Shown: positions 1-64,000, counted from the stretch's first letter. The stretch is 64,000 nucleotides of DNA from an uncultured Chloroflexota bacterium (GCA_903884455.1 CAISEW010000041.1:98086-162085); one strand, 5' to 3'. Program-made: numbers and translations. The notes: generated by a model not told the origin, from the sequence alone.

Positions 1-35
1 TACTCAAGGGGCTTTTTGAGAAAGGGGTCATCTTT

Positions 36-830
36 ATGACTTCTAAGGGCTATCGGTTTGCCAGGGATATATTTCAGCTTCATGATGGCACGGCCACTGA
101 CGTGAGGTTGGATGACGTTTGGGGGCGTGAGCTCCTCGACCTCTGGGAAGATTTCTGCCAGGCAGAATGGTACGCTGATTGGGCGAAGACTGTTCAGACC
201 TGGAATATGCCTGTGTGGAGGGTAATTCCGGCCAGAAAAGCTATCTCCAAAGGAACAAAACTCCTTCCGTCTGAGGATGTGGAGGCTATCCTTGATAAGG
301 CCACCAAGCTTGCCCTAGCTCACTGCTCTTGTCGAAGAATAGCTACAAGGTGTGATTTGCCGGTTGAAGTCTGTCTTCAAGTCAACCGGGCAGCAGAATA
401 TGCCATAACCAGAGGGACTGGTAAGGAATTGACTAGGGATGAGGCGATGAAGGTCATGGACGTTGCGGAGGAGGCCGGTCTCATACATAGTGTGTATAAC
501 AATTCCGGAGTTCCCAATGTGGTTTGCAATTGCTGCGCCACCTGCTGTGTCTTTTACTATCCTCTTACTAAGTATGGTGTCTTGGAGAAAGGGGTGGCTA
601 AGAGCAGATTTCAGGCGGAGGTGGACAAGGCAACTTGCAAAGGGTGTCAGACTTGTGTGGAGAGGTGCCCCTTTGAAGCGCTGGAAATGGTCAAAATCTC
701 AGGGGAAAAGAAACTCAAGGCACAGGTAAACTCAGAAAAGTGTTTTGGTTGTGGAGTTTGTGCCGTGGGGTGCGAGTCAGAAGCCATCAAGCTCGTTGAA
801 ATCAGGGCTCCTGAGTACATCCCCGTTTAA
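36..830 (+). CDS. Cys-rich iron-sulfur protein with two C-terminal 4Fe-4S ferredoxin motifs
   Basis: CKGCQTCVERCP and CFGCGVCAVGCE are CxxCxxCxxxC(P) ferredoxin motifs. Additional HCSCRR and CNCCATCC cysteine clusters. RBS-like AAGGGG 7 nt upstream of the ATG. Confidence 0.5.
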   Translation: MTSKGYRFARDIFQLHDGTATDVRLDDVWGRELLDLWEDFCQAEWYADWAKTVQTWNMPVWRVIPARKAISKGTKLLPSEDVEAILDKATKLALAHCSCRRIATRCDLPVEVCLQVNRAAEYAITRGTGKELTRDEAMKVMDVAEEAGLIHSVYNNSGVPNVVCNCCATCCVFYYPLTKYGVLEKGVAKSRFQAEVDKATCKGCQTCVERCPFEALEMVKISGEKKLKAQVNSEKCFGCGVCAVGCESEAIKLVEIRAPEYIPV

Positions 831-911
831 GGGTGACAGCTTACAAAATATGTTTTTGGAAAGAACTTTATTAGAGCGATGTTTATCTTCTAAATGGTAG
901 GTGAATGCAAA

Positions 912-1799
912 ATGCCTGAAGCAAAAGTTGGCGTCATTGGCGGAAGCGGGCTTTATAAGATGGAGGGGATGACAGGGGTGGAGAAAGTGGAGGTAAGCAC
1001 GCCCTTTGGCGAACCCAGCGACGCTATCATCTTGGGAAATCTAGAAGGAGTAAGAGTTGCCTTTCTCCCCAGACATGGCGAAGGACATCGAATAGGCCCC
1101 AGTGAACTACCGGCGAAAGCCAATATCTATGCCTTGAAATCTCTGGGGGTAGAAAGGATTATCTCTGTAAGCGCTGTGGGCAGTCTCAAAGAAGAGATAA
1201 AACCTCTGAACGTAGTCATTCCTGACCAGCTAATTGATGCCACCAAAGGGAGAGTCAACACTTTTTTCACCGGTGGGGTAGTAGGGCATGTCTCTCTCGC
1301 AGAACCTTTCTGTCCTGTTTTGAGTCAACTCTCGTTTGAGGCAAGCACTAAAGTTGGGGCTAAGGTGCATAAAGGTGGTACTTATCTAGTTATGGAAGGT
1401 CCACAGTTCTCCACCAAGGCTGAGTCGCAGCTTTACCGCTCTTGGGGTGCTGATGTTATTGGGATGACAGCTTTGCCTGAAGCCAAGTTAGCCCGAGAAG
1501 CGGAAATATGCTATGCCACACTGGCCGTTGTCACCGATTATGATTGCTGGCATCCGAGTTATGAATCAGTGACTACGGAAATGATTTTAACCAACCTGCG
1601 GAAGGGCATTGATACTGTCAAGAGAATTTTGAAGTTACTGCTACCTTCCATACCACAGAAACGAGATTGTGCCTGTGCTAGCGCTCTTAAATATGCTATA
1701 GCCACTGAGATGAAATACATACCAGAAAAGAAAAGAAAAGAGCTAGGGCTGCTAATTGGCAAGTATTTAGGTAGGGGGGAAGATGTCAGCCAGGCTTGA
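912..1799 (+). CDS. mtnP: S-methyl-5'-thioadenosine phosphorylase (purine nucleoside phosphorylase family 2)
   Basis: N-terminal KVGVIGGSGLY glycine loop and GEPSD motif typical of MTAP/PNP. The longest ORF starts at 894; the internal Met at 912 has a better RBS (GGTAGGTGA). Confidence 0.75.
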   Translation: MPEAKVGVIGGSGLYKMEGMTGVEKVEVSTPFGEPSDAIILGNLEGVRVAFLPRHGEGHRIGPSELPAKANIYALKSLGVERIISVSAVGSLKEEIKPLNVVIPDQLIDATKGRVNTFFTGGVVGHVSLAEPFCPVLSQLSFEASTKVGAKVHKGGTYLVMEGPQFSTKAESQLYRSWGADVIGMTALPEAKLAREAEICYATLAVVTDYDCWHPSYESVTTEMILTNLRKGIDTVKRILKLLLPSIPQKRDCACASALKYAIATEMKYIPEKKRKELGLLIGKYLGRGEDVSQA

Positions 1800-2811
1800 G
1801 TTTGGGTGTTTGCCCACTGCTATCGGCAGCATGCCTCACACGAATCCTGATGAGGCCTGTTCCATTATTATGAAATATCTTCCTGACATTCCCATCTGGC
1901 CACAATTACCGAGGCGCTCTCCCAAGGAAAACATGATTATCCAATTCAGCGAGGGTTTTCCGGGGGTGGTTATGAGGGGGGACAAAATTCACATCGAGCC
2001 ATCGGCTAATTTTGAGAGTGAGCTAGAGCAAATCTACACTGATTGTGAGCAGGATAATGCCCATAAATATGGCATTTCGACCGAATATGCTGCCGGGCTT
2101 TATGCTTTTCTCTCCAAAGCCACAGGTAGTAAGATAGTCAAAGGGCAGGTAACAGGTCCCATTACCTGGGGCTTGGCGGTTACCCGTCAGGATGGTCTGG
2201 GCATTCTCTATGATGACACTTTAGCGGAAGCCGCGGCTAAGTTCCTGCGGCTAAAAGCTTCATGGCAGGAAAATATCTTGAAGGAAATATCGCCTAACCC
2301 TATTATCTTTGTTGACGAGCCCTATTTAGTTTCTTTAGGCTCGGTGTTTACTCCTATCCCTGAGGAAAAAGTGCCTGTTCTGCTAGAAGAGGTGTTCAGG
2401 GGAATTAAAGGGATAAAGGGATTGCACTGCTGCGGAAACACTAACTGGTCAGTCATTCTAGACACCACAATCGATATTCTCAGCTTTGATGCCTATAATT
2501 ATGCCTCTTCCCTGAGCACTCACTCGGGTAAGGTGAAATCCTTTCTTGAGCGTGGTGGCAGCATTGCCTGGGGGATAGTTCCGAACGAGGAAGAAGTTTT
2601 AGCTAAAGAATCTTTACCCAGTCTTCGTGACCGCCTGGAAGAAGCTATGGCTCCATTTACCAGGGATGGTGTTAAGTTCCAGCAAATCATAGCTCAAGGG
2701 CTGATAACTCCTTCTTGTACCCTGGCAAGCTTGTCGCTGGAAGCGGCAGATCAGGCTCTGGAATTAACGGCTAAGCTGTCCCATGACTTAAGAAGCCGAT
2801 ATGTGATGTGA
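1783..2811 (+). CDS. core-MetE-like (cobalamin-independent methionine synthase catalytic-domain family, UroD/MetE fold) methyltransferase
   Basis: 342 aa. IIFVDEPYL resembles the MetE IQIDEPA substrate motif. GLHCCGN (His-Cys) and C-terminal PSCTLAS match the MetE zinc-ligand positions. Overlaps the mtnP stop, so likely co-transcribed. Confidence 0.45.
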   Translation: MSARLEFGCLPTAIGSMPHTNPDEACSIIMKYLPDIPIWPQLPRRSPKENMIIQFSEGFPGVVMRGDKIHIEPSANFESELEQIYTDCEQDNAHKYGISTEYAAGLYAFLSKATGSKIVKGQVTGPITWGLAVTRQDGLGILYDDTLAEAAAKFLRLKASWQENILKEISPNPIIFVDEPYLVSLGSVFTPIPEEKVPVLLEEVFRGIKGIKGLHCCGNTNWSVILDTTIDILSFDAYNYASSLSTHSGKVKSFLERGGSIAWGIVPNEEEVLAKESLPSLRDRLEEAMAPFTRDGVKFQQIIAQGLITPSCTLASLSLEAADQALELTAKLSHDLRSRYVM

Positions 2812-2858
2812 TCTGGTGAAATAACTGCCCCTCAGGTTGTATCCCCTAAGAGTCAATG

Positions 2859-3314
2859 CTATTGTTCTGAGGGATCTCCTTCCAAAGCTCTTATTTTATT
2901 CACCCTTTGTACGTGTCTGCCGCCTTCAAAATCCGTGGCTAAGAAAGTTTTGACGATTTCCAAAGCCGACTTGGTATCTATATCCTCTCCCCCGAGGCAC
3001 AAGACGTTGGCATCGTTGTGCTGGCGAGCTCGTTGTGCTGTAAATGAATTGTGGCATAAAGCCGCCCTTATACCTTTTATTTTGTTGGCAGCTATGCACA
3101 TGCCTATGCCCGTATTGCATATTAGAATGCCTTGGTCAAAATTGCCCGCCGCTACTGCCTCGCCAACTTTTTGAGCGATGTCAGGATAATCCACAGGCTT
3201 AGTGTTGTAGCAACCAAAATCTTGATAGCTATGGCCCGCGTTTTGCAGGAAGGGCATAATTAGCTCCTTTAAAGCGAAGCCACGGTGGTCACAACCTATA
3301 GCAATGTGACTCAC
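2859..3314 (-). CDS. rpiB: ribose-5-phosphate isomerase B
   Basis: 151 aa. IAIGCDHRG and CNTGIGMCIAANK motifs of the RpiB/LacAB family. Confidence 0.8.
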   Translation of the reverse strand: MSHIAIGCDHRGFALKELIMPFLQNAGHSYQDFGCYNTKPVDYPDIAQKVGEAVAAGNFDQGILICNTGIGMCIAANKIKGIRAALCHNSFTAQRARQHNDANVLCLGGEDIDTKSALEIVKTFLATDFEGGRHVQRVNKIRALEGDPSEQ

Positions 3315-3931
3315 TTTGCCTCCAGGTATTCCTTATAAGCTTTGTCAATCTCAGGCGAAGGTATGATGCCCTGACGCAAAATTATCGGCGGTTCATGGGT
3401 AATATCAACTATTGTAGATTCCTTGCCGCTGGGACATTTGCCTCCGTTGATAATAAGGTCGATTTTTCCTCCCAACTGTTGTCCAACTTCCTCGGCAGTT
3501 AAGGCAGCCGGCTGGCCACTAGTATTGGCGCTGGTTCCGATTATGGGATTCCCCAGGTGTTGAATGAGAGCTAGACAAACAGGGTGGTTAGGAACGCGTA
3601 CTGCTATGGTGGGTCCTGATGCTAGATAAGCAGGCACCGAATTTGTTTTTGATAAAACCAAAGTTAACCCGCCGGGCCAAAACCGCCTTGCCAAAAACCA
3701 GGCAATTTCTGGTATTGGCTCGGCCAGAGCAGTCAATCGCTCTACATCAGCGATAAGCAAGGGGAGTTGCCGATGCTTGGGTCGGGTTTTTATCTCATAA
3801 ATCCTTTCCACGGCTGTGGGATTGAAGGCGTCAGCCCCTAGACCATAGACCGTATCGGTAGGGAAGGCAATTACCCCACCCTTTTGGAGGATTTTAACCC
3901 CTTTCTCGATTTCTCGTTGTAAAACACCCAT
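3311..3931 (-). CDS. tsaC: L-threonylcarbamoyladenylate synthase (YrdC/Sua5 domain)
   Basis: VIAFPTDTVYGLGADAFNPTAVERIYEIKTRP is the YrdC signature. 206 aa. Overlaps the rpiB start. Confidence 0.8.
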   Translation of the reverse strand: MGVLQREIEKGVKILQKGGVIAFPTDTVYGLGADAFNPTAVERIYEIKTRPKHRQLPLLIADVERLTALAEPIPEIAWFLARRFWPGGLTLVLSKTNSVPAYLASGPTIAVRVPNHPVCLALIQHLGNPIIGTSANTSGQPAALTAEEVGQQLGGKIDLIINGGKCPSGKESTIVDITHEPPIILRQGIIPSPEIDKAYKEYLEAK

Positions 3932-3994
3932 CTTTCTTAGTGTTAGTATAGCATGGTGCTTGCCTGGGTCAGAAGTTCCTTTTTTTTACCCCGT

Positions 3995-4088
3995 GTCATT
4001 GCGAGCCCCGACCTGTCGGGGCGTGGCAATCTCTATCCCCAGCAGCCCCACAAGATTGCTTCGTCACTTCCGTTCCTCGCAAGGACAT
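3995..4088. repeat. Composite palindromic intergenic element (GTCATTGCGAG family), inverted orientation
   Basis: GTCATTGCGAGCCCCGACCTGTCGGGGCGTGGCAATCTC...GATTGCTTCGTCAC. This is the reverse-complement arrangement of the copies at 13844, 21321 and 23335. Confidence 0.8.
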
Positions 4089-4168
4089 TGAAAGTGGCTT
4101 AGCTCATCTCGGTTGATAATAGTTCAGGATAGTGATAAGCTAAATGTATTCACCACCGTAAATCTGCA

Positions 4169-5833
4169 ATGAAAAAGAAGTTAGAAAGTCACAGAATTGC
4201 TGCCAGCGATGATATCGAAGTCTCCACTTATCTGGGACTAGCCAAAGAGTTGCGCGGCGAGCAACCTGTAGTTGAGCCTAAGTTACCCCCAAGCGAGCGT
4301 GAAACTATAGTAGTGCTCGACTTTGGCTCTCAATATAGCATGCTCATTGCCAGGCGGGTACGGGAATGCCATGTCTATTGTGAACTTGTGCCTTACGATA
4401 TGCCTTGGGAGAAAATAGCTTCCCTTAACCCACGAGGATTTATCCTCTCGGGAGGTCCGGCTAGCGTTTATGATTCCGGCGCTCCTCTGCCGTTACCATA
4501 TATTTATGAGAGTCGTCTACCTGTGATGGGCATTTGCTACGGGATGCAGTCTATCGTTTACAACTTGGGTGGCCAGGTAACTCGGGGAACAAAGCGCGAA
4601 TACGGGCATACAATCCTACACATAAGTGCTGAAAACTGCCCTCTTTTTACCGGTCTTCCATCATCTCTCCCCGTGTGGATGAGCCATGGTGACCAAATAG
4701 TAGAGCTGCCTCCAGGCTTCAAAACCCTAGCTTATACTGAAAATTCGCCATTTGCTGTCATAGGTAAAGGTAGTAGTATTTACGGACTGGCATTTCACCC
4801 TGAAGTGGTTCACACAGCTCATGGGAAAACCATATTCCAAAATTTTGTACTTCAAATATGTGGCTGCCAAGGCAACTGGACACCAGCTAATTTCATAGCT
4901 GAGAGCGTAGATAAAATTAAAGAGCAAGTGGGCGGCGGAAGAGTGGTCTGTGCTCTTTCTGGAGGCGTCGATTCGGCAGTAACTGCCACCCTTATCGACC
5001 GTGCTATTGGCAATAACTTAACTTGCATCTTTATCAACAATGGCTTATTGCGTCGGGATGAACCGGAAAGGGTGCTTAATACCTTCAAGCGTAACCTCAA
5101 AATGGATGTAGTTTACATAGACGCTGCCGATAGATTCTTGGAACGACTTAAGGGAGTTAGCGATCCGGAACAGAAGCGACACTTAATAGGAAACGAGTTT
5201 ATCCAGATTTTTGAAGAGGAAGCGGCCAAATTAGGTAAGATTGATTTTCTGGCCCAAGGCACTCTTTACCCCGATGTCATTGAAAGTACCTCCACGGATA
5301 CCAAAGCTGCTGCCAAGATAAAGAGCCATCATAACGTCGGAGGGTTACCGGCTAAAATGAGTTTCGCTCTTATCGAGCCCCTGAGGTATTTGTTTAAGGA
5401 TGAAGTTCGACAGGTTGGGTTAACTCTAGGCCTGCCCGAGGATATGGTCTGGCGGCAGCCTTTCCCTGGACCGGGGTTAGCCATTCGCATCATTGGCGAA
5501 GTGACTAGGGAGAAGCTGGAGATACTCCGGGCTGCTGATTGGATTCTGATGAATGAAATCAAAAAAGCCAAGCTTTATCGCCAGCTTTGGCAAAGCTTTG
5601 CTGTACTTACTGATGTCAAAAGCGTTGGCGTCATGGGCGACTACAGGACTTATGGCTACTTGGTAGCGGTCAGAGCAGTAACTAGTGAAGATGCCATGAC
5701 TGCTGATTGGGCTCGCCTGCCCCACGACCTTCTCGCTACAATATCTGACCGCATAGTTAATGAAATTCCCAGTGTCAACAGGGTGGTTTATGATATCACC
5801 AGTAAGCCGCCGGCAACTATAGAATGGGAGTAA
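4169..5833 (+). CDS. guaA: GMP synthase (glutamine-hydrolysing)
   Basis: GATase1 domain (ICYGMQ, HPEV). ATP-PPase SGGVDS PP-loop. C-terminal dimerisation domain ending in IEWE. About 40 extra N-terminal residues compared with typical GuaA, so the true start may be internal. Confidence 0.9.
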
Positions 5834-5853
5834 GTATCAAAGGAGGGGAAAAG

Positions 5854-6111
5854 ATGAGTTATTCTTCTGAAGAAATTAACGATGAACAGCTAGCTATACT
5901 AGACGATTTAGAGATGCTCCGTGAGGATTTGGTAGGCGAGTTGCAAGCCATTAACCAGTATCATGGGCATATATTAATCCTGGAGAATGAAGAGGCTGTG
6001 ACTGCACTGGAACATATTATTAAAGAAGAGAAAGAGCATGTCGCAGAGTTGCTGAGACTAATTCAAAAACTCGACCCCGTTCAGGCCGACAAATTCAAGG
6101 AGATTTTATAA
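5854..6111 (+). CDS. small ferritin-like/EncFtn-like diiron-motif protein (hypothetical)
   Basis: 85 aa from the Met that follows the AAAGGAGGGG RBS. Helical, with an ExxH-type motif (EEKEH) and a QYHGH stretch, as in mini ferritin-like proteins. Confidence 0.3.
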   Translation: MSYSSEEINDEQLAILDDLEMLREDLVGELQAINQYHGHILILENEEAVTALEHIIKEEKEHVAELLRLIQKLDPVQADKFKEIL

Positions 6112-6333
6112 TGCCATGTCACACAGAGTTAAACTAAAAGGTGTAAAGAAGAATAGAGGGAAGCATAAGAAGAAGAAGCAGCAGGTATGCTCCGAGGCCA
6201 AGATTGGCTGTTCCTCCTGATAACCTTCACTATCATTCCCAGTGCCATCTTTCAAAAAATTGGCGTTGAAAAATCCAGAAAGCGGAGGATTTAGTACGGC
6301 TATACCCAGAAGGCTGACACGAGAGAGTGAAAT

Positions 6334-7617
6334 TTGAAGATACTGGTCGTTGGCGGTGGAGGCAGGGAACACACCTTAGTCTGGAAAATTGTCCAGAGTC
6401 CCAGGGTGAGAAAGGTTTTTGCTGCCCCGGGGAATGCCGGCACAGCCGCCATCGCGGAAAATCTGAATTTGCGCCCCACCGATATAGAAGGGCTGGGCAA
6501 GGCGGCTAAAGAAAAAGGCATTGACCTTGTCGTGGTTGGTCCTGAGGCTCCGCTAGCTTCAGGCATAGTGGACTACTTTGATAAGCTGGGCATTCCTATT
6601 TTCGGTCCCACTAAAGCAGCCACCCAGGTAGAATCAAGCAAGGTTTTTGCCCGCAATCTGATGGAAAAATATGGCATCCCCTGTCCTAAAGGCGCCACTT
6701 TCTCTTCTTATTCGGAGGCTCGTGAATATCTTCAAGAACATCGTCCACCTGTTGTCATCAAAGCCGAGGGGCTAGCCGCTGGCAAAGGTGTGATTATCGC
6801 TGGTTCTTTGAAGGAAGCTCACAAAGCCCTCGGCGACATCATGGAAGCCAAGATTTTCGGCTCTGCAGGAGACAGGGTAATAATTGATGAATATCTCAGT
6901 GGTCGAGAGGTCAGCCTCATAGCTTTTACCGATGGCAAAGCAGTCTCAGCCATGGTGCCAGCTTGCGACTATAAGAAAATCGGGGATAATGACAAGGGTC
7001 CCAACACTGGAGGAATGGGAAGTTACAGCCCCCCCGGGTTTTTCTCCGCCCAGATGACAAAAAAGGTAACCAAGGATATTTTATTGCCGACTGTGAAGGC
7101 TATGGCTAAAGAAGGCCTACCTTATAAGGGAGTGCTCTATGTGGGGTTAATGATTGTCGATGGAGAACCTGTTGTGCTGGAATTTAATGCTCGCTTTGGT
7201 GACCCGGAGACTCAGGTCGTCTTGCCTCTTCTCAAAACCGACCTGGTGGATATACTTATGGCAGTAGTCCAGGGCAACCTCGACCGGGTGAAAATAGAGT
7301 GGAGTTCCGAGGCCTGCGTTGGAGTAGTTGCGGTTTCGGGCAGTTATCCTGGCAGTTATAAAACCGGCTTTCCCATACAAGGGATAGATAGTGTGGATAA
7401 GGATGTACTAGTTTTCCACGCTGGAACCAAGTTGGGCAATGATGGCATAATTTATACTGACGGCGGGCGAGTGCTCACCGTAGTAGGTGTGGGCCAGGAC
7501 ATGGCTGAAGCTCGGGAAAAGGTTTACCGCAACATTCCTAATATTTACTTTGAAGGTTGTCATTATCGCAAAGACATTGCTTTGAGGGAGATAGATAAGA
7601 TAAAATCTAAACCCTAA
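6334..7617 (+). CDS. purD: phosphoribosylamine--glycine ligase
   Basis: MKILVVGGGGREH N-terminus. ATP-grasp. 427 aa. Confidence 0.9.
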   Translation: MKILVVGGGGREHTLVWKIVQSPRVRKVFAAPGNAGTAAIAENLNLRPTDIEGLGKAAKEKGIDLVVVGPEAPLASGIVDYFDKLGIPIFGPTKAATQVESSKVFARNLMEKYGIPCPKGATFSSYSEAREYLQEHRPPVVIKAEGLAAGKGVIIAGSLKEAHKALGDIMEAKIFGSAGDRVIIDEYLSGREVSLIAFTDGKAVSAMVPACDYKKIGDNDKGPNTGGMGSYSPPGFFSAQMTKKVTKDILLPTVKAMAKEGLPYKGVLYVGLMIVDGEPVVLEFNARFGDPETQVVLPLLKTDLVDILMAVVQGNLDRVKIEWSSEACVGVVAVSGSYPGSYKTGFPIQGIDSVDKDVLVFHAGTKLGNDGIIYTDGGRVLTVVGVGQDMAEAREKVYRNIPNIYFEGCHYRKDIALREIDKIKSKP

Positions 7618-7642
7618 GCACTGAATAGAATTTGAGGGTTAC

Positions 7643-8107
7643 ATGGCAATGGCATTAGTGGGCGTAGTCATAGGCAGCAAGACGGATACTGAACTGATAC
7701 AGCCAGCACTGGACATGCTAAAGCAATTGGGCATTGATTATGAACTTTCTATTATCTCAGCCCATAGAAAACCCGAAAAAGTAAGGGAGTATGGCCTGGA
7801 GGCAGAGAAAAGGGGGCTCAAAGTTATCATCGCCGCCGCTGGTTACGCCGCTCACCTCCCCGGCGTCTTGGCTAGCTGGACAACCTTGCCTGTAATTGGT
7901 GTACCCTTACCCACAAGTGAGCTTAAGGGTGTGGATGCCTTGCTTTCTATAAGCCAGATGCCTGGGGGAGTGCCGGTAGCTTGTGTGGGTATCGGGGCAA
8001 GCGGGGCAAAGAATGCTGCCTTGCTCGCCGCCCAGATTCTAGGCATCGAACATAAAGAGATAAAAGAAGCCTATCGTAAATATAAACAGGAATTGGCAAG
8101 GGGATAA
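7643..8107 (+). CDS. purE: N5-CAIR mutase / AIR carboxylase catalytic subunit
   Basis: VGVVIGSKTD...SAHRKPEK PurE signature. 154 aa. Confidence 0.9.
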   Translation: MAMALVGVVIGSKTDTELIQPALDMLKQLGIDYELSIISAHRKPEKVREYGLEAEKRGLKVIIAAAGYAAHLPGVLASWTTLPVIGVPLPTSELKGVDALLSISQMPGGVPVACVGIGASGAKNAALLAAQILGIEHKEIKEAYRKYKQELARG

Positions 8108-8108
8108 T

Positions 8109-9464
8109 ATGATTGAGCGGTACTCCAGGCCTCAGATGAAGAAAATCTGGTCTGAGGAGAATAAGTTTGACCAATGGCTTAAGGTGGAGGTAGCCGTTTG
8201 TGAAGCCTGGGCTGAGCTGGGTGAAATTCCTCAAAAAGATATAGTCAAAATAAGAAAAGCCAGCTACAACTTGAATCATATCGCCAAGTTTCTGAAGGTG
8301 ACCCACCATGACATGACGGCTTTTCTCAACTCGGTGGCTGAAAGCCTGGACACAGAGTCACGCTTTGTCCATCTTGGTCTCACTTCTTCGGATGTTATGG
8401 ATACCGCCCTTGGCTTGCAATTGACCCAGGCGGCAGATATCTTGGCAAAAGATATAGCCGGGCTTATATCCGTACTGGAGAGTAAAGCTATAGAGCATAA
8501 ATACACCATTATGATGGGGCGGACCCATGGGGTTCACGCTGAGCCGACTACCTTTGGCTTGAAGATGGCTCTGTGGACTGAAGAAATGAAGCGTAATGCT
8601 CAAAGGCTGGCTGAAGCTAGGGAAAATATCTCTGTGGGCAAAATATCCGGAGCAGTAGGCACTTATGCCACTGTGCCTCCTCAGGTTGAAGAAATAGCTT
8701 GTGCCAGGGTAGGGCTTGCTCCAGCTCCCATATCAAGCCAAATAATCCAGCGTGACCGCCATGCCCAATTCCTGACCACTTTGGCTATTATCGCCAGCTC
8801 CCTGGAGAAATTTGCCACCGAGATTAGAGGCCTCCAGCGAACGGAAGTCCGGGAAGTTGAAGAGCCTTTTGAAGCAGGGCAGACAGGTTCCTCGGCGATG
8901 CCTCATAAAAGAAATCCAGAGCTTTGTGAGCGTGTCTGCGGGCTGGCCAGACTAATAAGAGGCTATGCTTTAACTTCTCTGGAGAACATCGCCTTATGGC
9001 ACGAACGTGACATCAGTCACTCTTCCACGGAGCGAATTATCCTGCCTGACTCCTGTCTGGCGCTGGATTATATGTTATCTATGTTCACCTCCATAATGAA
9101 AGGGCTCAAGGTTTATCCAGAAAACATGCGTCGTAACATCGAGATCACCCAAGGGGTCATCTTTTCTCAAAGGGTGCTCCTCGCCTTAATAGATAAAGGC
9201 CTACCGCGTGGAGAAGCTTATAAAATAGTGCAAGACAACGCCATGAAGGCCTGGGAGAAAAGGAAAAGCTTTCTGAGCTTGCTTGAAACAGACAGGCGGA
9301 TAACTGCTCATTTGAGCAAAAAGGAACTGAATTCTCTCTTTGATTATAGTTATTATCTGAAATATGTGGATGATGTCTTTAAACGATTGAGGTTGACTAA
9401 GACCAAGCGGGGAAAGAAAGCTGGCAAAGCTGGGTCAGCTAAGCTGGCTACTGGGGTAGTGTAA
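8109..9464 (+). CDS. purB: adenylosuccinate lyase
   Basis: MIERYSRPQM N-terminus. Fumarate-lyase signature GSSAMPHKRNP. 451 aa. Confidence 0.9.
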   Translation: MIERYSRPQMKKIWSEENKFDQWLKVEVAVCEAWAELGEIPQKDIVKIRKASYNLNHIAKFLKVTHHDMTAFLNSVAESLDTESRFVHLGLTSSDVMDTALGLQLTQAADILAKDIAGLISVLESKAIEHKYTIMMGRTHGVHAEPTTFGLKMALWTEEMKRNAQRLAEARENISVGKISGAVGTYATVPPQVEEIACARVGLAPAPISSQIIQRDRHAQFLTTLAIIASSLEKFATEIRGLQRTEVREVEEPFEAGQTGSSAMPHKRNPELCERVCGLARLIRGYALTSLENIALWHERDISHSSTERIILPDSCLALDYMLSMFTSIMKGLKVYPENMRRNIEITQGVIFSQRVLLALIDKGLPRGEAYKIVQDNAMKAWEKRKSFLSLLETDRRITAHLSKKELNSLFDYSYYLKYVDDVFKRLRLTKTKRGKKAGKAGSAKLATGVV

Positions 9465-9522
9465 TGATGGGGCATTGGCTTCGAAGTTCTTGTCTTAGCG
9501 TATAACGGAGGGAAACAGAGGG

Positions 9523-10974
9523 ATGAAGACTGCGAAAGAATACCTTGAGAGCATGAAGAAAATGCATTTTGAACTCTACATGTTTGGAGAGCGAGTTACC
9601 AATCATGCCGATAATCCTATTATCAAACCGACAAGGAATTGTATTGCTGCTACTTATGAACTTGCCGAAGAGTCCAAATTTCCCCAATTCCAGAAAGTTA
9701 TGACAGCCACCTCTCATCTAACAGGAAAGAAGATAAATCGCTTCTGTCACATTCATCAGAGTACCGAAGACCTGGTTAACAAGTCAAAAATGGGTAGAGG
9801 ATTGGGTGCTTATACGGGCTCTTGCTTTCAGCGTTGCGTTGAGATGGATGCCTTGAATGCTTTGTCGATGGTGACTTATGACATTGACCAGAAGTATGGG
9901 ACCGAATACAACAAGCGTTTCCTGAAATACCTGAGGTATGTACAGGATGAAGACCTGGTTTGTTGTGGTGCCATGACGGATGCTAAGGGCGATAGAAGTC
10001 TTCGTCCAGCCGAACAAGCCGATCCCGACCAATACCTTCACGTAGTGGAAGAGAAGTCTGATGGCATTGTAGTTCGTGGGAGCAAATTGCACCAGACAGG
10101 ATCTGTAAATTCGCATGAAATCATCTGCATGCCGACCAGGGCTATGCGGGAAGAAGATAAAGAGTATGCTATTTCTTTTGCCTTGCCCAGCGACACTGAA
10201 GGGATTATATACATCTATGGAAGACAGCCATGCGACACGAGAAAGATAGACAGCCCGAATATGGATGTCGGCAACATTCTTTACGGGGGACAGGAATGCA
10301 TGGTTGTTTTTAACGACGTGTTTGTTCCCTGGGACCGAGTCTTTATGTACAAGGAATATGACTTTGCCGGTGACCTGGTAGAGAAGTTTTCTGCTTATCA
10401 CCGCCAGAGTTATGCCTGCAAGTCAGGTATGGGCGATGTCTTGATTGGCGCCAGTCAATTAGTTGCTGAATATCAGGGCACTGCAAAAGCTTCCCATATT
10501 AAAGACAAAATCATTGACATGATTCAGCTCAATGAAACCCTGATGTCTTGCAGTCTTGCCTGTGCTTATGAAGGTCACAGAGAAGCTTCGGGGACCTACC
10601 TTGTAGATACCCTGAGAGCCAATGTATCTAAACTAAATGTGACGAAATTTCCTTATGACATAGCCAGACTGGCCCAGGACATCGCTGGCGGCTTAATAGT
10701 AACCATGCCTTCTGAAAAAGACCTTAAGCATCCCAAGATAGGCAAATATGTTGCTAAGTATCTGAAGGGTGTTGACGGTGTTGCGGTAGAAAATCGCGTT
10801 CGTGTACTACGACTGATTGAGAATCTCACGGTGGGTTTAGGAGCCGCGTGTTATTTGGCGGAATCGATGCATGGTGCCGGGTCACCTATGGCTCAAAGAA
10901 TTATGATTGGTAGACAGTCCAATATAGACAGAATGAAAAGCAGTGCCAAGAGGTTGTGTGGCATTGAATCCTAG
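9523..10974 (+). CDS. 4-hydroxybutyryl-CoA dehydratase / 4-hydroxyphenylacetate 3-monooxygenase (HpaB/AbfD) family protein
   Basis: 483 aa. HpaB-like N- and C-terminal domains. The CxxxC (GSCFQRC) plus downstream His..Cys (YHRQSYAC) pattern resembles the AbfD [4Fe-4S] ligands. Confidence 0.65.
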   Translation: MKTAKEYLESMKKMHFELYMFGERVTNHADNPIIKPTRNCIAATYELAEESKFPQFQKVMTATSHLTGKKINRFCHIHQSTEDLVNKSKMGRGLGAYTGSCFQRCVEMDALNALSMVTYDIDQKYGTEYNKRFLKYLRYVQDEDLVCCGAMTDAKGDRSLRPAEQADPDQYLHVVEEKSDGIVVRGSKLHQTGSVNSHEIICMPTRAMREEDKEYAISFALPSDTEGIIYIYGRQPCDTRKIDSPNMDVGNILYGGQECMVVFNDVFVPWDRVFMYKEYDFAGDLVEKFSAYHRQSYACKSGMGDVLIGASQLVAEYQGTAKASHIKDKIIDMIQLNETLMSCSLACAYEGHREASGTYLVDTLRANVSKLNVTKFPYDIARLAQDIAGGLIVTMPSEKDLKHPKIGKYVAKYLKGVDGVAVENRVRVLRLIENLTVGLGAACYLAESMHGAGSPMAQRIMIGRQSNIDRMKSSAKRLCGIES

Positions 10975-11042
10975 TTACTGGTTTAAAGAGAAGCGACTTC
11001 TTAAACCGTTACAGAAACATCGTAGTCCGGGCTAAGGAAACT

Positions 11043-11999
11043 ATGAGTAGCAGCCCAACAGTCTTGATTAATACCAACTTACCTCTGCCTTTGTTTCGGC
11101 GGGGTAAGGTAAGAGACGTTTATGGTTTAGGTGATAAATTACTCATTGTGTCCACCGACCGCATCTCTGCCTTCGATGTTGTCTTGCCCTGCGGTATCCC
11201 TGGCAAAGGAAGAGTTCTTAACCAGCTTTCTGCCTTCTGGTTTGAGAAAACAGCCCATATCCTCCCCAATCATCTTATCAAGGTAATCGATAGCGTGGAT
11301 ATACTTCGGGATGTCATTGCGAGGGCTGAAAGCCCGAAGCAATCTCAATGGAAAAGAGATTCCTTGCTTACACTTGGAACAAGCCTCATCGGACGCTCTA
11401 TGCTTGTGGCCAAGGGCGAGCGCATACCTGTAGAATGCGTTGTTCGGGGCTATCTATCTGGCTCGGCATGGGTGGAGTATAAAGAGACTGGAAAAGTAGG
11501 CGATATCAGCTTGCCCCAGGGAATGACAGAGAGTCAGGAATTGTCCCAACCTATCTTTACCCCCACTACTAAGAGCGACACAGAGCATGACCGCCCTTTG
11601 ACCAATCAAGACATAAAAGGCCTGGGCATTGAAGGCCTTTTTGGGGAGTTGGAACAAAAAAGCCTGCTCATCTACTCCTATGCTCGGGATTACGCCAAAC
11701 GCCGGGGCATAATAATTGCCGATACTAAGTTCGAGTTTGGTTTTATCAATGGTAAATTAGCCCTTATCGATGAGCTACTAACGCCAGACTCAAGTCGCTT
11801 CTGGGATGCCAGCCAATATGAGGTTGGCCATTCGCAGCCCAGCTTCGATAAACAGCCAGTCCGTGATTGGCTATCAGATTCAGGATGGGATAAGGAACCG
11901 CCAGCGCCTATGTTGCCACCGGAGGTAATAGAGAGAACATCGAAAAGATATCGTGAGGTGTACAGCAAATTGACCGGTGGTGTTCTCAGAGGAAAATAA
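11043..11999 (+). CDS. purC: phosphoribosylaminoimidazole-succinocarboxamide synthase
   Basis: RGKVRDVY...LLIVSTDRISAFD SAICAR synthetase motifs. 318 aa. Confidence 0.9.
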   Translation: MSSSPTVLINTNLPLPLFRRGKVRDVYGLGDKLLIVSTDRISAFDVVLPCGIPGKGRVLNQLSAFWFEKTAHILPNHLIKVIDSVDILRDVIARAESPKQSQWKRDSLLTLGTSLIGRSMLVAKGERIPVECVVRGYLSGSAWVEYKETGKVGDISLPQGMTESQELSQPIFTPTTKSDTEHDRPLTNQDIKGLGIEGLFGELEQKSLLIYSYARDYAKRRGIIIADTKFEFGFINGKLALIDELLTPDSSRFWDASQYEVGHSQPSFDKQPVRDWLSDSGWDKEPPAPMLPPEVIERTSKRYREVYSKLTGGVLRGK

Positions 12000-12085
12000 G
12001 ATGGGGATTGTCCAGAGATGATTATTTCATTGCGGTTCGCTGTTGCCAGCCCCTTATTTTGCCTGTGGAGTGCTTTGTCGCGTTC

Positions 12086-13054
12086 CTATCCAGCCAGTAC
12101 CTTGACCAATTGTAGCAAGTTGCTGTCCAATTCCTTCCTCTTCTCCCAGGTTTCCCTTAGCGGAGTGAAGGCTATCTCCCCCTTCAGCTCTCCCACCATG
12201 TAACCTGCCATGCCATTAACCAGAGCATCCACAGCCGCTGCTCCTAACTTGCTGGCGAGTACTCTATCTCTGGCTGTAGGTGAGCCACCTCTTTGGACAT
12301 GTCCCAGCACACAAATTCGGTATTCTAGCTTTAATCTCTCCCATACTTGTTGAGCAATTGAAAAGGCACCGCCTGCCTCATCTCCTTCAGCCACTATCAC
12401 GATACAGGATTTTTTACCTCTCTTGAAGCTACGCTCTATATCAAGACAAAGCTGTTCTATTTTTGTCTCTACTTCCGGAATTAAGATATCTTCGGCTCCG
12501 CCAGCAATTCCTACCTCCAGTGCAATGAATCCTCTATTCCTTCCCATGACCTCGATGAAAAAGGGACGTGGTAGCGACTCCGCCGTATCTCTGATCTTAT
12601 CTATGGCGTCCAATGCTGTATTTATGGCAGTATCGAAGCCAACAGTATAGTCCGTGCCATAAACATCGTTATCTATGGTGCTGGGAATACTAATCACCTT
12701 TACATTTTTCGCTTCAGCCAGGGCTGTGGCACCGCGCAATGTGCCATCTCCGCCTATAGTTATCAATCCCTCGATGCCTTCCCGTTGGAGGATTTCATTT
12801 GCCTTCCTTATGCCTTCCCTGGTCTTCATTTCCTCACAGCGGGCTGTTTCCAGGATGGTGCCCCCGCGGTGGATAATGTTGGCTACCGACCTGTTGCCTA
12901 GCTTTATAAAGTCCTCTTCCAATATACCGCGGTATCCTTGGCGAATCCCTACGACCTCCAGCTTATGGCTAACCCCACAACGGACGACAGCCCTGATGCA
13001 GGCATTCATTCCTGGAGCGTCACCGCCGCTGGTTAACACGCCAATCTTTTTCAT
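12086..13054 (-). CDS. pfkA: ATP-dependent 6-phosphofructokinase
   Basis: MKKIGVLTSGGDAPGMNA N-terminus. GGDGT motif. 322 aa. Confidence 0.85.
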   Translation of the reverse strand: MKKIGVLTSGGDAPGMNACIRAVVRCGVSHKLEVVGIRQGYRGILEEDFIKLGNRSVANIIHRGGTILETARCEEMKTREGIRKANEILQREGIEGLITIGGDGTLRGATALAEAKNVKVISIPSTIDNDVYGTDYTVGFDTAINTALDAIDKIRDTAESLPRPFFIEVMGRNRGFIALEVGIAGGAEDILIPEVETKIEQLCLDIERSFKRGKKSCIVIVAEGDEAGGAFSIAQQVWERLKLEYRICVLGHVQRGGSPTARDRVLASKLGAAAVDALVNGMAGYMVGELKGEIAFTPLRETWEKRKELDSNLLQLVKVLAG

Positions 13055-13110
13055 AATACTTTCCGATTTAGCTTCTATTCTACCATGAAATGCTTGGCTT
13101 CCTGGCTCCC

Positions 13111-13647
13111 TTAAACCTTGTAGCTATCTCGATAATACACCAGCAAGTAGAGCTCTCTGAGCAAGTCAGACTCGTTGTGCTTTATGATTTGCTGCAAATA
13201 GTTATTATCCTCTGTGTAAAGGAATCTTTGCCATAGCAAAGGGACATCTCTGCCGCTTATCACTGGCTCGTTAAAATAATGCTCCGCGTGCGAGAACAGC
13301 TCGTCCAACTTAGGCCACTTGAGGTAAAGTGCCTCGGCTTTTTCCTTCCAGGGCTGAAATAAGTCTATCCCTTCTATATCAATCCCTTTAGCTTGAAGAA
13401 ATCCTTTCTCGAAGGAGAGATTGTAGGCGTAAAATGGCTTGGGGAGCGTCGGAACGAGTTCCGCAAGCTGAGCGATAAACGGTGCTTCTTCTTCCGAATT
13501 CCGGCAAATTATCTCGAGACGGCTCCCTTGAATATAGCCAAAGAGCACTATCTCATCTTGGTCCACATCAAGGCCGGTGGTCTCCAGGTCAATCAAGGTT
13601 CCTTGTGGGATACCCAACATTAACTCTCGGCTGTATGAGGTAATCAT
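13111..13647 (-). CDS. YprB/PolB-exonuclease-like RNase H-fold protein (predicted DEDD 3'-5' exonuclease)
   Basis: IDLETTGLD (Exo I), YNLSFEKGF (Exo II-like) and HNESD. A paralog of the 51388..51969 ORF (shared YNLSF block). Confidence 0.45.
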   Translation of the reverse strand: MITSYSRELMLGIPQGTLIDLETTGLDVDQDEIVLFGYIQGSRLEIICRNSEEEAPFIAQLAELVPTLPKPFYAYNLSFEKGFLQAKGIDIEGIDLFQPWKEKAEALYLKWPKLDELFSHAEHYFNEPVISGRDVPLLWQRFLYTEDNNYLQQIIKHNESDLLRELYLLVYYRDSYKV

Positions 13648-13843
13648 GCCTGTATCTTCTTGTTTTTGCCATTATTATTATACAAGCCGGATTGCACCAA
13701 AGATAGCATATAGCTAACTGCATAAATCATTATAATTCTCTCTCCTATTATATATAATCCTCCCCTAGAGGGAGGGGGAAAGCTCACTGAATTCACCCTC
13801 TATTTAAAAACGTAGTTGCCCAATTTATTGGGCGCACCCCTCT

Positions 13844-13931
13844 GTCATTGCGAGGAGCAGAGTGACGAAGCAATCTCGGTGGGGAGGCAATGAGATTGCC
13901 ACGCCCCGACAAGTCGGGGCTCGCAATGACA
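13844..13931. repeat. Composite palindromic intergenic element (GTCATTGCGAG family), full copy
   Basis: GTCATTGCGAGGAGCAGAGTGACGAAGCAATCTC...GAGATTGCCACGCCCCGACAAGTCGGGGCTCGCAATGAC. Outer 11-bp arms are complementary, with an inner CCCCGAC/GTCGGGG hairpin. Confidence 0.85.
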
Positions 13932-13966
13932 GTGTGGAGTTGTTAATCAAGCTGATGTTAATATAG

Positions 13967-14902
13967 GTGGTAAAAAATTTGAGTAATATGGACATTTGTG
14001 AGCAGTTAAGGACTAAGCTTACGGAAGCTGTGGAGAGGAACAGAGCCGATAGCATACTCCTATCAGGAGGGCTCGATACGAGCATTTTGGCTTTTGTAGC
14101 CAGGCCTAGCACAGGCTTCACAGTGGCGTTGAAAGACTCCCTGGCATCTGACCTTCTCTATTCAGAGAAGATTGCGAAACTCCTGGGGATACAGCATAAG
14201 AAAATGGAGTTCGCTACAGAAGAGGCACTTGCCACCCTTCCCGAGGTTATAGGAATACTGAAAACCTTTGACCTCGCCTTGCCCAACGACATTTCCATAT
14301 ATTTTGCCCTAAAGCTGGCTAGAGAAAGTGGAATCAGTTCTATCATGACGGGCGATGGAGCAGATGAGCTCTTCGCCGGCTATTCTTACATGGCAGAGCT
14401 CCCTCCCAAAGACCTGGGAAGATATATAAGAAGGCTCTCAGAAAACTGGCATTTCTCAGCCAATGAGCTTGGCAGGGCTTTGGGCGTTGAAATCAAACAG
14501 CCCTTCCTTGATAAGGATTTCGTTCGCTTTGCCCTGGAGATAAGCCCGGAGCTCAAGGTTAAAGACGGGGTAGGGAAGTATATCCTGAGAAAGAGCTTTG
14601 AGGACTTGATCCCGCCGGAGATAGTGTGGCGGAGAAAGGAGCCCATAGAGTATGGCTCAGGCTCCACCAAGCTGCACGAAATAATAAATAGTATGGTCAT
14701 GGACGAGGAATTCCAATCAGTAGCTAATAAAGTTGACATAAAGTTCATAAACAAAGAGCACTTCTTTTACTGGCGTATCTATAACGAGGTCGTGGGGGAA
14801 ATTCCCAAAGCCAAGGATGATGAAATTAGCTGTCCCTGCTGCGGAGCAGGCATGGGCACATATCACTGCCCCACCTGCGGCTTCTCCCGTCCCTTGTTAT
14901 GA
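13967..14902 (+). CDS. asparagine synthetase C-terminal (synthetase) domain-like PP-loop amidoligase with C-terminal zinc ribbon; no glutaminase domain
   Basis: SGGLDTS PP-loop and MTGDGADELFAGYSYM (AsnB GxGxDELFgGY motif). C-terminal CPCC...CPTC. 311 aa. Confidence 0.6.
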   Translation: MVKNLSNMDICEQLRTKLTEAVERNRADSILLSGGLDTSILAFVARPSTGFTVALKDSLASDLLYSEKIAKLLGIQHKKMEFATEEALATLPEVIGILKTFDLALPNDISIYFALKLARESGISSIMTGDGADELFAGYSYMAELPPKDLGRYIRRLSENWHFSANELGRALGVEIKQPFLDKDFVRFALEISPELKVKDGVGKYILRKSFEDLIPPEIVWRRKEPIEYGSGSTKLHEIINSMVMDEEFQSVANKVDIKFINKEHFFYWRIYNEVVGEIPKAKDDEISCPCCGAGMGTYHCPTCGFSRPLL

Positions 14903-15024
14903 AGCTCCTTTACATCCTTCCCTTGCTGAGGTTATCATATGCCGTATTTGAACGGGCCTGGTCTCCGCCCTAGTATCCGATGAAGGACAGCAAAACTAAC
15001 TCAAGGATAAAAGGAGGGATTCAA

Positions 15025-15564
15025 ATGTTAAAGGGCAAGAGCGTTCTTCTACGGCAGGTAAAGAGATCGGATATCTCATATTTTCTGAAGTGGTTTAACG
15101 ACTCAGAGGTAATCCAGTATCTTTGTTTGTATCTGCCGATGACTGAAATGGCCGAGGAGAAATACATCGAGGAATTAGGCACCACGAGGGCGAAAAGCGA
15201 TGTTCGGTTTGTCATCGAAGTGGTTGAAGGTGCCTCAACTAAACCCATCGGCAACTGCGGGCTGCACGAGATTAACGCAAAAGACCACAGTGCCAATTTT
15301 GGGATTGTCATAGGCGAGAAGGATTACTGGAACAAAGGCTATGGCACGGAGGCTGCCCGCCTGCTAATCAACTATGGCTTCCAACAATTGAATCTACATC
15401 GCATCTCATCGGCTGCATTTGACTTCAATGAGCGCAGCATTAAGCTTCACAAGAAAGTCGGCTTTCGGGAAGAAGGCCGTCTGCGGGAAGCCATGTTCAA
15501 AAACGGGCAATACCATGATGAGGTGCAGTTCGGCATCCTAAGGGAGGAGTGGAGAGGATTGTGA
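15025..15564 (+). CDS. GNAT family N-acetyltransferase (RimJ/RimL-like)
   Basis: Acetyl-CoA binding fold: NFGIVIGEKDYWNKGYGTEA. The Met at 15025 follows an AGGAGG RBS; the longest ORF starts at 14980. Confidence 0.75.
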   Translation: MLKGKSVLLRQVKRSDISYFLKWFNDSEVIQYLCLYLPMTEMAEEKYIEELGTTRAKSDVRFVIEVVEGASTKPIGNCGLHEINAKDHSANFGIVIGEKDYWNKGYGTEAARLLINYGFQQLNLHRISSAAFDFNERSIKLHKKVGFREEGRLREAMFKNGQYHDEVQFGILREEWRGL

Positions 15565-15581
15565 TGGGGAGAGGAATTATA

Positions 15582-16373
15582 TCAGCTCGTTCCGTGACTC
15601 CCGCCTGCCGTGATGAGGGTGGTAGGCAATTTATTAATGGGGTGGGGGTAAACACATACTTCGGCGCCGTAAACCTTCTTGATATTCGGCGCTGTGAGTA
15701 TGTCGAGTGGCGTGCCTTCAGCGTAAACTTTCCCTCCATTTAGCATGACCATCCAATCGCAGTATTGGGCAGCTAAGTTCAAATCATGTAAAGCGATAAT
15801 GACGGTCAAACTTTGCTCCAGGCAAAGGCTCTTGACCAGATTGAGAATCTCGACTTGATGGTTTATATCCAGATTGGCAGTTGGCTCGTCAAGGAGCATC
15901 GCCTTTGGCTGCTGGGTTAGTGCCCGGGCGATAATCAGCCTCTGTCTCTCTCCGCCCGAGAGCTCACTTACTCTGCGCTCGGCGAAGGATTGGGTATGCG
16001 TGGCCTCCATGGCTTGCCAGGCGATAGCCAGGTCCTTTCCTCCCTCGTAGCGAAGAAGCCCGAGGTGAGGCGTTCGTCCCATAAGCACCACTTCAAAAGC
16101 AGTGAAAGCCCCGGGCAAAGCCGGGCTTTGCGGCACCGTGGCAACAAGGCGAGCCAGTTCGTCTCGCTTAATAGTTCTTATATCACGGCTGTCAATTAAG
16201 ATACGCCCGGAGAACAGGTCAATCACCCGGGTCATTCCCTTGATTAATGTCGACTTCCCCGAGCCATTGGGGCCGACCAGCCCCAGTATTTGGCCGGGCC
16301 TGGCCTTCATACTTACATTATGCAAGATGGCTCGATGGTCATAGCCCAAGCTGACATTATCCAGTTCAATCAT
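15582..16373 (-). CDS. btuD: ABC transporter ATP-binding protein, iron-siderophore/cobalamin (FecE/BtuD) type
   Basis: Walker A GPNGSGKST. ABC signature LSGGERQR. Walker B LLDEPT. 263 aa. Confidence 0.8.
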   Translation of the reverse strand: MIELDNVSLGYDHRAILHNVSMKARPGQILGLVGPNGSGKSTLIKGMTRVIDLFSGRILIDSRDIRTIKRDELARLVATVPQSPALPGAFTAFEVVLMGRTPHLGLLRYEGGKDLAIAWQAMEATHTQSFAERRVSELSGGERQRLIIARALTQQPKAMLLDEPTANLDINHQVEILNLVKSLCLEQSLTVIIALHDLNLAAQYCDWMVMLNGGKVYAEGTPLDILTAPNIKKVYGAEVCVYPHPINKLPTTLITAGGSHGTS

Positions 16374-16387
16374 AGTGTCTTATCCTT

Positions 16388-17500
16388 TTAGAAGAAAGCG
16401 AGCCCTTTCCTTCTTCGCAATAGATAAAGGAAGAAAGGTGCTCCACAGAAAGCAGTAATTATTCCTACCGGAATCTCCGTAGGAGGCATTATGGTACGGG
16501 CTAAAGTATCGGCCAGGATGAGGAAGATGGCGCCAACCAGCGTGGATAGAGGGAGCAAAAACCGGTAGTCTGGCCCCCAAATAAGCCTCACTGCATGAGG
16601 GATGAGTATGCCGACGAAACCGATAAGGCCAGTGAAGCAAATCGCTGAGGAAGTAATAAGGGTGGCAGCTGCCAGTAATATGAGCTTGACCCTTTCCACA
16701 TTGATGCCCAGTTGTTGGGCCTGTTCTTCGTCTAGCTGCATTACATTGAGCGGTCGGGCATGAATCCAGATGACTACCAGGCCCGCTAATACACAAGGGA
16801 GGACCACCCACACCTCAGACCATTTAGTCAGGTAAAGTCCACCCAGCAGCCAGAATACAATCCCATGTAGTTCTTCACCGGAAACGGTCATGAGATAGGA
16901 AGTGATGGAGGATAGAAGAGCGCTTAGAGCTACTCCAGCCAGGATAAGCGTGGTGGCGGGCAGGGTTTTGCCGACACGAGCCAGCAAATAGACCACAGCC
17001 ACGGCGCCTATGGCACCAATGAAGGCAAATAATGGCACGGCCCCAAAAGCCATCCAGGCTAATGTGAAGGGAGTAAGCATGGCAATGGTCGCTCCCAGTC
17101 CCGCTCCTGAGGCCACACCCAGAAGATAAGGGTCAGCCAGAGGATTGCGAAACAGTCCTTGATAAGTAGCTCCGGCTACTGCCAGGGCCGCTCCTACTAA
17201 ACCTGCCAGAAGGATGCGTGGCAGACGGATATCCAGGATTATCGTTTTCAGAATTTCCAGGCTCACCGGTGCTCCGTAAATATCTGGGGAAGAAGGGGTA
17301 ATATGAACGAAGGGCAGTTGAGAGAGAAGGACTTGAAAAGTAGTGGTAAAGGGTATAGGAACACTTCCCAGAGTAGTGGCAAACACTACTACCACTACCA
17401 GCAATGCCGCAAGCCCCAATAAAGAGTAAACTCTGCTCTGCCAGCGAATGGCAAAAGGGATAACGGGCTCACTAAATACTTCAGCTACAGTACGTGCCAT
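16388..17500 (-). CDS. btuC: ABC transporter permease, FecCD/BtuC family
   Basis: 370 aa polytopic membrane protein with FecCD-type conserved glycine-rich TM segments. Confidence 0.8.
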   Translation of the reverse strand: MARTVAEVFSEPVIPFAIRWQSRVYSLLGLAALLVVVVVFATTLGSVPIPFTTTFQVLLSQLPFVHITPSSPDIYGAPVSLEILKTIILDIRLPRILLAGLVGAALAVAGATYQGLFRNPLADPYLLGVASGAGLGATIAMLTPFTLAWMAFGAVPLFAFIGAIGAVAVVYLLARVGKTLPATTLILAGVALSALLSSITSYLMTVSGEELHGIVFWLLGGLYLTKWSEVWVVLPCVLAGLVVIWIHARPLNVMQLDEEQAQQLGINVERVKLILLAAATLITSSAICFTGLIGFVGILIPHAVRLIWGPDYRFLLPLSTLVGAIFLILADTLARTIMPPTEIPVGIITAFCGAPFFLYLLRRRKGLAFF

Positions 17501-17514
17501 CGTTAAAGCCTAGT

Positions 17515-18045
17515 TTAATATTCAATGCCTTCCCGGCCTTTTATTCCTTGACTATAAGGATGCTTCACTTCCCTTACTTCGCTGACCAAATCTGCCTTTT
17601 CTATAATCTTTTCTGTGACACCCCGACCGGTTAAGACAAGCTCTAACTTTTCTGGCTTTGCCTCCAGAAGAGAGAGAACCTCTTCTTCTTTCAGAAAGCC
17701 GTCGCGCACGGCAATGTTTATCTCATCCAGAACCAACATATCCCAGGACGGGTCCTGGAAAAGCTCCTTAATGAATTCCAGCCCTTTGGAGCATTCCTGG
17801 AAGACATCGTCAGGATTGAGTTCCTTGTAGAAGTGAGGATGTTTCTTAGCGAAAAGGAAAGTCTTTACCCCCAGCTTTTTCAGGGAGTTATATTCACCGT
17901 ACCCGAATGCCTCAGGGTCTTTAAAAAAAGAGACGAAGCCGACCTTGAAACCGTGCCCGGCAGCGCGAGCTGCCTGACCAATAGCGGCAGTGGACTTTCC
18001 TTTGCCGGCCCCGGTATAAACTTGAATTAAGCCTTTCTTTTTCAT
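17515..18045 (-). CDS. cobO: cob(I)yrinic acid a,c-diamide adenosyltransferase (CobO/BtuR type)
   Basis: GLIQVYTGAGKGKSTAAIG P-loop of CobA/CobO. 176 aa. Confidence 0.8.
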   Translation of the reverse strand: MKKKGLIQVYTGAGKGKSTAAIGQAARAAGHGFKVGFVSFFKDPEAFGYGEYNSLKKLGVKTFLFAKKHPHFYKELNPDDVFQECSKGLEFIKELFQDPSWDMLVLDEINIAVRDGFLKEEEVLSLLEAKPEKLELVLTGRGVTEKIIEKADLVSEVREVKHPYSQGIKGREGIEY

Positions 18046-18056
18046 CTTAGCTCCCT

Positions 18057-18701
18057 TTATTGTAACTCAGCCGAGATTTCCCAGAACCATACGTTATCTA
18101 TTTTTTTACTTTCGCCCTTGGTAACCTTGAGCGCTTTCCTGAAAATGGGCCCCTCGGTAACGAAGGTGTGATATTCGCCATTTTCACCGCAGGGATGGGA
18201 GCCAAGTTTGCTAATTTGCCTTACCAAAGCTTTGTCGAGAACTTTTCCCAGGAAGTTCTCCTCTAATCTGGTGGCGACTATTATGGCTTTGAATTTCAAT
18301 TTAAGGAATTCCTCGATTAGCTTCTCTGGCTTTGTCCCCCAGAGGGGCAAAAATGCCTTTATCCTGACCTCGCTACATACCCTCTCCACCCATTCCCGAT
18401 GCTCTTCTAAGTCAATATCGCCGAACACGCCCCCTTCGATACCCTTATTCTTGAGTTCCCCGACAGCCTTCTTAAAGTTCTCTTCATAATTTTCCCATGA
18501 TGTCTTCACCTGGATGAGAGGAATGCCGATAGCTTCTGCTTGTAAAGCTACAACACTGGCTTTAATCCCATGGGATCTCGACCTCTGGTCATCTTCGGAG
18601 ACAAAGTTGAGCAGATATAGGACTTCGTGCCCCTGGGAAATTGCCTTATACGTCGCCAGGGCACATTCCTTACCCCCGCTCCAGGATGAAAAAACCTTCA
18701 C
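18057..18701 (-). CDS. Dph6-like (MJ0570/DUF71) PP-loop ATP pyrophosphatase
   Basis: N-terminal SWSGGKEC PP-loop variant and the fold of diphthine-ammonia ligase-type amidoligases. 214 aa. Sits inside the corrinoid uptake operon. Confidence 0.5.
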   Translation of the reverse strand: MKVFSSWSGGKECALATYKAISQGHEVLYLLNFVSEDDQRSRSHGIKASVVALQAEAIGIPLIQVKTSWENYEENFKKAVGELKNKGIEGGVFGDIDLEEHREWVERVCSEVRIKAFLPLWGTKPEKLIEEFLKLKFKAIIVATRLEENFLGKVLDKALVRQISKLGSHPCGENGEYHTFVTEGPIFRKALKVTKGESKKIDNVWFWEISAELQ

Positions 18702-19640
18702 TTAGCTACCCTCAGGCCCCCCAAATATCTCGGGGTGAATGAAATGGGCGAACCACTCTAAGCCCTCGACCAATCTGGGACCTGGGCGTTGAACCAGGTT
18801 ATCATCGCATGTGTAGATTCTCCCTGATTGACTGGCGTTGGTAGTCGCAAGCTCGGTCGCATTCATCGCCCAGTCATACGACCATTCGCTGGCGATGATT
18901 ATTTCAGGATCGCGGGCAAGGACATCTTCAATTGAGACCATCGGGTAACCGGTGACATTTCCAAAAATATTCACCCCGCCTGCCTTTTCAATTAGCTCGT
19001 TGATGAAAGTCCCTGAGCCAGCAGTCCATAATGGGTCATGCCAGACGATATAAAAGACTCTTGGCCTTTGTTCTAATTCTTCGGTCTGATTAGTTACTGC
19101 TTGAATCCTGCTTTCCATTGCAGATGTAAGTGCCTGGGCCTCCACTTCCTTATCGGTTATTTCCCCTACTCTTCTAATATCATTAAGCAAGTCATCTAAA
19201 TCAGTAGTCTTTATACCATATACTGTAAGTCCCAGCCCTACCAAGTTATTGATAACGTCCATGGGAGTACCATACGCAACCAGTACGAGGTCAGGGTTAA
19301 GAGCGACTATCTTCTCTATGTCCGGGTTGGCATATCCCCCTACTTTTGTCTTGTTCAGAGCTTCCGGAGGATAATCACAATAATCTGTCACTCCCACCAC
19401 CTTGTCCCCCAGACCCAGGGCAAACAGAATCTCGGTGTTAGAGGGAGCTAGGGAGACGATTCTTTGGGGTGTTCCGTTAATGGCGACCAGCCTTCCCAGG
19501 TCATCAAATACATAATTTACCGGTGTCTGCCCGCTAGGACTGCAGGCTGTCAGGGCAAGAGCTAGGCTCAAAAGCATCACTAGGAACCAGTTTGTCCCTC
19601 GGGCAAAGAATTGTTTAGAGGGCCTTTTCATGCGACTCAC
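18702..19640 (-). CDS. btuF: periplasmic substrate-binding lipoprotein of an iron/cobalamin ABC transporter (BtuF-like)
   Basis: Signal peptide with an LTAC lipobox. Class III SBP fold. 312 aa. Start overlaps the stop of 18057..18701. Confidence 0.7.
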   Translation of the reverse strand: MSRMKRPSKQFFARGTNWFLVMLLSLALALTACSPSGQTPVNYVFDDLGRLVAINGTPQRIVSLAPSNTEILFALGLGDKVVGVTDYCDYPPEALNKTKVGGYANPDIEKIVALNPDLVLVAYGTPMDVINNLVGLGLTVYGIKTTDLDDLLNDIRRVGEITDKEVEAQALTSAMESRIQAVTNQTEELEQRPRVFYIVWHDPLWTAGSGTFINELIEKAGGVNIFGNVTGYPMVSIEDVLARDPEIIIASEWSYDWAMNATELATTNASQSGRIYTCDDNLVQRPGPRLVEGLEWFAHFIHPEIFGGPEGS

Positions 19641-19797
19641 TGTTGCTTCCTTTACACAAAATTACTTTATTTTATACAAGTGCACTTGTTTTCACATTCT
19701 AAATGCTGCAGGATAAAATGTCAAGGGATTTCAGGGGTTACTTTGAGAAAAATTTGTAGTGCGGAAGGATATGCGATTAAGGGAGATAGGAAATTCT

Positions 19798-20595
19798 CTA
19801 TCTTTTCTTCAGGTCAACAATCTCGTAAACCAGGTTTTCCTCTTCTAATCTCGGCACCAAAATTGGAACTTTGTCTTCACTACAGACAACCAGGAAGGAC
19901 AGGCCACAGTAAGCTGCCTCTATGACTGCTTCCCGGACACCGTGAATGTAATCAGGCTTTACACCAACCTGCATCAATGCTACCAGAGCTTCCGTGCCCA
20001 GTGCTCCCACCAGCCTCGCTTCTTTTACCTCCCTTTTCAGTCGGGCGAGATTGGTGCTCTGGGAACCTCCATCCTGCACGTTGGGTACTTTGCCTATCAT
20101 TACTTTGGCTGGCTCGAGTTTTATTACTCCTTCAATGTTGCGAATGCCGACATCCTGTCCTTTTTTAGCCGCAGTTACGGTTATTCCTTTAGCCCCTTTA
20201 GCACGAATAACATGGGAGGCGAAGAGCAAGCCGTCCTTCATATATAGCGATGCTGGTTGACCAACGGATAAGTCGCTATCAGCTATGGCAGTGGTTGTTG
20301 ATATATCAGCCACGACTTTGCTCACAAACCAGGCGTAACTATGTAACTGCCGGGACATCTGCAAAATCCAATCCACGCCCTCCTTGGTTACCTTATATCG
20401 GGAGCGACCCTGGGAGCTCAGCCAGCCGTCCTTTATCAATTCTCTTATGTATTCGGAAACCGCCTGCGAAGTGATGCCCAGTCTTGGGGCGATGTCTTTC
20501 TGCTGTATGTTAGGCTGATGTGCAGCTATTTCCACCATTATCTGAAACTTAGTGGCCAGATTTTTGCTCTTTAGTATCTGCGCCATATTAACCAT
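19798..20595 (-). CDS. putative winged-HTH transcriptional regulator with uncharacterised C-terminal domain
   Basis: N-terminal HTH-like segment (KDIAPRLGITSQAVSEYIRELIKDGWL). C-terminal domain not recognised. Confidence 0.35.
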   Translation of the reverse strand: MVNMAQILKSKNLATKFQIMVEIAAHQPNIQQKDIAPRLGITSQAVSEYIRELIKDGWLSSQGRSRYKVTKEGVDWILQMSRQLHSYAWFVSKVVADISTTTAIADSDLSVGQPASLYMKDGLLFASHVIRAKGAKGITVTAAKKGQDVGIRNIEGVIKLEPAKVMIGKVPNVQDGGSQSTNLARLKREVKEARLVGALGTEALVALMQVGVKPDYIHGVREAVIEAAYCGLSFLVVCSEDKVPILVPRLEEENLVYEIVDLKKR

Positions 20596-20620
20596 TATAT
20601 CACTTGCTAACCAGGCTAAA

Positions 20621-21325
20621 TTAGTAAAGCGAGCTGGGGCAAGTGCCTCTCAATATGCACCTATTGCAGCGAGGCTGCCGAGCGCGGCATATCCGCCGGC
20701 CATGCTCTATCATATGGACGTGAAATTGATATACCCTGGAGGCTGGGACTTGCTTCTGTAGCAAGCCAGGTGCCTTCTCTACGGACACCTTGGAATCGAT
20801 TAGTCCCAACCGTTTCGCTACGCGAAAAACATGAGTGTCCACGGGCAGGGACGGCTTCCCCAGGGAAAAAAGTAGCACACAGCTGGCTGTCTTATGTCCT
20901 ACCCCGGGCAGACGCATTAAGTAGTCTTCAGCTTCAGCCATAGTCTTCGATTTGAGGGAATCAAGGCTGATACGACCCTGTTCCTTTTCAATTTGCTCAA
21001 GTACCTGCTTGATTCTAGCGGCCTTGATTTGGAATAACCCCCCGCACTTAATGACCCGGGCGATATGTTCTGCTGGAGCCGACGCTACAGCTTCCCAGCT
21101 ATCGAAACTAGCTTTAAGAGAGGCAAAAGCTCTTCCCGAATTTGCATCCGAGGTATTTTGGGACAGTATGGTTTCTATGAGCATATCAACAGGCTCCCTG
21201 TCTGGCTGCCACTTGCAGGGACCATATTCTTGCTCTAAGAGCTCAATAACTTCTTTAATAGCCACTAGCTCAAAAATATCATGTCGGCGCCTCTTGATGC
21301 AAAGATGCCTGACCTTCTCTGTCAT
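20621..21325 (-). CDS. nth: endonuclease III (HhH-GPD DNA glycosylase with a [4Fe-4S] loop)
   Basis: HhH LPGVGHKTA. Catalytic-region D and the C-terminal Cx6CxxCx5C cluster. The longest ORF (to 21469) reads 48 extra residues through the repeat element, so the start is set at the internal Met at 21325. Confidence 0.75.
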   Translation of the reverse strand: MTEKVRHLCIKRRRHDIFELVAIKEVIELLEQEYGPCKWQPDREPVDMLIETILSQNTSDANSGRAFASLKASFDSWEAVASAPAEHIARVIKCGGLFQIKAARIKQVLEQIEKEQGRISLDSLKSKTMAEAEDYLMRLPGVGHKTASCVLLFSLGKPSLPVDTHVFRVAKRLGLIDSKVSVEKAPGLLQKQVPASRVYQFHVHMIEHGRRICRARQPRCNRCILRGTCPSSLY

Positions 21326-21408
21326 TGCGAGGAGCATAGCGACGAAGCAATCTCGGCGGGGCTGTTGGGATGGAGATTGCCACGCACCTTTCAGGTGCTC
21401 GCAATGAC
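21321..21408. repeat. Composite palindromic element (GTCATTGCGAG family), variant inner hairpin
   Basis: GTCATTGCGAGGAGCATAGCGACGAAGCAATCTC...GAGATTGCCACGCACCTTTCAGGTGCTCGCAATGAC. Overlaps the 5' end of nth. Confidence 0.8.
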
Positions 21409-21483
21409 AAACAAAAATGTGGAACATTTGCGGCAACCTGGGTGAATCAGATAAGATAAGCATTTCCAAAACGGGAGACGAAT

Positions 21484-22752
21484 ATGACTCTTGTAGAGAA
21501 GATATTAGCTAAAAAAGCTGGGAAGAAAGTTGTAAGGCCAAACCAGATAGTCGAGTTTTCTGTGGACCTGGCTATGATACACGATGCGTTAGGTGCGCAT
21601 ACAATTGCCAGGTTCAGGGAACTAGGCGTGGAAAAGGTCTGGGATCCCGCAAGAATAGTAGTAGTGCTGGATCACTATGTGCCCAATAAGGACATCGATA
21701 CTGCCAAAAAGTGTCTTAATATCAAGAAATTTGTCCTCGAACAAGGTATAGAAAACTACTACGAAGTTGGTAAGGGAGGCATAGCCCACCAGGTGCTTGT
21801 AGAGAAGGGGCATGTGCTGCCAGGAACTACTCTTGTTGCTGTGGATAGTCATACCACGACATCGGGTGTAGTTGGGGCTTTTGCGACCGGGATTGGCGTT
21901 GATGAAATGGCTGTGGTCTTCAAAACGGGAAGGTTGTGGGAGCGGGTCCCGGGGACTATCAGGATAAATGTTGAGGGCAAGCTGCGGCCTCCAATTGCGT
22001 CGAAGGATTTGATGCTTTTCATACTGAAGAGGTTGGGAGTAAGCGGCGCCTTGTTTAAGTCTCTTCAATATACAGGCTCGACCATCAGTCAAATGAGCAT
22101 CGAGAGCCGTATGGTATTAACCAATATGGCCATAGAATCAGGTGCTACTAATGGAATCATCGAGCCTGACCAGAAGGTAGTGGATTTTCTCAAGGCCAGG
22201 ACCAACCAGCCCTTCGAGGTTATTCAGAGCGACCCGGATGCGGAGTATGCGGAAACACTGGAGTTTCACGTTGATGATATTAAGGAGCCCATGGTTGCCG
22301 TACCCCCGAAGCCGTCCAATGCTGTGGGAGTCACTGAGGTTGAAGGGACCAGAATCGACCAAGCGTTCATAGGCTCGTGCACCAATGGACGCCTGGAAGA
22401 TCTCAGGATTGCTGCCAGGATACTCAAAGGTCGGAAGGCGGATAAGTTTACCAAGGTTATCGTCATACCAGCCTCACAGGAAGTCTTAAAAGCCGCTCTG
22501 GCAGAGGGGTTAATAGAGACATTTGTGGAAGCTGGGGCTGTGGTTGGTCCACCCACCTGTGGTCCGTGTATGGAAGCACATATGGGCATACTGGGACCGG
22601 GCGAGGTTTGCATAAGTACAGCAAATCGTAACTTTCAGGGTCGGGTAGGAGATGTGACTGCCAAAATATACCTGGCGTCACCAGCGACTGTGGCAGCTTC
22701 GGCGTTGAAAGGCAAAATAAGTGACCCACGGGAGTTTTTCCGGGAGGCATAG
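21484..22752 (+). CDS. leuC: 3-isopropylmalate/homoaconitate dehydratase large subunit (archaeal-type aconitase family)
   Basis: 422 aa. Aconitase family with the cluster ligands in GSCTNGR and PTCGPCMEAH. Confidence 0.8.
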   Translation: MTLVEKILAKKAGKKVVRPNQIVEFSVDLAMIHDALGAHTIARFRELGVEKVWDPARIVVVLDHYVPNKDIDTAKKCLNIKKFVLEQGIENYYEVGKGGIAHQVLVEKGHVLPGTTLVAVDSHTTTSGVVGAFATGIGVDEMAVVFKTGRLWERVPGTIRINVEGKLRPPIASKDLMLFILKRLGVSGALFKSLQYTGSTISQMSIESRMVLTNMAIESGATNGIIEPDQKVVDFLKARTNQPFEVIQSDPDAEYAETLEFHVDDIKEPMVAVPPKPSNAVGVTEVEGTRIDQAFIGSCTNGRLEDLRIAARILKGRKADKFTKVIVIPASQEVLKAALAEGLIETFVEAGAVVGPPTCGPCMEAHMGILGPGEVCISTANRNFQGRVGDVTAKIYLASPATVAASALKGKISDPREFFREA

Positions 22753-23286
22753 ATGGAACTCAAAGGCCGAGTCTGGAAGTTTGGTAAGGATGTGGACACT
22801 GATGAACTCTTTGCCGGAAGGTTTATCATGGGTGGCGATGAAACGAGCCAGAGCCAATACCAAGAGTTCATCGCAAGAAGCGGGCTAAGCGATGTCGGGC
22901 ATCGTGAGAATGTGCCCAAGGATTTCCTCACCAAGGTTAGGAAGGGGGACATTATAGTTGCCGAGGAAAACTTTGGGATTGGTTCAAGCCGGCAGCAGGC
23001 TGCGGAAACTCTGAAGTTTAAGGGTGTCCAGGCTGTAGTTGCCGACTCAATCCACAGGATATTCTTCAGGAACTTCTGGAACCTTGGCTGCCCGGCCATA
23101 GATTTGCCGGGAATTTCCGCTGAATTTGAGACCGGGCATGAGATAGTGATAAACCTCAGGCAAGGGACTATCAAGAACCTCACTACGGGCAAGGAGTTTG
23201 AGTTTCGTCTGATAATTCCAGCATGGTTTATAGATATGGTGGAAGCTGGGGGGCTAATTCCCTACCATAAATCCCTGAAATCTTAA
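22753..23286 (+). CDS. leuD: 3-isopropylmalate dehydratase small subunit
   Basis: 177 aa. Aconitase swivel domain. Adjacent to leuC with no gap. Confidence 0.8.
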   Translation: MELKGRVWKFGKDVDTDELFAGRFIMGGDETSQSQYQEFIARSGLSDVGHRENVPKDFLTKVRKGDIIVAEENFGIGSSRQQAAETLKFKGVQAVVADSIHRIFFRNFWNLGCPAIDLPGISAEFETGHEIVINLRQGTIKNLTTGKEFEFRLIIPAWFIDMVEAGGLIPYHKSLKS

Positions 23287-23334
23287 ATTCTGAAGCTAAA
23301 GTCAAATGTACGGGGCTAAGAGGCTGTTTTATCT

Positions 23335-23419
23335 GTCATTGCGAGGAGCGTAGCGACGAAGCAATCTCGGGGAATTACAGGAAATTGCCACGCCCCGACA
23401 AGTCGGGGCTCGCAATGAC
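23335..23419. repeat. Composite palindromic element (GTCATTGCGAG family), full copy
   Basis: GTCATTGCGAGGAGCGTAGCGACGAAGCAATCTC...AATTGCCACGCCCCGACAAGTCGGGGCTCGCAATGAC. Confidence 0.85.
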
Positions 23420-23514
23420 AAGAGAAGGAAAAGCCTCACAGTGACTTTTGTGTCGCGATTTCTGCAAATCACTTTATGCTCCTCCGAAATTTATGATAGT
23501 GTATCCCGTAGAAG

Positions 23515-24438
23515 TTGATGCACAAAGTAGTTTGGGATATGGACCCCGGTATCGATGATGCCCTGGCTTTAATTCTGGCGTTAAAATCACCTGAAATCCA
23601 AGTTCTGGGCATTACCACGGTGGCAGGCAATGCTCCTGTGAAAATGACCAGCGCTAACGCTCGCCGCGTGTTGGAATACCTGAACGCAGAGAGCATCCCG
23701 GTAGCGATGGGGGCATCACATCCCTTGAACCACTCGTTAGAAGATGCCTTAAGCTACCATGGCCCAGATGGTCTAGGCAACTGTGACTTGCCTCCTCCCA
23801 AGCTGCTGCTGTATCCGGCTAAAGCCTGGGATTTCCTTGTCCGCTTAGTTTGGGATGCTCCTGGCGAAGTTACTCTGGTAGCCACGGGGCCCCTAACCAA
23901 TGTGGCTTATGCCTTTGAGCTTCATCCCGAATTGCCTGGGCTTTTAGCCAGGCTGGTTCTCATGGGAGGCGCTTATGGCCTTACTGGCTACGGCAAAGGA
24001 AATCAAACCCCCTATGCCGAGTTCAATATCTGGCAGGACCCTGAAGCTGCTCATATAGTATTCAACTCTGGGGCGGACATCTTCGCTGTGGGGCTGGATG
24101 TAACTATGGACCCCGCGGCTTGCCTAAATAGACAGCATCTGGAGCGAGTTAAGACCAGGCATACACCGGCTGCACATCTGGTAGCCCAACTGGTAGAATA
24201 CGAGGTAAAATACCATGGATGCTGTAGAATGCATGACCCGCTAGCTTTGGCAGTGTTGCTGGATGCTTCCTTGTTCGATTATATATTGGCGAGGGTAGAA
24301 GTAGTTAAAGGAAATGACTGGGATAGAGGGGTTACTCGTATCTTGCTCTCTAATAGCTCTCGGTTGATACACGTAGCCTCTGCTGTGGATGGGCCTCGCT
24401 TTCTAAAGCTATTTCTATCGCGTATACTGGAGGAGTAA
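23515..24438 (+). CDS. inosine-uridine preferring nucleoside hydrolase
   Basis: VVWDMDPGIDDALALILAL is the N-terminal DxDxxxDD aspartate cluster of IU-NH. 307 aa. Confidence 0.8.
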   Translation: MMHKVVWDMDPGIDDALALILALKSPEIQVLGITTVAGNAPVKMTSANARRVLEYLNAESIPVAMGASHPLNHSLEDALSYHGPDGLGNCDLPPPKLLLYPAKAWDFLVRLVWDAPGEVTLVATGPLTNVAYAFELHPELPGLLARLVLMGGAYGLTGYGKGNQTPYAEFNIWQDPEAAHIVFNSGADIFAVGLDVTMDPAACLNRQHLERVKTRHTPAAHLVAQLVEYEVKYHGCCRMHDPLALAVLLDASLFDYILARVEVVKGNDWDRGVTRILLSNSSRLIHVASAVDGPRFLKLFLSRILEE

Positions 24439-24439
24439 G

Positions 24440-25423
24440 ATGGTCAGCTTGGTAGTCTGTGGCGCCATAAACTGGGATATTAGCTGCTTCGTAGAGCGGC
24501 TGCCAGTGCCCGGTGAAGAGGTTATTGCGGAACATATCACCCGGGTGTCCGGGGGGACAGGGGGTAATGTTGCTGTGGCGGCAGCACGGATTTTGGGAGC
24601 TAAAGAGGTGGCCCTGATAGGCGCTCTGGGAAGGGATGACATTGCTCGCCAGCAAATTGCCATCTTGGAGGACGAGGGAGTCATCACCACGGGAATCCAC
24701 CAAATTATGGGAGAGGAATCGGGGCAGGCTTATATTATGATTGACCAGGCGGGGGAAAACGTCATTGCCAGCTATCTGGGGGCGAATGCCAGGCTGGGTC
24801 TGAAACACCTGAAGAAAGTGGAGCTTAAACGGCAACTACGGGAATGTCAGGGCATAGTCCTCACCGACCCGCCTTTAGAGGTGGCAAAAGGGCTAATAAA
24901 CCTGGCAAAGCGGCATGACATCCCCGTGTTGTGGGACCCGGGAATTCTGATAAATCCAAATCGAGAAACATTGCTCTCTCTTGCTAAAGAAGCCGAAGTC
25001 ATCTTCTTAAATGAAACGGAGGCGAGTGCTATGCTGGGAACTTCTGAGTTAAAGACGAGCTTCCAGAAGCTGAAAAAGCTGGGATTCGGCAATCACGCGG
25101 TGCTCAAACTTGGTTCACAGGGGGCAGTCATGCTTGCCCCGGCTAGTAGTACGGTGATCGAAATTCCTGCCTTGCCTCTCAAGGAGCTCGGTCTAAGTGT
25201 GATTAACACAGTGGGTTGTGGAGACGTCTTCGCTGGGGTCTTTGCTGCCTACTATGTTCTGGGAAGTGGCCTCGAACAATCGCTTATCATGGCCAGCACT
25301 GCCGCAGGTCTTAACGCCACCCGACCTGAAACCAGAGGCAGTCCCAACCGAGCTACCTTAGAGGAAGTGGCAGACCGCAGCCGCAATCTGGGCTTTGTGG
25401 TTCGAGAGCGCAAGCTGATTTGA
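24440..25423 (+). CDS. PfkB-family carbohydrate kinase (ribokinase-like)
   Basis: N-terminal GG motif. C-terminal GCGDVFAGVFAAYYV anion-hole motif. 327 aa. Immediately downstream of the nucleoside hydrolase. Confidence 0.75.
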   Translation: MVSLVVCGAINWDISCFVERLPVPGEEVIAEHITRVSGGTGGNVAVAAARILGAKEVALIGALGRDDIARQQIAILEDEGVITTGIHQIMGEESGQAYIMIDQAGENVIASYLGANARLGLKHLKKVELKRQLRECQGIVLTDPPLEVAKGLINLAKRHDIPVLWDPGILINPNRETLLSLAKEAEVIFLNETEASAMLGTSELKTSFQKLKKLGFGNHAVLKLGSQGAVMLAPASSTVIEIPALPLKELGLSVINTVGCGDVFAGVFAAYYVLGSGLEQSLIMASTAAGLNATRPETRGSPNRATLEEVADRSRNLGFVVRERKLI

Positions 25424-25524
25424 AACGTTTGCCTTCGCCTTGAAGAGCTTCACTCTATATGCCACCTCCCACCAGCCTCAAATAGCCACCTTGTGTAAGT
25501 GCGGGACAATTCTATCTCGCTAAA

Positions 25525-25746
25525 CTAGTCTTCAACAACCTCAACGACTTTATTTTTGCTCCTAAAGCCGCTGAGAATCCTGACCTGGCTTTTGGGAACG
25601 CCGAAATGCTCTGCCAGTAATTTGATGACTGCCTGGTTGGCCTTGCCTTCCTTGGGTGGCTCTTTAACCTTGACTATAAAGCTATCGCCTTCCTGACTGA
25701 GTTCTTCGGTTTTGGAATTGGGCTTTACCTTAACTTGAATTTTCAT
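25525..25746 (-). CDS. DUF167/YggU family protein
   Basis: 73 aa matching UPF0235 (KVKPNSKTEE...GKANQAVIKLLAEHFGV). Confidence 0.6.
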   Translation of the reverse strand: MKIQVKVKPNSKTEELSQEGDSFIVKVKEPPKEGKANQAVIKLLAEHFGVPKSQVRILSGFRSKNKVVEVVED

Positions 25747-27031
25747 TCACCATCTCTCCCCATATTCCCTGGTTATGAAATCCTACCAATTTAACAGGTG
25801 TTATCTCATTGCTCAGGGGCTTTTCGCTATGAGCAAATACCCGGATATAGTTGCTGGTCAGCCCTGAGTATATGCCGCTTCCGGGACTCGTTTCTTGCTC
25901 CCACAGGACTGGCATAGTTTGCCCCAGGAACTGCTCACAGAAGCGGCGCCGGGAGCTTCGAGATAGCTCTAGCATCCGCTGGTTGCGCTCTTGTTTAACT
26001 TTGTCTTTTATCTGCTCGGGCATCCTGGCTGCCGCTGTCTCAAGGCGGAGTGAGAAGGGGAAGACATGGATGTTGGCGAAACCAGCTTGCTGACAAAAAG
26101 AGTAGCTCTGTTCAAACTCTTCATCGCTTTCCCCGGGGAAACCAACCATGATATCTGTGGTGATGGCAACCTCTGGTATCATTTCTTTAATCAAATTTAC
26201 TGTTCTGTGATATTGGTCCAGAGAGTAGCTCCTCCTCATCCTTTGCAGCACGGTCTCGCTGCCACTTTGTAGCGCTAAATGGAAATGCCGACAAAGCCTT
26301 TCATCCTGCCACAGGGCAAGAAGTTCAGAAGATATTTCTGAAGGCTGTAAAGATGAGAGACGTAATCTCTCGATGCCAGTGTCGTAGAGAATATGCTGGA
26401 CCAAATCCCTGAGGTTGGTGCTAGATCCTTCGCTAGCGCTCAGGACAGCGTCTTTATAGCTGCCAACTTTCGTCCCGGTGAGAACAACTTCTTTGTAGCC
26501 CAGAACCGCCTTTTGCTTAACCTCGTCAATTACCTGAGAAGCGGGCAAGGAATATTCACGAGGTCTTACTTTGGGCACAATGCAATATGCGCAGGGGCCA
26601 TGACAGCCATCTTGAATCTTTATCAGGCTACGAGTCCTAACGGTGGCAGCAAGCACCTGAGATTGTTTTGCTTCACCCTCATCGAGTACTCTTTCTTCAA
26701 GGGAGAGTGCTTTGATGATGGCAAGCAGGTGCTGTTTCACTGGGTTATCAACTACGAGGTCAACAAGCTGAGCTAACTCTTGACGACTTCTTTGGGCATA
26801 GCAGCCAGTGGCGATAATTAGGGCTCGGGGATTTCTTCGCCTGGTCATCCTGAGCCAGTGGCGTGACTTGCGGTCGGCGATATGGGTGACTGTGCAAGTA
26901 TTAGCAATATAAATATCGGCCACATCATTCGGCGATACAAGTTGAAATCCCGACTGGCTAAATTGGCTGGCTAGGGACTCTGTTTCCGCCTGATTGAGTT
27001 TGCAACCTAATGTGTAGAAAGCCACCCTCAT
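25730..27031 (-). CDS. radical-SAM tRNA methylthiotransferase (MiaB/MtaB family)
   Basis: MTTase N-terminal domain (VAFYTLGCKLNQ, ANTCTVT). Radical SAM CxxxCxxC (CHGPCAYC). TRAM C-terminus. 433 aa. Confidence 0.8.
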   Translation of the reverse strand: MRVAFYTLGCKLNQAETESLASQFSQSGFQLVSPNDVADIYIANTCTVTHIADRKSRHWLRMTRRRNPRALIIATGCYAQRSRQELAQLVDLVVDNPVKQHLLAIIKALSLEERVLDEGEAKQSQVLAATVRTRSLIKIQDGCHGPCAYCIVPKVRPREYSLPASQVIDEVKQKAVLGYKEVVLTGTKVGSYKDAVLSASEGSSTNLRDLVQHILYDTGIERLRLSSLQPSEISSELLALWQDERLCRHFHLALQSGSETVLQRMRRSYSLDQYHRTVNLIKEMIPEVAITTDIMVGFPGESDEEFEQSYSFCQQAGFANIHVFPFSLRLETAAARMPEQIKDKVKQERNQRMLELSRSSRRRFCEQFLGQTMPVLWEQETSPGSGIYSGLTSNYIRVFAHSEKPLSNEITPVKLVGFHNQGIWGEMVNENSS

Positions 27032-27100
27032 TGATATGGATTATATTTATTGTCTGGCTGAGTGGTCAAATTATAGTCTTCAGCATGATTTCGTATAAAA

Positions 27101-27250
27101 CCCTCTCCCTCGAAGGGAGAGGGTTTGGGTGAGGGTGAATTTCCCCCTCTCTCTAACTCTCTCCCGCTAGGGGAGAGAGGATTGCGACGTGGCAATCTCT
27201 AAAAAGAGTGTGAGATTGCTTCGCCCCGATAAATCGGGACTCGCAACGAC
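27101..27250. repeat. Repeat cluster: two CTCTCCC/GGGAGAG hairpins plus a diverged GTCATTGCGAG-family element
   Basis: CCCTCTCCCTCGAAGGGAGAGGG at 27101-27123. CTCTCTCCCGCTAGGGGAGAGAG at 27157-27179. Then ATTGCGACGTGGCAATCTC...GAGATTGCTTCGCCCCGATAAATCGGGACTCGCAACGAC. Confidence 0.75.
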
Positions 27251-27312
27251 ATTTTGTTAAAGCCTTTCCTGTGATATAGTTAGCGGTTCTAACCAAGGGC
27301 ATTAAGCTAGGT

Positions 27313-29004
27313 GTGAAATTGAATCAACGGGCTCGATGGAAAATTCTACCTCCAGTGCCAGACGAATACTTAAATGCTTCTGCCCTTCCTCCTCTAGTTG
27401 CTCAGCTTCTCTACAATCGTGGTGTTAAGCTAGAAGACATCGACCCTTTTTTGTCTGCTGACCGCAGGCTGGAGGGTAATCCCTTCCTCCTTCCTGACAT
27501 ATCGCAGGCTGTAAGCAGGGTCTACAAGGCCGTGCTTGCCCGGGAAAAGATTGCCGTCTATGGTGATTTTGATGTTGACGGCGTCACAGCCATAGTTATT
27601 CTTGTCGAGGGGCTATCATGGCTTGGTGCTGAAGTTATTCCCTATATTCCTGACCGCGTCAACGAAGGCCACGGATTGAAGATTTCGGCTCTGGAGAAGC
27701 TTCAGGCCCAGGGGGCAAATTTGGTCATCACTGTTGATTGTGGCGTAACTGACCCTACAGTGGTAAAACAGGCTCAAAACATGGGGATAGATATGATTAT
27801 CACCGACCATCACATCCCGTTAGGAAGCCTACCTCGAGCCGTAGCTGTGATTGACCCGAAGCGAAAGGATTCAGTTTATCCCTATCCGGGTCTGGCCGGT
27901 GCCGGCGTTGCCTTCAAGCTTCTGCAAGCGCTATTCCATAAAGATAGCAAGGAGAAATGGCTAACCAGATTGCTGGACTTAGTAGTTTTGGCCACCGTTA
28001 CCGATTTAGTTTCCCTCGTTGGCGAGAATCGTTATCTGGTGAAGGAAGGGCTGAAAGAGCTTAATAATAGCTCCCGCGTGGGAATTCAAGAAATGGTTAA
28101 ATTGGCCGGGCTGAAGCCGGGTGAACTTGATACTGAAGATATCTCCTGGGTACTGGGGCCTCGCCTCAACGCTGCTGGCAGGATGAACAATGCCTCCATC
28201 AGCTACCAGCTACTCACCACCCAGTCATCAGAGGAAGCTCGCCTCTTGGCCCTGGAGCTAGAGGGAAAGAATGTTGAGCGACAAAAATTAACCAGTGAAG
28301 TATTAAGCCGGGCGAGGGAGAAACTAGCCGCCAAACTACACCTGCCGGTGCTTATAGAAGGCGACGAAAGCTATTCCATCGGTGTCATCGGGCTTGTTGC
28401 TGGCAAGCTCGTAGATGAATTTTACAAGCCTGCTATTATCATCAACCTGGGTCCAGAGTTATGTCAAGGTAGCTGTCGCAGCATAGCTGAGTTTGATATT
28501 GCGTCTGCTTTAGAAGAGTGCCATGACTTACTTACTGCCTTTGGTGGCCATCCCTTAGCCGCTGGCTTCACCGTAGCGCGCCGAAATTTGGCTCAGCTAG
28601 AGCAAAGGCTTGTTAACTTAGCTACAGACCAATTAGGTCATCTTGAACTTTGCCCGGAACTAGTGATTGATGCCGAGCTTCCTTTAACTGTTCTTGCTGG
28701 AGACACCTTTAACCTTATCCAGAAATTGAGCCCTTTTGGTCGGGGCAACCCACAGCCGACCTTTCTCACTCGACAGGTCGAGGTAATCGAGTGTCGTAAC
28801 TTCGGCAACCATGGCGAGTGGCTGAGACTAAAACTCAAACAAGGAAATGTAACCTGGCAAGCTGTAGATTTTGAGTCGCAGAAGAAACGGGCGGAAATTC
28901 CGTCTCACATAGATATTGTGTATAACCTGGAAAAAAGTCACTGGAATGGAGAAGAGGTGCTAAGCCTTAATCTTCTCGATTTTGCTCCGGCTCAGCTTCG
29001 TTAG
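27313..29004 (+). CDS. recJ: single-stranded-DNA-specific exonuclease RecJ
   Basis: DHH motifs (VYGDFDVDGVTA, ITDHH). DHHA1 domain (GGHPLAAG). 563 aa. Confidence 0.85.
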   Translation: MKLNQRARWKILPPVPDEYLNASALPPLVAQLLYNRGVKLEDIDPFLSADRRLEGNPFLLPDISQAVSRVYKAVLAREKIAVYGDFDVDGVTAIVILVEGLSWLGAEVIPYIPDRVNEGHGLKISALEKLQAQGANLVITVDCGVTDPTVVKQAQNMGIDMIITDHHIPLGSLPRAVAVIDPKRKDSVYPYPGLAGAGVAFKLLQALFHKDSKEKWLTRLLDLVVLATVTDLVSLVGENRYLVKEGLKELNNSSRVGIQEMVKLAGLKPGELDTEDISWVLGPRLNAAGRMNNASISYQLLTTQSSEEARLLALELEGKNVERQKLTSEVLSRAREKLAAKLHLPVLIEGDESYSIGVIGLVAGKLVDEFYKPAIIINLGPELCQGSCRSIAEFDIASALEECHDLLTAFGGHPLAAGFTVARRNLAQLEQRLVNLATDQLGHLELCPELVIDAELPLTVLAGDTFNLIQKLSPFGRGNPQPTFLTRQVEVIECRNFGNHGEWLRLKLKQGNVTWQAVDFESQKKRAEIPSHIDIVYNLEKSHWNGEEVLSLNLLDFAPAQLR

Positions 29005-29836
29005 CAAGCTCGGTCACCAAAGCCTGTTTCTGAAATCGGCGCATTCTGATAATAAGCCAGGGCAAAAATACCGCCAATATGGCTAAGTCAAGAACTTGGG
29101 CTTGACGAAGCCCCCAGAGCACTGGTTCGTCAGTACGGAGAAACCTAATGCCAAAATCACCGGCGGCATAAAGGCAAAAGAAAAAGAACAAAAGACTGCC
29201 TGCGGGTTTGAGTTTTCCCCGAAATAGCCACACTATACCGAAAACTGTCAGCCCCCATAATAAGTGATAAATCTGAGTGGGGTAAATCGGCACCCCAAAA
29301 TATTGGCTAGAGAGGTAATACCAATCTTGAAGAGGAGTACCGGGTGGAGGGGGAGCATAAATCACAGCCCCCGGGAAAAAATGAAACGGACTGAGCTGGC
29401 CAGAGCAGCAGCCGTTTAGGGTGCAACCAATCCTGCCTATGGCTAGAGCTAAAGGCGCCCCTACGGCAACGGCATCGCCTATGCTAAGTAGCATGGAAAA
29501 GCGCATTCTCGTCACCCTCATATAGATCAACGCTGCCACAACGATGCCGATAATCATCCCGTTTTGAGCAAGGCCAAGAAAGCCGATAATCTCTCGGGGG
29601 TTCGCTACGAAATGCTCCCAATCATAGATTACATATGCTAGCCGGCCTCCGATAAGGCCGCCAATGATACAACAAAAGAAAAGACTGTAGAGATCACGCG
29701 TGATGCCTAGCCTTTTTGCTTCTCTGGGAATGGTGACTACCAGCATTGCAACCGCTATAGCTATAATAATCCCATACCATCGTACCGTTAGGGGGCCAAT
29801 GGTGAAAGCAACCGGGTTTACGCTGATAGTGAGCAT
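28967..29836 (-). CDS. lgt: prolipoprotein diacylglyceryl transferase
   Basis: Lgt signature. The N-terminus pairs with the Lgt family. GRLAYVIY block. 289 aa membrane protein. Confidence 0.8.
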   Translation of the reverse strand: MLTISVNPVAFTIGPLTVRWYGIIIAIAVAMLVVTIPREAKRLGITRDLYSLFFCCIIGGLIGGRLAYVIYDWEHFVANPREIIGFLGLAQNGMIIGIVVAALIYMRVTRMRFSMLLSIGDAVAVGAPLALAIGRIGCTLNGCCSGQLSPFHFFPGAVIYAPPPPGTPLQDWYYLSSQYFGVPIYPTQIYHLLWGLTVFGIVWLFRGKLKPAGSLLFFFFCLYAAGDFGIRFLRTDEPVLWGLRQAQVLDLAILAVFLPWLIIRMRRFQKQALVTELANEAEPEQNRED

Positions 29837-29854
29837 TTATCTTTCCCTTTCCAT

Positions 29855-30835
29855 TTAAGAGAAAATAGCATTAACAAAGACCTCAGCATCAAAGGGAGCC
29901 ATGTCCTGTAATTTTTCACCAGTACCGATATAAGAGATGGGTATGTTTAACTGATCGCAGATGGCAAATACTATGCCGCCTCTGGCTGTGCCATCCAGCT
30001 TGGCCAGGAAAATATCGGTGACGTCCACAACTTCGGTGAAATGTTTGGCCTGGGCCAGTCCATTTTGACCTGTGGTAGCGTCCATTACCAGCAAAACTTG
30101 ATGAGGAGCTGACGCATCGTGCTTAGCTACCACTCTCTTTATCTTCTTGAGTTCTTCCATGAGATTAAACTTGGTATGAAGGCGACCGGCAGTATCGATA
30201 ATCACTGCTTGAGCATGGCGGCTATAGCCGGCCTGAACGGCATCATAGGCAACTGCTCCGGGGTCGCCGCCGGGTTGATGGGCGATGACTTCGGCACCTA
30301 CTTTCCCTCCCCAGTGTTTAAGCTGCTCAATAGCTGCTGCCCGGAAAGTGTCTGCTGCCGCCAGGATAACTCGCTTTCCTTGCGAAGTGAAACCATAGGC
30401 CAGCTTGGCAATGCTCGTCGTCTTGCCCGAGCCATTCACGCCGACCACAAGTATAATCTGAGGAGATTCTTCCCCTTCACTTCGTTCAGGGTCAGAATGA
30501 CAAGAAGCGGAGGGTCTTGATGAAGAGACGCTTAATAAACTTATCATCTCCTGTTTCAAAGCTTCCTGTATCTGAGATACTTCTGAAAGCCTGTCTGTTT
30601 TCACCCGCTGTTTCACTTTGCTCAGGAGTTTGCTCGTAGTCTCTACACCAACATCAGCCGAGACAAGCAACTCTTCCAATTCCTCCCAGACCTCATCCCC
30701 GAAAGAGCCCCGTTTAAAAATATTAGCTATCTTGCCGAACCAGGTTTCCTTGCTTCTTTTCACTCCCAGTTCAGTTTTTTTAAACAAATCGAACAAGCTG
30801 CCTCCATAATTGAGGGTGCCCCTATATAGTAGCAC
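29855..30835 (-). CDS. ftsY: signal recognition particle receptor FtsY
   Basis: SRP GTPase NG domain: GVNGSGKTTSIAKLA, DTAGR, and a GTGxKL-like box. 326 aa. Confidence 0.85.
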   Translation of the reverse strand: MLLYRGTLNYGGSLFDLFKKTELGVKRSKETWFGKIANIFKRGSFGDEVWEELEELLVSADVGVETTSKLLSKVKQRVKTDRLSEVSQIQEALKQEMISLLSVSSSRPSASCHSDPERSEGEESPQIILVVGVNGSGKTTSIAKLAYGFTSQGKRVILAAADTFRAAAIEQLKHWGGKVGAEVIAHQPGGDPGAVAYDAVQAGYSRHAQAVIIDTAGRLHTKFNLMEELKKIKRVVAKHDASAPHQVLLVMDATTGQNGLAQAKHFTEVVDVTDIFLAKLDGTARGGIVFAICDQLNIPISYIGTGEKLQDMAPFDAEVFVNAIFS

Positions 30836-30873
30836 AAGTATAGACGACTTTTTAGCTGGCGATTTCTCGCCTC

Positions 30874-31533
30874 TTACAGTTCAATTCCGAATATCGGAGC
30901 CAGCACAAGGAAGAGACCAAACGCCATCATCAAAATTGCGGTAATCTTAGGGACCAAGCTCTCATATCTGGTTCTGCTGATAGCATTACTTATGCCTCCC
31001 ATGATTAAACCAAGGGGGATTAGGCCAACGGTAGTGCCCAAACCGAAAACAAAAACGGTAGCCGTGCCACGCCATACATTACCGAGCGATGCCGCCCATA
31101 GCAGCATAGCAAATTCCACTGGGCAGGGTGGCAACCCACGCACTATACCAAAACCCAGGATGGAGTGCCAGTGCAGTAGCTTCGAGTTAACAGGGGCTAC
31201 AGCTTCACCGTGATGATGACCCACATGAGTCAATTCCTTGCCCCTCAGCATAAAAAAGCCGAATATAATGGTAATCGCCCCAGCCGTAATTTCCAGAGGA
31301 GTTCTGACAATATCGAGCCATCTCACGCCGACATAGGAAAGGACAAACCCCATGGCAGTATCCGCCAGAGCCATCCCTAGGCCATACAATACTACCAGGC
31401 CAATAGCTTGAGATAATTTCTTAGCAGCCCAGAAAACGAATAAGGAAACGATTGCCTTATCTTCACAGGGCTCGAGGGTATGTGCTAGGCCCACTACGAA
31501 GGCGGTTGCTAGGCTTAGGTTAGCTAAATCCAT
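30874..31533 (-). CDS. polytopic membrane protein, putative Ni/Co-type metal transporter (HupE/UreJ or DsbD_2-like)
   Basis: Six predicted TM helices. HTLEPCEDK in TM1. A GHHHGE histidine cluster in a loop. Adjacent to fur. Confidence 0.35.
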   Translation of the reverse strand: MDLANLSLATAFVVGLAHTLEPCEDKAIVSLFVFWAAKKLSQAIGLVVLYGLGMALADTAMGFVLSYVGVRWLDIVRTPLEITAGAITIIFGFFMLRGKELTHVGHHHGEAVAPVNSKLLHWHSILGFGIVRGLPPCPVEFAMLLWAASLGNVWRGTATVFVFGLGTTVGLIPLGLIMGGISNAISRTRYESLVPKITAILMMAFGLFLVLAPIFGIEL

Positions 31534-31615
31534 TTCTTGAGAATTGACACGTCCAGCCTATTTTGGTTCCAACACCAGCATCACACTGTCCAAAATTGAC
31601 ATGTTTCAGCAACCT

Positions 31616-32038
31616 CTATTTACGGCAACGAGAACAGAGTCCGGAGAATTCAGAAAGATGATGCTCGGTATAAAAGCCAAGATTCTGGGCAAACTCGTTT
31701 TCCTCTCGACACAATTCTTTGTCAGCAAATTCTTGGATGGTTCCACACTGCTGGCAGACCATAAAACGATGGCAACCTTCTATAGCATTCAAGCTACACT
31801 TCACAAATCCGCCGCTGGATAGCATTTTGTGAGTTAGATTAAGGCGGCAAAGCAAAGCGAGTATGCGGTAGATGGTAACGTGGTTTAGATATTTGCCCCT
31901 CGCGCGCAAAACCCCCTGTATATCGTAAGGGGAAAGCGGTTTTCCCATTTCCTCTAGTATCTCAAGCACCAGCTTCCGTGGCTTGGTCGCCTTATATCCC
32001 TGAGCTTGCAAAATGCGAATTGAGTCTCGAATCATGGC
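31616..32038 (-). CDS. fur: Fur-family metal-responsive transcriptional regulator
   Basis: Winged helix (KATKPRKLVLEIL) and a C-terminal HHxHxxC...CxxC metal site. Probable start at the internal Met; the longest ORF runs to 32119. Confidence 0.7.
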   Translation of the reverse strand, partial: AMIRDSIRILQAQGYKATKPRKLVLEILEEMGKPLSPYDIQGVLRARGKYLNHVTIYRILALLCRLNLTHKMLSSGGFVKCSLNAIEGCHRFMVCQQCGTIQEFADKELCREENEFAQNLGFYTEHHLSEFSGLCSRCRK

Positions 32039-32125
32039 AGCATTATATTTGAAGGAAAGGCTAAATGCAACAATATTGCAATTAGCTATTAAGAATAATC
32101 GCGCAGCTATCCTGGTCATTTCCCC

Positions 32126-34414
32126 TCAAGCCACGAGTTCTTCAAGCAATATTATCGCCGCTTCCTTGTCCAGGGGCTGGTTATTGTTGCCACACTTGGG
32201 CGATTGCACGCAGGAAGGGCAGCCGTCAGCGCAGGGACATGCTTCCACGGCTTTCAAAGTAGCGTGCCAGAGCTCGGTTACTATCTCGAATCCCTTCTCA
32301 GCGATGCCAATGCCTCCGGGGTGGGCATCGTAAATAAAAATCTGCGCCTTGCCGGTGTCGGGATGAAAAGGGGTGGAAACGCCGCCAATGTCATTGCGGT
32401 CGCAGAGGGCAAATAAGGGCAGTATGCCAATGGCAGCGTGTTCACAGGCATGCAGACCGCCATGGAAGTCAAGCCCAGCGTCGGCTATTTTGTCAATCGC
32501 CTTCTTAGGCAAATCAAACCACAGGGCCTTGGTGGGAAAGTTTTGTGGTGGCAAATCAAGAGGCTCCTCTTCGATGACCTCTTCGGTGAACTGTTTTTTC
32601 CTCTTAAAGCCCACTACTGTGATAGTAACATCAACATTTCCGAAGTAAACCTTCACACCGTGGCAATCTTTTTCCTTGAGCAGCTTTGTGACCCGAATGT
32701 CATGTATCTCCATAGTCTGGGTATAGTAATTTACAGGCCTCGGTTCTGCCCAGGCAATACGCCGGGCTAAATCAAGTTCCGTGATAAGGTAAGATTCACC
32801 TTGATGGAGATAGATAGCGCCGGGGTGTACCTGGAAAAAGGCGACGCTGGCTTCCACCGTCTCTAGTAAGCAACCCTCCCGACCATCAATGACGGCATAA
32901 TTTTGCCCTGATGTTGCCCTGATATTTATGTCCTGGGCAGGATAAGAGATAGCAGGAGCGGGATGCCATCTCTCTTGGCGTTTTCTTAACCTCCCTTCTT
33001 GTTCCAGCTCAGCTAGCATGGTGCTACTGTCGCCGAAGAATTCTTCATCCTTATCTTCTAGCGGTTTTTCCCAGGCAGCACAGAGGAGGTGAGGCTTCAA
33101 GATATAAGGGTTGCCAGGATTGATTATGGCATTGTCAAAGTTCTTGCTGAAAAAGAAATCGGGATTACGCATCAAGTATTGGTCAAGCGGATTCTGTTGG
33201 GCGATAAGAAAGCTCAGGGAGCTATGGGTGCTTCGTCCGCTACGCCCTGCTTGCTGCCAGGCACTGGCAATGCTTCCGGGGTAGCCTGTAAGCACAGTTG
33301 CATCCAAATCGCCGATATTTATTCCCAGCTCCAGAGCTGTTGTGGCGACCAAACCGAGAAGCTCGCCTTCGAAAAATTGATGTTCAATTCGGCGTCTGTC
33401 TTCGGGAAGGTACCCTGCCCGGTAAGGGCTTATTTTATCCCTCAGGGACGGAGGTAATTGTTCCTGGGTATAAATATAAATGAGTTCGGTAAGTTTACGA
33501 GTGCTGGCAAACACCAGACTACGAATCTCTTTCTGAATAAGCTCTTTGAGAAGGAAGGCTGCTTCACTGTTGGAACTGCGTCGGCTAGTCTTAGCCTCAT
33601 CAATGACAGGCGGATTCCAGAAGGTGAAGTATTTCTCACCATGAGGTGAACCATCTTCAACGATAGCTTCAAAAGGCAAACCGGCGATATTTTGGGCATG
33701 CTCTTGGGGGTTGGCGATGGTGGCTGAGCAGCAAATAAACTGAGGAGCAGAGCCATAAAAAGCGCAAAGCCGCCGCAACCTCCGCAGGACATTAGCTACG
33801 TGGGAACCGAAAACACCGCGGTAAATATGAGTTTCATCTATTACAACATATTTGAGATTGCGAAACAGTTTCGACCACGATTGATGGTTGGGCAAAATGC
33901 CCAAATGGAGCATATCGGGGTTGGTAAGTACCACCCTCGCCTGTTTTCTTATGTTTGCGCGCTCATTCTGTGGTGTATCGCCGTCGAAAGTAGCCATGGC
34001 TCCTGGGGAGAGAAGTCGGGAGAGGTCTTTCGTTTTGCCTAGGATTTGTTTCAGGCTACGTAGCTGGTCCTGAGCCAGGGCTTTCGTGGGGAAGATATAA
34101 AGAGCCCGGCTGTCCTTATCATGTAAAAGCGCATCGAGCGTGGCTAATTGATAGCACAGGGTCTTACCACTGGCACTGGGCGTGGCTATTATCACATTTT
34201 TCCCGGCCAGGATGGCATTCAAAGCTTCTGTCTGGTGGCTATAAAGAGCGGATATGCCCAGGGATTCCAGGCATGCTTGAAGGCTTGGATGGAGAAGGTT
34301 ATCCAGTTTGCCAAAAATAGCGCCTTGATGAGGAATGCGTTCAATATGGATGACCTGCTGGCGATAATCAGTTAGGCTGACAAGGTGGTGGAGAAAAGCC
34401 GAGGCATCCATCAA
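32126..34414 (-). CDS. DEAD/DEAH-box helicase with C-terminal DUF1998 zinc domain (YprA/MrfA-like)
   Basis: Walker A PSASGKT. DExH (VIDETH). Helicase C motifs. C-terminal four-Cys domain (CEHAA...C...CPCADGCPSCV). 762 aa. Confidence 0.7.
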   Translation of the reverse strand: MMDASAFLHHLVSLTDYRQQVIHIERIPHQGAIFGKLDNLLHPSLQACLESLGISALYSHQTEALNAILAGKNVIIATPSASGKTLCYQLATLDALLHDKDSRALYIFPTKALAQDQLRSLKQILGKTKDLSRLLSPGAMATFDGDTPQNERANIRKQARVVLTNPDMLHLGILPNHQSWSKLFRNLKYVVIDETHIYRGVFGSHVANVLRRLRRLCAFYGSAPQFICCSATIANPQEHAQNIAGLPFEAIVEDGSPHGEKYFTFWNPPVIDEAKTSRRSSNSEAAFLLKELIQKEIRSLVFASTRKLTELIYIYTQEQLPPSLRDKISPYRAGYLPEDRRRIEHQFFEGELLGLVATTALELGINIGDLDATVLTGYPGSIASAWQQAGRSGRSTHSSLSFLIAQQNPLDQYLMRNPDFFFSKNFDNAIINPGNPYILKPHLLCAAWEKPLEDKDEEFFGDSSTMLAELEQEGRLRKRQERWHPAPAISYPAQDINIRATSGQNYAVIDGREGCLLETVEASVAFFQVHPGAIYLHQGESYLITELDLARRIAWAEPRPVNYYTQTMEIHDIRVTKLLKEKDCHGVKVYFGNVDVTITVVGFKRKKQFTEEVIEEEPLDLPPQNFPTKALWFDLPKKAIDKIADAGLDFHGGLHACEHAAIGILPLFALCDRNDIGGVSTPFHPDTGKAQIFIYDAHPGGIGIAEKGFEIVTELWHATLKAVEACPCADGCPSCVQSPKCGNNNQPLDKEAAIILLEELVA

Positions 34415-34698
34415 GGAAAGGTTTCTATTTCTGAACTCAATAACTCTACATCGGGGTAGTTCTGGATAACGAACTTTACGACATTGGACAAAGTCTCATC
34501 GGCATGTCTTCTGTGGTTGCTAACACAAGCTACGCCTAAGGTGGCTAATTGCCATAAATCCTGGTTATCCACCTCGGCTACGGAAACATTGAACTTATTT
34601 TGTAGCCGTGTAATGATGGACTTGATTACCTGCCTCTTACCTTTAAGGGAATGGTTCTCAGGGAGGCGAAGCTCAATTTGGCACACACTGACGTGCAT
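34411..34698 (-). CDS. DUF503 (YlxP-like) family protein
   Basis: 95 aa. The stop overlaps the helicase start (ATGA), so the two are likely translationally coupled. Confidence 0.55.
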   Translation of the reverse strand: MHVSVCQIELRLPENHSLKGKRQVIKSIITRLQNKFNVSVAEVDNQDLWQLATLGVACVSNHRRHADETLSNVVKFVIQNYPDVELLSSEIETFP

Positions 34699-34749
34699 TA
34701 TTTGTTCCCTCCTTATTTCTCTCCCTTCAGGGGAGAGCTTAGATGGGAG

Positions 34750-38591
<3,842 letters not shown>

Positions 38592-38775
38592 TTCGTAGCT
38601 TAGTATATTATATTAGCACACAGCTTGGGTCTCAGTGAACTGCATTGTAGCACGATTTCATCCCGCAGAAGAAAGCACGAAAGCTCTAAGCGATTATCGA
38701 ACAATTCGCTCTGATGTTACTTTTTGGTTGCGATGGCTGCAAGGATTAGTAAGATAAGATATACCGCTATTTTGG

Positions 38776-39567
38776 CTAGTACACCTTTTTTCTTATCAGT
38801 TGAGCTATAACTCCGCCGGTAATAAGCACCAGACCAACAATCGTAACGACTACTACGCTTTGATCGGGCACCGTTGTGACTGAAAGTCGTTTTAGCAGTA
38901 TCCCGAGTAATGCCCAATCAACCACAAGGCAATAATAGATATCTTTTCGGGTGAAGAGTATGGATAAGGCAATAGCAATACCAACGATAATCACTGCTAC
39001 TGCCCAGAATTGCTCACCGAGACCCCATGTGTTCCAATTGACATCCACCAGTAGAGCGGTGACATTGGCAATCGTGGCTATGGTAATCCAGCCAAGGTAG
39101 ACGCTGAAAGGAAGATGCACTAGATATTTTTCAGCCTTCGTAGCCTCTGATTTGCCAATATTTAGCCTCAAGTAAATTGCTATCAGGCATCCCAACAGTA
39201 TCAGCATCAGAGCCAGAGATAGGGGGACGATTTTATAATGCCAGGAGAATATCCAGCCGATGTTGGCGATGCAGGAAATAAAGAATAGCAGCCCTATTTT
39301 CTGCACAAAGTCAACCTTCTGCGCGTCTCTTCTAACAGAGGGTATTAATTGATATATGACGAAGATAGCAAGTAATACGTAGATTAGCCCCCAGATTGCA
39401 AAAGTCAGCCCCGCTGGCACAAACAAGTTTGGATATAGGTCGGATAATTCGCCGGTCTTTATGTTATTTAGGGGAAGGATATTGGCCAGCGCATTAACGA
39501 CAACGGTACCAAGAAAGCCCAACAAGTTTAGAATCGACAGGGATAACACTAAACGACTTTTATTCAT
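38776..39567 (-). CDS. TspO/MBR-related polytopic membrane protein
   Basis: The N-terminal region NALANILPLN...YPNLFVPAGLTFAIWGLIY resembles TspO. Extra C-terminal TM helices. 263 aa. Confidence 0.35.
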   Translation of the reverse strand: MNKSRLVLSLSILNLLGFLGTVVVNALANILPLNNIKTGELSDLYPNLFVPAGLTFAIWGLIYVLLAIFVIYQLIPSVRRDAQKVDFVQKIGLLFFISCIANIGWIFSWHYKIVPLSLALMLILLGCLIAIYLRLNIGKSEATKAEKYLVHLPFSVYLGWITIATIANVTALLVDVNWNTWGLGEQFWAVAVIIVGIAIALSILFTRKDIYYCLVVDWALLGILLKRLSVTTVPDQSVVVVTIVGLVLITGGVIAQLIRKKVY

Positions 39568-39569
39568 GA

Positions 39570-40235
39570 TTATCCTCCGCTTGCGCCACCCTGTAAGGAC
39601 TGAGGCTTCAGCTCCTGTCTCAGTAGCAGGTGTAAAAAATGGACTGCTACTACTTCGACCCAGACTAGCGCGTTGAGTATTATAATTCGCTCATACAAAC
39701 CAAACCAACCTCGCTGGTCACCAAAGAGCGCCCCTATTATCAGGCCGAAAGCCAGAATACCAGCAATCAGAGTATAGATAAAGATGCCTTTCCAATTCGG
39801 AGTGCTCTTGAAGCTGGGTGAGAGCAATAAAATAGCGATAGGGAATAACAAGCCAAGTCCATAAGATGCTAGCGTGTGAATTGTTCCATCGATGTGCGGA
39901 GCACCGGGATGGTCCATATGAAAAGTGGCAATCAACATGAGCACGAAGCCACAGAGAGCAAGAAGTACAATGCCGGCATAGAATCCCCGGGCTCTGCGGA
40001 TTTTGAAAAAGAGTCCGGCGACAAAGATCTCCAGCAGCAAGCCCATAGCCAGAAAACAAATCGATTGTAGCCAGCCTACGCGAGTCAACGCCAGACTGCT
40101 GACTGAATCGCGGATTGGGCTGTAACCGGGAGTGGATAACGATGCTGTGAGGTCCCCCACAATCACCACAATAGGTCCCACGATACCGACTAGAGCTGGC
40201 ACACTGTCGATGTTCAAACGTTTAGACATAGACAT
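39570..40235 (-). CDS. DUF998-like hypothetical membrane protein
   Basis: 221 aa with six predicted TM segments. No catalytic motifs recognised. Confidence 0.3.
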   Translation of the reverse strand: MSMSKRLNIDSVPALVGIVGPIVVIVGDLTASLSTPGYSPIRDSVSSLALTRVGWLQSICFLAMGLLLEIFVAGLFFKIRRARGFYAGIVLLALCGFVLMLIATFHMDHPGAPHIDGTIHTLASYGLGLLFPIAILLLSPSFKSTPNWKGIFIYTLIAGILAFGLIIGALFGDQRGWFGLYERIIILNALVWVEVVAVHFLHLLLRQELKPQSLQGGASGG

Positions 40236-40352
40236 TAGCTCCTATGTACTGAGCGTGTTCGCTGTATTTAGTCAGCGACCTTACACATAATATTTCTCTT
40301 TAGTATTATAGCACACATGTTTATGCGAAGCGGCTAGTGATACAGGTGAGAA

Positions 40353-41747
40353 TTATGGGGACTGCAGAGGGAGCCATACCGAAAAGGTGCTTCCCGCCCC
40401 CACCTGGCTTTCCACTTCTATCTTTCCCTTGTGAGCCTCAGCAATATGCCGGCATATTGCCAGACCCAGACCACTGCCTCCCTCGGCGCGCGAGCGAGAT
40501 TTATCAACTCGGTAGAACCGTTCGAAGATGAAAGGTATATCTTCTGCGGGAATGCCGACCCCGGTATCCGTGATGGCGGCGACAGCCATTTGCCCTTCGC
40601 GGCGAAGTGAGACAGAAACAGTCCCCGGAGCGGGGGTATATCTGATGGCATTATCCAAAAGATTCATGAACAGTTCTCTCAGCCGTGCTTCATCACCTTT
40701 CACCACCAGATCCTGCGGCTGACCTAATTGAAAGCTGAGCCCTTTTTCCTGGCAAAGGACCTCTATATCCGTGCCCAGATTAGTGATGAGCTTGCCGAGG
40801 TTGACTTCCGTGAAGTTCCATTGTTCCTTTCCGGCATCGGCACGAGCGAGAGTAAGCAATTGGTCAATGAGGGAGGACATCTGTCTTGATTCCTGGGAAA
40901 TAATCTCTAAAGATTGCCGGTAATCGCTTGATGGTCTTTCTTTCTGGAGTGCCAGCGTGGATTCAGCTTCAATTACCGCCAGGGGAGTACGTAATTCGTG
41001 CGAGGCATCGCTGGTGAATTGCTTCTGGCGCTGGAACGCTTTTTCCAATCGTCCAATCATTTCATTCAGCGTTGCTGCTAACCTCCCCAATTCGTCTTTG
41101 GTGTTCACATTGATCCTTTGACTTAAGTCAGTTTCCTCGATTTCCTGCGCTGTCTGGGCAATCTTGTCTACTGGCTTAAGCGCTCGGCGGGCCAGAAATA
41201 TACCGCCTCCGGCAGCTAATGCCAGAGCTAGCGGGACAGCGATGATGAGGGTGCGTAGCAAGCCAGCCAATGCTTGGTCTATCTGTTTTGTCGAGCGGCC
41301 AATGACCAGTGCAGCTGGCTGGATACCGGGCGGTGGTCCCAGAATGCTAATGTTTATAGGGACAGCCAGGAGACGTAGCCCTTCGCCTTCCTCTGTCTGG
41401 ATAGTAGCAAACAAACTCGTGCCGGCAATGGCTTGCGAAATGAATTCGTGGCTCAGGGTAATATTTGTCCCTCGGGGAGATACCTCCATCAGTTGGTCGC
41501 CGGAGTAAAAGTACAGTATGACGATTTCCCCCAGCTCCTCTTGGAATTCTCCTTGCCTTATGCTTTCCAGAATAGCTGGGATATCATGTAGCTCCGTCGA
41601 ACGTAGTATCAGCGAATCATCCAAACCTCGATAGAGGCTTCGCGAGAGATAGAAATATACGCCGGCACTGAGGGCACTCAATAGAACTGCCAGCACCAAC
41701 AGGTACCAGATGGTAAATCGGAATTTGATGCTATGAATAAAGCTCAT
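40353..41747 (-). CDS. sensor histidine kinase (2 TM, HAMP, HisKA, HATPase_c)
   Basis: H-box SHELRTPL. N, G1 and G2 boxes (DTGVGIP, GSGLGLAI). 464 aa. Start overlaps the RR stop. Confidence 0.85.
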   Translation of the reverse strand: MSFIHSIKFRFTIWYLLVLAVLLSALSAGVYFYLSRSLYRGLDDSLILRSTELHDIPAILESIRQGEFQEELGEIVILYFYSGDQLMEVSPRGTNITLSHEFISQAIAGTSLFATIQTEEGEGLRLLAVPINISILGPPPGIQPAALVIGRSTKQIDQALAGLLRTLIIAVPLALALAAGGGIFLARRALKPVDKIAQTAQEIEETDLSQRINVNTKDELGRLAATLNEMIGRLEKAFQRQKQFTSDASHELRTPLAVIEAESTLALQKERPSSDYRQSLEIISQESRQMSSLIDQLLTLARADAGKEQWNFTEVNLGKLITNLGTDIEVLCQEKGLSFQLGQPQDLVVKGDEARLRELFMNLLDNAIRYTPAPGTVSVSLRREGQMAVAAITDTGVGIPAEDIPFIFERFYRVDKSRSRAEGGSGLGLAICRHIAEAHKGKIEVESQVGAGSTFSVWLPLQSP

Positions 41748-42415
41748 GGCGCTTTCAGTCGATAGCCGGCTCCTCTCACCGTTTGAATCAGGCTATCTTC
41801 CCCCTCGCTGTCAATCTTACGCCGCAACCGGCGGATATAGACATCTACCAGATTGGACAGGCTATCGAAGTCGTAATCCCAGGCGTGTTCTTCCACCATA
41901 GTCCGCGTGACTACCACGTTGGGATGGCGCATGAAGTACTCCAGGATGACGTATTCCTTAGTGGTCAGTTCAATAGGTCTTTGTCCTCGCCAAACTTGGC
42001 GGGTAAGAGTGTTCATAGTTAAATCACCCACCCGAAGCTCTGGTGATTTTAACATTCCCTCTCGCCGCAGGAGCGCCCGAACTCGAGCTAGAAGCTCATT
42101 GAAGGCAAAAGGTTTAACCAGATAATCATCGGCTCCCGTATCTAGTCCTCTGACTCGGTCCTCCACTGTGTCTTTAGCCGTCAACATCAGAATGGGAGTA
42201 TTAATTTTCTTGGTGCGAAGCTCGTGGCAAACTTCGATGCCATCTTTATTGGGCAGCATGATGTCTAGAATGATGAGGTCATATGGATTGACCTCGGCAA
42301 GGTATTCTCCCTCCTCTCCGTCGTAGGCTAAGTCAACAGCGTAGGCTTCTTCCAGAAGCCCGCGCTTGATGACAGCACAGAGTCGCCGATCATCGTCAAC
42401 GACCAAAATTCGCAT
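41744..42415 (-). CDS. OmpR-family response regulator
   Basis: Receiver (MRILVVDDD...D52...K) and a winged-helix trans_reg_C domain. 223 aa. Confidence 0.85.
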   Translation of the reverse strand: MRILVVDDDRRLCAVIKRGLLEEAYAVDLAYDGEEGEYLAEVNPYDLIILDIMLPNKDGIEVCHELRTKKINTPILMLTAKDTVEDRVRGLDTGADDYLVKPFAFNELLARVRALLRREGMLKSPELRVGDLTMNTLTRQVWRGQRPIELTTKEYVILEYFMRHPNVVVTRTMVEEHAWDYDFDSLSNLVDVYIRRLRRKIDSEGEDSLIQTVRGAGYRLKAP

Positions 42416-42634
42416 GACAAACTCCTTAAACGAATTATATTACACCAAGATGAACATGAGATGAAATGGCTCAATTGTATGATTTTTCTGACGTTCACCT
42501 CCAGTTCATGGTGGGTTCATGTTGTTGTGATAAGCTGGATTTGCACTGATGGGGACCAATCGAAGAAAGAAGGCCGATATAGCATCTAAGGAGACAACGT
42601 GTCCCCAACAGTAGAAAAATAGAAAGGAGGTGAC

Positions 42635-43114
42635 ATGACAATGAAGAAACGTAAGTGGTTCATTCCAGTTGTGGTGGCGTCTGTACTGCTGATCGGAGGT
42701 ATAACTGGAGGAGTAGTCGCTGCAAACAATAGCTCAAGCAATATTACTGCAGGGAACCAGAGCCAGGCAACCGATCGATATCAGGCGCTTCTGGATAGAG
42801 CTTGTGCCATCTACAAAGAGACGACGGGTGTGGCCCTCGACTCAGAGCAACTAAAGAATGCTCTGGAGCAAGCTCGAAGCGAGATGCAAGACGAAGCTCT
42901 AAAAAGCTGGCTGCAAGACCTCGTAGGCAAGGGCAAGATAACTCAAGAAGAAGCTGGCCAGTATCTGGAATGGTGGCAGTCCCGGCCCGGCATCGAATTA
43001 CCATTACCGGGGCTTGGCGGACGTGGTCATGGAGGCGGTATGATGTGGGGCAGATTGTTTAAGGCTTGGGGTGGTCCATGTGCCCTTAATGCTTCTGCTG
43101 AAGCAGGCAGTTGA
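42635..43114 (+). CDS. secreted hypothetical protein
   Basis: Signal peptide/TM (KRKWFIPVVVASVLLIGG). RBS AAAGGAGG upstream. No known domain. Confidence 0.4.
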   Translation: MTMKKRKWFIPVVVASVLLIGGITGGVVAANNSSSNITAGNQSQATDRYQALLDRACAIYKETTGVALDSEQLKNALEQARSEMQDEALKSWLQDLVGKGKITQEEAGQYLEWWQSRPGIELPLPGLGGRGHGGGMMWGRLFKAWGGPCALNASAEAGS

Positions 43115-43186
43115 TAGGCTGGTGGAGCAGAACTTGTCCGGAGAGGAGGTGGGTCTTCCCCCCTCTCCTTGGCACGGAGGTGAAAA

Positions 43187-44251
43187 ATGAGTAAGCTAAG
43201 GTACATTATAATAATTGTCCTTTTGGTTGTTGGTATCAGCTTAGTTGTTACCGGCACTGTACATATTTCCCCTAGTTCCGCCTCAGGATATCTGTCTGTT
43301 GACGAGAAGATTGGCTCCGAGCTTAGTACCCAGGAGTTAGTAGCGGAGGTAGCTCCTGCCGTGGTTTCCATCGTTACTGAAACGGTGAGCTACAACTGGT
43401 TCTGGCAGGCAGTCCCACAGACAGGAGCGGGAAGCGGGATAATAATCAGCCCGGACGGCTATATTGTGACCAATAATCATGTGGTAGAAGGTGCCCAAAA
43501 AATGACCGTAACTCTTAGTGACGGAAATGCTTTTGCGGCAACCATAGTAGGTACAGATGCACAAACAGATCTGGCGGTGGTGAAAATTGATGCCAGCAAT
43601 CTTTCCTACTTACATTTCCTGAGCAATTCTCTGGAGCAGCTTAGCGTCCTTGAACCGGTGGTAGCTGTGGGGAATGCTCTGGCTTTGCCTGGAGGTCCTA
43701 CCTGGACTTCTGGCGTCATCAGCAATCTGGGACGCTCTATTGAAGAGGACACCGGCGTGGTGCTCAATGACATTATTCAAACCGATGCGGCTATCAACGC
43801 AGGAAATAGCGGCGGGCCGCTACTGGACACGGCAGGGCAAGTAGTCGGCATCAATGTGGCTATCGCTAGCAATGCCGAGAATATTGGCTTCGCCATAAGT
43901 ACTGATACTGCTATCCCTGTAGTGCAGAGCTTAATAGCAAAAGGAAAGGTAGCCCGTCCCTGGCTTGGAGTGGAAGTGGCCACCGTCACCTCAACTATCC
44001 AGCATTACTACAACCTCTCAGTCAACGCGGGAGCGCTCATTACCAGTGTAAGCAGCGGTAGCCCGGCAGATGAGGTGGGATTAAGACCAGGTGATGTTAT
44101 CACTAAGATAGGCAACGAGGACATCAGCACTGCCGCAGAACTGATCTCAGCTATAAGGTCTCATCAGATTGGTGACCAGGTTGAGATTGTGTATTACCGT
44201 GGGAGTGTACAGAATGTAGCTCATGCTACGCTGGAAGAGTCCCCGTCTTAG
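43187..44251 (+). CDS. HtrA/DegP-like trypsin-family serine protease with C-terminal PDZ domain
   Basis: N-terminal TM anchor. Catalytic triad context (TNNHVV, D, GNSGGPL). PDZ region. 354 aa. Confidence 0.8.
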   Translation: MSKLRYIIIIVLLVVGISLVVTGTVHISPSSASGYLSVDEKIGSELSTQELVAEVAPAVVSIVTETVSYNWFWQAVPQTGAGSGIIISPDGYIVTNNHVVEGAQKMTVTLSDGNAFAATIVGTDAQTDLAVVKIDASNLSYLHFLSNSLEQLSVLEPVVAVGNALALPGGPTWTSGVISNLGRSIEEDTGVVLNDIIQTDAAINAGNSGGPLLDTAGQVVGINVAIASNAENIGFAISTDTAIPVVQSLIAKGKVARPWLGVEVATVTSTIQHYYNLSVNAGALITSVSSGSPADEVGLRPGDVITKIGNEDISTAAELISAIRSHQIGDQVEIVYYRGSVQNVAHATLEESPS

Positions 44252-44295
44252 GCCGATGACGAGTGGAAAAGAAGAAAGAAGGAGGTTCTTAGTAT

Positions 44296-45534
44296 ATGGG
44301 TGTAGTTCGCAGAGTAATACGTAATCTGATTCGGAGTCCCCTCCGCACAGGTGGGATCGTAGCCATTCTGTCAGTCAGCATCGGGCTGGCATTGATTATG
44401 GTCACAGTTCATGGCGCCACTGAAAATCAACTAGGGTCGATAGGAACGCAGATCGGCACGGAGATCACAATACAGCCAGCTGGTCGCTTTGGTATGATGG
44501 GTGGAAATGGGACACTGGCCCAAGAAGATGTGGACAAACTCAATGACATCTCCCACGTGGTCTCCGTACAGGAAGGTGTTCAGACTCAGTATACCGGCGG
44601 CAGCCTTGAGTCAGCCGTTGAGCAGGGAGGCCAAGGAGGAGGTTCCTTCCCCGGCGGTTTCCGCATGGGCATAATGGTCATGGGGTTTGATACTGCCACG
44701 GACAATCCGACATTAACGGGTGGTGCGCAGATGGATATAACAGATGGACGCTACTTCACCACTGATGAAAATGATGCCGATGTGATGATCGTCGGTCAAG
44801 CCCTGGCTGATAAGAACAGCCTCACTATTGGTTCTACAGTCGGCATAAATGGCACGCCGGTAGAGGTCATCGGTATTTACGACAGTGGACAAGTCTTTGG
44901 AAATAACATGCTGGTTATGCCTATTGGCACCGTGCAGCGCCTATTTAGCTTGGGCGGAGTGACTTCAGTAACGGTGCAAGCCGATGATGTTAACAATGTG
45001 GATGCTGTAGTCAGCAGTATTCGGGAGATCTTTCCCGAAAGCGTTGCTGACGTCACCACTGCCCAAGATATGTATCAGCGAATAAATAGCTCTGTAGCAA
45101 GTGCTCAGAGCACCAGCCAGATGGCGATGATTGTTGCTTTCATTGTCGCCGGAGTAGTAATCCTGTTTGCCGTGGTCCTGATGGTGCGGCAGCGGGTAAA
45201 AGAGATTGGCATTCTGAAAGCCATCGGCGCTTCCAACCGGCAGATAGAGCTTCAGTTGGGTGGAGAGGCCCTAGGTATGAGCGTTATGGCTGCCATTATC
45301 GGTGCCCTTATCACCTATCCTCTGGCTCAGAAGGTTGCCAATTTGCTTGTGGCCTCCCCGGGAGGGGGATTCGGTGGCGGCATTACCCGTGTTGCCGGGA
45401 TTAATATAGCCGTATCACCAGAAGTTTTCCTCTACGCACTGGGCATAGCCATAGCACTGGCTGTGGCCGCCAGCATATTCCCAGCCTGGTATATCTCACG
45501 AATTAAACCAGCGGAGGTGTTGCGCTATGAGTAA
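44296..45534 (+). CDS. ABC transporter permease, FtsX/MacB-like
   Basis: N-terminal TM, a large periplasmic MacB_PCD-like domain, and a C-terminal FtsX 3-TM bundle. 412 aa. Confidence 0.75.
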   Translation: MGVVRRVIRNLIRSPLRTGGIVAILSVSIGLALIMVTVHGATENQLGSIGTQIGTEITIQPAGRFGMMGGNGTLAQEDVDKLNDISHVVSVQEGVQTQYTGGSLESAVEQGGQGGGSFPGGFRMGIMVMGFDTATDNPTLTGGAQMDITDGRYFTTDENDADVMIVGQALADKNSLTIGSTVGINGTPVEVIGIYDSGQVFGNNMLVMPIGTVQRLFSLGGVTSVTVQADDVNNVDAVVSSIREIFPESVADVTTAQDMYQRINSSVASAQSTSQMAMIVAFIVAGVVILFAVVLMVRQRVKEIGILKAIGASNRQIELQLGGEALGMSVMAAIIGALITYPLAQKVANLLVASPGGGFGGGITRVAGINIAVSPEVFLYALGIAIALAVAASIFPAWYISRIKPAEVLRYE

Positions 45535-46234
45535 CTATAAAGAGATGGTTATAGTAGTAGATGGATTGGTCAAACAGTTCAGCACATCGGAGTACACAAC
45601 GGTGGCAGCGGTGAACGGTGTTAGCTTTAGCCTACCCAGGGAAAAGATGATAGCTATCAAAGGGCCCAGTGGCTGTGGCAAGACCACCTTGCTGAACCTG
45701 CTGGGGGCTCTGGACAAACCCACAGCCGGAAACATAGTCGTGGATGGGATTAAGGTCTCAGAGCTCTATGGTGTGAATGAGTCTGAGTACCGGCTCAGGA
45801 AAGTGGGATTCGTCTTTCAATACTATTACCTCATCCCCAGTTTAACCGCTCTGGAGAATGTTATGCTGCCGATGGACCTCCGGGGTATGAAGAGAAAGGG
45901 GCAGGAAGCAGGGGCGCGCCGGTTGCTGGAAAGAGTGGGATTGGATGCCAGTCACCAGGACCGCCGGCCTACCAGGCTTTCAGGGGGTGAACAGCAGCGG
46001 GTAGCTATCGCCCGCGCCCTGGCCAATGCTCCGGCTATCATTCTAGCAGACGAGCCTACCGGCAATCTGGATTCCAAGACCGGCAAGCGGATTATTGAAC
46101 TCCTCTACAGCCTTACTCAACAAGAGGGCAGAACGGTAATAGTAGCCACACATGACGCTGATATAGCAGCCAGAGCGGATATTGTCCTGGAAATGAAGGA
46201 TGCCAAGCTAATAAGCCAGACCGACGCAAACTAA
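45527..46234 (+). CDS. ABC transporter ATP-binding protein (MacB/LolD-type)
   Basis: Walker [10 protein letters not shown]. Signature LSGGEQQR. Walker B ILADEPT. 235 aa. Overlaps the permease stop. Confidence 0.85.
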
Positions 46235-46354
46235 AGAGGTAGCATCACCTTTTTGACTGGCAGGAGGTAGGTCAAATGGCTGTTCAGTTGTGCAGTGCGC
46301 CTATTAATATTGCTAACAATAAAGCTTCGAATTCTTTGGGGATGCCAACCCTGC

Positions 46355-46600
46355 CTAGCCAAGCCGAGCTACAGCTACCTCACCATTTTCTATGACGACG
46401 GTCATTGTCCGTCGACAGTTAGGGCAAGTGAGCGGTCCTTTGTAGTTGGCTTTAGATGGCTCCAGAGGGATACCTTTGCCACAGCCCAGGCAGATTACTC
46501 CTGGGGAGCTTCTCGGACCAGCTTGGTGCTGTTTTTTATGGCTAGCTAGCTGCTCTATGGTAGCGAATTCGATTCCGCAAGTAACACATTTAAAACGCAT
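46355..46600 (-). CDS. small C2H2-type zinc-finger plus zinc-ribbon protein
   Basis: CVTCGIEFATIEQLASHKKQH is Cx2Cx12Hx4H, classic C2H2 spacing. Two further CxxC pairs (CLGCG...CPNC). 81 aa. Confidence 0.4.
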   Translation of the reverse strand: MRFKCVTCGIEFATIEQLASHKKQHQAGPRSSPGVICLGCGKGIPLEPSKANYKGPLTCPNCRRTMTVVIENGEVAVARLG

Positions 46601-46935
46601 TTCTCTCCTTTGGGCATTCTCAATGTCTAAAATCGCCCAATGACTAATTTATTATCCCACAATTATATCATGGTGTTCTCCCCTGACGAATAATTTGGGT
46701 TTAAGCTTAACAAAACGCTAGATTGTTGGATAACTTCCTACAATGTTACCTTTGTACAAATATCGGGATATTTGTTCCGTTGTAGGTATAGCTATTTCGA
46801 AGGAAGAGGGTATGCTCTTTCACGGTCATAAACCAGCAAGCCTTACTTTTAGTAGGCTAATTGCATCTTAATTGAACTTTTAGTAATTGAGATGATTTAG
46901 ACGAACATTCGTTATCAAAGGAAATAATTTTTAGT

Positions 46936-47664
46936 TCATTCATTGGCAATTTTAATAAATAACTCAGCTAGCTCTTGAGGTTCAAGTATCATAGCATCAT
47001 GACCGGTCGCCATTTCGTAATAACCCCAGTCTTTCGAGCTTCGCGCCATCTCGGCAAACCCATCGAAGGAACCGAGAGGAGGCTTGTTCAGATAAATATA
47101 CGTACGTGGCACGGTAAAAGCACCCGGATTTGTAAGATGTACTGGCTCCTCAAAAGTTTTTATTGGCTGGGGCACCAACTTGGACTTAACAAAGGCAATG
47201 TCCGCCTCTAAGGTAATGCCAAAATGTTCAGGAGGGGGTGCAGGAACAAGCCACCCCTGTCCTGTCGCTTTTGCTACCTGACGCATCATATTCATAATCT
47301 GTGGCCCTACAATGTCCCCAAAAGATTGACCGTCTTTGGGTACATGTGCATCCAAGTAGATCAGTTTTGCGATACGTTCCGCTGCTTTATCCGCCACGCC
47401 TGTAATAACCATACCACCATAACTGTGGCCAACCAGCAGCACGTTGTGTAAATTTTTATCATACAGAATGGCTAATATGTCCTGAACATGAGTGCTCAAG
47501 CCAATGTCAGGATTTGCCAGTTTTACTTTTTCCCCGAGTCCAGTCAAGTCAGGAGTAAATACATTGTAACCAGCCTGAGCTAAATAAGGTACCAATCGCT
47601 CCCATACCCATGCGCCATGCCAGCCGCCATGAACCAAAACGAAAGTTAGATTATTCCTTTCCAT
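46936..47664 (-). CDS. alpha/beta hydrolase (methylesterase / SABP2-like)
   Basis: FVLVHGGWHGAWVWERL, nucleophile elbow GHSYGG, C-terminal His. 242 aa. Confidence 0.7.
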   Translation of the reverse strand: MERNNLTFVLVHGGWHGAWVWERLVPYLAQAGYNVFTPDLTGLGEKVKLANPDIGLSTHVQDILAILYDKNLHNVLLVGHSYGGMVITGVADKAAERIAKLIYLDAHVPKDGQSFGDIVGPQIMNMMRQVAKATGQGWLVPAPPPEHFGITLEADIAFVKSKLVPQPIKTFEEPVHLTNPGAFTVPRTYIYLNKPPLGSFDGFAEMARSSKDWGYYEMATGHDAMILEPQELAELFIKIANE

Positions 47665-47913
47665 TTTACCCTCTCCAAATCCCTTGGCTCGGCTAGCTAT
47701 CAGCCAAAGAGATACATCCTAATCTAATTATAGCACTTGCTAGGTCAGTGAAGTTTGAGGATAGCTTGAGGCTTTATCGGAGGATCGAACATTCCGCTAG
47801 ATTGTTGCGTCAGAGGTAACAAAACAAGTTATTGTTCAGGGCTAGGGATATTCAACTCTGCCATCCGGGGCTATAATTTTGCTGGTCGTCCTTTTCATTC
47901 TTATTGGTGAAAC

Positions 47914-48564
47914 ATGGGGGAAAATACTAAATTCAAGCTGATTGTTGGATTCCTGGCAATTCTAGCCTTGGTCATTTCCATTTACGCCCGGTTCGCACCC
48001 CGGTTTCCAGGCGACCTGTGCCTGACGCTCCGTTTGCAATCTTTTGATAATCATTTTTTGCTCTCATTCATGGACTACGTTTCGTTTATTTTTGGGGGCT
48101 GGTCTTCAGTGCTGGTGGTTGTTATCATCGGTATCCTTGTTTGGTGGCGAATAGGTAGACTGGAGGCTATCATGATTCCCGTGGGGGGATTAATCACGCT
48201 TGTAAATACGGCATTGAAACTGGCCATCAATCGTCCGCGGCCTTCGGCCGACCTAGTTCACGTCTTATCCAGTGAGCAAGGTAATGGATTCCCTAGCGGA
48301 CATGCATTCTTTGCCATTTTAATATTGGGACTTACAGCCTATTTTATTTCCATCAATCTGAAGAATCGTACCATACGGATGGTGGTTCTAGCAGGTTTGA
48401 TTGCTTTAATTCTCTTAATCGGTACTTCTCGGGTTTACCTGGGAGTCCACTGGCCAAGTGACGTCATAGGAGGCTACCTGATAGGGGGAGTCTTCTTAAC
48501 TGCGCTTATCTGGTTCCACCGGACTTGGAAGGCTCATCATTCGCAGCAGCACAAGCGACTTTGA
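47914..48564 (+). CDS. PAP2-family membrane phosphatase
   Basis: KxxxxxxRP, PSGH and SRVYLGVHWPSDV motifs. 216 aa. Confidence 0.7.
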   Translation: MGENTKFKLIVGFLAILALVISIYARFAPRFPGDLCLTLRLQSFDNHFLLSFMDYVSFIFGGWSSVLVVVIIGILVWWRIGRLEAIMIPVGGLITLVNTALKLAINRPRPSADLVHVLSSEQGNGFPSGHAFFAILILGLTAYFISINLKNRTIRMVVLAGLIALILLIGTSRVYLGVHWPSDVIGGYLIGGVFLTALIWFHRTWKAHHSQQHKRL

Positions 48565-48715
48565 AATCACACAACCTGGACTAATGTGTAGACTCGTACA
48601 AGACCGCTCCACACCAAAGAGGGTATCTGTACAAGCAACCAAAGCACTTTTAAGTCTACATCCGAGGACAGTTCATTCTTTCTGCAATTACATCCAGATG
48701 CAAAAATAGAGGTAG

Positions 48716-49330
48716 CTATCGTTTGCTCGCCACTATAAAGGCTGTAGCAAATCGTGGGTGTTCAACAGTTTTAACCTGGATATCTGTGAATCCGGCTTTG
48801 CCAAGCATGTCACGTATTTGCTCTTCCGGATAGAGATTGAACCCATACCGCGTAAAATTAAACGGAAGCTTCGTGGAATAAGTAAGGACGAATCTCCCTT
48901 TCGGTTTCATGACACGAATAATTTCTTCCATGCCGAGAGCCGGATCAGGCCAGAAAAATATCGTATTTACAGTGCTGACTTTATCGAAGCAGTCACTTTC
49001 AAAAGGTATCTTCGAAGCACTACCCTCTCTTATGTCTACTTTTCCTTGAGATATAAGTTTCCCGAACTTCTTTTTACCTCGTTTCAGCATTGCTTCTGAA
49101 ATCTCGATCCCAGCCACCAATCCATTGGGAGCTAACCTCACCATCTTCTGTACAGTAGCTCCGCCCCCGAATCCAATATCCAGAACATGATCCGTTGGCT
49201 TGATATCCAGGAGTTGAATGGTCACATCGTTAATGTGAGAAGTGGTTCTATTCAGAAGTGCTGCAACTAACCCGCTGAAAACCCCGCTTGGATACCCAGC
49301 TTGCTTTGCGATGTACTTCTCCAAAAGCAT
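48716..49330 (-). CDS. class I SAM-dependent methyltransferase
   Basis: Motif I VLDIGFGGGA. Rossmann-fold MTase. 204 aa. Confidence 0.7.
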   Translation of the reverse strand: MLLEKYIAKQAGYPSGVFSGLVAALLNRTTSHINDVTIQLLDIKPTDHVLDIGFGGGATVQKMVRLAPNGLVAGIEISEAMLKRGKKKFGKLISQGKVDIREGSASKIPFESDCFDKVSTVNTIFFWPDPALGMEEIIRVMKPKGRFVLTYSTKLPFNFTRYGFNLYPEEQIRDMLGKAGFTDIQVKTVEHPRFATAFIVASKR

Positions 49331-49614
49331 ACTCGCCCTCCTTATCTATAGCCTGACCTGTTCTCGACCTATTAAGCACGCTGATTATCTGCTTCTATGA
49401 AGGATAACTCCTGCTTCAGGATGGTGTCAACAAATAGATTCTATGACCTCCTGTATCTGTACAATAGCGGATGACACAATCCGCTAGATTGTGACTTTTG
49501 GGTCAAAATAAGCAAATGTTCCCCAACAAAAGACTCTTTAGTTATATCTGATAACCTGGCAGGTGCATGGCTAATTCTCCGGGCTGGGGCAAGATTGGCA
49601 TAAATAAAAAAACA

Positions 49615-49944
49615 CTACTTTTCTAGCTGCTTTAGAGCTTCTTTCACTACCGTTGTTAGCTCCTCGGGGGTAAATGGTTTAGGTAAAAGTGGCCTACCGC
49701 TTTGCTCTATAAAAGTCATGGTTTTCTCGTCCATCATACTCCCGGTAGTGAATACTACCTGGTTTGCCAAACGCGGATATTTTCTTTGCAGCCATTGGTA
49801 TAGTTCTGCGCCGTTCATTTTCGGCGTCCTGATATCAATCAGACAAATGTCATATTGCCTCTTCTCTATCATATCCTGAGCTAACCTCCCATTGACGGCA
49901 ATTTCCACCTCAAATCCTTCCCTAGTAAGGACTCTTTGGCACAT
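49615..49944 (-). CDS. single-domain CheY-like response regulator receiver (N-terminally incomplete at the first canonical start)
   Basis: Receiver motifs DIRTPKMNG (phospho-Asp), T and K. The in-frame sequence upstream of the ATG encodes KRILVVEDEPSIGN but has no ATG/GTG/TTG before the upstream stop. Confidence 0.55.
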   Translation of the reverse strand: MCQRVLTREGFEVEIAVNGRLAQDMIEKRQYDICLIDIRTPKMNGAELYQWLQRKYPRLANQVVFTTGSMMDEKTMTFIEQSGRPLLPKPFTPEELTTVVKEALKQLEK

Positions 49945-50091
49945 ATTGCCAATCGACGGTTCGTCCTCGACTACCAGGATTCTCTTCGTGGTGCGATCAA
50001 GAGTATTTATTGTATGCCTTCTTTAATCAGCGACTCTATGAATAATATTTCTTTTCAGTATTGTAGCAAACATATTTATGCCGTCAAGTGG

Positions 50092-50667
50092 CTAGTTGAA
50101 TTTGCTCATTGCTGCCTCTATCCCCTGGGTAAGAAAACAATCGATGGCTTCGGCCACCGTGGCAATTACAGACTTAATTATCGCTTCTTCCTGAGGAGAA
50201 AAATCGCTGAGCACATAATTGACTATGGCGTCCTCGCTAACGGATTGCTCCTCCGCCTGGGGCCGTCCAATCCCCACCCTGATTCGGGGGAAGTCCTCGC
50301 TGCCTAGGGCGGAAATAATAGAATTCATTCCCTTGTGTCCTCCTGAGCTTCCACTCTGGCGCAGGCGAATTTTGCCCAGAGGCAAATCGAGGTCATCGTA
50401 TATTACCAGGAGGTCGTTCAAAGGGATATTATGCTTACGCACCAGACCAGCTACAGATTGGCCGCTGAGATTCACAAATGTCCCTGGTTTAGCCAGCAGC
50501 AACTTCTCGCCTCTTACTTTGCCAATGCCTACCCTGGCCTGGCATTGTCTTCGGTCAAAGCGAATAGAATGAAGCCTGGCGAAGTCATTCAGACACTGGA
50601 AGCCAACATTATGGCGATTACGGGCATAAGTCTTGCCGGGGTTGCCCAGACCAACTATGAGTTTCAT
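50092..50667 (-). CDS. pth: peptidyl-tRNA hydrolase
   Basis: MKLIVGLGNPG...RHNVGF signature. 191 aa. Confidence 0.9.
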   Translation of the reverse strand: MKLIVGLGNPGKTYARNRHNVGFQCLNDFARLHSIRFDRRQCQARVGIGKVRGEKLLLAKPGTFVNLSGQSVAGLVRKHNIPLNDLLVIYDDLDLPLGKIRLRQSGSSGGHKGMNSIISALGSEDFPRIRVGIGRPQAEEQSVSEDAIVNYVLSDFSPQEEAIIKSVIATVAEAIDCFLTQGIEAAMSKFN

Positions 50668-51387
50668 TAGCTTAGAGTTTATGGGAATTCAGTCTCCGGA
50701 TATTATGGCTGATTCCATCGACGCTAAGCAAATGCTACTCACCCTAAGCAGCAAGCTTGATTGGCTAAATGGCCTTATATTCGCCAGTATTTAGTCTTAA
50801 CGATCTAGAATGTCCCATTTCACAAAAGTTGCATGGGCGACAGTGGCAGGGAAGCCGGGATGATTCGTTTTGTAAAAACGGCTATTTTTTCTGGAGTCCA
50901 ACAGCTCTTTTTCATACGTAAGGCGGCCACCCGCGGCGGATTCAGTTGTTAAAGTACGTAGGATTCGTTTCGTCAGCATTTCCCTTTTATATTTGTGGGC
51001 CGTATGGATTGGCGGAGTGACGCAGGGAGGCAAATGACGGATGAAGCTCAAATGCCAAAGCCCAAATGACAAACCAAGTCCAAATGACAAAATCCATTCT
51101 GGCCACAGCGCTTCCTTTTAGTCTGTGTTGGGTTTGCAGTCAGATTCAGGGAAGCCTCACCTGCGGGATTTGGTTTGTTAGGGTAGCGCACGGGGTTCTG
51201 AACACAAATTAACATGAATTCTTTATTCGAACAAGGGGAAAATGTCGCTTCTTCCCCGAATGGTTGACCGAGGCCGCGAGAATGATGCTGAGGAATAGAC
51301 ACCCATCTCAATAGCGTGCGAGTATTATCCGATTTAGAATATCCTATTTTAGAAAGTGAATGTAGCTAACTACAGACTGTAAGTATT

Positions 51388-51969
51388 TTAGACTACAATT
51401 TTGGATTCCTTAGCAAATTCTAGCCAGACATCGGGTAGCCTTTGGACCGAAAATTGGTATAGCTTGAGAAATCTATCTATCTCATCTTCAATGTAATCCT
51501 GAATTGCCGGGTAGTCTTTCTTCTCATACCATTCTCTAATTTTAGAACCCGAATATCTTTTCCCAGCGAATTTCTCTAGTTTAGCTCCTTCGAAGCGGCC
51601 ATGGTTAAAAATTATCACAACTGGCTCTATATCTATGTATGCGCGTTGCGCAAATAGACTTAATAGACTTTTTCCATTTACCTTGATATCCATCTTTCTC
51701 CAACGATAGATTAGACTGGTAAAATCAAAGCTCAGGTTGTATCCAATTGGCACAAAGTCCCATTTATTCTCCACATTAAATATTGGATAGAATCTTTGCA
51801 AAATTTCCTTTTCCGAAGATTCCCAAGATTTCAGTATATTTAACTTGCCTTTTACATCTCCTGTCCTACTGTCAATTTGCTGGTAAGTTATTGCTATTAT
51901 TTCATCATTATTGAAATCTGGATCTTTTGTTTTTGAGTATGTTTCAATATCGAAGTAGTAATCTGACAT
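51388..51969 (-). CDS. YprB/PolB-exonuclease-like DEDDy 3'-5' exonuclease homolog (RT-associated)
   Basis: FDIETYS...DEII (Exo I), IGYNLSFDF (Exo II), YPAIQD (YxxxD Exo III). A paralog of 13111..13647. Lies 41 nt downstream of the RT on the same strand, in AT-rich DNA. Confidence 0.5.
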   Translation of the reverse strand: MSDYYFDIETYSKTKDPDFNNDEIIAITYQQIDSRTGDVKGKLNILKSWESSEKEILQRFYPIFNVENKWDFVPIGYNLSFDFTSLIYRWRKMDIKVNGKSLLSLFAQRAYIDIEPVVIIFNHGRFEGAKLEKFAGKRYSGSKIREWYEKKDYPAIQDYIEDEIDRFLKLYQFSVQRLPDVWLEFAKESKIVV

Positions 51970-52010
51970 TTCCTTCCTCCATTCAACTCTACATCGTTCC
52001 AGCGACGAGT

Positions 52011-53606
52011 CTACTTTTTATGCGATTTCTTTTTGGAAACCAAATACGAAGATATAGATTTGTCGACAATGTCACCACTTGATGCGGTAGCAGTGATCCA
52101 ATGTGTCATTTCATCCGAAGGTAGAGCAAGTGAAGAATATAATACCGCACGCCTGTCCCAAGGTCCGAGGACATCTATACTGTCACGAAAGCCTCTGACC
52201 CACGTGGTATCTTGGCGTTTTAATGCAAGAAGAGCTTTTCCCCTGATAGACAGGATATTCTCGTAGTTTAGTGGAAGACTAGCTATGCTAAGGCGTTGGT
52301 TTCGCAATAAGTATGATATCCACAGATTAACGAATGGCATTTTCATATAGTAACTTGAAAGAATAGTATTAAATTTTTTCTTGTGAAGAGACACAATCTC
52401 GTCATCGATAACAGCATTTAAATATATCACCACTTCTCTTATGGCAGGGAGTAATCTCTCAAAATTACCTAACACTAGCGGAACTAATTTCCTTATTCTA
52501 TATTTTTTAGCTTTCCTGAGTATATGCCGAATAAGTATGAAGTCGATGGGATCTGAGATAGACTTCTCAAAAAGCTCGTTGTAGGTATCTGACAAAAGCT
52601 GGATTTTTTCATCATTCACTACCTCTGCCAGAACCTTTTCGTATTCCTCATCATAATCAAAAATATCGTAAGGAGTAGCGTAATGAAGCAGCTCATCGAT
52701 TCTTGCGCTGGCTATTTCATCAGCTCTGGCCATCATAGCTGCAGTCTCTTCTTGTTCTTCGTTTCTGAGGAATTCTTTGCGAAATATCTTCATAGGATGA
52801 ACATTAGTTTTTTCTCCTGAAAATACTAGCCTGTGGTATGAATAGAGATGTTGTGTAAGTTCATGAAGTACGAATACAGCATCTTCGCGATTTGCAAAGA
52901 ATATCCTAATATCGTCTACATACCTAACGAAGTCATTGGTGTAAGTCAAGATTTTGTTATCTATATCGGCCATTATCAATTCAGCGAGGATAATACTTGG
53001 GGCCGGACCCACAGGAATACCTCTCGATGTTTCCTTGTTGAGTCCAAAAAGAAAATCCTCCATTATTTTGGCCTGTTTGTCCAAAGTTCCCTTGCCAGCT
53101 TCTTCAATCAAATTTCCAATACGATGAGTATATATTTGATTATAAAAATCTGTTATATCAGCAACAATTACATAGCCAGATTTGTATTTCTTTGCAAGCT
53201 CATCAGATCTTGACATAAAAACATCCCAACCTGTTTCACTAGCGAAAAATGATCCTCCTACATCAGGCTTGATTCTATACGAACATGCAATTTTTTTGGG
53301 CTCGGGTATTCTATAGCTCTCTATAGGTTCGCATAATTCTCGAACAAGGGCTGTATAGATTATGGAATCAATTGGGTCCAATTGATGTGCTACGCGAAAA
53401 ATGCCATTCGATTTTGGAGCAAGGTTTATTATGGGCGATTTTGGGTGATAGTTATCAAGATCGATTGACATTATGAATTCTTTAACCTTCTGCCAGTTGT
53501 GGGAAATGGCAGCAAACTCGAAGATTCTGGGGTAAAAATCACTGTGAGAGTATTTCTTAAGATGTTTTAGTGCCCATTCAAGATAGTTTTCTTTCAATTT
53601 CACCAT
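52011..53606 (-). CDS. reverse transcriptase, non-group-II (Abi/UG/DRT-like) with helical C-terminal extension
   Basis: RT motifs: block 1-2 (RVAHQLDPIDSIIYTAL), motif A (VIVADITDFYNQI), motif B (GIPVGPAPSIILAEL), motif C (FVRYVDDIRIF). No maturase or endonuclease domain. 531 aa. Confidence 0.8.
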   Translation of the reverse strand: MVKLKENYLEWALKHLKKYSHSDFYPRIFEFAAISHNWQKVKEFIMSIDLDNYHPKSPIINLAPKSNGIFRVAHQLDPIDSIIYTALVRELCEPIESYRIPEPKKIACSYRIKPDVGGSFFASETGWDVFMSRSDELAKKYKSGYVIVADITDFYNQIYTHRIGNLIEEAGKGTLDKQAKIMEDFLFGLNKETSRGIPVGPAPSIILAELIMADIDNKILTYTNDFVRYVDDIRIFFANREDAVFVLHELTQHLYSYHRLVFSGEKTNVHPMKIFRKEFLRNEEQEETAAMMARADEIASARIDELLHYATPYDIFDYDEEYEKVLAEVVNDEKIQLLSDTYNELFEKSISDPIDFILIRHILRKAKKYRIRKLVPLVLGNFERLLPAIREVVIYLNAVIDDEIVSLHKKKFNTILSSYYMKMPFVNLWISYLLRNQRLSIASLPLNYENILSIRGKALLALKRQDTTWVRGFRDSIDVLGPWDRRAVLYSSLALPSDEMTHWITATASSGDIVDKSISSYLVSKKKSHKK

Positions 53607-53926
53607 GATAATTCCTTATATCCTAATAGAGAAATCAACAATGTATTATAAGAAATATTACTACAAATATTGCTTTAACGCAATTGAGCCAAGAAGCTGC
53701 CTAAACCATCCTTCATCAAGTTGAATCACCAATCTCTTTCTTAAGTTAATGAGCAACGTGACGTTTTGTTATGCTCGTGGCGAACGCTGAATCCCTTCTC
53801 AAAAGTTGCTCAATCCTCCGAATATCGCACTTTGGGGACTTCCGTCTTGGACTTAACGAACTCAAAGCGAAGCTAGAGCGTTACAGCCCAATAAGATTAG
53901 TAAATGCAATTCCGATGGACTTAGAG

Positions 53927-55978
<2,052 letters not shown>

Positions 55979-56080
55979 TCAATTATAATATACCATAGCT
56001 AAAACGGGTGTGCAGAGATGTTGCTTATCAAACGCCGATATGAAAAGCAAACTATGGAGGCTACCAGGGAAAGTTTTTGC

Positions 56081-56797
56081 TCACTGGTTTCTCCCGAACG
56101 GGCAGATATAAACGCATATACCGCAAGCCTTGTCCAGAGTCTCTCGTTTACTTAGATAGTTGTCACATGCTTCAGCAGCGAATATCTCGCTCCTTGGTCT
56201 GAGCTTATCGAAAGCCTGTCCGGTAAAGGCATGTGCGGGACAATCCTTCACACATGTACAGCAGTCGTGACACATCTCATCCATAGGCATTCCCGCTTCT
56301 AAAGGAGCATCTGTGAGCACCGTGCCCCACCTCACGCGGGGACCGTGCTCCGGTATAATGAGCAAGGCACTCTTGCCAATCCATCCCAGCCCAGCCAAAT
56401 GAGCTGCTAATTTGTGGGAGAACACACCAGTAAGACTGGTTCTATCCACTGTTTGAGACGACGGGACAACAAAAGCTTGAAAACCGGCTTTATCCAGGGA
56501 TTGGGCTAACATCATAGAAATCGAGTCTATGCGAGGATTTATAATTTGATACACGTAATACCAATAAGTATTTAAGGCAGCAATATTTTTATGATGGACC
56601 AGCGCATTTACAATGCCATCCGTAAGAACAAAGCCATGAGAAACAGCTCGTGGAAACTGAGTTAGAAATTCTCCGCCCTGCTCGGAAATACGCTGTCTGG
56701 CAGGAGTAAGGTCAGCTATTCCGAAGTAAGTGGTCCCCATGTCCTTAGCCAAAGATTCTAGCTTGCCTCTAAGATTTACTTTACCCCTATCTTTCAT
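56081..56797 (-). CDS. 4Fe-4S dicluster protein, epoxyqueuosine reductase (QueG)-like family
   Basis: CHDCCTCVKDCP and CGICVYICP ferredoxin motifs follow a DUF1730-like N-terminal region. 238 aa, shorter than canonical QueG. Confidence 0.4.
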   Translation of the reverse strand: MKDRGKVNLRGKLESLAKDMGTTYFGIADLTPARQRISEQGGEFLTQFPRAVSHGFVLTDGIVNALVHHKNIAALNTYWYYVYQIINPRIDSISMMLAQSLDKAGFQAFVVPSSQTVDRTSLTGVFSHKLAAHLAGLGWIGKSALLIIPEHGPRVRWGTVLTDAPLEAGMPMDEMCHDCCTCVKDCPAHAFTGQAFDKLRPRSEIFAAEACDNYLSKRETLDKACGICVYICPFGRNQ

Positions 56798-56987
56798 AGC
56801 TAATTCCTGTGTGTAAGTATAACACAGTAAAGCTTCCCGACCTCAATTTTATTATCAACTGTTATCAAAATTACTAACGTTGAGGATGGGGTTGTTAAAT
56901 TACCTCCTAACTCTACGATATTTGCTATAATCAAGGCGGATTTACAGAAATGAGATAGAGTACAGACCAGAAAGAGGAGGATAAAAC

Positions 56988-57575
56988 ATGGCTATGAAAC
57001 CAGTTGTAATCAGGTTCTTTGCCCCGGTGATTGATGCCACTGTCAATGCTCTGATGAGTGCCGTTGACCAGAAAATGAAGCAAGGGATAAAAGATTTCAT
57101 CATCCTTATCTCTTCGCCGGGCGGCTCTGTTGATCACGGTTTAAGCGCATATAACTATTTGAAGGGGTTGCCTGCGTCCATAACTACGCACAATTTCGGC
57201 AGCGTGGACTCAATAGGCATCGTCCTGTACTGTGCCGGTTCGAAGAGGCTGTCAGTACCCCAGGCGAGATTCCTATTTCACGGCGTCAGCGCGCAGTTTA
57301 GAGGGGAACAGAATTTAGATGAGAAACTGCTGGAGGAAAGGTTAAAGGGGTTGAGGATTGATATGGAGAACATTGCCAAGGTAATCGCAGCCAATACGGG
57401 TAAAAGTGCCAAAGATGTTACTGATGCCATGCTCGAGAGGATAACTTTGAATCCAGAGGAAGCGCAGTCCTGGGGCCTGGTGCACGAAATCAAGTCAGAG
57501 CTATTTGAAGCCGGAAGCGAGGTAATTGCCATACAGGCTCAACAACAACCACTACCACAACTGCCGAAGCTGTAG
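56988..57575 (+). CDS. ClpP/S14-family serine peptidase-like protein
   Basis: ILISSPGGSV matches the ClpP INSPGGSV motif. 195 aa. The catalytic Ser/His/Asp arrangement was not verified. Confidence 0.45.
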   Translation: MAMKPVVIRFFAPVIDATVNALMSAVDQKMKQGIKDFIILISSPGGSVDHGLSAYNYLKGLPASITTHNFGSVDSIGIVLYCAGSKRLSVPQARFLFHGVSAQFRGEQNLDEKLLEERLKGLRIDMENIAKVIAANTGKSAKDVTDAMLERITLNPEEAQSWGLVHEIKSELFEAGSEVIAIQAQQQPLPQLPKL

Positions 57576-57596
57576 CAGGGTTTTCCGGAGGCTGAG

Positions 57597-59096
57597 ATGA
57601 ATATTAGACAGACCTTGGAAGATACTGCCAGCGAAATCCCACACAAAGAAGCCATTGTTCTTGGTGCTCAGAGGATTACTTATGGGGAACTGGATGAAGC
57701 TTCTAACAGAGTAGCCAATGCCCTCCTGGAGCTGGGGATGGAAAAGGGTACTCATGTGGCTATCTTGATGTCCCATAGCCCTGAGTGGGTCATCAATTAT
57801 TTTGGGGTCATTAAAGGTGGAGGTGTAGCTGTGCTACTCAACACTGCGCTTAAAGCGCCTGAACTTGATTCTTTGTTGCTAGACTCCGACTCGGAAATCC
57901 TGATAACCGAGAAGGAATTTTCTCAAATGATTTCCTCAGTTTTGCCTCACATTCCTTTACTAAAGCACGTAATTGAAGTTGATGCAGATTCTTACACCAG
58001 GATGGTAGCTAACAGCTCTTCCATATCACCGGCTATCGATATAAAAGACGAGGACGAAGCTACTATAATTTACACCTCTGGCGTCCTGGGGAGGCAAAGA
58101 GGGGTGGTACATACACATGCTTCCCTTATGGGAACTCCCCCCATAGTTTCCGCAGCTATACAGCGGAGGAAAAAAGATACCATCATAGACCCTGCTCGTT
58201 TCTCCCATCTTTTTGGCTTATGTGAGGTTCTTCTTGGTTCGTTTATCAAAGGCTCTACCATCGTGCTGATCCCTAATTTCACTCCCAGAGCTGTTCTAGA
58301 GGCCGTGGAAAAAGAGAAAGGAAGTATTATCTTCGGCGTTCCTGCCATGTACAATGCCCTGGCGATGATGCGAGACGAAGTTTTGAGAGAATATAACCTA
58401 AATTCGCTGCGAATAGCAGTTACCGCTGGGGCCAAGTCCTTTCCCAAGCTAATGGAAAATTTGGAGGACAAGTTCGGGTTATCCCTTTATGAGGTATACG
58501 GTCTTACGGAAGTTTCAGCCGTTTCCATAAGCACCTTTAACAGTCGTAAACTGGGGACTGTGGGCAAGCCAATTTGCCGCCTTAAGATACTGGATGACAG
58601 CAGCAAGAAAGTTCCCAGGGGCGAGATAGGGGAAGCTGTGTTCAATGCCCCTTGGGCGATGAAAGGATACTATAAAGCACCTAAACTCACAGCTCAAGTC
58701 CTTAAGGATGGCTGGTTTTATACCGGAGATTTAGTCAGGATGGATGAAGAGGGGTACCTGGAATACATAGAGAAAAAATCGTTCATAATAGTCACGTCTT
58801 CTGGACTTAAGGTTGGTCCGTCAGAAGTTGAATTCGTGCTGCTGAGCCACCCTAGCGTAGCTGAGGCAGTCTATGTAGGTATTGACGATGGCTATGGAGG
58901 ACAGATACCCACGGCCTTTGTGGTACTCAAAGAAGGGCAAAGCGCTACTTCAGAGGAACTAGCCAATCTTTGTTACCACAACCTGGCTGATTTTAAGCTT
59001 CCTAAGAGAATTGAATTTATAGACAGCATACCTAAAACTGCCTCGGGGAAGATAGATAGAAAGAAGCTCAAAGAAAGAGAGCTGACCCAGAACTAG
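57597..59096 (+). CDS. AMP-dependent acyl-CoA synthetase/ligase
   Basis: AMP-binding motif IIYTSGVLGRQRGVV. TGD motif (YTGDLVRMDEEGY). C-terminal GKIDRKKL. 499 aa. Confidence 0.8.
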   Translation: MNIRQTLEDTASEIPHKEAIVLGAQRITYGELDEASNRVANALLELGMEKGTHVAILMSHSPEWVINYFGVIKGGGVAVLLNTALKAPELDSLLLDSDSEILITEKEFSQMISSVLPHIPLLKHVIEVDADSYTRMVANSSSISPAIDIKDEDEATIIYTSGVLGRQRGVVHTHASLMGTPPIVSAAIQRRKKDTIIDPARFSHLFGLCEVLLGSFIKGSTIVLIPNFTPRAVLEAVEKEKGSIIFGVPAMYNALAMMRDEVLREYNLNSLRIAVTAGAKSFPKLMENLEDKFGLSLYEVYGLTEVSAVSISTFNSRKLGTVGKPICRLKILDDSSKKVPRGEIGEAVFNAPWAMKGYYKAPKLTAQVLKDGWFYTGDLVRMDEEGYLEYIEKKSFIIVTSSGLKVGPSEVEFVLLSHPSVAEAVYVGIDDGYGGQIPTAFVVLKEGQSATSEELANLCYHNLADFKLPKRIEFIDSIPKTASGKIDRKKLKERELTQN

Positions 59097-59148
59097 CTGA
59101 AAGAAGTCCACGCAAAGTATCCGAAGTTGTTCAATAACATCCGCTAAT

Positions 59149-59174
59149 GTCATTCTGAGCGTAGCGAAGAATCT
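59149..59174. repeat. Diverged half-copy of the GTCATTGCGAG-family element
   Basis: GTCATTCTGAGCGTAGCGAAGAATCT. Confidence 0.5.
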
Positions 59175-59193
59175 AATCCCACTTATCTTAATG

Positions 59194-59222
59194 TTGACGT
59201 GGTTAACACTTATTGGTAACAT
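59194..59222 (+). promoter_or_regulatory. sigma70-like promoter for the SRP RNA
   Basis: TTGACG, a 17-nt spacer, then TAACAT, ending about 8 nt before the 5' end of the predicted RNA. Confidence 0.5.
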
Positions 59223-59230
59223 CATGAATT

Positions 59231-59502
59231 GAGCCGTGCTAGGCGGGGAACCAGCGGTGCCCTGTACCCGAAAACCGCTATAGCGGGGCTGAATTCCTGC
59301 TTGAGGTTTACGGCCGGCTAGATTTGTTTTTGCTGAGCGGTGTTGATAATCGGGTTCTATGCAACTGGAAACTATGAACCCCGTCAGGTCCGGAAGGAAG
59401 CAGCGGTAAGTAGCATTTCCAGTGTGATATAGAGGTGCCTGGTTGGAGCTAGTTGGTAGAGGCAGCTTCCCGGTTTGGAAATCGAGAGCAGGTGCACGGC
59501 TT
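59231..59502 (+). ncRNA. ffs: signal recognition particle RNA, long (Bacillus/archaeal-type, Alu domain-containing) form
   Basis: Universally conserved domain IV GTCAGGTCCGGAAGGAAGCAGC at 59384-59405. Terminal helix GCCGTGC...GCACGGC closes a ~270-nt molecule. Intergenic with no ORF. Confidence 0.75.
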
Positions 59503-59537
59503 ACAAAAGTTCAGAATAGATAGGAAAAAGTTCATAG

Positions 59538-60338
59538 ATGGATTTCTTAGGGCTTGAAGGTAAAACAGCAATCGTTACTGGAGGTGGCTCCAATATTGGG
59601 AGGGGCATAGTTCTGGCTTTTGCTGAGCAAGGAGTGAACGTGGCTATAGCTGAACTAGATGAAGCTCAAGGGGCTAAAGTAGCTAAGGAAGCCAATGCTC
59701 TGGGCAAGGGCAAAGTTGAGAATATAAGGACGGATGTAACCGACTGGAATTCGGTACAAGCGATGGTGAAGCGAACACTGGATAAGTTTGGTCAGGTAGA
59801 TATACTAGTCAACATTGTTGGTTGGGTCAGGGACGACCTTTTTGTAAAGAAACCCAGAGAGGATTGGGGAAAAGAGATAGCCCGCAATTTTTGGAGCGAT
59901 ATAAACTGCACTAGGGCCGTTTTAGACCACATGATTGAGAGGGAGTACGGAAAAATCATCAACATCAGTTCTGATGCTGCCCGAGTAGGACAATTAAGAG
60001 AAGCTGTTTACAGTGGCTGCAAGGGTGCTGTGATTTCTATGACCAAGTCTCTAGCCAGGGAGCTTGGCCGTTATGGGATAAACATCAATGTGATTTGTCC
60101 AGGTGTTGTTATTCCTGCTAGCAGGGATGTTACTACTTCGGAGAGCATGTGGACGGATGATATGATGAAAATATTTGGCACTCCTGAGGCGCTAGAGAAA
60201 ATAGCTAAGGGTATCCCTCTGGGACGGGTGGGGACACCAGATGATATAGCCAATGCTGTTCTCTTCTTGGCCTCGGACCGAGCTAACTTCATAACTGGAC
60301 AGACTATTAGCGTTGATGGTGGTTACACCATGGCGTAA
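59538..60338 (+). CDS. SDR-family oxidoreductase (3-oxoacyl-ACP reductase-like)
   Basis: TGGGSNIGRG cofactor motif. Catalytic YSGCK. 266 aa. Confidence 0.8.
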   Translation: MDFLGLEGKTAIVTGGGSNIGRGIVLAFAEQGVNVAIAELDEAQGAKVAKEANALGKGKVENIRTDVTDWNSVQAMVKRTLDKFGQVDILVNIVGWVRDDLFVKKPREDWGKEIARNFWSDINCTRAVLDHMIEREYGKIINISSDAARVGQLREAVYSGCKGAVISMTKSLARELGRYGININVICPGVVIPASRDVTTSESMWTDDMMKIFGTPEALEKIAKGIPLGRVGTPDDIANAVLFLASDRANFITGQTISVDGGYTMA

Positions 60339-60379
60339 GAGATTTTAAACAGCCTCAAATAATCAAGGTGGTGATGAAC

Positions 60380-61243
60380 ATGGCAATAAAAAAGGTATGT
60401 GTTATTGGTTCGGGGACTATGGGCAGCGGCATAGCTCAAGTATCGGCACAGGCCGGCTATGAGACAACCATGGTCGACGTAAAACAAGAGTTTCTGGACC
60501 GTGGTATGAACATTATAAAAGCCAGCCTGGGTAAATTTGTGCAAAAAGAAAAAATTAAGCAAGAGGAGATGAATAAAGCTCTGGCCAGACTTCATACCTC
60601 GATTGACATGAAAAATGCCGCTAAAAATGCTGACTATGTTATAGAGGCGGTATTTGAGAGGGCAGAGGTCAAGCTGCCGATATTTGGACAGCTTGAAGAA
60701 ATCTGCCCCAAAGAAACAATTCTGGCTTCTAACACATCCGGAATACCAGTAAGTCTACTGGCATCCGCGACCAGGCGTCCCGATAAGGTTATCGGCACAC
60801 ACTTTATGAACCCCGTACCGCTAATGAAGGGAGTAGAGATAGTAAAAACCTTGCTTACATCAGAGGAAACTCTGAAAGTAAGCCTCGATTTTGTCCAATC
60901 TCTGGGTAAGGAAACAGTCGTAGTTAAGGATTCCCCGGGATTTGTCACCAACAGAATAATAACCTTGGTTATGAACGAAGCCGCCAAGCTATTGGAAGAG
61001 AATTTAGCCAGCATAGAAGACATCGATAAAATAGAGAAGTTATCACACAACTGGCCTATGGGCCCATTTGAGCTGGCCGACCTGGTTGGCATAGACGTTA
61101 TAGTTGACCTCCTGGAAGGGATTTACCAGCAGACTGGATGGGAACGATATAAGCCAGCTCCGTTATTGAAGAGGATGGTCGAGATTGGGTACACGGGAAG
61201 GAAAGTGGGCAAGGGCTTCTATCAATTGTTTGGACAGGGCTGA
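60380..61243 (+). CDS. hbd: 3-hydroxyacyl-CoA / 3-hydroxybutyryl-CoA dehydrogenase
   Basis: VCVIGSGTMGSGIAQV NAD-binding motif. HFMNPVP catalytic His region. About 287 aa from the Met after the AAGGTGG RBS. Confidence 0.8.
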   Translation: MAIKKVCVIGSGTMGSGIAQVSAQAGYETTMVDVKQEFLDRGMNIIKASLGKFVQKEKIKQEEMNKALARLHTSIDMKNAAKNADYVIEAVFERAEVKLPIFGQLEEICPKETILASNTSGIPVSLLASATRRPDKVIGTHFMNPVPLMKGVEIVKTLLTSEETLKVSLDFVQSLGKETVVVKDSPGFVTNRIITLVMNEAAKLLEENLASIEDIDKIEKLSHNWPMGPFELADLVGIDVIVDLLEGIYQQTGWERYKPAPLLKRMVEIGYTGRKVGKGFYQLFGQG

Positions 61244-61248
61244 CACTT

Positions 61249-62106
61249 TTGTACCGGCAATTGCTCCGCAAATCTGGCTTCAAACCGAAGAAACGCTTAG
61301 GACAGCATTTCCTTGTAGATGAAGCTGTATTAGAGCGTATTCTCTCTGCTGCCGAACTTAGCCCCGGGGACATTGTAGTTGAGATAGGTCCGGGCCTCGG
61401 TATACTAACTGAGGGGTTAGCCAGGCGAGGAGCCAAGGTCATTGCTGTTGAGCTTGATGCCAAATTAGTTGCCCTGCTGAAGAAACGACTGGCTGCCTTT
61501 CCTGATGTCAAAATTGTCCATGCCGATATACTTGAAGTTACCCCCGCGCAACTTCTAAAAGATAATTTACCCGCCTCCGAACTTGCCCGGGGTTATAAGG
61601 TTATTGCTAATCTTCCTTATTATATTACTTCACCGATATTGAGCCATTTTCTCGAGGCGCAGCCCCGACCATCGGAGATGGTAGTAATGGTACAGAAGGA
61701 AGTTGGTGAAGCTATTACTGCCGCCCTTGGAAAGATGAGATTGCTCAGTGTTAGGACTCAGTTTTATAGTAAACCTGCTATTATTTCTTATGTGCCGGCG
61801 GCGAGTTTCTATCCCCCGCCCAAGGTGGATTCGGTTATCTTGCGCCTGGATGTTTACTCCCAGCCGCCTATCGAGGTATCCGATGTCGCTGGTTTTTTTG
61901 ATATAGTTATGCATGGTTTCAGCGCTCCTCGTAAGCAGCTTCGCAATTCCCTGGCGCACTCTTTAGAGATGCCGCCCAGCCAGGTGGCTTCACTACTGGA
62001 AAAGGCTGGCATAGAAGCTAAACGGCGGGCGGAAACCCTGAGCTTGGAGGAATGGAGGGAGCTCTGGAAAATCTTTGCTCCCTTTGCAAAAAGCTTGCAA
62101 TGTTGA
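61249..62106 (+). CDS. rsmA: 16S rRNA (adenine1518/1519-N6)-dimethyltransferase
   Basis: LGQHFLVD...VVEIGPGLGILT KsgA motifs. 285 aa. Confidence 0.85.
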   Translation: MYRQLLRKSGFKPKKRLGQHFLVDEAVLERILSAAELSPGDIVVEIGPGLGILTEGLARRGAKVIAVELDAKLVALLKKRLAAFPDVKIVHADILEVTPAQLLKDNLPASELARGYKVIANLPYYITSPILSHFLEAQPRPSEMVVMVQKEVGEAITAALGKMRLLSVRTQFYSKPAIISYVPAASFYPPPKVDSVILRLDVYSQPPIEVSDVAGFFDIVMHGFSAPRKQLRNSLAHSLEMPPSQVASLLEKAGIEAKRRAETLSLEEWRELWKIFAPFAKSLQC

Positions 62107-62966
62107 CTGTTTATGCCCCGGCTAAAATAAACCTTGTCCTCGAAGTACTGGGCAAGCATAATGATTATCACCGAATCTCCACTATTGTTCAGGCCATAGA
62201 CTTATGTGACGTCCTCAATTTTCAGCCAGACGAGGCAATATCCTTTGAATGTGCTGAGCCCAGCTTAAAGCATGATAACCTGGTAACACGGGCAGCCACT
62301 CTGCTTAAGCAAAGCACAAAATTTAGTCGGGGGGCACGAATCGAGCTTCGCAAGCATATACCCTGGAGTGTGGGATTGGGAGGTGGCAGCAGCGACGCTG
62401 CTGCCACCCTCTTAGCTCTAAATGAGCTCTGGGGATTGGGATTGTCGCTTTCGGAGCTGGTTCATTTAGCCTCCAAGCTGGGCTCGGATGTTCCCTTCTT
62501 TATCCACAAAGGCACGGCTTTGATAGAGGGAAAGGGAGAAAAGGTCACCCCCTTACCATCCCTGCCTGCAACTTGCTTTGTGTTACTGGTGCCGCCACTA
62601 CCTAAAATCCCGAGCAAAACAAAGCAGATGTATGGTAGATTGGATACTACTCATTTCACCGGAGGCCAGTTTGTTCAACAGGCCCTGTCATCTTTGAGGC
62701 AGGGGAAAGCGATTGACCATAGTCTTATGTTCAATGTCTTCGAAAAGGTAGCCTTTGATTTCTTCCCCGGGCTGGACAAATATCGGAAGACTCTGGAAGA
62801 AGCCGGAGCCCCAGGAGTTTATCTCGCGGGCTCCGGGCCAGGTCTTTTTACTTTTTTCTCAGAGAAGGAAAAAGCCGGTGAGCTGTTTTCACGCCTTAAA
62901 AAGCACAGATTGGAGTGCTACCTGGCATTTTCTTTTCCACATACAAACGTAGCTGCGGGTCTTTAA
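62100..62966 (+). CDS. ispE: 4-diphosphocytidyl-2-C-methyl-D-erythritol kinase
   Basis: MLTVYAPAKINLVLEV N-terminus. GHMP motif SVGLGGGSSDAAA. Start taken at the internal Met; the longest ORF begins at 62052 inside rsmA. Confidence 0.8.
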   Translation: MLTVYAPAKINLVLEVLGKHNDYHRISTIVQAIDLCDVLNFQPDEAISFECAEPSLKHDNLVTRAATLLKQSTKFSRGARIELRKHIPWSVGLGGGSSDAAATLLALNELWGLGLSLSELVHLASKLGSDVPFFIHKGTALIEGKGEKVTPLPSLPATCFVLLVPPLPKIPSKTKQMYGRLDTTHFTGGQFVQQALSSLRQGKAIDHSLMFNVFEKVAFDFFPGLDKYRKTLEEAGAPGVYLAGSGPGLFTFFSEKEKAGELFSRLKKHRLECYLAFSFPHTNVAAGL

Positions 62967-62988
62967 ACTTGCTGGGACAGGTAATTTA

Positions 62989-63579
62989 ATGGCAATGGAA
63001 AAACTGAAGCAAAAGAGATGGCTTGAATTAGCGCTTTACGTTGCCATCCTCGTTGGTCTCAGTTTCGGCCTTACCTATTTGCTTCGATACTTAATGGCTT
63101 ATTTCAATATCCCGATAGACAGATTTGCCCCCACAGCTTACTTAGTTGTCTTCGTAATCACCCTGTTATCTAACGCGGGCATCTTTGTTCCGGTATACAT
63201 CCATATTTCCATAATGATGACAGTAGCGCAGTACTGGAATCCTGTTCTTGTAGCTTTGACAGCCAGCGTAGCTGGTACCCTGGGGGAAATGAGTGGTTAT
63301 TATGCCGGCTACTTGGGAAAGAGAATCGTACACCTTGAGAACGTACCGGGATATGACAGGCTTGCAGGCTGGATGAAGCGATATGGCCCGTGGGGCATTT
63401 TACTCATCTCTCTTCAACCTATATTGCCATTTGACATAGCTGGACTCCTGGCGGGAGCCTCTAAACTACCGGTGTGGAAGTTTCTCTTGCCTTGCTGGGC
63501 AGGGAGATTTCCCAAGTATCTTTTGGCCTGCTACCTCGGCGAGGCGTTTTTGCGTCTTTTTCCCTTTCCACCCCTATGA
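62989..63579 (+). CDS. hypothetical polytopic membrane protein (DedA/VTT-like?)
   Basis: 196 aa with 4-5 TM helices. Weak resemblance to DedA-family glycine motifs. Confidence 0.3.
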   Translation: MAMEKLKQKRWLELALYVAILVGLSFGLTYLLRYLMAYFNIPIDRFAPTAYLVVFVITLLSNAGIFVPVYIHISIMMTVAQYWNPVLVALTASVAGTLGEMSGYYAGYLGKRIVHLENVPGYDRLAGWMKRYGPWGILLISLQPILPFDIAGLLAGASKLPVWKFLLPCWAGRFPKYLLACYLGEAFLRLFPFPPL

Positions 63580-64000
63580 CTTCAGCGATAAAGAGAGGGC
63601 TAGTTTTTTTTCGTCGGCCCTGGTGCGAACCTCTCCATTTAATTTTGCCTTATGTAATAGCTGGAGGACCTTTCCCATCTCCGGTCCCGCGGAGATGCCC
63701 AGTCTTTTTAGCTCCTCCCCGTCGAGGGAAGTTCTAACATAGCGCAGTTTTGTGAGAAACAGTTGGAGATGGCGGTGTGCAGTTGTAGATTCTGAAGCTA
63801 TGGCATTTGCCTGTATCGCCAGAGGCTCATATTCCCGGAGCACATAATAAATCTCGCTGGGTTTCAGAGAAGAGTTGCCCAGGAGGTGGAGCCTGGTCTT
63901 GAGGCGTAGCGTATCGCGCAGGGCCCGAGATAATTTTGCCGATATGTTAAGGCGAGCGAGAAATTGCTCAATGCCCCTTTCGCTGAATGAATAAACAAGG
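63574..64000 (-). CDS. C-terminal part of a gene that continues beyond the window end (possibly nucleotidyltransferase/polyA-polymerase family C-terminus)
   Basis: The reading frame is open from 63843 to the window edge with no stop. The listed start at 63843 is a GTG. Only the C-terminal ~140 codons are visible. Confidence 0.3.
   Translation of the reverse strand, partial: LVYSFSERGIEQFLARLNISAKLSRALRDTLRLKTRLHLLGNSSLKPSEIYYVLREYEPLAIQANAIASESTTAHRHLQLFLTKLRYVRTSLDGEELKRLGISAGPEMGKVLQLLHKAKLNGEVRTRADEKKLALSLSLKS

Follow-up and report, generated by a model that had tools for sequence, protein, structure and literature searches.

Between ligA and pth of an uncultured Dehalococcoidia bacterium lies a 2.4-kb cassette that holds two genes only, one for a reverse transcriptase (RT) and one for a small exonuclease. 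Is this pair a new RT-based system, as a preliminary description had suggested, or a variant of a known one? We here address the question with a window of 64,000 nucleotides, which is the whole stretch of DNA analysed, and with loci fetched from other genomes (designated by L and a number). Both genes are found as first described (Table 1). Our best reading is that of a DRT8 variant with an exonuclease as partner, not of a new system. DRT8, whose RT belongs to the UG7 family, already takes interchangeable partners, a PD-(D/E)XK nuclease or PNP/Cap17, and the locus may thus be classified as one more variant.

DRT8 and related systems

DRT8 combines a UG7 RT with a PD-(D/E)XK nuclease, and the latter was needed for defence in the DRT8 tested; in a second variant of UG7, the RT stands without any associated gene (Mestre et al. 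2022, PMC9226505). In some DRT8 loci, a PNP/Cap17 domain is the partner (10.1101/2023.01.24.525353). The mechanism of DRT8 was still unknown as of 2026 (PMC13213688). DRT4 and DRT6 perform protein-primed synthesis of random single-stranded DNA (ssDNA). The ssDNA of DRT4 is curbed by ExoI, a 3'-5' exonuclease of the host, until a phage protein that binds 3' ends releases it; the same binder also activates DRT6 (PMC12783706). The toxicity of DRT10 is suppressed by SbcB (10.64898/2026.04.29.721553).

The cassette and its surroundings

The features of the locus are compiled in Table 1.

Table 1. Features of the ligA-pth interval, listed from ligA to pth (positions counted from the first letter of the window)
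Feature	Position	Strand	Remarks
ligA	53927-55969	-	one neighbour of the cassette interval
ligA-proximal core flank	53812..53926	-	88-92% identical to L151, L152 and L149 (other cargo); one 9-mer copy, 53920-53928
Hotspot repeat E1	53762..53821	-	directly upstream of the cassette, outside it; 88-89% identical to L149 3066-3125
Two-gene cassette	51377..53763	-	leader, RT, spacer, exonuclease and 11 nt past the stop codon
RT leader	53607..53763	-	157 nt upstream of the RT
RT ORF	52011..53606	-	531 aa, YVDD; class 1 UG/Abi RT, DRT8 (UG7) family
RT-exonuclease spacer	51970..52010	-	41 nt; contains the ribosome-binding site GGAGGAAGG
Exonuclease ORF	51388..51969	-	193 aa, DEDD-fold; 41 nt downstream of the RT
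Hotspot repeat E2, half copy	51334..51356	-	directly downstream of the cassette; 23/23 match to L149 4224-4246, 23/24 to L151 3861-3884
Orphan segment	50835..51333	-	499 nt between the two E2 copies; GC 0.483; neither cassette nor conserved core DNA
Hotspot repeat E2, second copy	50778..50834	-	fuller, more degenerate; adjoins the conserved pth flank
pth-proximal core flank	50668..50777	-	about 90% identical to L152, L153 and L149; other 9-mer copy, 50671-50679
pth	50092-50667	-	other neighbour of the cassette interval

The entire ligA-pth interval had been considered to be AT-rich. This holds only for the cassette, which with a GC content of 0.372 is the lowest 2.4-kb stretch of the window (mean 0.478, sd 0.024): the 720 nt from the exonuclease ORF to pth have a GC content of 0.45, and their inner 499 nt one of 0.483. 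As a block, the cassette and L061 are collinear and share 88% of their nucleotides, the homology ending abruptly on both sides, and the same 3' end recurs in L005, L146 and L007. The leader is about 90% conserved in L061, and 56-81 nt of it are conserved in L005; comparison of the loci revealed no leader conservation with L146 or L147. Only in the closest relative does the leader accompany the cassette; it probably represents promoter plus 5' UTR. A scan for promoters and terminators yielded the same counts as in shuffled sequence and is, therefore, uninformative.

The interval is foreign and variable DNA, as had been supposed. In relatives with a 92-93% identical Pth, its cargo consists of TIR (PDC-S35) genes, of AbiJ/Abi_C with MarR and DUF4258, or of NERD genes. 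A strict empty site, with ligA abutting pth, was not found; every relative examined has other cargo there. The short repeats recur: the counterpart of E1 in L149 sits within a hotspot filled with different cargo, and for the half copy of E2 chance would predict no copy in the window. The orphan segment is similar to no fetched locus, the four other RT-exonuclease cassettes included. The ligA-pth interval, in which short repeats recur, is here noted for the first time as a defence hotspot of this lineage.

The 9-mer CTTAGAGTT, which had been taken for a target-site duplication or att core, does bracket the interval, and it occurs exactly twice in the window. It is, however, neither of the two. 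Both copies reside in flanks that are conserved in relatives lacking the cassette; at least two copies were seen in 13 of 100 shuffles, which is within chance; and the cassette ends elsewhere, 157 nt (53763 side) and about 700 nt (51377 side) away from the 9-mers. Among the relatives, none was found in which pth and ligA abut at a single 9-mer. They hold other cargo and one copy each, beside pth in L149 and L152-L154, beside the ligA stop in L151.

The reverse transcriptase

With the PADLOC Drt8 model the RT yields an E value of 1.6e-129, its residues 3-522 covering profile positions 1-489 of 493. The runner-up is UG21 with 6e-42, and the family models for retrons, group II introns, DGRs and class 2 are far weaker. 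Pfam detects RVT_1 only and no maturase or endonuclease domain. The assignment to the UG/Abi/DRT lineage, as opposed to group II introns, is thereby supported, and profile classification leads into neither the retron nor the group II clades. By its sequence, the RT belongs to DRT8/UG7 over its entire length and is no new RT family. What remains of the supposed new RT-based module is a known type of defence RT with a partner for which no report was found.

The catalytic residues are D150 and Y229-V-D231-D232. In 38 relatives, D150, D231 and D232 do not vary; the RT of the window has YVDD. Y53 is invariant among the relatives too and is a candidate priming residue. In the AF2 model (pLDDT 90.6), the part between residues 283 (approximately) and 529 consists of helices only, which corresponds to a C-terminal helical-repeat (alpha-Rep) domain. 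A Foldseek search with the predicted fold retrieved, at full length (about 530 columns), DRT6 (9wy8), DRT4/UG15 (9vdo/9l9s), Abi-P2 and AbiK as best matches. AbiK, Abi-P2 and AbiA have the class 1 fold in common with the cassette RT and perform protein-primed, untemplated DNA synthesis; their priming tyrosine is located in the N-terminal fingers loop and may be comparable to Y53. They differ in being single-gene systems, with 13-16% identity to the cassette RT. The identity to DRT4 and DRT6 is 15-17%, and the priming tyrosine of DRT4, Tyr125, is not positionally conserved.

Genes near the relatives of the RT include SMODS, PDDEXK_5, AAA_15/21, AIPR, Abi_C and STAND, which agrees with a location in defence islands. 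A general partner gene is not conserved around 80 RT relatives. There is one PDDEXK_5 gene downstream, and in a sister clade (L082, L084-L086) SLATT_5 is found 28-37 nt upstream of the RT. Most relatives have no conserved partner, which makes the RT product itself a plausible agent.

The exonuclease

The 193-aa protein has an RNase H-like exonuclease fold of the family-B polymerase (PolB-exo) type. It thus has the DEDD fold first proposed. Among its motifs, ExoI is intact (D7-x-E9), ExoII (N78-LSF-D82) has D or E at its acidic position, and ExoIII (Y159-x3-E163) is a Y-x3-E variant of the Y-x3-D typical of DEDDy. ExoI and ExoII align to FDIET and sfDF of PolB. In 52 homologues D7, E9 and D113 are invariant, position 82 is D or E, and the conservation of Y159 and E163 reaches 90% or more; N78 hardly varies, whereas D162 is variable. 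The best matches of fold and motifs are the exonuclease domain of family-B DNA polymerases and the stand-alone exonucleases of PF10108 and PF13482 (YprB). From the polymerases the protein differs by the lack of a polymerase domain and by its ExoIII. It stays below the Pfam cut-off, while some family members reach PF10108 or PF13482. Sequence and model together predict a stand-alone DEDD 3'-5' exonuclease of the PolB-exo branch. "Proofreading" describes the fold of this protein, not a supported function. The accessory exonucleases of CBASS (Cap18) and Cas2-DEDDh/DnaQ belong to the DEDDh branch and have other partners; structurally, other classes are closer to the protein.

A YprB-like RNase_H_2 protein (PF13482, E 1.4e-14) encoded at 13111-13647 had been regarded as a paralog and possible source of the exonuclease. 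This idea had to be abandoned. The protein belongs to a different Pfam family and has no significant similarity (BLASTP E 0.5; hhalign E 0.003, probability 10%; no tblastn match at E <= 10); it is a superfamily relative only.

The exonuclease family comprises 626 representatives at 50% identity (E <= 0.001). The best-scoring 150 of these contain no fusion with an RT; the longest has 452 aa, and the longer ones carry unrelated or unknown extensions, in one case Schlafen AlbA_2. As to carriage by phages, IMG/VR contributed only one homologue, a distant one. Family members are also seen as lone genes in core-like syntenic contexts of archaea and Dehalococcoidia. Part of this stand-alone PolB-type family resides in Dehalococcoidia defence islands.

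Association of the two genes

The pair occurs in five unrelated contexts: ligA/pth (window), HsdR/DUF429 (L005), UvrB (L146), radical SAM/lipoprotein (L147) and L061. Order and strand are constant in all five copies, and the genes are 3-41 nt apart; the spacing is 3-8 nt in four copies, as compared to 41 nt in the window. Across the copies, protein identities amount to 89, 77, 76 and 69% for the RT and to 76, 74, 74 and 72% for the exonuclease. Judged from these values, the two proteins diverge together. In the RT tree, the exonuclease-positive RTs (6/6) fall into one clade, and the exonuclease is absent downstream of 52/52 other RTs, counting those whose downstream sequence extends over 300 nt or more. 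The variant is limited to one small RT clade of Dehalococcoidia-type metagenomes. The sequences are best explained by a single gain of the exonuclease by one RT lineage, which would have co-inherited it ever since.

The exonuclease family, for its part, does not depend on RTs for its occurrence: in 54 species-level genomes that carry a homologue, no RT of the cassette type was detected within 7 kb of it. In the exonuclease tree, members with and without an RT are interleaved. L007 and L156 have the exonuclease without an RT, inside a clade shared with paired ones, and the exonuclease unit of L007 measures about 610 nt and has the same 3' boundary as in the cassette. Close homologues (66-76% identical) are found without RT in L007 or after other genes, i.e., bSEFIR, HEPN-like, MmeI-like methyltransferase, UvrD-PDDEXK and ParD; one of them overlaps the ParD antitoxin gene.

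Comparison with known systems

The cassette shares with DRT8 the full-length Drt8 match and the class 1 layout, in which an RT domain is followed by helical repeats at the C-terminus. Both are located in defence islands, and in both the operon contains a second gene of nuclease type. The nature of this second gene differs. In DRT8 it is of the PD-(D/E)XK endonuclease type, here a PolB-exo-type DEDD 3'-5' exonuclease; a PD-(D/E)XK gene is not present in the ligA-pth interval, the only other gene of the cassette being the one with the DEDD fold. The cassette fits neither of the described UG7 variants, nuclease-linked or solo. The preliminary description knew of no defence RT with a stand-alone exonuclease of the proofreading family, and in the DRT papers of the literature searched there is no RT with a stand-alone DEDD exonuclease; a model for the 193-aa protein exists neither in PADLOC nor in NCBIfam.

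DRT4 (UG15) and DRT6 (UG12) are single-gene systems that depend on an exonuclease of the host; in the present case, the cassette itself encodes one. DRT10 (UG17) would resemble the cassette in the proposed brake model, where the threshold for activating the RT defence is set by a 3'-5' exonuclease. It differs in being class 2 and RNA-templated, in having a SLATT effector and in using a host gene as exonuclease.

How the cassette may work

The best explanation, to which we would give an even chance, is an anti-phage two-gene DRT8-type cassette whose own exonuclease degrades the DNA of the RT until a phage factor intervenes. As in DRT6, DRT4 and AbiK, the nearest of its solved relatives, DNA would be made by the RT without an RNA partner, and the product would probably be protein-primed, untemplated ssDNA. 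The exonuclease would remove this DNA from its free 3' end, so that no harmful amount is reached as long as the cell is uninfected. The balance would be tipped by a phage factor, either one shielding 3' ends or one blocking the exonuclease; the DNA would build up and stop the infection. Most likely, by analogy, the exonuclease trims the RT's own product as host ExoI does for DRT4; it would act in cis where host ExoI or SbcB acts in trans for DRT4 and DRT10. Protection against phages, the kind of DNA made and the part played by the exonuclease are all presumed here.

Possible, and to be taken as tentative, is that the cassette is a self-contained synthesis-and-degradation sensor, with continuous protein-primed synthesis of ssDNA and continuous removal by its own exonuclease. 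Phage proteins capping 3' ends, coating ssDNA or inhibiting DEDD exonucleases would then cause a toxic accumulation of DNA.

Rather unlikely, in our view, is a role of the exonuclease as effector. It would occupy the slot of the PD-(D/E)XK nuclease in canonical DRT8 and degrade phage or host DNA from 3' ends, while the RT would sense infection or make an activating DNA. Of course, the partner nuclease of DRT8 is required for defence (PMC9226505), and in some DRT8 loci "the usual nuclease effector" is replaced by PNP (10.1101/2023.01.24.525353). The SLATT_5 gene of the sister clade, the conserved catalytic residues of the exonuclease and its homologues located after defence genes, overlapping ParD or fused to Schlafen AlbA_2, point in the same direction. 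Since the known partners of UG7-like RTs are effectors, such a role would be favoured over that of a brake. However, the family also occurs as lone genes in core-like contexts, and the exonuclease alone is, therefore, unlikely to be toxic. A small 3'-5' exonuclease would also be an unusual killing effector, and most RT relatives are entirely without a partner.

The two genes may also be uncoupled, a solo DRT8-type RT and a promiscuous defence-island or housekeeping exonuclease sharing a small mobile fragment by chance. The second of the UG7 variants described by Mestre likewise lacks an associated gene (PMC9226505). Most RT relatives have no conserved neighbour, the RT-free exonucleases of L007 and L156 belong to the same clade, that of L007 with the same 3' boundary, and fusions are missing among the best 150 of the 626 representatives. 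We nevertheless rate a chance association as rather improbable. The pair was kept although the proteins diverged by about 30% and the locus was relocated five times, and the spacing is 3-8 nt in four of five copies; in defence islands, gene order is normally shuffled faster than that. Moreover, the exonuclease-positive RTs are monophyletic in comparison with 52 exonuclease-negative ones.

The original proposal as a whole, an undescribed RT system with a proofreading exonuclease captured from 13111-13647 and inserted with a 9-bp target duplication, is very improbable. The genes and both 9-mers exist, and no published system of RT plus DEDD exonuclease was found. Yet the RT is a full-length DRT8/UG7 member, the 9-mers are at chance level and sit in core flanks that cassette-free relatives have too, the true ends are 53763 and 51377, and the supposed source gene is of a different family. 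The DNA made by those class 1 UG/Abi RTs that have been studied is untemplated (PMC12783706), so that proofreading has no meaning. Hardly credible at all is a retron, group II intron, diversity-generating retroelement or RNA-templated class 2 DRT with a non-coding RNA in the flanks: 320 nt upstream and 720 nt downstream are indeed non-coding, but the corresponding RT models rank far below Drt8, maturase and endonuclease domains are missing, Rfam offers no credible match (a single spurious eukaryotic element, 22 bits versus a threshold of 41), conservation of the flanks was not found among the five cassettes, and leader and orphan segment fold no better than shuffled sequence (z-scores -0.51 and +0.83). 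The flanks are without sign of a non-coding RNA.

Meaning of the finding

With the cassette, the list of DRT8 partners grows: PD-(D/E)XK, PNP, SLATT_5 and now a DEDD exonuclease. As two recent studies of DRT4 and DRT10 have revealed, the threshold at which RT-based immunity is triggered depends on 3'-5' exonucleases of the host. A DRT8-type RT with its own 3'-5' exonuclease is a compact two-gene system in which this threshold idea can be tested. If the cassette is indeed a synthesis-and-degradation sensor, it would be the first DRT carrying its own exonuclease "antitoxin" and would account for a DRT4-like logic in hosts without ExoI/SbcB. As a corollary, the exonuclease family would be a portable, unrecognised component of defence islands, because it is also found beside bSEFIR, HEPN-like, UvrD-PDDEXK and ParD genes.

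Layout and composition of the locus

The ORF map agrees with the preliminary description in placing two minus-strand genes between ligA and pth, a reverse transcriptase (RT) with a YVDD motif and, 41 nt downstream, a 193-aa ORF, here called the exonuclease. The AT-richness ascribed to the whole interval is real for the cassette at 51377-53763, which comprises leader, RT, spacer, exonuclease and 11 nt past the stop codon. Its GC content of 0.372 is the lowest of any 2.4-kb stretch in the window (mean 0.478, sd 0.024). It does not extend to the rest: the 720 nt adjoining pth have a GC content of 0.45, their inner 499 nt one of 0.483. The 9-mer CTTAGAGTT at 50671-50679 and 53920-53928 is not the target-site duplication it had been proposed to be, since both copies lie within conserved flanks and the cassette-free relatives each keep one copy. 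There are exactly two copies in the window; 13 of 100 shuffles had at least two.

Genomic features of the locus and of related loci fetched for comparison (L numbers). Exonuclease homologues, except the distant members, are from Dehalococcoidia and 60-76% identical to the island exonuclease.
Feature	Locus	Position or length	Strand	Context or remark
ligA	window	53927-55969	-	ORF map
Non-coding DNA, ligA to RT	window	320 nt		ORF map
RT, 531 aa, YVDD	window	52011-53606	-	ORF map
RT-exonuclease spacer	window	41 nt		ribosome-binding site GGAGGAAGG within
Exonuclease, 193 aa	window	51388-51969	-	ORF map
Non-coding DNA, exonuclease to pth	window	720 nt		ORF map
pth	window	50092-50667	-	ORF map
E1	window	53762-53821		matches L149 3066-3125
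E2, half copy	window	51334-51356		matches L149 and L151 copies
E2, fuller copy	window	50778-50834		matches L149 4217-4272, L151 3854-3927
RT-exonuclease pair	window			ligA/pth
RT-exonuclease pair	L005			type I HsdR/DUF429
RT-exonuclease pair	L146			UvrB
RT-exonuclease pair	L147			radical SAM-SPASM/lipoprotein
RT-exonuclease pair	L061			metagenome contig, unrelated flanks
ligA-pth cargo	L149	1575-5819		DUF3237, NERD/Zn-ribbon gene, three unknown genes
ligA-pth cargo	L151	2019-5985		AbiJ_NTD4/Abi_C gene, MarR, DUF4258, others
ligA-pth cargo	L152-L154	L152 933-2572		CAP12-PCTIR TIR gene (PADLOC PDC-S35, E 9e-67)
Exonuclease homologue	L007			no RT at all
Exonuclease homologue	L001	4472-6573		directly after bSEFIR gene
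Exonuclease homologue	L010	6492-7570		directly after HEPN-like PDC-M05B gene
Exonuclease homologue	L004			after MmeI-like methyltransferase and 188-aa gene
Exonuclease homologue	L156	1316-4718		directly after UvrD-PDDEXK_1 gene; HEPN_AbiV nearby
Exonuclease homologue	L158	4763-5573		start 8 nt inside ParD antitoxin ORF (8-nt overlap)
Exonuclease homologue	L013			before HerA-like ATPase
Distant exonuclease members	Dehalococcoidaceae			radical SAM, adenine deaminase genes
Distant exonuclease members	Methanomassiliicoccales/Thermoplasmata, L038-L059			acyl-CoA dehydrogenase and 1,400-aa TPR protein, conserved synteny

The reverse transcriptase

The RT had been left unclassified. Profile classification yields an end-to-end match to the PADLOC Drt8 model (E 1.6e-129, residues 3-522, profile positions 1-489 of 493); the second-best model is UG21 (6e-42), and the models for retrons, group II introns and class 2 DRTs trail far behind. 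Pfam detects RVT_1 only. D150, D231, D232 and the N-terminal Tyr53 are kept in 38 relatives with identities down to 48%. The AlphaFold model (pLDDT 90.6) comprises an RT domain and then an all-helical C-terminal half. Its best solved neighbours are the DRT6 hexamer (9wy8), DRT4/UG15, Abi-P2, AbiK and AbiA (~530 aligned columns), and the modelled architecture is that of the class 1 UG/Abi enzymes.

DRT8 was defined as UG7 by Mestre et al. 2022 (PMC9226505). Variant 1 has a linked PD-(D/E)XK nuclease, which is needed for defence; variant 2 is without a partner (PMC9226505). In one DRT8, a PNP domain stands in for the usual nuclease effector (Rousset et al., 10.1101/2023.01.24.525353). A 2026 overview lists the mechanism of DRT8 as not established (PMC13213688).

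The exonuclease

The island protein is without a match in PADLOC or NCBIfam, and its sole Pfam match, PF10108, is sub-threshold. A model built with 52 homologues reached a pLDDT of 93.2, and structure comparisons with Foldseek gave the same ranking. In the family profile, FDIET and sfDF segments line up with ExoI and ExoII of Pfu/KOD polymerase, and ExoIII is Y-x3-E in place of the usual Y-x3-D. All 52 homologues keep D7, E9 and D113 and have D or E at position 82, and Y159-x3-E163 hardly varies among them. Structure comparison, motif alignment and these conserved residues together make the protein a predicted PolB-exo-type DEDD exonuclease, its active site apparently intact. Residues ~99-110 (window 51573-51672) form a locally divergent stretch that contains three inserted residues (KSLLSLFAQRA). 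It lowers the nucleotide identity to 61-64% in every comparison with another cassette, and pLDDT is at its lowest there (77-81).

The gene at 13111-13647 (-), once regarded as a paralog, encodes a 178-aa YprB-like RNase_H_2 DEDD exonuclease (PF13482, E 1.4e-14); it adjoins pfkA and looks core. A BLASTP E of 0.5, an hhalign probability of 10% and the lack of any tblastn match at E <= 10 do not bear out that kinship, and its product is a superfamily relative of the island exonuclease, not a close paralog.

Association of the two genes

RT and exonuclease follow each other on the same strand, 3-41 nt apart, in five different contexts. They diverge in parallel: RT identities of 89, 77, 76 and 69% go with exonuclease identities of 76, 74, 74 and 72%. 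Two further candidate pairs, P0128 with P0018 and P0130 with P0017, are suggested by contigs of matching length. The six RTs accompanied by the exonuclease fall into one clade of a neighbour-joining tree that covers 72 RTs; the exonuclease is absent beside every one of the 52 remaining RTs for which at least 300 nt of downstream sequence was available. Phylogeny-congruent association of this kind was the basis on which the known DRT8 variants were defined. That the two are independent genes and merely travel together is rather unlikely.

The exonuclease also occurs alone. Among 185,579 species-level genomes scanned, 54 loci with homologues turned up, in Dehalococcoidia and many archaea, and at none of them did this RT lie within 7 kb. 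RT-linked and RT-free exonucleases do not separate in the exonuclease tree but intermingle. An exhaustive HMM search found 626 family representatives; the best 150 of these are nearly all 175-210 aa long and include no RT fusion. The varied contexts, the interleaved tree and the lack of RT fusions among those 150 indicate a small, old, stand-alone family, of which one branch entered defence islands and was acquired a single time by a DRT8 lineage.

Given these neighbours and one representative fused to a Schlafen AlbA_2 domain (P0464), the family itself may be a component of defence islands. Its distant members have conserved, housekeeping-looking neighbourhoods. The archaeal ones (L038-L059) are 35-38% identical to the island exonuclease, and their setting suggests vertical inheritance and a non-defence role.

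Cassette ends and the ligA-pth hotspot

All contigs with an identical Pth or an identical exonuclease represent the same locus. Relatives with a Pth 92-93% identical keep the ligA and pth flanks and have other genes between them. As the same flanks enclose different defence-type cargo, the interval is a defence hotspot. The genes that flank it serve ordinary housekeeping or regulation, namely an Fe-S Fer4_16 protein (56081-56797, -) and a truncated-looking response regulator (49615-49944, -). In the relatives L151 and L152 the stretch from pth to the response-regulator gene includes a large PAS sensor kinase that the window's genome lacks.

Core homology to L149 and L151-L154 stops at ~53812-53854 towards ligA and at ~50754-50777 towards pth. 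Homology to L061 covers window 53763-51377 with 88% nucleotide identity and sharp ends, and the 3' end of the cassette is common to L061, L005, L146 and L007. The homology to L061 delimits the true mobile unit as 51377-53763.

The cassette sits between E1 and E2, short intergenic repeats that recur only in the ligA-pth hotspot of this genus and enclose one cassette at a time; in L149 a 263-aa ORF fills the slot between them in place of the RT-exonuclease pair. The two repeats could serve as anchors for recombination, or they could be promoter or terminator elements in common use. There is no integrase in their vicinity. The left half is common to E1 and E2 and reads GCAACTTTTG.GAA..GGGA. The 499 nt between the E2 copies (50835-51333), of normal GC content and without similarity to any fetched locus, may be left over from an earlier cassette. 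Within them, at 51031-51094, two 32-nt units stand in tandem, visible as repeated CAAATGAC / GTCATTTG.

Search for an RNA partner

Four points speak against the RT having a non-coding RNA partner. An Rfam E-value scan of 50000-54500 returned only a spurious eukaryotic match. No flanking sequence is shared among the five cassettes, except for 56-157 nt upstream that the two closest relatives retain. The leader (z-score -0.51) and the orphan 499-nt segment (+0.83) fold no better than shuffled sequences. Finally, this agrees with class 1 RTs, for which no use of a non-coding RNA is known (PMC13174585).

Possible mechanism

DRT4, AbiK, Abi-P2 and AbiA synthesise ssDNA constitutively, primed by protein and without a template (PMC12783706). 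The DRT4 product is degraded from its 3' end by host ExoI; the phage 3'-end binder ORF55 blocks ExoI and ssDNA accumulates, and DRT6 is also activated by ORF55 (PMC12783706). The toxicity of DRT10 is suppressed by SbcB, and its activation needs an SSB-like phage protein (10.64898/2026.04.29.721553). By analogy, the RT would make ssDNA, which the cassette's own 3'-5' exonuclease would hold in check until a phage factor shielded the 3' ends or inhibited the exonuclease.

There is about an even chance that the two proteins are a functional pair, the exonuclease being directed at the RT product; the specific scheme of brake and trigger within that reading is tentative. The role as a brake is favoured by the behaviour of these closest characterised enzymes. 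It is further supported, indirectly, by the conserved active site of the exonuclease, its structural likeness to ExoI, its being benign enough to stand alone in core contexts, and the fact that most RT relatives need no effector gene. The main rival, that the exonuclease is itself the effector, can invoke PD-(D/E)XK, PNP and SLATT, which occupy that slot in related systems, and is on balance doubtful. About as likely as this rival is the reading of two independent genes; everything else is very improbable.

Partners of the RT family

That the RT family exists, acts in defence and takes modular partners was known before. No literature that could be searched describes the DEDD/PolB-exo partner, the clade bearing it or the ligA-pth hotspot. 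Around the 80 RT relatives lie genes typical of defence islands, none of them generally conserved. In a sister RT clade (48-51% identical; L082, L084-L086), a gene for SLATT_5, a two-transmembrane effector (E about 1e-38), stops 28-37 nt before the RT on the same strand (e.g., L085 737-1390, L086 392-1069). It looks like a further DRT8-like variant, unmentioned in the sources consulted. In the distant relative L135 a PDDEXK_5 gene lies downstream of the RT. SLATT_5 upstream in the sister clade and PDDEXK_5 downstream in L135 confirm that UG7-like RTs exchange partners.
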